18,234 nt of DNA. Origin: Clostridia bacterium (lineage in GTDB: Bacteria > Bacillota > Clostridia > UMGS1883). Below, piece after piece: positions 1-18,234 of this stretch (positions within the stretch are counted from its first letter, which is position 1; each line of letters opens with the position of its first letter). The notes beneath the pieces were generated by a model. That model was not told where the DNA came from. It did not search any database and worked only from the letters and a program-made list of their open reading frames with translations. Location: contig JBJDXJ010000012.1 of assembly GCA_051866635.1 (NCBI GenBank), positions 1 through 18,234 of the forward strand, given 5' to 3'. The position numbers were made by a program, and so were the translations under genes.

Positions 1-9
1 GGTGACTGT

Positions 10-537
10 TTATGTGTCTGCTTCTGTAGTTGGTTCTGTTTCAGGCTCTGTTTCTTCTTTGGTTGGCTGTGTTTCCGTTTCCTTATTTTCCTCTTCGTCA
101 TCAGGTGAATTTTGTCCGAAAATAATAAGCTTAATTGTTTCAACAATAGGCTGGAAATCTTCATTAATCACGCCGTCCATACCGTCAACAACAGCTTCAG
201 GGAACGCCGCTATCAAAGCATCTCTCACCTTAATGTTTTTACGGAGAGCAATAGCAGCATTAATTCCTTCAATGAGATATCCTTCAAAATTGTCTTCTGT
301 GATTTCATCATTAACATTCAACAAATATTCCTGGACACTTTCAAGAAATGTTATAATCTGTTTTTCACTTACATCTTGTGCCAAAACCCGACTTACAAAA
401 TCAGGGTACATTGCCGCACATTCATCGTATGCATCTTCAATTGAAACATCAAGGCCTGCAAAAGCAACAGGGACACATGTTGTAATAATCATAAGTGCTA
501 CAACCAAAGCTGTAAGTTTTTTTAAAATTTTAATCAT
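10..537 (-). CDS. Secreted acidic protein of unknown function (signal peptide, helical domain, E/T/P-rich tail)
   Basis: ORF 10..597 re-started at ATG 537 (MIKILKKLTALVVALMIITTCVPVAFA, a typical Sec signal) after the SD-like GAAAGGATGG. It ends in ETETQPTKEETEPETEPTTEADT followed by TAA. Confidence 0.75.
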   Translation of the reverse strand: MIKILKKLTALVVALMIITTCVPVAFAGLDVSIEDAYDECAAMYPDFVSRVLAQDVSEKQIITFLESVQEYLLNVNDEITEDNFEGYLIEGINAAIALRKNIKVRDALIAAFPEAVVDGMDGVINEDFQPIVETIKLIIFGQNSPDDEEENKETETQPTKEETEPETEPTTEADT

Positions 538-612
538 GGTATAATCCATCCTTTCAGTTATTCCCTTCCACACATATAAACAAACTGTAAGTACCATGTC
601 ACTATAGATAAG

Positions 613-641
613 TCAAGGGTTGCAATATATGCAACCCTTGA
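613..641 (-). terminator. Hairpin downstream of the large SLH gene (probable terminator or 3' stabiliser)
   Basis: Perfect 12-bp stem TCAAGGGTTGCA-atata-TGCAACCCTTGA, 11 nt past the stop codon. The U-tract is weak, so read-through is possible. Confidence 0.65.
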
Positions 642-652
642 TAAAACCTAAA

Positions 653-3600
653 TTATTCTAAAACTTCAGGCCATGCTCTCGCAAGGAGTGTACATGCTTC
701 TGCTCTTGTTGTAAACTTCTGAGGTCTGTAAGAGCCATCTTCATAACCTGTGATAAGGCCGTTAGTTACTGCGGCATCCATTTCGCCGTCGAACCACCAG
801 CTGATATCTTCAGCATCTGTAAATACATCCTTAGCACCGTCTTCAGCCGCTACCCAAACAGCACTCTTAGCTCTTGCTATAATTGCAACTGCCTGTTCAC
901 GAGTGATGTTGTCGTTAGGTCCGAATGTACCGTCACCGTAACCACGAGTCATACCGTAGCCTTCGGGAAGTGACATTGTAGCAATGATGCCTTCTGCCCA
1001 GTGACCTACTGTATCATCGTAAAGCACACCGTCTTCTGCTTCTTCAAGTCCAAGAATTCTGTATACAAGTGCGGAGAATTCAGCTCTTGTGATGTTCTGA
1101 TCGGGACGGAACAAGCCATCGGGATAACCGTTAATATAACCGTTAATTGTCATCTGGTCAATTGTTTCATGAGCCCAGTGAGCTTCTATATCAGGCCACT
1201 GACACTTATGAACTACAGTTTCTCCCTTATCGGAAGGAGTACTTATAGTACTGCCGGAGGATACCTTAACTGTAATTGTCTTTGAATCAACTGCTTCACC
1301 GTTTACATAAAGTGTAGCAACAACTTCTGTTGTACCCTTTGCAAGTCTTTCAATTGTAGCTGTGCTTGCACCGTTTTCTGCTACAGCAACTTCTGTAATA
1401 TTAAGGATTGTGCCGTCTGCCAATGTCCATTCTACTAATACAGTTGCATCTGCAGGTGTAACATTCTGAGGTGTTACTGTAATCTGTATTGTCTTTCCAA
1501 CCTTTACATATCTTGTGGAAGAACCTGCAAGGGCAAGTTTACCGCTTACTGTAGGTTCTGTAGGTTCAGAAGGTTCTGTGGGTTCTGTGGGTTCAGATTC
1601 TTCAATAATTGTGAAGTTAACTCTGTCTTCAGCTTTGTCTGTACCAACAACTACTTCGTATACATCACCTACAACTGCACCGTCAGGAATATTAATTTCA
1701 ATACCTGCTGCAAGTTCAGCCTTTGTATATACTACTGCGTAGATTGTTTCGCCACCCTTAACGATTGATACTGTTACGTGTTCAAGGTTTGTTGTACCCT
1801 TTACTGTAATTGTCTCATCGCTAAGCTTTACATCACCTATTTCTTCAAGGTCAACCGCATATACTACAGATTCGTCAACGATTGTGAAGTTAACTCTGTC
1901 TTCAGCTTTGTCTGTACCAACAACTACTTCGTATACATCGCCTACAACTGCACCGTCAGGGATATTAATTTCAATACCTGCTGCAAGTTCAGCCTTTGTA
2001 TATACTACTGCGTAAATTGTTTCGCTACCCTTAACGATTGATACTGTTACGTGTTCAAGGTTTGTTTCACCCTTTACTGTAATTGTCTCATCGCTAAGCT
2101 TTACGTCACCTATTTCTTCAAGGTCAACCACATATACTACAGATTCGTCAACGATTGTGAAGTTAACTCTGTCTTCAGCCTTGTCTGTACCAACAACTAC
2201 TTCGTATACATCACCTACAACTGCACCGTCAGGGATATTAATTTCAATACCTGCTGCAAGTTCAGCCTTTGTATATACTACTGCGTAAATTGTTTCGCTA
2301 CCCTTAACGATTGATACTGTTACGTGTTCAAGGTTTGTTTCACCCTTTACTGTAATTGTCTTATCGCTAAGCTTTACGTCGCCGATTTCTTCAAGGTCAA
2401 CCACATATACTACAGGTTCGCCTACAGCCTTAACTGTATATGTTGTTACATAACGATATTCATCTTCTACAAAATCGTCAACGCCGTCAACATCTTCATC
2501 GGAGTAACCACGGTAAAGATTGATTACAATTTCGTCTCCGATTTCAGCATTTGTCGCATCAAGATTGATAATACCAATCTCATTAGCTGCAACTGCGTCA
2601 ATTCCTGTACCTGAAACAACTTCAACATCGAACTGTGCGAAAGAAGGAAGTCCTGAAATAACTTCACTAATTGAAGGATATCTGTCATGAGCAAATGTCA
2701 ATTCAATAGTGTCTTTTTTACCTGCTTCAATTTCGATTACACTGTTCATAGCAGGACGGAGAAGCACTCTTCCCATGTAAACATCAGTATGAACAAGTTC
2801 AACACCGTGATTTGCGTCAAGCAAAGCCATTATGCTCTTTGCCTTTCCTATCATGGATGTACGGATTGTTTCAATTTCGTCCTTTTCAAAACCTATTGCT
2901 CCAAGTTTTTCAATAGGTTCAGCCATGAAGTCCAAATCTTCAACATACTCAGAAACAGTACTCATAACATCGTAAATTGCATTGATGGCAACTTCATTGG
3001 AACCGTCCAATATCTGTGTTCCCTTTGCTTGTGCAATTTTCGTGATAAGTTCTCTCTTGTCAAGTGTTACAAGAGCTGATCTTAATTCAGGAATGATATT
3101 AATATAATATCTGATAAGATCTTCACCCAGCAAAAGGAAGCTGGATTTCAATGTTTTGTCATCAATTTCATCAAATATTGCATCGCCACGTACTCTTTCA
3201 TTGCAAGCAATTTCAATGCCAATCTGCTGAACGTCAAGGATGCTTTCAGCAATAAGTTCGATTACATCGTTCTTTAAGTAATCTTTGAACTTAGCTTCAT
3301 CAACTGTGTATGCGGGCAAACCTGTTTCAGCCAGTGCAGCTTCGGCATAAACATTAAACTTGTCTGCATCTGCACCTGTTACTGCAGCACCGTCATTATA
3401 CATCATAGCAAGTTCAATGTAGTACTGACTCAACTGAGCTGAATATCCGCCTAATCCGTTAAGAGCTTCGTTAGGACGGGAAGCAGAAATTGCTTCGTCA
3501 TTATCCTTTTCAAATTCAGTAAAGTTCTCAAGCCACAGTTCATAAGTAGGATCGTCAACGCTTACATCCACATTGCCTTCCATGATATCTCTCATAATCT

Positions 3601-3931
3601 TCCACTTGTAGAGATCCTTCATGCTGTCAGTGGCTAAGAATTCATCTCCGCCTGCGTTAACAATTGTCTCAGCAGTTTGATAAACAATGTCTTTGATTTC
3701 GTCAGCCTTCGCATTGTAATTAGCATATGCATTTGCGATAACAGCTAACTGTTCTTCGGTCATAGCATTAAACTGAGCTTCCTGCCAGTCCCATGCTCTT
3801 TCTGTGTAGAGTCCGATTGAATCCTGCAAGGATGCCATAAGCTCAACATCTTCCTCTGCTACTGCAAAGCCGGGAAGAATTGTTACGCACATTGCGATTG
3901 CAAGAATAAGACTCAAAATACGTCTTTTCAT
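653..3931 (-). CDS. S-layer homology (SLH) domain cell-surface protein, 1092 aa, with three tandem 91-aa beta-rich repeats and an Ig-like domain
   Basis: Signal peptide MKRRILSLILAIAMCVTILPGFAVA. Three C-terminal SLH motifs (GYPDGLFRPDQNITRAEF, GYGDGTFGPNDNITREQA, GYEDGSYRPQKFTTRAEA). EPT linker. SD AAGGAAGGTG. Confidence 0.92.
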   Translation of the reverse strand: MKRRILSLILAIAMCVTILPGFAVAEEDVELMASLQDSIGLYTERAWDWQEAQFNAMTEEQLAVIANAYANYNAKADEIKDIVYQTAETIVNAGGDEFLATDSMKDLYKWKIMRDIMEGNVDVSVDDPTYELWLENFTEFEKDNDEAISASRPNEALNGLGGYSAQLSQYYIELAMMYNDGAAVTGADADKFNVYAEAALAETGLPAYTVDEAKFKDYLKNDVIELIAESILDVQQIGIEIACNERVRGDAIFDEIDDKTLKSSFLLLGEDLIRYYINIIPELRSALVTLDKRELITKIAQAKGTQILDGSNEVAINAIYDVMSTVSEYVEDLDFMAEPIEKLGAIGFEKDEIETIRTSMIGKAKSIMALLDANHGVELVHTDVYMGRVLLRPAMNSVIEIEAGKKDTIELTFAHDRYPSISEVISGLPSFAQFDVEVVSGTGIDAVAANEIGIINLDATNAEIGDEIVINLYRGYSDEDVDGVDDFVEDEYRYVTTYTVKAVGEPVVYVVDLEEIGDVKLSDKTITVKGETNLEHVTVSIVKGSETIYAVVYTKAELAAGIEINIPDGAVVGDVYEVVVGTDKAEDRVNFTIVDESVVYVVDLEEIGDVKLSDETITVKGETNLEHVTVSIVKGSETIYAVVYTKAELAAGIEINIPDGAVVGDVYEVVVGTDKAEDRVNFTIVDESVVYAVDLEEIGDVKLSDETITVKGTTNLEHVTVSIVKGGETIYAVVYTKAELAAGIEINIPDGAVVGDVYEVVVGTDKAEDRVNFTIIEESEPTEPTEPSEPTEPTVSGKLALAGSSTRYVKVGKTIQITVTPQNVTPADATVLVEWTLADGTILNITEVAVAENGASTATIERLAKGTTEVVATLYVNGEAVDSKTITVKVSSGSTISTPSDKGETVVHKCQWPDIEAHWAHETIDQMTINGYINGYPDGLFRPDQNITRAEFSALVYRILGLEEAEDGVLYDDTVGHWAEGIIATMSLPEGYGMTRGYGDGTFGPNDNITREQAVAIIARAKSAVWVAAEDGAKDVFTDAEDISWWFDGEMDAAVTNGLITGYEDGSYRPQKFTTRAEACTLLARAWPEVLE
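1608..2414. repeat. Intragenic tandem repeat, ~3 x 273 bp (91 aa)
   Basis: Unit start ATTGTGAAGTTAACTCTGTCTTCAGC recurs at 1608, 1881 and 2154. The protein repeat is VVYxVDLEEIGDVKLSD...DKAEDRVNFTI. Confidence 0.97.
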
Positions 3932-4012
3932 AGTTGCACCTTCCTTTTATTTAAATAAAATTAAATACTTTTTTTGTGTATTCTTCGACACTGCCCGAAA
4001 ATACACAATAGC

Positions 4013-4041
4013 ATTATACCACGACATTGGAACCATTTCAA
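4013..4041 (-). promoter_or_regulatory. SigA-type promoter of the SLH gene
   Basis: Minus strand TTGAAA-N17-TATAAT with a TG extended -10. Confidence 0.75.
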
Positions 4042-4104
4042 GTATTTTATTTGTTTTTTTTTGCTTTCCAAAAATTTTTTCTCATTTATATGAGTATTTT
4101 TCTA

Positions 4105-4133
4105 TTTACAATGTGCTGTTTTTGTGGTAAAAT
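4105..4133 (+). promoter_or_regulatory. SigA-type promoter of pruA
   Basis: TTTACA-N17-TAAAAT with a TG extended -10, divergent from the SLH promoter. Confidence 0.65.
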
Positions 4134-4189
4134 ATACTGAAAATAATTTAATTAATGCTTTTTTAAATTTTTTACATCTGGAGGTACAT

Positions 4190-5746
4190 ATGAACAGAAT
4201 TTTTGTTAACGAACCTGAGTTTGATTTTTCCCTTCCGGAGCAGAAAGCCGCCATCGAAAGTGCTATAGCTTCCGTTGAGGCAGAGCTTGGAAAAGATTAC
4301 CCTTTGGTAATCGGCGGTGAAAAAATCTTCACAGAAAAGAAAATCACATCCATCAACCCTTGTAAAAAGAGCGAAGTTGTAGGTTATGCATCTTCCGCAT
4401 CGAAGGAACAGGCAGATCAGGCTATCCGTGTTGCTTATGACACATATGAAGAATGGCGTCTCGTTCCCACAAAGGTAAGAGTTGACTATGTAATGCGTCT
4501 TATCGGCATTTTGCAGAAACGTCGTTACGAAATCGCCGCATGGATGATTCTTGAAACAGGTAAGAACTTCGGTGAAGCTGATGGTGAAATCTGTGAAGCA
4601 ATTGACTTTTTTAACGCTTACGCCCAGGGTGCTGTTTATCTTGAAGAACATCCCGTTCCTCTTGTTGAATCAAAAACAGAAAATAACCGTGCAGAATACC
4701 GTCCCATTGGCGTAGGTTTGGTAATTCCTCCTTGGAACTTCCCCTTCTCCATTATGGCAGGTATGGTAATAAGTGCCGTTGTTACAGGTAATACAGTATG
4801 CATTAAGCCCGCAAGTGACTCCCCCATTACAACATGCAAGTTTGTCCAGATGTGTGAAGAAGCCGGAATTCCTCAGGGCGTTATTAACCTTATCCCCGGT
4901 TCAGGCTCCGAAATCGGTGACTTTGTTGTTGATCATCCCCTTACACGCTTTATCAACTTCACAGGAAGTAAGGCAGTAGGTCTCAGAATTGCGGAAAGAG
5001 CCGCTAAGGTTAACGAAGGTCAGAAGTGGATTAAGAGAGTTATCGCTGAAATGGGCGGTAAGAATGCAATCGTTGTTGACTCCTCTGCTGACTTGAGATG
5101 GGCGGCAAAGCAGGCAGCTGCAGCGGCATTCTCTTTCCAAGGTCAGAAGTGTTCAGCTTGTAGCCGTGCAATTGTACTTTCCGATGTATATGATGAATTC
5201 CTGGAATACTTCAAGGAAGAAGCAGAAGCTTTCGTTCAGGGCGAAGGTAAGGATAACGCTTCCATCTGTGCAGTTATCAATCAGGCTTCCTTCGATAAGA
5301 TTGCAAAAATGATTGAAACAGGTAAAACAGAAGGCAGACTTATTACAGGCGGTACATATGACGATTCTGTCGGTTACTATGTAAAGCCCACAATTATTGC
5401 CGATGTTGACCCAACTACAAGCATTATTGCCAATCAGGAAATTTTCGGACCCGTTGTTGCTGTAATGAAGGTTGACACATTTGAAGATGCAATCGACCTT
5501 GCAAACGCTACAGAATACGGTCTTACAGGTTCTGTATTCTCTGCAAGCCGCGAAAACATTGAATATGCAAAGGATAACTTCTTTGTAGGTAACCTCTATA
5601 TCAACCGCAAGTGTACAGGTGCTGTTGTTTACAACCATCCCTTCGGCGGATACAACATGAGTGGTACTACTGCAAAGACAGGCACCGTGGATTATCTCTA
5701 CAATTTTGTACAGCTTAAATCCATTTCCGAAAACGTGGTATATTAA
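4190..5746 (+). CDS. pruA: L-glutamate gamma-semialdehyde (1-pyrroline-5-carboxylate) dehydrogenase, RocA/PruA type
   Basis: ALDH motifs IPPWNFP, FTGSKAVG, IAEMGGKN, FQGQKCSACSR, EIFGPV, PFGGYNMSG. RocA-type features are the N-terminal F.NEP..DFS and GQKWIKRVIAEMGGK. Start moved to ATG 4190 after GGAGGT. Confidence 0.92.
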   Translation: MNRIFVNEPEFDFSLPEQKAAIESAIASVEAELGKDYPLVIGGEKIFTEKKITSINPCKKSEVVGYASSASKEQADQAIRVAYDTYEEWRLVPTKVRVDYVMRLIGILQKRRYEIAAWMILETGKNFGEADGEICEAIDFFNAYAQGAVYLEEHPVPLVESKTENNRAEYRPIGVGLVIPPWNFPFSIMAGMVISAVVTGNTVCIKPASDSPITTCKFVQMCEEAGIPQGVINLIPGSGSEIGDFVVDHPLTRFINFTGSKAVGLRIAERAAKVNEGQKWIKRVIAEMGGKNAIVVDSSADLRWAAKQAAAAAFSFQGQKCSACSRAIVLSDVYDEFLEYFKEEAEAFVQGEGKDNASICAVINQASFDKIAKMIETGKTEGRLITGGTYDDSVGYYVKPTIIADVDPTTSIIANQEIFGPVVAVMKVDTFEDAIDLANATEYGLTGSVFSASRENIEYAKDNFFVGNLYINRKCTGAVVYNHPFGGYNMSGTTAKTGTVDYLYNFVQLKSISENVVY

Positions 5747-5751
5747 TTTTC

Positions 5752-5931
5752 ATACTGAAAGAGGCTGTAAAAAAAGTCTCTGAAGAAATAAGTTAAGACC
5801 ATTTGGGACAGTCCCCCTTATGGCAAATTGGGAGACAATTTGCCAAAGAAACCTCTAAAGGTTTTGTTGGGACAGTCCCGAAATGGTCTTTTTGTTATCT
5901 CAGTGTTGACTTTTTTACAGCCCTTTTGTAT
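5752..5931. repeat. Nested palindromic REP/REPIN- or MITE-like element between convergent genes
   Basis: Outer IR GGCTGTAAAAAA (5763-5774) / TTTTTTACAGCC (5911-5922). Inner IR AAGACCATTT / AAATGGTCTT. Two GGGACAGTCCC palindromes and two central hairpins. Confidence 0.7.
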
Positions 5932-5938
5932 ATCATTT

Positions 5939-6670
5939 TTAAATTTCCGGCTTAAAGGTGGGCATAAGCTGTAATTTAAACAAATTCATCTTATGCATCC
6001 TGTCGATTTTAGCCTTCTTTTCTTCATCATCAATAACGCCTTCACGGATGTATCTGTCAAGTTCGGCATAAGTAAAGCCAAGGTTATCTTCGTCAGTTTT
6101 TCCGCATAACCCGTCAATGGGCGTCTTTTCCACAAGGTCACTCGGCAAACCCAAAACACGACCGATAGCTTTTACTTCCTGAACAGTAAGATTTGCAAGA
6201 GGCGAAAAGTCCCCTGCTCCGTCACCGTAACGTGTAGCATATCCTACGTAGTCCTCGGAAAGGTTACAAGTATTAACCACTCTGCCGTTACAGCACTGGC
6301 TTACAGCATAGACAACGCTCATGCGTATTCTGGGAGGAAGATTAATTCTTGCCTGAGCATTAATAACCAAGTCCTTATCCATAGCATTCCAGACGCCTTC
6401 CACAGCATCCTTTATATTGACAACATATTTTTTTATGCCCAGATGGTCACATAATTTATGTGAACAGTCAATATCAAACTGGTCACCGCAAGGCATAAGC
6501 ACACCGATAACCCTGTCCTTGCCGAGAGCTTCAACACAAAGTGCCGCCGATACTGAAGAATCCTTACCCCCTGAAATACCTAAAACAGCATTACAGCCCG
6601 GACCGTTTTCTTCAAAAAACTTTCTTATCCATTCAACGCAATCATTTTTAACCTTCACAGCATCAAACAT
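5939..6670 (-). CDS. nadE: NH3-dependent NAD+ synthetase (no glutaminase domain)
   Basis: PP-loop GISGGKDSS, then NLPPRIRM, NTCNLSEDYVGYATRYGDGAGD and KTPIDGL...TDEDNLGFTY. Start at ATG 6670, 6 nt after GGAG. Confidence 0.93.
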   Translation of the reverse strand: MFDAVKVKNDCVEWIRKFFEENGPGCNAVLGISGGKDSSVSAALCVEALGKDRVIGVLMPCGDQFDIDCSHKLCDHLGIKKYVVNIKDAVEGVWNAMDKDLVINAQARINLPPRIRMSVVYAVSQCCNGRVVNTCNLSEDYVGYATRYGDGAGDFSPLANLTVQEVKAIGRVLGLPSDLVEKTPIDGLCGKTDEDNLGFTYAELDRYIREGVIDDEEKKAKIDRMHKMNLFKLQLMPTFKPEI

Positions 6671-6862
6671 AATAATCTCCATTCCGCCGCCCTGCCAAGG
6701 CACAAATAGTAATTAAATTTCTCTTATCCGCAGGGCAAGGAATGATAAGAGATTATTACGCCCATGTGCGTTTTTAAGGCAACGCCTCGGAAAATTTCGC
6801 ACGGGCAATTAAATCTGCCTGAGGCATAACGTGAAAGGAACTTTCACGTTATCATCTCCTCC
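6671..6862 (-). promoter_or_regulatory. Structured 5' leader of nadE (candidate riboswitch or translational attenuator)
   Basis: A 12-bp hairpin at 6826-6852, a stem 6798-6806/6760-6770, an SD-sequestering helix 6730-6757/6671-6695 and a competing hairpin 6744-6752/6720-6728. Confidence 0.6.
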
Positions 6863-6867
6863 TCCAC

Positions 6868-6896
6868 ATTATAGCACAAGGATAATGAGTTTTCAA
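6868..6896 (-). promoter_or_regulatory. SigA-type promoter of nadE
   Basis: Minus strand TTGAAA-N17-TATAAT with a TG extended -10, immediately after the stop of the upstream gene. Confidence 0.78.
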
Positions 6897-6899
6897 TGC

Positions 6900-8291
6900 T
6901 CAATCCTTACTCATAAGGCATTTTTCATAAGATAAATTATATTTCTGCCAATTTTCAACACTTTTATATTTTTCCTGCGTTTCTCTAAACCAGTTTATGC
7001 ACTGCTCTTTCACATTTTCATCTTCTGTATTTTTATAAACTCGTTCAACTTCACTTGCAGCATCTGAAGAAAGGGTCAACATGTAAGTTATTTCCCCTCT
7101 TTCCCCTAAAAGAAATCTGTCTGCTTGATTTTTTGCAATAATTTTATCCATTGGTACCACATTTAAAATCATGTAGTAAAAAAGTGCAATTGCAAAGTAA
7201 ACCATAACAACATTAAAGTTTGGCTTTATTATATAGAAGAAAGTAATTAAAAGCCCTATTGCTTCAAATATCAGAAATCCAAAAACCATAAATCTGAGTC
7301 TTGTAAGTCCATCGGCTTGGTTATAAAGCCACATTCTGTAAAATGATGATGCTAAAAGTACTACCGTAACAGCACAAAGATAACAGTCAAGGACTTTTAT
7401 AAACCACATTTTCTTTCCCAAAAGATGTCCTGTTAACTTGGTAACCAATAGTATTGCTCCTATATTTACCACAGAAAGTCCCAACAGTTCAAAAAATCCC
7501 TTTCTGGCATATTCCGTAACATTCAATCCGTAAGGCAAGCTCCCACCTGAAAACAGGTACTTGAACTGAATAAACACAAATACCGTGTAAACCATAAGTA
7601 CTGACATAAGTACGGTACTTATTATAATCAAATCGCCTTTTATTGTTTTTTCTTCATGCCAATCGTAATCTTCATACCCTGTTGCAATGACGCCGAACAG
7701 ATATATGCCTATCAGAAATCCTGCAACTACTTTTATCAGGCTGTTAAAGCTGAAAACATCAGTTATCTTGTTTAAAACATTTTCGACACCCTTACCGAAA
7801 ACCATGTCAGCACCTGACAAAACAAGACACAACAAGGCAACCGTAACAATGCTTATACCTACCGCTACCAGAACACGCTTTAACCTTGTGCTTTTTCCAT
7901 GTCCCAAATCGCAAGCCCATTCAACAGGATAGTAAAATTTCCCCAAAGGTTGAAAAATTCTTTCAAACAGCTCCCTAATAAAAACCAGGCTTGTATTTTT
8001 TAAATCGAATTTCACAAACATTGCACTGTAAAGCACAAGGCATACAACAAAGTTTGCACCGGCAAAAATTCTGTTCCCGCTTATAAAGAAGTTTAATGAA
8101 ATAATTACAACGGGTATGTAAAATATAAGTTTTTTCTTCTCCGGAATTACAAAATAAAGGGCAAATGCCTGTAAAATTGCAAATACAACCACGCCTATTC
8201 CCGAATTTTCCGCCATAACCAAGTAAGATGAAGTCAAGGCTGTTACAATCAAATAAATAAGCATCCTGATTTTAAGTTTATCGTTATACAT
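6900..8291 (-). CDS. Polytopic membrane protein, DUF4153/DUF4173-like
   Basis: About 12 hydrophobic segments. Motifs LSGADMVF, QFKYLF.G, YARKGFFEL and SSFYRMWLY..ADGLTRLR. It lies downstream of a DUF2975/HTH pair. Confidence 0.8.
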   Translation of the reverse strand: MYNDKLKIRMLIYLIVTALTSSYLVMAENSGIGVVVFAILQAFALYFVIPEKKKLIFYIPVVIISLNFFISGNRIFAGANFVVCLVLYSAMFVKFDLKNTSLVFIRELFERIFQPLGKFYYPVEWACDLGHGKSTRLKRVLVAVGISIVTVALLCLVLSGADMVFGKGVENVLNKITDVFSFNSLIKVVAGFLIGIYLFGVIATGYEDYDWHEEKTIKGDLIIISTVLMSVLMVYTVFVFIQFKYLFSGGSLPYGLNVTEYARKGFFELLGLSVVNIGAILLVTKLTGHLLGKKMWFIKVLDCYLCAVTVVLLASSFYRMWLYNQADGLTRLRFMVFGFLIFEAIGLLITFFYIIKPNFNVVMVYFAIALFYYMILNVVPMDKIIAKNQADRFLLGERGEITYMLTLSSDAASEVERVYKNTEDENVKEQCINWFRETQEKYKSVENWQKYNLSYEKCLMSKD

Positions 8292-8293
8292 GC

Positions 8294-8500
8294 CTAATCC
8301 TCCTTAAACTCAAGTATATCCCCCGGCTGACATTGAAGGACTTTACAAATATCCTCCAAAGTTGAAAACCTTACGGCTTTTGCCTTGTTATTTTTTAATA
8401 TGGACAGGTTTGCAGGTGTAATGCCTATCTTTTCTGCCAATTCCATAAGCCCTATTTTCCGCTTTGCCATCATGACATCTAAGTTTATAATTATCGGCAT
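8294..8500 (-). CDS. Small XRE/Cro-type HTH transcriptional regulator (YozG-like)
   Basis: MPIIINLDVMMAKRK...ELAEKIGITPANLSILKNNKAKAVRFSTL..IC..L.CQPGDILE is the typical YozG-family sequence. SD GAGGTG. Confidence 0.92.
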   Translation of the reverse strand: MPIIINLDVMMAKRKIGLMELAEKIGITPANLSILKNNKAKAVRFSTLEDICKVLQCQPGDILEFKED

Positions 8501-8509
8501 ATCATCACC

Positions 8510-8962
8510 TCATATAGTCAATTCGTTTTCAATTCTGTAATTGATAGCTTGCTTGAACAAGTCCTTTAATGTCAGGCAAAACAAACATGCTATTGCAAAA
8601 ATAAGTGAAATTGTCACACTGCCTACAGTAAACGCCAAAACCGACTGCACCGCAAAGATTATACAGCTAAGCATTGCGGCAATAGCCATGTGCCTGAATG
8701 ATGCCACATTTTCCTCTACAAAAGGACTGCCTTCAAGCAAGGTTTTATACATTTTCTTTATATTAAAAAGTATGTATACTGCACAGACACCTCCAAGTGT
8801 CAATGTCACACGGTAAACATCTTCATAATTTTGTGAATATCCAAAAAGCTTTATAAGACTGCCTATTGTAAAAGGCACTGCCGCAGTACAAAAGATACCC
8901 CCGTAAAACATTATTTCAACTACCCATTTTGCAATATGGTGAATAATACTCTTTTTATACAT
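8510..8962 (-). CDS. DUF2975-family membrane protein (YoaS-like)
   Basis: Four TM segments, the motif PF..ENV..FR and the C-terminal F.QAI..R.ENELTI. It directly precedes the YozG-like HTH. Confidence 0.85.
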   Translation of the reverse strand: MYKKSIIHHIAKWVVEIMFYGGIFCTAAVPFTIGSLIKLFGYSQNYEDVYRVTLTLGGVCAVYILFNIKKMYKTLLEGSPFVEENVASFRHMAIAAMLSCIIFAVQSVLAFTVGSVTISLIFAIACLFCLTLKDLFKQAINYRIENELTI

Positions 8963-8988
8963 ATTTTCATCCGTCCTTTCCTGCCTCT

Positions 8989-9017
8989 ATATTACAACAG
9001 TTTTTTCTGTTTGTCAA
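8989..9017 (-). promoter_or_regulatory. SigA-type promoter of the DUF2975 operon
   Basis: Minus strand TTGACA-N17-TAATAT. Confidence 0.65.
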
Positions 9018-9050
9018 TATTTGTTTATCGTTTTTCAATAAATAAATATT
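9016..9050. promoter_or_regulatory. Palindromic operator candidate
   Basis: AATATTTGTTTATCG-ttttt-CAATAAATAAATATT. The arms match at 13/15 positions and abut the -35 box. Confidence 0.55.
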
Positions 9051-9100
9051 TTTACACATAATCCGACAAAATTCATATAATGTAGCAGGAGGTGAAAAAT

Positions 9101-9505
9101 ATGACTGAGCTCAATTGTCAATGTCCAGATTGTACAACTCACAGTGTTATACTAAGCACAATTTTAGGTGTTATAGCCGCCTTTCTTTCTATTACGTGTA
9201 TTCTCAGGCTAACTGCACCAATCATTTTTACAGCACTTATAGTAGCCCTTTTGTATCTGCCTGTGGTTTTAATTGCACTGTCGCTTAGAACATGTTCTGC
9301 TACACGTTGTGTGTGCCGGGCATTAAAAGCGATTATTATAGGAGTTTTAGGAACTGTCATAACTTCGTTGATACTTCTTACAATCCCCTGTTTCCCCATA
9401 GGTGTTATTTATGCAATTATAGTAGGTCTTCTGACGCTGTTCTTCTTTTTGATGCTATCTTCTACCGGATGCCTTATCCGTTGCATTTCCAACTGCCCCG
9501 ACTAA
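9101..9505 (+). CDS. Cys-rich small membrane protein, possibly sporulation-associated
   Basis: Strong SD AGGAGGTG before ATG 9101. 134 aa, about 4 TM segments, 11 Cys. A sporulation-sigma-like CATATAAT lies upstream and the gene has its own terminator. Confidence 0.75.
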   Translation: MTELNCQCPDCTTHSVILSTILGVIAAFLSITCILRLTAPIIFTALIVALLYLPVVLIALSLRTCSATRCVCRALKAIIIGVLGTVITSLILLTIPCFPIGVIYAIIVGLLTLFFFLMLSSTGCLIRCISNCPD

Positions 9506-9506
9506 C

Positions 9507-9532
9507 AAAAACCACCTTTCGGTGGTTTTTTT
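9507..9532. terminator. Bidirectional intrinsic terminator
   Basis: AAAAACCACC-tttc-GGTGGTTTTTTT between convergent genes. Confidence 0.88.
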
Positions 9533-10367
9533 ACATATCGGACGGCATCGCAGCCTCTATTTCCATTTTTTTGTTTTCTGTTGGATGGAGAAATTCTATC
9601 CTTTTACAATGAAGTCTCGTTTTCTCATTTTGTTGACATGCCCCATACAACCAATCTCCGTAAATAGGCGTGCCTATATAGCTCATATGCACCCTTAACT
9701 GGTGGGTCCTGCCTGTAATGGGATTAAGCCTTACAAGACAATAGCTTCCCACCACCTTTTCAACCTTATACTTCGTTACTGCCTCTTTCCCATTTTCGGA
9801 TACAATGCGACGAATTCCCTCCCCACGGCATATAGGGGCATTTATTATGCCTTCTTTCGGGTTTGGTACACCACTTACCCAAGCAAGATATTCCTTTTGT
9901 ATTTCACCATTTCTCATTTCTTCGTTCAGTTTATGGGCTGAAAGGTGGTTTTTTGCAATAAGTACAACACCTGAGGTGTCTTTGTCAAGGCGTGTAATAA
10001 CACGAAAAGTAGGTTTTTTTAAATAATATACCATCCCGTTTGCCAAAGTCCCCGTAGTGTGTTCCGTTGAAGGGTGTACCGGCATATTTCTTGGTTTATT
10101 CACTGCAATAATATCACAATCTTCATATAGTATATCAAGTTCCATTTTTTCAGGAATGATGTTTCCTGTCTTTTCCTCGGGTATTTCAATCTGAACTTCT
10201 TCATTTTTGCACATAATACGGTTCATATGCACTGCTTCGCCGTTTATTTTAACGCCTTCTGTCTGTTTCAGCTTTTTTATAATATTTTCCGAAAATCCCA
10301 ATTCACTTTTGAGTATATATTCAAGCTTTCGATTATGCATATCAGAAGTGATTTTAATTACATTCAT
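9531..10367 (-). CDS. RluA-family pseudouridine synthase
   Basis: N-terminal S4-like segment, then ILYED..IIAVNKP, TRLDKDTSG (catalytic Asp), KEYLA, TGRTHQLRVHMSYIGTPIYGD.LYG and LHC..IEFLHP. Confidence 0.93.
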   Translation of the reverse strand: MNVIKITSDMHNRKLEYILKSELGFSENIIKKLKQTEGVKINGEAVHMNRIMCKNEEVQIEIPEEKTGNIIPEKMELDILYEDCDIIAVNKPRNMPVHPSTEHTTGTLANGMVYYLKKPTFRVITRLDKDTSGVVLIAKNHLSAHKLNEEMRNGEIQKEYLAWVSGVPNPKEGIINAPICRGEGIRRIVSENGKEAVTKYKVEKVVGSYCLVRLNPITGRTHQLRVHMSYIGTPIYGDWLYGACQQNEKTRLHCKRIEFLHPTENKKMEIEAAMPSDM

Positions 10368-10419
10368 AAATACTCCTTATCTTTCAGGCATGGTACAGAT
10401 GATGATTTACCTCTTCCTT

Positions 10420-10539
10420 CTTCACTATTACCTATTACTTTCCAAAAATCGATAAGGCTTTTTTAGGAATAGTGAATAGTTAATAAGTAATAAGTAAAAT
10501 CGATAAGCCCCTTACGAGTCTTGTCGATTTTTGGGAAAG
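10420..10539. repeat. REP-like inverted repeat with internal heptamer microsatellite
   Basis: CTTTCCAAAAATCGATAAG (10438-10456) and AAAATCGATAAG (10496-10507) are both near-complementary to CTTGTCGATTTTTGGGAAAG (10520-10539). A run of AATAGTG/AATAGTT/AATAAGT/AATAAGT lies between them. Confidence 0.55.
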
Positions 10540-10565
10540 CAGAACCATAAGGATATTTTTGTTTA

Positions 10566-10740
10566 GTGAAATATCAAGCTAAGCTTGATGTGAAATAATT
10601 TACTTCGCAAATTGTGAAATTTGAAACTATTGTTTCAAGTGAAATGAAATAAATCCACACGCCGCAAGGCGTATTTCACATTGTGTAGCAATATTTCACG
10701 CCCGAAGGGTATTTCACAAATCCGATAGGATTTATTTCGT
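10566..10740. repeat. GTGAAAT / ATTTCAC heptamer-hairpin ladder
   Basis: GTGAAAT at 10566, 10590, 10614 and 10639. ATTTCAC at 10673, 10693 and 10711, plus ATTTCGT at 10734. Each spacer contains a different mini-hairpin. Confidence 0.8.
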
Positions 10741-10741
10741 T

Positions 10742-10782
10742 GAAAAAATGGCAGGTTTTCTATCAAAACCTACCATTTTTTC
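10742..10782 (-). terminator. Intrinsic terminator hairpin directly after the tRNA CCA
   Basis: Minus strand GAAAAAATGGTAGGTTTT-gatag-AAAACCTGCCATTTTTTC. Confidence 0.75.
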
Positions 10783-10858
10783 TGGCTCCTCCAGCTGGAC
10801 TTGAACCAGCGACATCATGATTAACAGTCATGCGCTCTACCGACTGAGCTATAGAGGA
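10783..10858 (-). tRNA. tRNA-Asn (anticodon GTT)
   Basis: Reverse complement TCCTCTATAGCTCAGTCGGTAGAGCGCATGACTGTTAATCATGATGTCGCTGGTTCAAGTCCAGCTGGAGGAGCCA forms a 76-nt cloverleaf with TTC T-loop and encoded CCA. Confidence 0.97.
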
Positions 10859-10883
10859 ATATTCAATTATTGACTACTTTATT

Positions 10884-10912
10884 ATTATAACCTTTATAGC
10901 TGAAAATGTCAA
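10884..10912 (-). promoter_or_regulatory. Consensus SigA promoter of tRNA-Asn
   Basis: Minus strand TTGACA-N17-TATAAT with an A-rich UP region. Confidence 0.88.
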
Positions 10913-10974
10913 GTACTTTTTTTAATTATTTTAATTGTTTTTTGTTGATGGGATATGCCACTTTTTGCACCTTG

Positions 10975-11106
10975 TTTTGCTCCGGTTATAATTTCACAGG
11001 ATATTCCGGTCAATCTTTCAGGTTTCCCCATAGTAAAGCCCTTATTCCGTAGGGCACCAATCAAAGCATCCCTTTCGTGTTTTGGGAACAGATATAATTC
11101 ATTTAT
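10975..11106 (-). pseudogene. Possible remnant of a transposase C-terminal HTH (REP-associated tyrosine transposase-like)
   Basis: ERDALIGALRNKGFTMGKPERLTGISCEII resembles the RD..I..L...G.SIRQI.RLTGIS..II tail I recall from clostridial Y1/RAYT-like transposases. There is no SD, and the ORF start lies inside a terminator. Confidence 0.45.
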
Positions 11107-11142
11107 TACAAAACTTTTTTGAAAATTTAGTTTATCGACAAT

Positions 11143-11178
11143 CAAAAATGGCCCCTCAGTATGAGAGACCATTTTTTG
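11143..11178 (-). terminator. Intrinsic terminator of the surface-protein operon
   Basis: Minus strand AAAAATGGTCTCTCA-tac-TGAGGGGCCATTTTT, about 20 nt after the stop at 11197. Confidence 0.8.
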
Positions 11179-11196
11179 GTTTAACTGATTAAATTT

Positions 11197-14100
11197 TTAC
11201 TTTTCTACTCCCATGATTTCTTCCATTACCTGATTGTAGAATCCTTCAAGATGATCAAGTTCAGCCACATCATCACCAAGGATATAAATTTCATGTACTG
11301 CATAGCCTGTTAAAGCAGTCCACTTAGGTGATGTATCGTAAGCACGCTTTCTTACCAATACAAGCTGACCGGGTGTAATATCTTCCAAAGAACCCTTAGT
11401 AATAGAGTCAAAGTAGCCGTCACGGTCATAATTTACCTTATAAACCGTACCTTCAAGTCTTTCGTTGGAAAGTACGCTTAAAGAATATGTGCTTTCAGCG
11501 GGATTTTCCTTAGAAATGCTTCCGCCTGTTGCATAAGCCATGCTGAAGAGCTTTCTGCCTACCACTTCATCAATAGAAGTTATCATACCGCAGTAGTAAC
11601 GTGTACAGTATGTGTAACTTGCCCAGTAGTTCCACTTTCTCCACTGTTCCTGATAGAAGGGCTGGAAAGGCATTAACTTAGTTTCTGTTGTCGCATTGTA
11701 TATGGGGTTAACCATATCCATCATGTTAGCATAAAGACTTGTGTCAAAGTAAGGAGCAATATCTTCAATATAAGAACCATCTGTAGAAATTCTTACGGGA
11801 TAACCATTGGGATATAACTCACCATCAAGATATGCAACCCATTCATACTGAGGTCTTACAAGAGAGTTTCTTACGCTTGTACCGTCGAAGTAGTAAACTC
11901 TTACAGTAGGATCGCCGCTGTTACGGTCAACAGCTTTTGTAATCTTCTGGATGAACTTGGGAGGTGTATTATCCTGATAATATGTAGCATCTCTGTTCTG
12001 GTCATCATCTTCAGAAGAGTCAACAGATTCATCATACCAGTTAGCCATTACAAGGAAATTACAGATAGTCTTCTGCATGTCAACCTTTGATTCATCAGGA
12101 CTGTAATAATAAGCCCAACAGTAATCATATATGTCGAAGTTGTAGTTGTCCCAGTATGTGTTCATATACTTTGTATAGAAAGACTGGTTATCGTTAGTAT
12201 GAACAGCAGCTTCTTCAATAAGGAAGTTAACTGTGCTGTCATCACAATATGTTCTCTTACCAACAGTGTTACCATATTCATCAACTGTTGTTTCTCCACT
12301 GTAGTGTAAGCACTTGTAACCTGCACTGTAGTAAAGATATCCTGAAGTTTTAATCTGTCTTGTCTGAAGATAACCGTCGTTTTCACCCACAACAATTACT
12401 TCGCAAATTTCGTCCTTGCTGTTTACCTTGTAAAGGAAACCTGCTCTGGAAGGATGAGGACGAGCCATGTTATTTGACTTATAAACAGGGTCTTCTGTTG
12501 CACCGAAGAGAGCATCTGTATATGCAAGTTCATAGAACTCTTCGCTTGTCATCTTGTCATCGTTAACCTTAATGGAGGATGCAAGATTATAAATTTTTAC
12601 GCCGCTATTCTGTGTAAGAACCTTTACCTGATAACCACGGGCAAGACCACCGTCATTGATAGCGATAAACATACCTATGTTCTTTCTGATAACAGTTGTA
12701 CCTTCAAAACCTACGATACGCATATCGGCATCAAGATAAAATTCACCTGTATCGGAAACTGCAAGTTCAACCTTGCCCTTTGCGGCAGGGGAAATTTCGT
12801 ATTCAACACCGTTGATTGTGTAATAACCATCATAGCTTATTTCTGTAACTTCGCCCTTAACTCTGTTGTTTGAAACTACAACTTTCTTTTCAAGACCGTC
12901 CAAGGACTGGTATACATAAAGAACGCTGTACTGCTTAATATCACTAAGCTGAGCCGCACCGCCCTGAGAGTTAAGTAGTGTTACATGATAATCGTCATGT
13001 GTGGGGTCAAGCTTGTATGTTGTTGTACGGTCATAGTAACCGGAAACGCTACCTGTTGACTGAGAAGCAGAGAAAACATATACAAGTTCATATTCCCAAA
13101 CATCGATAATATCGTACTTATCATCGCCATTATTATCAATGAATATTACGTAACCGTTTTCAGGCTTAAGAAGCTCTGTCTGAACATCGATTACAGCCTT
13201 GCCGTTATAAAGAACAAGAGGTGTAGCACTTGTTTTGACATACTTTGTCTTCTTATCTGTCTTCTTGTCGTTCCAGTAATTATATGTGTAACCTTCAACT
13301 GTAGCTTCAATACTTTCAATATTGTCAGCCTGAATAGTTACAAGGTTATTCTTTACGTTCTTGACACCGTAAGCAATAATTGTTCTGCTACCTGTCAAAT
13401 CGTCATCAAGAGCATATACAGTGGCATAGTATCCAAGGTAGGATCCAATGTCTGTACTGCCTACATAGAAGGCTTCACCGTTGATAAGAACCTGTTTTTT
13501 ATCAACAGTTGTTTCACCGTCAATAGCAACATATTCGTTTTCAGCAATGATACCGTTTACTTCATAAACGTCAAAGTATGTATTAAGTGCATTCTTACCT
13601 TCTACTGCACGATATTCCACAACCGTACCGTCAACAGAGTAGGATACAGCTTCCATAATGTCAACAGTCAATGCCGCATATACAAGTTTTGCAACATCAC
13701 CGCGAGTAATGTTCTGACCCATGGAGGTTGAAAGCTTCTTTGTAAGACCAAGTCTCTGTGCTACATAAACATAGTCACTGAGCTTGTCACCTCGGCTGAT
13801 AGCCTGGTGAGAATAACCAAGAGCAGAAACTACCATCTGCATAGCATCTTCGTAAGAAGCACTCATGTCAGGGTTAAAGTTACCGTCTTCGTCACTTCTT
13901 GCAATACCTGCGGCCTTTGCCAAAGCAATAACGCCGCCTGCCCAACCTTCATAATCGTACATATCGTTAAAAAGGTCCATATCGTCGGGAGCTGTTTCAG
14001 GATATTCGTCAATACCTGCAAGCTTTACCGCAACAGCTACCATTTCAGCACGTGTAATTGTGTTATAAGGAAGGAAAGAACCGTCCGTATAACCTCCCAT

Positions 14101-14250
14101 AATGCCCAAAGCGCTAAGCACATCAACTGCAAGTTCGCAATCGGTGTCCACAGTGTCATAATATGTACCTGCCACTGCACTGTTGGGAACAACTATAAGA
14201 GAGAAAACCATTGTGAGCATTATAAACATGCTCATAATTCTTTTTTTCAT
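11197..14250 (-). CDS. S-layer-type protein, 1017 aa, with N-terminal SLH domains
   Basis: Signal peptide, then GIMGGYTDGSFLPYNTITRAEM, FNPDMSASYEDA and QNITRGDVAKLVY. The body is beta-rich with a DNNGDDKYD Ca-loop-like motif, and the C-terminal part is Tyr/Trp-rich. Confidence 0.9.
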   Translation of the reverse strand: MKKRIMSMFIMLTMVFSLIVVPNSAVAGTYYDTVDTDCELAVDVLSALGIMGGYTDGSFLPYNTITRAEMVAVAVKLAGIDEYPETAPDDMDLFNDMYDYEGWAGGVIALAKAAGIARSDEDGNFNPDMSASYEDAMQMVVSALGYSHQAISRGDKLSDYVYVAQRLGLTKKLSTSMGQNITRGDVAKLVYAALTVDIMEAVSYSVDGTVVEYRAVEGKNALNTYFDVYEVNGIIAENEYVAIDGETTVDKKQVLINGEAFYVGSTDIGSYLGYYATVYALDDDLTGSRTIIAYGVKNVKNNLVTIQADNIESIEATVEGYTYNYWNDKKTDKKTKYVKTSATPLVLYNGKAVIDVQTELLKPENGYVIFIDNNGDDKYDIIDVWEYELVYVFSASQSTGSVSGYYDRTTTYKLDPTHDDYHVTLLNSQGGAAQLSDIKQYSVLYVYQSLDGLEKKVVVSNNRVKGEVTEISYDGYYTINGVEYEISPAAKGKVELAVSDTGEFYLDADMRIVGFEGTTVIRKNIGMFIAINDGGLARGYQVKVLTQNSGVKIYNLASSIKVNDDKMTSEEFYELAYTDALFGATEDPVYKSNNMARPHPSRAGFLYKVNSKDEICEVIVVGENDGYLQTRQIKTSGYLYYSAGYKCLHYSGETTVDEYGNTVGKRTYCDDSTVNFLIEEAAVHTNDNQSFYTKYMNTYWDNYNFDIYDYCWAYYYSPDESKVDMQKTICNFLVMANWYDESVDSSEDDDQNRDATYYQDNTPPKFIQKITKAVDRNSGDPTVRVYYFDGTSVRNSLVRPQYEWVAYLDGELYPNGYPVRISTDGSYIEDIAPYFDTSLYANMMDMVNPIYNATTETKLMPFQPFYQEQWRKWNYWASYTYCTRYYCGMITSIDEVVGRKLFSMAYATGGSISKENPAESTYSLSVLSNERLEGTVYKVNYDRDGYFDSITKGSLEDITPGQLVLVRKRAYDTSPKWTALTGYAVHEIYILGDDVAELDHLEGFYNQVMEEIMGVEK

Positions 14251-14278
14251 ATCGCAACCCTCTCTGTCTGTGAATTTA

Positions 14279-16102
14279 TTAGTTCATGTAAATATATACC
14301 TGGTTTAATAAAGCACATGCATAAGCTCGTGTAGCTTTTCTTGTAGGTTCAAATACGTCAATGCTCTTAGGATCGGAAGCATCGAGGTAAACACCTGCAT
14401 TGTAAAGAGCAGCTACAGCATCAACAGCATAAGGTGCAATATCGCCCTTGTCCTTCAAGCCGTCCACACTTGATGTGAACTTATCAAGTGACAGGCCCTT
14501 TATCTTAGCGGCTCTGTAAATAAGTGTTACTGCATCCTGTCTTGTAACAGGGTCATTAACGCCGAACAAGCCGTTGCCATAACCTTCTGCAAGACCAATC
14601 TTTTCGGCACTTGCAATATATACATGATACCATGCATCTTTATCAACATCAGTAAACGAGCTTGTAGCAGTAATATCAGCTAAGCCAAACACGTTAACCA
14701 ACATCTTCATAAATTCAGCTCTTGTAAGAGAGTTACCCGGGCCAAATGTCTTGTCACCGTAACCGGAAACAATTTCTTTCTTTGTAAGGTTCAAGATAGC
14801 ATCTGAAGCCCACAAATAATCGCCCATATCTGTGTAGTAACCGGCAATTTCCACATAGGGGTCATAGTTGTTTGCCGTATTTGAAATCTGTGTTGACACA
14901 GTATGTGTTACACTGCCTGAGGATGAAGAACCGCCGGATGATGAAGAACCACCTGAGGATGAAGAACTTTCAATCTTCTTTTCAGCAGCTTTGTAAGCAT
15001 CATCCCAAGCATCTTTGATTTCGTCTACACTGTAGTATGTACCCTTAAATTCTTCACAGAAAGCATTTCTCAGCTTTTTGTTGTTAAGGAGTTTCTTTAT
15101 TTCGGATTCATCAACTCCGAACAATTCGTTATTTTCAGCGATTACGTTAACAAGATTAAGCCAGTGAGTTTCGTTTACAATCTGAACACATACTGCCTGC
15201 TTGAGAATGTCTTCAAGTTCGTCTGCGTTAGCCACTTCTTCCTTCATTGTCTTTGAAATCTTTGCAACAATATCCTTGTTTTTAATCTTTCCGAAAACAG
15301 AATCGTCAGATGCGTCTATACCAACTGCATCAGCATGAGTATAAATAACATTTGCTAATTCTTCATCTGAAAATCCGCCTTTGTTATATGCGGCTACAAT
15401 ATATGCTTCCTTTACAAAGCCTGCCGCACTTACGTAATCAAGGCTCGCCTTATCTAAATTATATTTTCCGTTTACACCGTTCACAATGAGCTCAACAAAA
15501 GCTTCCTGACCGTTTTCGGAAAGTATTTCGTAATCATTTGATGTAAGAGCCACAGAATCTTCATAGTCTAAAACAGAAAGTGCATAATAGAGATTCTTAA
15601 TGTTTTCTCTTACTTCTGTTGTATCTTCTTTGGACTTAATCGCATCCATGAAGCTATCTACATCTTCTTTCGTTACAAAGAAAATCTTTTCCTGGTAAAC
15701 TTCACCGGCATTATAAAGTGCAATTGTAACATAGTAGAAGTCACCGCTCTTGTTTGTACCGGGATACAGCTCAAGCTCTGCAACGCCTGCATTTACAGGT
15801 GAGTATGCAACACCGATAAGGCTTGGTTCATAGTAACCGAACATATTATCATAGCCGCCGTTTTCATAACCGCCTTCGCTCTCGTCACCATAACACATAT
15901 AAGCAAATACCGGCTGGTCATTTGAAACATTTTCTGCTGTAATGTCAATATAAAGCTTAGGACCAATCTGTTCAATTTCCACACTTGTCAATTCAGGTCT
16001 AACATAGGGTTCAGCTTCAGGAGATATATCTGCTGCAAATGCTGTGCACTGCATAAGCATAAGTACACCAACCAAGGCTGCTAAAATTTTCTTAGCGTTC
16101 AT
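14279..16102 (-). CDS. SLH domain protein, 607 aa, with C-terminal SLH domains after a Ser/Gly linker
   Basis: Signal peptide, SSSSSGGSSSSGGSSSSG linker, then GYGDKTFGPGNSLTRAEF, GYGNGLFGVNDPVTRQDA and FEPTRKATRAY. SD GGAGG. Confidence 0.9.
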   Translation of the reverse strand: MNAKKILAALVGVLMLMQCTAFAADISPEAEPYVRPELTSVEIEQIGPKLYIDITAENVSNDQPVFAYMCYGDESEGGYENGGYDNMFGYYEPSLIGVAYSPVNAGVAELELYPGTNKSGDFYYVTIALYNAGEVYQEKIFFVTKEDVDSFMDAIKSKEDTTEVRENIKNLYYALSVLDYEDSVALTSNDYEILSENGQEAFVELIVNGVNGKYNLDKASLDYVSAAGFVKEAYIVAAYNKGGFSDEELANVIYTHADAVGIDASDDSVFGKIKNKDIVAKISKTMKEEVANADELEDILKQAVCVQIVNETHWLNLVNVIAENNELFGVDESEIKKLLNNKKLRNAFCEEFKGTYYSVDEIKDAWDDAYKAAEKKIESSSSSGGSSSSGGSSSSGSVTHTVSTQISNTANNYDPYVEIAGYYTDMGDYLWASDAILNLTKKEIVSGYGDKTFGPGNSLTRAEFMKMLVNVFGLADITATSSFTDVDKDAWYHVYIASAEKIGLAEGYGNGLFGVNDPVTRQDAVTLIYRAAKIKGLSLDKFTSSVDGLKDKGDIAPYAVDAVAALYNAGVYLDASDPKSIDVFEPTRKATRAYACALLNQVYIYMN

Positions 16103-16129
16103 TTTTCATTCCTCCATTCCGGCAGATTA

Positions 16130-17344
16130 TCAATGACCATACACAATATACGGATTTTCTCTTGAGGGAACCTTACCGTAAACCTGTGTGTAATCAGACT
16201 CGTTGAAGATATATACCATATAGCTGTACATAGATGCATCGTCATCGGTATTAAGATACTTGGTAAGTACAATTTCAGTTTCATCGTTTACCAGTGCACA
16301 ATTACGGGACTTACTTGATCCATAGTACTGACCGTTTTTGTATACAACCATTAAAGCTATATAGTACACGTCATCTTCATCAGAGTTATAAACAGTAATT
16401 TTATGAGTCAAATAACCGGTATCGGTGAAGCCTTCCTTAGGGTCAAAGGGAACGGGTTCACGTTCTATAATACCCTGACCGGGAACAAACTTATTTCCAC
16501 CGCCCTGTGTACATTCAACACTTACGATTTCAAGAGGATTCAAGAAAACTTCAGCATCGTAAAGCTCCAAGTCATCCATGTAAAGTGCTGCACTGCCCTT
16601 GTAGTTAAAGTCAATCTGGAAAAGACCTGTTTCAGGTGCTTTGAAAACGAAAAGAATCTGCTGCCAGCTACCCTTTGCAGGAGTAAGACGTCCGACTTCA
16701 TTCCAGCCTACTGTATAATCTCTGCCGGATCCACCAACAACCTTAAAAGCACGGTCGTCATCATTTATAGAGCCGCCTGTCATCTTAAGCCAAGCAGAGA
16801 ACACGTAAATGTCACCTTCTGTTACAGCTGTGCGGTAAATAACATCACCTGATTTAACAGAAAGTCCGAAGTATCCGCTGTGAGCCGCTTCCGGTGTAAT
16901 TTCGCCCTTTGCCTGAATACGGTTCTTTTCGTTTTCGGCAATTGAATCGTGAATTGTAACGCCGGATTCAAAACCGTCAAGCTTAATAAGGTTACCGGAA
17001 CCTGCGGGCACCTTGTAACGAACATTGTCACAAGTAAACACTGCCGCATTAAATTCACCGGGTGTTACGTATACGCCACCATCACGGAGAGTTGCTTCAA
17101 AAAGGTCAAGCACCTCAACTTCTTCCGTTACTTCCTCAGAAGGTTCCTCGGTTGATTCTTCAACTGCATCAGGTTCCTCTGCTTCTGTAGCAGGTTCTTC
17201 CGCTTCTTCCGTAACAAGTTCAACATATTCATCAACTGTTTCTTCCACCACTGCTTCTTCCGCCATAACGGGAATCACAGAAAGAGAAAGTGCAAAGCAA
17301 ACAGCAAGACAAATCACCTTGAAAATCATGCTACTTTTTTTCAT
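16130..17344 (-). CDS. Secreted protein with an acidic linker and a probable CBM4/9-like carbohydrate-binding jelly-roll domain
   Basis: Signal peptide and Glu-rich linker. The motifs NLIKLDGFESG, AHSGYFGL, YVFSAWLK, WQQILFVF.AP and LYMDDLEL follow the CBM_4_9 pattern. SD AGGAGG. Confidence 0.75.
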   Translation of the reverse strand: MKKSSMIFKVICLAVCFALSLSVIPVMAEEAVVEETVDEYVELVTEEAEEPATEAEEPDAVEESTEEPSEEVTEEVEVLDLFEATLRDGGVYVTPGEFNAAVFTCDNVRYKVPAGSGNLIKLDGFESGVTIHDSIAENEKNRIQAKGEITPEAAHSGYFGLSVKSGDVIYRTAVTEGDIYVFSAWLKMTGGSINDDDRAFKVVGGSGRDYTVGWNEVGRLTPAKGSWQQILFVFKAPETGLFQIDFNYKGSAALYMDDLELYDAEVFLNPLEIVSVECTQGGGNKFVPGQGIIEREPVPFDPKEGFTDTGYLTHKITVYNSDEDDVYYIALMVVYKNGQYYGSSKSRNCALVNDETEIVLTKYLNTDDDASMYSYMVYIFNESDYTQVYGKVPSRENPYIVYGH

Positions 17345-17505
17345 TTGACATTCCTCCTAAAACTGCCGGACCACCGGCTGATATGTTAAAAATTTTTATA
17401 CATAATTTATGATAACGCATAACGCATTATCATCGGAGTTTCTCTACGCATTGAGTTTTCCTTACTCTGCATAGGGACACCTATATTATTATATATCTAC
17501 AATAT

Positions 17506-17534
17506 ATAATACACTAATTTTTGCATTATGTAAA
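17506..17534 (-). promoter_or_regulatory. Possible SigA promoter of the surface-protein operon
   Basis: Minus strand TTTACA-N17-TATTAT in very AT-rich DNA. Confidence 0.4.
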
Positions 17535-17564
17535 TAGTTTTGTTACTTTTTTTGCATAATTTTT

Positions 17565-18234
17565 TTACCAAATTTTTAACAAGCTAAGATTATTTCCCCA
17601 ATTGTCGGTAGCAGAGGAGTCTGCGATTTTTTTAAGTCCCAGCACAAAGAAGCGGCACATCGCATCCGCCCCTTTATATGAAAGGTGCATCATATCGCCG
17701 GGGGCGTCGTTTTCATAATCCCAAAGGTGGTATTTTCTATAAACGCCATCCCTGCCCACTTCTGAAAACCAACCGGCAGAAAGGTCTGTAAGGTCAACAT
17801 AGAAGGTCCCCTTTTCAACACTTAAACGCCTTACAGCAGAGAAAAATTCTTCATAAGCACCGCCGTCACTTTTACCTGTGTTATTTTCCTCACCCCAGCC
17901 GTAGCCTGCGGAAATCTGTGGGCTTACAAGAACGGGAATAATTCCCTTTTGAGTGCATCGGTCAATCATGGCAGAAAGAGCATTGGTCATTTCCTCTACA
18001 GTTGACTTATCGTGGTCATTTATACCGAACTGTACAACAAATATGTCGCCTTTTTTGCCTTCCTTTTCAACTATGGGGAAGCTCTCCTCCAACCATTTTG
18101 ATGCCCAGTAACCGCTTGCCGCCAAGTTTACAACCCTTGCATCAACATATTTATGAAGAAGCATACCCCACCCGGTCATAACGGTGCCATCTTCCTCATC
18201 TCCTGTCCTTAAAAGGGGATAGTAATTACACACC
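17565..18234 (-). CDS. SGNH/GDSL esterase domain (rhamnogalacturonan acetylesterase-like), 5'-truncated by the window edge
   Basis: GWG motif, block II VVNLAASG, block III QFGIND and block V DMMHLSYKGA (DxxH). The block I GDS motif would lie just beyond the window. Confidence 0.82.
   Translation of the reverse strand, partial: VCNYYPLLRTGDEEDGTVMTGWGMLLHKYVDARVVNLAASGYWASKWLEESFPIVEKEGKKGDIFVVQFGINDHDKSTVEEMTNALSAMIDRCTQKGIIPVLVSPQISAGYGWGEENNTGKSDGGAYEEFFSAVRRLSVEKGTFYVDLTDLSAGWFSEVGRDGVYRKYHLWDYENDAPGDMMHLSYKGADAMCRFFVLGLKKIADSSATDNWGNNLSLLKIW

Follow-up and report, generated by a model that had tools for sequence, protein, structure and literature searches.

We report that the leader of nadE in this Clostridia genome is one copy of a dispersed repeat of ~181 nt, and we hold it virtually certain that it is such a repeat and not an element specific to nadE. 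The repeat is undescribed in Rfam, widespread and probably a mobile leader cassette. The reading that we favor, and consider reasonably likely, is that the nadE leader is a copy of a multi-copy mobile or duplicative cassette that carries its own Shine-Dalgarno (SD) sequence in a bistable fold and acts as a generic translational throttle or switch. Coordinates are positions in the window, i.e., the whole stretch of 18,234 nt that was analyzed, and the nadE leader is read on its minus strand.

A probable displaced ribosome-binding site upstream of nadE

The gene at 5939-6670 (minus strand) encodes a NAD synthase of 243 aa (PF02540, E 7.3e-52), as the earlier note on this DNA had assigned it. Its upstream neighbor, a DUF4153 gene, has its stop codon at 6902-6900 (minus strand), upstream of the native nadE promoter at 6868-6896 (minus strand). 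This promoter consists of TTGAAA (6896-6891), 17 nt and TGcTATAAT (-10 at 6873-6868), agrees with the consensus at 11 of 12 positions and includes the TG extension. It lies outside the repeat, on its upstream side, and TTGAAA...TA(A/G)AAT is also present before nadE in five of five repeat-free relatives of the same genus. A purine tract, GGAGGAGGAG (6856-6865, minus strand), which we read as the native nadE SD, is now found 3 nt upstream of the repeat; its counterpart in the congener G007, AAAAGGAGATGAAGTC, stands immediately before the ATG. The repeat itself occupies 6671-6852 (minus strand), and the nadE ATG at 6670 abuts it.

No Rfam family matches the leader at gathering score, the only matches in the window being a tRNA and a Gut-1 RNA near 10.7 kb. 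Lowering the threshold to E<=10 brings up three chance hits between 6600 and 6960, with 13-17 bits against cut-offs of 43-100. The tRNA (72 bits) adjoins the Gut-1 RNA (68.4 bits; gathering score 50) at 10668-10858 (minus strand). The DUF4153 gene is itself immediately preceded, at 8294-8962 (minus strand), by a small gene of the HTH_26 (Cro/C1-type) family and one of DUF2975; all three genes are on the nadE strand.

A dispersed repeat anchored at start codons

A BLAST search with the leader against its own genome (G000; 2.33 Mb in 63 contigs, 96.6% complete) returned 13 hits, counting the window's copy, which is 93% identical over 184 nt to a copy on contig C31 that precedes an unrelated hydrolase gene. 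We built a covariance model, R1, from 25 copies (181 positions, 48 pairs). It recognizes the window's copy as full-length (189.4 bits, E 1.8e-48, model positions 1-181), a member of what we term the S family, and has 34 matches in the own genome at E<=0.01, of which 31 were examined and 12 are of the start-adjacent type. When the own copies are aligned with their flanks, similarity begins at (T)TAACGTGAAAG, full copies end in GGAGATTATT or a variant of it, followed by ATG, and the sequences past the ATG are unrelated. Each of the 12 copies is directly followed by the ATG of an ORF, these ORFs being 143-697 aa long and two of them duplicates. Apart from nadE, which was identified by family search (PF02540), these ORFs were named from sequence reading: they encode an MBL-fold hydrolase, LexA, a LysR regulator, a dCMP deaminase, a lectin/SLH protein, a type III glutamine synthetase (glnA), DnaA (behind a 5'-shortened copy), a WecA/MraY-type transferase, an S24-like protein and a function-unassigned protein.

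The same position rule holds in other genomes. Among 40 full-length R1 hits from 12 other genomes, picked by score alone, a start codon lies at offset 0 in 29 (with an ORF of at least 100 aa or one leaving the fetched 700 nt), and an ATG at offset 0-4 opens at least 100 aa, or an ORF running off the 700 nt, in 39; 335 of 20000 random positions in the own genome pass as a control. In the first relatives, picked by BLAST, 16 of 21 copies directly abut the start of a long ORF. On the other side of the element, an SD-like tetramer is present within the preceding 15 nt in 59 of 64 copies, compared with 3388 of 20000 random 15-mers. With an SD-like tract upstream and an ATG downstream, the element therefore sits between SD and start codon and supplies the AUG-proximal SD.

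Downstream proteins were compared as a set made up of the window's nadE product and 39 proteins from the model-picked copies of the 12 other genomes. These 40 proteins match 71 Pfam families, each of the best 25 of the 71 being represented by a single protein, and NAD_synthase is represented among these 25 by the window's own protein only. No functional coherence of the downstream genes was seen (Pfam, 40 proteins, best 25 of 71 families).

The leader folds into two competing helices

The structured stretch, 6852-6671, comprises 182 nt and is followed by the nadE ATG. It opens with P1 (6826-6852, minus strand, like all features of the leader), a 12-bp hairpin formed by AUAACGUGAAAG and CUUUCACGUUAU, in which 6852-6841 pairs with 6837-6826. 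Behind it comes a single-stranded linker, GCCUCAGGCAGAUUU (6811-6825; consensus GCCUCCGGCGGAUUU), whose columns are nearly invariant; the linker, also written GCCUCCGGCGG, holds an anti-SD-like CCUC(C). P2 (6760-6806) combines a bulged stem, GCCCGUGCG/CGCAC-AU-GGGC (6806-6798 with 6770-6760), with an apical stem. In helix A, the 5' strand, which is the anti-SD strand (6730-6757), pairs with 6695-6671. On the 3' strand of helix A, GCAGGGCGGCGGAAUGGAGAUUAUU (6671-6695), the element has an SD of its own, GGAG (6680-6677), spaced 6 nt from the AUG, and the helix extends to the last base before the AUG at 6670. Helix B pairs 6752-6744 with GAUAAGAGA (6720-6728), a decoy for the anti-SD UCUCU, which at 6752-6748 is common to helices A and B. 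The conserved A/U-rich loop AAUUUAAUUACUAUUUGUGCCUUG (6696-6719) belongs to a 3' core common to other leader classes. The promoter, the 12-bp hairpin, the GCCC/GGGC stem and both helices all lie where the earlier note had placed them. In the own genome, the copy before dnaA (G000:C51, upstream of 19923, locus L008) starts within P2; three TTTTCCACA motifs that are DnaA-box-like by sequence reading stand before it.

Predicted folding of the 211 nt from 6870 to 6660 yields -77.0 kcal/mol compared with -53.5 +/- 4.25 for 200 dinucleotide shuffles (z -5.53), none of which folds as well (0/200); pairing in the leader thus goes beyond what chance would give. For a nadE transcript starting at ~6861, the minimum free energy (MFE) is -78.8 kcal/mol with helix A formed, and at equilibrium the GGAG bases are unpaired with a probability of 0.0003-0.003, in line with the proposal that helix A covers the SD right up to the AUG. 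The energy becomes -63.4 kcal/mol when helix B is forced and -67.4 kcal/mol when the region from SD to AUG is forced open, and in both constrained folds the native GAGG pairs with the CCUC behind P1. In nascent RNAs of 142-169 nt the MFE fold is helix B, which is displaced once the 3' strand is transcribed. Pairing between the linker and the 5' flank appears in the local MFE fold of 62 of 64 copies, against 942 of 1280 shuffled flanks, in a test that omitted 15 of the 79 copies, the window's among them. Helix B and inner helix A as a simultaneous pseudoknot, an arrangement that the earlier note had entertained, are sterically unlikely, judged on topology alone, since no nucleotide separates the two strands (first loop of zero length) and the second stem is 14 bp long.

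Leaders that share the exact 3' 23-mer of the element allow a comparison of S copies with leaders built differently. In the S-family leaders the SD is predicted to be sequestered (median P unpaired 0.0027, n=12; 10 of 12 below 0.05), whereas 48 leaders with the same 23-mer and other upstream modules have a median of 0.32, 5 of the 48 being below 0.05. Sequestration thus goes with the S module rather than with the shared core.

Compensatory changes across 79 copies

In an alignment of 79 copies, 95.8% of the cells are paired and 41 of the 48 model pairs show compensatory changes, values reached by 0 of 500 shuffles; slid controls are 41-51% paired. Compensation extends to P1 (10 of 11 modeled pairs; 94.7% of cells paired), to the outer pairs of P2 (7 of 8; 97-98%) and to helix A (21 of 24; 95.5-97.3%), in which covariation with 6757-6755 reaches right up to the three bases that precede the AUG (variants AAU/AUU, AAA/UUU and UUU/AAA). 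Helix B has 5 of 9 compensatory pairs and 93.4% of cells paired and, being outside R1, gained no advantage from the fitting of the alignment. Covariation of the two helices, the check that the earlier note had asked for, thus came out positive for both. The pair counts overstate the number of independent events, since many copies share descent and the 79-copy alignment was fitted to the helix-A model.

Two further observations bear on the strand and the level at which selection acts. Three positions hold a U.G pair in 63-74 of the 79 copies, where the opposite strand would have C.A mismatches. In three copies from one genome, which may represent a single event, a U>C change in the anti-SD is matched by A>G in both of its partners, turning the SD from GGAG to GGGG; copy L178 breaks this three-way covariation, with the change present and uncompensated. 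Copies that have diverged to 65-75% identity retain the fold. From these comparisons of copies we conclude with high confidence that selection acts on the fold at the RNA level. The SD and start region are paired and a mutually exclusive, covarying alternative exists, as would be expected of an SD-sequestering switch.

Three other roles for parts of the leader were considered and set aside. A conserved leader peptide read from the conserved GUG of P1 finds no backing, as the uORFs run from 5 to 62 codons, their frames differ and two copies have GCG; with neither length nor frame conserved, opening of the fold by a ribosome on this uORF is unsupported. P1 as a double-stranded operator for a dimeric regulator was rejected, as the copies preserve pairing but differ in the lengths of stem and loop. 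A promoter inside the element was likewise discarded, with no conserved -35 or -10 and a sole scan hit (6698-6669) that overlaps the SD.

Insertion sites and taxonomic distribution

Three of the sites at which the element is found in this genome were compared with those of relatives and are element-free there. nadE stands without it in five of five genomes of the same genus and three of three of the same family that were examined, and a search with R1 at E<=1 found no match in the five same-genus nadE loci. Three congeners have nadE leaders of 14-22 nt; in G007, the -10 is followed by ACTCTAAAAGGAGATGAAGTC and then ATG. The same DUF4153 gene is present upstream of nadE in G007 and G008. Orthologues of lexA lack the element in nine of nine congeners, and the native lexA promoter with its CGAACAAATGTTTG motif remains upstream of the element. 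Orthologues of the hydrolase gene also lack it in nine of nine; here everything between the upstream stop codon and the ATG has been replaced by 5 nt plus the element, and the spacer of the relatives holds a terminator-like hairpin and an SD. With the nadE, lexA and hydrolase sites all element-free in congeners, three of three tested sites are lineage-specific, and on these sequence comparisons we have very high confidence that the element was inserted in this lineage.

The CGAACAAATGTTTG motif was read from the loci of the nine congeners (L222-L231). LexA itself begins with MVNLSKQ in the own genome and with MAANL(S/T/G)KQ in the nine congeners, and is one codon shorter at the repeat junction. 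The other two of the five same-genus genomes, G009 (L028) and G004 (L031), carry a different insert of ~105 nt with four TCGATAT repeats before nadE, at the same spot. In G009 this insert is flanked by a 10-nt direct duplication, AAGGAGTGGA, that takes in the SD. The inserts in these two genomes suggest that the spacer between SD and start codon is a recurrent landing site.

At the level of the order, R1 at E<=1e-5 detects the element in 26 of 44 genomes that are at least 90% complete, with copy numbers from 0 to at least 53: the highest counts are 53 in G059 and 23 in the own genome (a figure that includes the sister T family described below), followed by 15, 14, 14, 12, 11 and 9. Two congeners have 3 and 1 copies, against 23 in the own genome. 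When the class was sampled evenly, the element turned up in 26 of 150 genomes and in 20 of 106 genera, with at least 17 copies in several genomes. A tree of the 79 copies scatters those of the own genome over three or more clades, interspersed with copies from other families; in it the nadE copy clusters first with the hydrolase copy and next with copies of another genus, which precede unrelated genes. Near-identical copies (91-93%) are found before unrelated genes and across genera, and tandem arrays of two or three units occur. As read from sequence, this distribution is the pattern of a mobile or duplicative repeat and not of a conserved regulon. The element is multi-copy, patchy and insertion-polymorphic, as are MITEs.

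No terminal inverted repeats were found in the element: (T)TAACGTGAAAG forms its 5' end and GGAGATTATT its 3' end, and the sequence complementary to the latter is internal, as the 5' strand of helix A, and not at the 5' terminus. The flanks of 25 copies hold no consistent direct repeat that would mark a target-site duplication, GGAGAT being on both sides in some copies only. The 5' junction varies, falling 0-6 nt after the SD-like tract, while the 3' junction is fixed, with ATG and then variable sequence. A search for a transposase partner, terminal inverted repeats or a target duplication for the element found none of them, so that, with a variable 5' junction as well, it is by its distribution alone that we call the element mobile.

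Selfish DNA, sensor RNAs and the NAD question

The element might be a purely selfish or neutral DNA repeat, for example a non-autonomous relative of IS200/IS605 or a REP-like sequence moved as single-stranded DNA by a Y1 (HUH) transposase, with hairpins that serve transposition and an SD that merely makes insertion tolerable. Elements of the IS200/IS605 type insert at TTAC-type targets. Several features would fit: the element is strand-specific, has a terminal hairpin and lacks a target duplication, its copies come in bursts and in 5'-shortened forms, and the sister T family, which has the same P2 module, begins after terminator T-runs (TTTTTTAC|A...), recalling such targets. The own genome also holds a RAYT-like Y1 gene and a broken Y1_Tnp. 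However, the presence of Y1_Tnp does not track copy number across the 44 genomes: the 53-copy genome has no match over the cut-off, G050, G044, G055 and G046 lack Y1_Tnp, and Y1_Tnp is present in several genomes with zero copies. The copies share no conserved target of 4-5 nt at a constant distance, a mechanism acting on DNA only leaves unexplained why 39 of 40 copies have a 3' end that is anchored to a start codon, and the internal bistable helices and the three-way change point to an RNA function. We therefore consider this explanation unlikely.

The RAYT-like Y1 transposase gene is located at G000:C38:210366-211100 (L160), its sequence being partly masked, and the broken Y1_Tnp at a contig end, C46:95288-95482 (L159). 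In G032, a similar Y1 gene lies ~400 nt from an S copy (C57:19869-20204 and 20584-20765, respectively). No TnpB Zn-ribbon domain was found in the own genome, at its 96.6% completeness.

Somewhat less probable still is a regulon-type sensor RNA that responds to some global cue, be it temperature, an alarmone, Mg2+ or a shared RNA-binding protein or sRNA, and was recruited before many growth-related genes. The conserved unpaired nucleotides of linker and junction, the two covarying alternative helices and the G.U pairs on the sense strand are typical of switch RNAs, tandem copies resemble tandem riboswitches, and the fold is held in copies of 65-75% identity. Against such a sensor stand downstream genes that lack functional coherence, a patchy, burst-like taxonomy (1, 3 and 23 copies among congeners), copies that are 91-93% identical before unrelated genes in different genera, and the lineage-specific nature of all three tested sites. 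An aptamer would be expected before a functionally coherent gene set and kept at orthologous sites, and the element shows neither the former (best 25 of 71 families) nor the latter (three sites).

The proposal of the earlier note, that translation of nadE is under a riboswitch or attenuator responsive to NAD+, NaAD, NMN or some related ligand, is highly improbable: a long structured leader without an Rfam match does stand directly before nadE, with an SD-sequestering helix and an alternative hairpin, but the same element precedes lexA, dnaA, glnA, the LysR regulator, the dCMP deaminase and other genes in the own genome, 39 unrelated genes follow it elsewhere with no NAD family for these among the best 25 of 71, nadE of eight of eight relatives examined lacks it (the R1 search covering five same-genus loci), and copy number ranges from 0 to 53 among related genomes. 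A repeat found before unrelated genes makes the nadE leader no NAD sensor. The search for homologous leaders, which had been suggested as a way to reveal enrichment of NAD genes, turned up unrelated downstream genes instead, NAD_synthase being the window's own among the best 25 of 71 families; homologues before random genes, named beforehand as what would speak against the proposal, are what the genomes contain, the 12 own copies included. What survives of the riboswitch or attenuator claim is a structured leader outside Rfam with a locked SD and an exclusive hairpin; its link to NAD, NaAD or NMN, or to nadE, does not. The element resembles the NAD+-I (nadA) and NAD+-II (pnuC) riboswitches only in that one copy stands before a NAD-pathway gene, and differs from them in lacking an Rfam match, an association with NAD genes elsewhere (best 25 of 71 families) and a place at the nadE orthologues examined.

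Relation to known repeats and riboregulators

Repeats of the Correia (CREE), ERIC and BOX type and MITEs are short, multi-copy, structured sequences that are co-transcribed with their neighbors and can alter their expression, and the distribution of Correia, ERIC and BOX repeats is patchy and burst-like. Classical MITEs are defined by terminal inverted repeats and target duplications. In contrast to these, the element has neither hallmark, is strictly sense-oriented and abuts the ATG.

RNA thermometers and kinetic-window leaders, such as that of the MS2 maturation gene, are translational riboregulators that sequester the SD. The element is like them in that the region from SD to AUG is predicted to be paired and an alternative transcribed earlier may leave the site open transiently; they are leaders of single genes, whereas the element is a portable cassette before dozens of genes. 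Occlusion of an SD by a hairpin is also known for IS200 tnpA (cited as ref. B60 in PMC2965389).

The element is further reminiscent of mobile attenuators, or BIME-derived attenuators, which are described as intrinsic terminators thought to derive from mobile elements and co-opted as 5' regulators (Naville & Gautheret 2010, PMC2965389). The likeness lies in the supposed mobile-element origin and the 5' regulatory use. In contrast to the attenuators described there, the element has no terminator stem with a U-tract, ends at the start codon and holds its SD in a helix. No terminator-like site was found on the minus strand between 5800 and 7100, where helix A is followed by AUGUUUGAU and not by a U-tract. 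As the element has no terminator and its SD is inside a helix at the start codon, any control that it exerts would be translational.

Putative mobile promoters are homologous non-coding sequences found at -150 to -50 before non-homologous genes, some of them shared across genera to phyla, most without an Rfam match and with a mode of movement then unknown (Nijveen, Matus-Garcia & van Passel 2012, PMC3575422). That survey, which names Correia, ERIC and BOX-type repeats, is a BLAST inventory without structure or position rule (PMC3575422). Unlike such promoters, the element leaves the native promoter in place upstream of it (nadE, lexA) and is itself a leader that is transcribed and in which helices covary. 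A switch that bears an SD and is anchored at the start codon is absent from the descriptions in PMC3575422 and in the passages of PMC2965389 considered here. Literature searches by sequence string and by term found no description of the element; the supplements of the cited papers might list related clusters.

A possible mechanism of translational control

We return to the reading of the element as a mobile leader cassette that controls translation. In the own lineage, the element would have been inserted between the native promoter and SD of nadE, on one side, and the start codon, on the other. It brings its own SD at a fixed spacing of 6 nt from the AUG, locked in the 24-bp long-range helix A. 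The 9-bp helix B would compete for the anti-SD UCUCU and form first during transcription, while the CCUCC-like linker behind the 5' hairpin could mask the displaced native SD. Ribosomes may then have a brief interval for loading, until helix B gives way to helix A, or, alternatively, some common factor may hold the B state for ribosome loading. In either case the element would act in cis on any gene before which it has landed. Judging from predicted folds, we give a cis-acting translational throttle or switch about an even chance. The sequence comparisons directly show that the leader is a repeat, that it obeys the position rule, that its presence is specific to the lineage, that both helices covary and that the fold belongs to the sense strand; we infer the translational effect, the kinetic window, the masking of the native SD and the mobility alike.

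Opening the SD would cost ~11 kcal/mol, so dnaA, lexA and glnA should be strongly repressed unless the fold is opened. If the element is indeed a throttle, dnaA, lexA, nadE and glnA in these gut organisms would be controlled by a common, acquired leader, and expression of the same genes would vary between species that differ only by the element. Among bacterial repeats, the element stands out in that it is tied to start codons, replaces the ribosome site of the gene and has two competing helices under selection. It could be regarded as a natural portable part for translation control in Clostridia. The analysis also removes a false riboswitch candidate, and clustering of intergenic regions for riboswitches in Clostridia will meet this repeat before many genes.

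Related families in gut Clostridia

The last 23 nt of the element have exact matches in at least 120 stretches of species genomes, labeled Lachnospiraceae, Oscillospiraceae, Ruminococcus, Monoglobales-type and other Clostridia, isolates included. Of 82 such sites, 73 precede long ORFs, the search pattern itself having contained the ATG. A full S copy is present at about 14 of 54 such loci; the remaining loci have only a core of ~45 nt (UUUCAUUACUAUUUGUG, a GC hairpin and GGCGGCGGAAUGGAGAUUWWW) behind other conserved upstream modules. A blastn search of plasmids and phages in distant mode matched no more than the final ~50 nt, in one Roseburia plasmid and one faecal phage contig, and no annotation underlies this match.

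We tentatively extend these observations to a broader picture, which we regard as possible and rather doubtful: gut Clostridia may harbor an undescribed superfamily of portable 'ribosome-site cassettes', structured elements acting at the RNA level, that land between SD and start codon, displace and mask the native SD and supply a shared initiation core of ~45 nt (UUACUAUUUGUG, a GC hairpin and GGAAUGGAGAUUWWW-AUG), to which the S family would add a kinetic two-helix switch that restricts translation to a co-transcriptional window. If this were true, such cassettes would give mobile DNA a novel means of rewiring translation, that of dnaA, lexA and glnA included, and not transcription.

A sister repeat family, which we term T, has 17 copies in the own genome and has its P2 module in common with the nadE leader. 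A T copy places a 14-bp hairpin, ACATTATAGGAAAT..., directly after a terminator T-run and has a long helix that ends in GAGGAGACACTTTGTTC, and no start codon follows the copies (e.g., C49:43833-43994, C14:50932-51093 and C6:69066-69229; loci L162-L170). No Rfam match was obtained for the five T-family loci and three other S-family loci that were searched. The core-only leaders (L039-L118; e.g., L045, L058 and L116, or L043, L064 and L097) are labeled Lachnospiraceae and others; they fall into at least two other classes of conserved upstream modules, and their SD is predicted to be largely accessible.

Follow-up and report, generated by a model that had tools for sequence, protein, structure and literature searches.

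What kind of element is formed by the short constant heptamers and variable hairpins that lie behind a tRNA-Asn gene in the window, the whole 18,234-nt stretch of DNA that was analysed? The initial annotation, which was made from the sequence alone, described a ladder of GTGAAAT heptamers whose polarity flips, and proposed that it might be an undescribed structured non-coding RNA, a single-stranded substrate of an HUH/Y1 transposase, or a multivalent protein-binding scaffold. The ladder itself was readily recovered: GTGAAAT occurs on the plus strand at 10566, 10590, 10614, and 10639 (spacing 24, 24, and 25) and on the minus strand at 10673, 10693, and 10711, which gives four plus-strand and three minus-strand copies of flipping polarity between 10566 and 10717, with a small hairpin beside each heptamer. 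All seven of the hairpins that had been named could be located, as could a divergent ATTTCGT heptamer at the ladder's end. The window as a whole holds 12 GTGAAAT matches compared to 4.53 +/- 2.19 in 200 shuffles, only one of which reached 12, and seven of the 12 are packed inside 152 nt. The ladder and its tRNA-side flank comprise the following features, with the two arms named by their distance from the tRNA gene.

10573-10589, ladder hairpin of the distal arm, AT-rich
10597-10613, ladder hairpin of the distal arm, AT-rich
10621-10638, ladder hairpin of the distal arm, AT-rich
10659-10672, plus strand, ladder hairpin ACGCC-GCAA-GGCGT, fourth hairpin of the proximal arm, beyond the Rfam model
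10680-10692, ladder hairpin of the proximal arm, with one T.G pair
10700-10710, ladder hairpin of the proximal arm, with one G.T pair
10718-10733, ladder hairpin of the proximal arm
10734-10740, ATTTCGT heptamer
10742-10782, both strands, bidirectional terminator-like hairpin, A6 + 18-nt arms + T6 (inverted repeat, 94% complementary)
10783-10858, minus strand, tRNA-Asn (GTT) with encoded CCA (tRNA model, 72 bits)
10912 to 10884, promoter-like site of tRNA-Asn, TTGACA-17-TATAAT (12 of 12 promoter positions)

The 184-nt stretch that carries the ladder has a predicted fold of -55.6 kcal/mol on the plus strand and -55.5 kcal/mol on the minus strand, far better than shuffled versions of the same stretch (-32.9 and -30.9 kcal/mol, respectively; z = -5.60 and -5.95; none of 200 shuffles as good). 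In the minimum-energy folds of both strands the left heptamers are paired with the right heptamers and the side hairpins are left over, in agreement with the spine with side hairpins that the initial annotation had envisaged. The alternative pairing that it pointed out also exists, as the centre segment GAAATAAATCC (10646-10656, plus strand) is complementary to GGATTTATTTC (10728-10738), and the two were also detected as an inverted repeat of 14 nt at 93%. The fourth hairpin of the proximal arm (10659-10672) is followed on the minus strand by a U-rich stretch, and the sole terminator-like site given for the ladder region in the terminator listing lies here, on the minus strand from 10674 to 10657.

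The ladder is a copy of the Gut-1 element

A scan of the window against all Rfam families matched the ladder to Gut-1 (RF01706, gathering score 50 bits), a motif that was reportedly first drawn in a 2009 Nature paper. Both strands were matched over the same model positions:

10668-10742, minus strand, proximal arm, strong Gut-1 match (68.4 bits, E = 6.8e-14, model 1-77)
10564-10650, plus strand, distal arm, weak Gut-1 match (46.6 bits, below the 50-bit cut-off, E = 2.2e-8, model 1-77)

By gathering score, the minus-strand arm is a member of the family and the plus-strand arm falls below the cut-off. By the layout of hairpins and GUGAAAU heptamers, together with the compensatory changes among the copies in this genome and its relatives, the ladder likewise belongs to Gut-1: the RF01706 consensus reads UGAAAU-hairpin-GUGAAAU-hairpin-GUGAAAU-hairpin-UGUGAAAU, and the proximal arm, read on the minus strand, consists of three hairpins with GUGAAAU between them. 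The shared features are three short hairpins, (G/U)UGAAAU between and flanking them, and a middle loop of the CUUCG type, and the covariance model aligns end to end on both strands of the window ladder. The difference lies in extent: a single 77-nt arm in the Rfam model, a larger unit in the genome. What lies in the window is a complete copy of this element. Because it scores above the Gut-1 gathering score, the proposal of an undescribed structured RNA fails, and a match to an already described Rfam family is what the initial annotation had itself named as removing the novelty. The ladder does exist, and it adds one copy to an orphan family that is already known; as a finding about the window it is ordinary.

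Weinberg et al. 2010 (PMC2864571) rate Gut-1 as certainly RNA, not cis-regulatory and not a riboswitch, give it as "human gut only" with no function, and include GUGAUAU variants in the published alignment. Since 2010 the motif has stood as an orphan, for which neither an organism nor a genomic context nor a function is given. In the main text and alignment of PMC2864571 we found no second inverted arm, no fourth hairpin or complement between centre and end, and no link to a terminator or a tRNA 3′ end. Our search of the literature on Gut-1 returned the describing paper and a machine-learning paper in which the family serves as an example, with no functional study among the results, and a search on heptamers with hairpins and repeats returned nothing related. 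As far as the main text and alignment of the describing paper go, the dyad and the terminator and tRNA context reported below are apparently not yet in print. Three features, namely the two-armed dyad, its position at bidirectional terminators and tRNA 3′ ends, and its behaviour as a dispersed repeat with co-varying heptamers, provide first testable handles on the role of Gut-1, and the catalogued strand or extent of the family is possibly incomplete.

The genomic unit is a dyad of two convergent arms

In the genome, the unit is a dyad of about 175 nt formed by two convergent Gut-1 arms. Read in the direction of the tRNA, it starts with the bidirectional terminator hairpin straight after the tRNA CCA, continues with the GC-richer proximal Gut-1 arm (10742 down to 10668) and its fourth hairpin, then passes through an 11-nt centre segment that is the complement of the proximal arm's start, and ends with the distal Gut-1 arm, which is richer in AT and inverted (from 10650 to 10564). 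The genome to which the window belongs (G000; 2.33 Mb in 63 contigs, 39% GC) contains 15 matches to the Gut-1 model, eight of them above the cut-off, and 12 of the 15 form six convergent pairs, which are found at six of its nine Gut-1 loci. Each pair combines a shorter, GC-richer arm with a spacing of 16-21 nt and a longer, AT-richer arm with a spacing of about 24 nt.

A second set of elements in the same genome carries (G/T)CGATAT instead of GTGAAAT in the same architecture at four loci (on contigs C26, C38, C41, and C52); of these, the C38 locus is also weakly matched by a lone Gut-1 hit (32.2 bits). Adding the eight loci coded by GTGAAAT brings the total for the 2.33-Mb genome to 12 ladder loci, and the copy-number check suggested in the initial annotation thus returned a multi-copy element. 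Further heptamers occur in related genomes, including ATGAAAT, GATGAAAT, AGTGAAGTT, and GTGATAT/GTGGTAT, and one relative (G007) has an additional CTTCAT-coded array. Across all collected loci, 41 of 45 adjacent arm pairs have one word in common, in inverted orientation. This comparison shows a heptamer that changes in concert on both arms.

The centre segment behaves in a similar manner. It follows the last distal heptamer and complements the last heptamer together with the outermost hairpin's 3′ half, and a perfect centre complement of at least 10 nt is present in 39 of 62 non-redundant dyads compared to 160 of 2000 random pairings. This complement comes in at least eight versions, and in 36 aligned arms eight of 11 centre-complement pairs have changed on both sides, so that the alternative pairing covaries among the dyads; since these 36 arms were preselected for a centre complement, a "percent paired" value from them is circular. 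The competing local hairpin of the Rfam model is kept too, at 94.9%. The subfamilies differ by compensatory stem changes, and the earlier observation that the hairpins conserve structure and not sequence holds between copies as well. Stems that are kept by double changes are strong evidence for a single-stranded form, and the ladder may be taken to fold as a single strand, as the initial annotation had argued.

Ladders lie at terminators and tRNA 3′ ends

The window ladder sits behind the terminator of tRNA-Asn as initially described, with the hairpin at 10742-10782 between the two, and the proximal arm starts right at the T run of this terminator. The junction CCA-G-A6-hairpin-T6-CAACGAAAT is also found after six other tRNA genes of G000. 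Seven of the 12 ladders in this genome begin 34-41 nt past an intact tRNA (Cys, Leu-TAG, Asn, Glu, Leu-CAG, Arg-CCG, and Arg-CCT), always with CCA-G-A6-hairpin-T6-C-AAC-GAAAT. Another two (C46 and C49b) lie behind a tRNA-end sequence of 11 or 18 nt that exactly repeats the 3′ end of a tRNA located 155 or 196 nt upstream; a small insertion has therefore separated these ladders from their tRNA. The other three start no more than about 20 nt past the end of a co-directional ORF, as called mechanically and in the coordinates of the ORF list. With seven ladders behind tRNAs, two behind tRNA-end duplicates, and three behind ORF ends, the proximal arm, in the Rfam sense, is therefore co-oriented with its upstream unit in all 12 cases.

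The association extends to other genomes. A script count over many genomes placed a convergent tRNA within 170 nt of 22 of 39 proximal arms, and by eye the flank continues as TTG/CTG-A run-hairpin-T run in 32 of the 39, while another six have a T-run-CTGG junction without a complete tRNA (also counted by eye). For 53 arms of relatives, we recorded the nearest feature within 200 nt upstream in the Rfam sense, which was a co-directional tRNA for 12, a co-directional ORF end for 13, and an opposite ORF start for nine, with nothing in this range for the remaining 19; the ORFs in this tally are mechanical calls, some of them spurious. These positions show the element to be tied, as judged from sequence context, to bidirectional terminators and tRNA 3′ ends. 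A second terminator-like hairpin (10496-10532), which is part of a different dispersed repeat, lies on the far side of the window ladder. As the ladder is thus located between two terminator-like hairpins, transcription into it would need read-through.

Copy number and distribution

Of 41 genomes of the order, 24 have Gut-1 matches, in 16 of them above the cut-off and with up to 41 per genome. In a broader sample, 21 of 151 genomes of the class have matches, patchily distributed over at least 10 families. We also made the comparison of orthologous tRNA-Asn loci that had been proposed with the initial annotation: in four genomes of the same genus (G009, G007, G006, and G004) the ladder is missing behind tRNA-Asn, which is followed by a plain terminator only, and one of these genomes (G009) has rluA and tRNA-Asn arranged as in the window. 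A 27-nt piece of the rluA start, used to look for alleles from the same species, had no match in the metagenome contigs covered. Elements coded by three different heptamers are nested in G007, and this looks like one ladder inserted into another.

A pattern scan with three heptamers over genome and viral contigs was unspecific, and a hairpin filter was applied afterwards. Among the 122 genome matches listed, at least 64 pass this filter and 58 fail; among the 80 viral matches listed, four pass, one of which (L236) is a plain AT-rich tandem repeat. In the first 80 of at least 122 loci, the MAGs with hairpin-spaced arrays are labelled as Clostridia, Eubacteriales, Ruminococcus, Ruminococcaceae, Oscillospiraceae, Acutalibacteraceae, and Christensenellaceae, and their sources include human, ruminant, and horse gut. 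Gut-1 was also found above the Rfam cut-off in four IMG/VR contigs and in MAGs labelled as Akkermansia sp., Akkermansiaceae, and Bacteroidaceae, for which binning errors are possible. These surveys show Gut-1 as a multi-copy family with a patchy distribution among gut Clostridia.

Comparison with REP and BIME repeats

The REP and BIME sequences of enterobacteria are short, structured, multi-copy repeats at gene 3′ ends or in intergenic regions, often in inverted pairs, which are transcribed within neighbouring units and vary between relatives. The REP unit consists of a GTAG tetranucleotide and one conserved imperfect palindrome, and is tied to RAYT transposases. The ladder is likewise multi-copy, intergenic, placed at unit 3′ ends, and often composed of inverted pairs; however, its constant part is GTGAAAT in place of GTAG, its hairpins vary within one element, and it has no RAYT association. 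Matches to Y1_Tnp (PF01797) are present in 30 of the 41 genomes of the order, but three Gut-1-positive relatives (G006, G014, and G034; 82-97% complete) have no such match, and no ladder was seen beside a Y1 gene. A RAYT-like ORF of G000 (C38:210366-211100, 244 aa, with a weak Y1_Tnp match of 28.8 bits) is preceded not by ladders but by at least four classical REP-like repeats, each a GC-rich hairpin followed by CTAC (C38, about 210150-210650, part of which reads N). The proposed link of the ladder to an HUH/Y1 transposase is not supported in the genomes compared.

The best explanation of the window ladder, which we hold with moderate confidence and in which the mechanism is inferred, is that this Gut-1 copy is a REP/BIME-like structured intergenic repeat that resides at the 3′ ends of transcription units, mostly those of tRNA genes. 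The element would act as a single strand, either RNA or single-stranded DNA. Whichever strand is exposed or transcribed would fold into the seven small hairpins, and the two arms would zip up through their constant heptamers to form a spine, yielding a rod of about -55 kcal/mol that may cap or insulate read-through transcripts arriving from either side. The family would spread among terminator-proximal sites via some recombination or transposition route; the loci and genomes compared yielded neither a mobilising enzyme nor a target-site duplication or a clean empty site.

Bidirectional intrinsic terminators resemble the ladder in their dyad symmetry and their placement between transcription units, and the ladder abuts one (10742-10782), but its own hairpins are followed by AUUUCAC or GUGAAAU and no U tract. 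We also considered each hairpin with its AUUUCAC as a mini-terminator, an idea that was rejected because there are only three U and other lineages have the codes AUAUCGC or ACUUCAC. A repeated CCA noticed at the end of the distal tail failed in other loci.

Strand polarity and a possible small RNA gene

Another reading, possible but in our judgement rather improbable, is that the ladder is a discrete small RNA gene, non-coding as Gut-1 was originally classed. Two versions can be distinguished: two convergent Gut-1 RNAs or, as the likelier of the two, a single plus-strand transcript some 215 nt long, which starts at 10566 and stops at the shared terminator (about 10782). Several copies of a protein would be bound by its single-stranded heptamers, in the manner of a sponge or a scaffold, or else its two arms would close into a rod. 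This reading draws on the rating of Gut-1 as certainly RNA and not cis-regulatory in Weinberg et al. 2010 (PMC2864571), and on several features of the arms themselves. The run of A, hairpin, and run of T that follows the proximal arm (the same 32 of 39 counted by eye) resembles the end of a small RNA, and the two arms differ consistently across lineages, AT-rich for the distal and GC-rich for the proximal arm, which suggests a direction.

The loops and stems provide a further signal of polarity. Read in the Rfam sense, the loops have the form T..C (TTC 51, TGC 36, TTGC 16, and TTAC 13), and accordingly they read GAA, GCA, GCAA, and GTAA, that is G..A, on the ATTTCAC strand; this holds in all 63 arms that could be oriented, none of which is mixed, with 14 more arms that were unorientable. 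The predicted hairpin stability is better on the ATTTCAC strand in 127 cases against 50 with RNA parameters, with 251 equal, and in 124 against 43 with DNA parameters, although the difference is slight and the spacers are related, so that the cases are not independent. Both features count in favour of a small RNA, and the asymmetry of loops and predicted stability points to the strand opposite to the Rfam orientation. The co-orientation with upstream units, in contrast, favours the Rfam strand as the one that would be transcribed, and the polarity signals therefore conflict. On the ATTTCAC strand the proximal arm would end at the terminator in the manner of a small RNA, which suits a separate RNA gene as well as it suits the 3′-end repeat.

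Other observations stand against a small RNA gene. Among 56 dyads, no positional -10 signal was found upstream of the outer arm in either strand reading, and the promoter listing of the window has no promoter-like site upstream of 10566. For a trans-acting RNA gene it would be odd to occur in so many copies, to be nested, and to be present in some sister species but not in others, and with several heptamer variants in a genome, a protein partner would need equally many specificities. The stems also contain very few G.U pairs: in 289 of 428 distinct spacers, those with a clear stem, the 1710 stem pairs comprise 1675 Watson-Crick, 11 G.T, 20 A.C, and four other pairs, and such a scarcity of wobble pairs is atypical of an RNA that is under selection on a single strand. 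Promoter candidates picked by hand upstream of 10566 were weak and inconsistent, and were discarded.

Sponge RNAs of the CsrB/RsmZ type carry their motif in loops and are single genes with a promoter. The ladder shares with them the many copies of a short motif on a hairpin scaffold, but its motif is located between the hairpins, it is multi-copy, and no promoter was found in the 56 dyads.

Mobile DNA and duplex binding sites

Purely selfish mobile DNA of the MITE or REP kind, acting at the DNA level and without an RNA function, is in our view an unlikely account of the ladder. The hairpins would then be formed in single-stranded DNA as the substrate of a transposase or recombinase, and the elements would be placed beside terminator hairpins. 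The multi-copy, patchy, and nested occurrence is consistent with this account, as is the presence in MAGs labelled as other phyla, and the stems are near-perfect palindromes (1675 Watson-Crick pairs among 1710). On one strand, the most frequent loops are GAA and GCA triloops with a closing C-G pair, which are the loops of unusually stable DNA mini-hairpins. Of the terminal inverted repeats and target-site duplication that mark a MITE, an 11-nt inverted repeat encloses the proximal arm, and the small insertions with tRNA-end duplications at two loci indicate that the region is recombinationally active. On the other hand, no enzyme could be linked to the element, given the absence of Y1_Tnp in the three relatives named above and the RAYT-like ORF of G000 with its own, different repeats; no target-site duplication was seen in the inspected flanks, and a precise empty site was not obtained. 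Moreover, the co-orientation of all 12 ladders of G000 with their upstream unit also fits a transcript-level role, and the conservation of the two-arm architecture across the families of the order suggests that the whole dyad is under selection.

We also considered a bolder account, which we regard as doubtful, in which Gut-1 ladders would not be small-RNA genes but a new kind of structured element, non-autonomous and homing to sites on the 3′ side of tRNA genes. Its heptamer "code" would evolve in concert in the two arms because they have to zip together, and the folded ladder of four-way junctions, as RNA or single-stranded DNA, would be the active form for spread, for insulation of tRNA units, or for both.

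Lastly, an array of protein sites in double-stranded DNA (iterons, integrase arm-type sites, or a roadblock) is very improbable: constant 7-mers do occur in direct and inverted arrays next to tRNA genes, and other tRNA-downstream modules of G000 have tandem heptamers without hairpins, but the spacing ranges from 16 to 25 bp, a duplex array has no need of hairpin spacers with compensatory changes and strand-specific loops, and no integrase or replication gene was found adjacent in the window.

Other repeats and genes in the window and its genome

The repeat that bounds the ladder on the side away from the tRNA belongs to a dispersed type, here called type B, which in the window contains tandem AGTGAAT/AGTTAAT/AAGTAAT heptamers. 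Its stem is conserved as AAAATCGACAAG...CTTGTCGATTTT and is followed by tandem heptamers without hairpins, partly arranged as a dyad. Type B recurs at seven other places in G000:

10405-10534 of the window, type B repeat with a terminator-like hairpin (arms 10496-10507 and 10520-10531) and A/T runs
C6:60062-60185, type B copy
C1:66667-66737, type B copy
C63:28659-28718, type B copy
C26:92412-92532, type B copy
C15:65249-65313, type B copy
C16:62294-62358, type B copy
C16:62500-62564, type B copy

The copies on C6, C1, and C63 and one of those on C16 abut tRNA 3′ ends, and type B is found directly after tRNA-Leu, Gln, Glu, and Lys. A third module downstream of tRNAs, type C, consists of a terminator with the stem AAACAAAAATCC...GGATTTTTGTTTT and, after it, TTATTCA heptamers in tandem together with their inverse, and was seen in tRNA 3′ flanks at five sites:

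C5:16743, plus strand, type C
C14:14291, minus strand, type C
C54:5578, minus strand, type C
C58:230, plus strand, type C
C18:53790, plus strand, type C

By our own count, a heptamer-repeat module (Gut-1, type B, or type C) is present at some 16-17 of the 29 tRNA unit ends of G000.

The two insertions at tRNA 3′ ends of this genome lie at C46:36664-36862 (155 nt) and C49:21680-21926 (196 nt), flanked by exact duplicates of the last 11 nt of tRNA-Met and the last 18 nt of tRNA-Trp, respectively. They share a similar hairpin, AAAACAGTCC..GGACTGTTTT, and no Rfam family other than tRNA and Gut-1 reached its gathering score at these two loci. Similar remnants of tRNA ends were seen beside Gut-1 at four other loci (L016, L017, L031, and L032).

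Among the nested arrays of G007, two loci (L313, G007:C40:1-720, and L298, G007:C2) contain a GCGATA-coded dyad within a CTTCAT-coded array, with a TGAAAT-coded arm adjoining; a heptamer-plus-hairpin unit is present in duplicate on either side. Relative to rluA, four genomes of the same genus (G007:C57, G006:C8, G008:C366, and G001:C49) have the tRNA-Asn segment inverted, with the two promoters facing each other, while in G000 and G009 tRNA-Asn is upstream of rluA with both on one strand. The window also contains three large ORFs with S-layer homology (SLH) domains, all on the minus strand (653-3931, 11197-14250, and 14279-16102), and near these are a CBM_4_9-like ORF and a GDSL lipase-like ORF.
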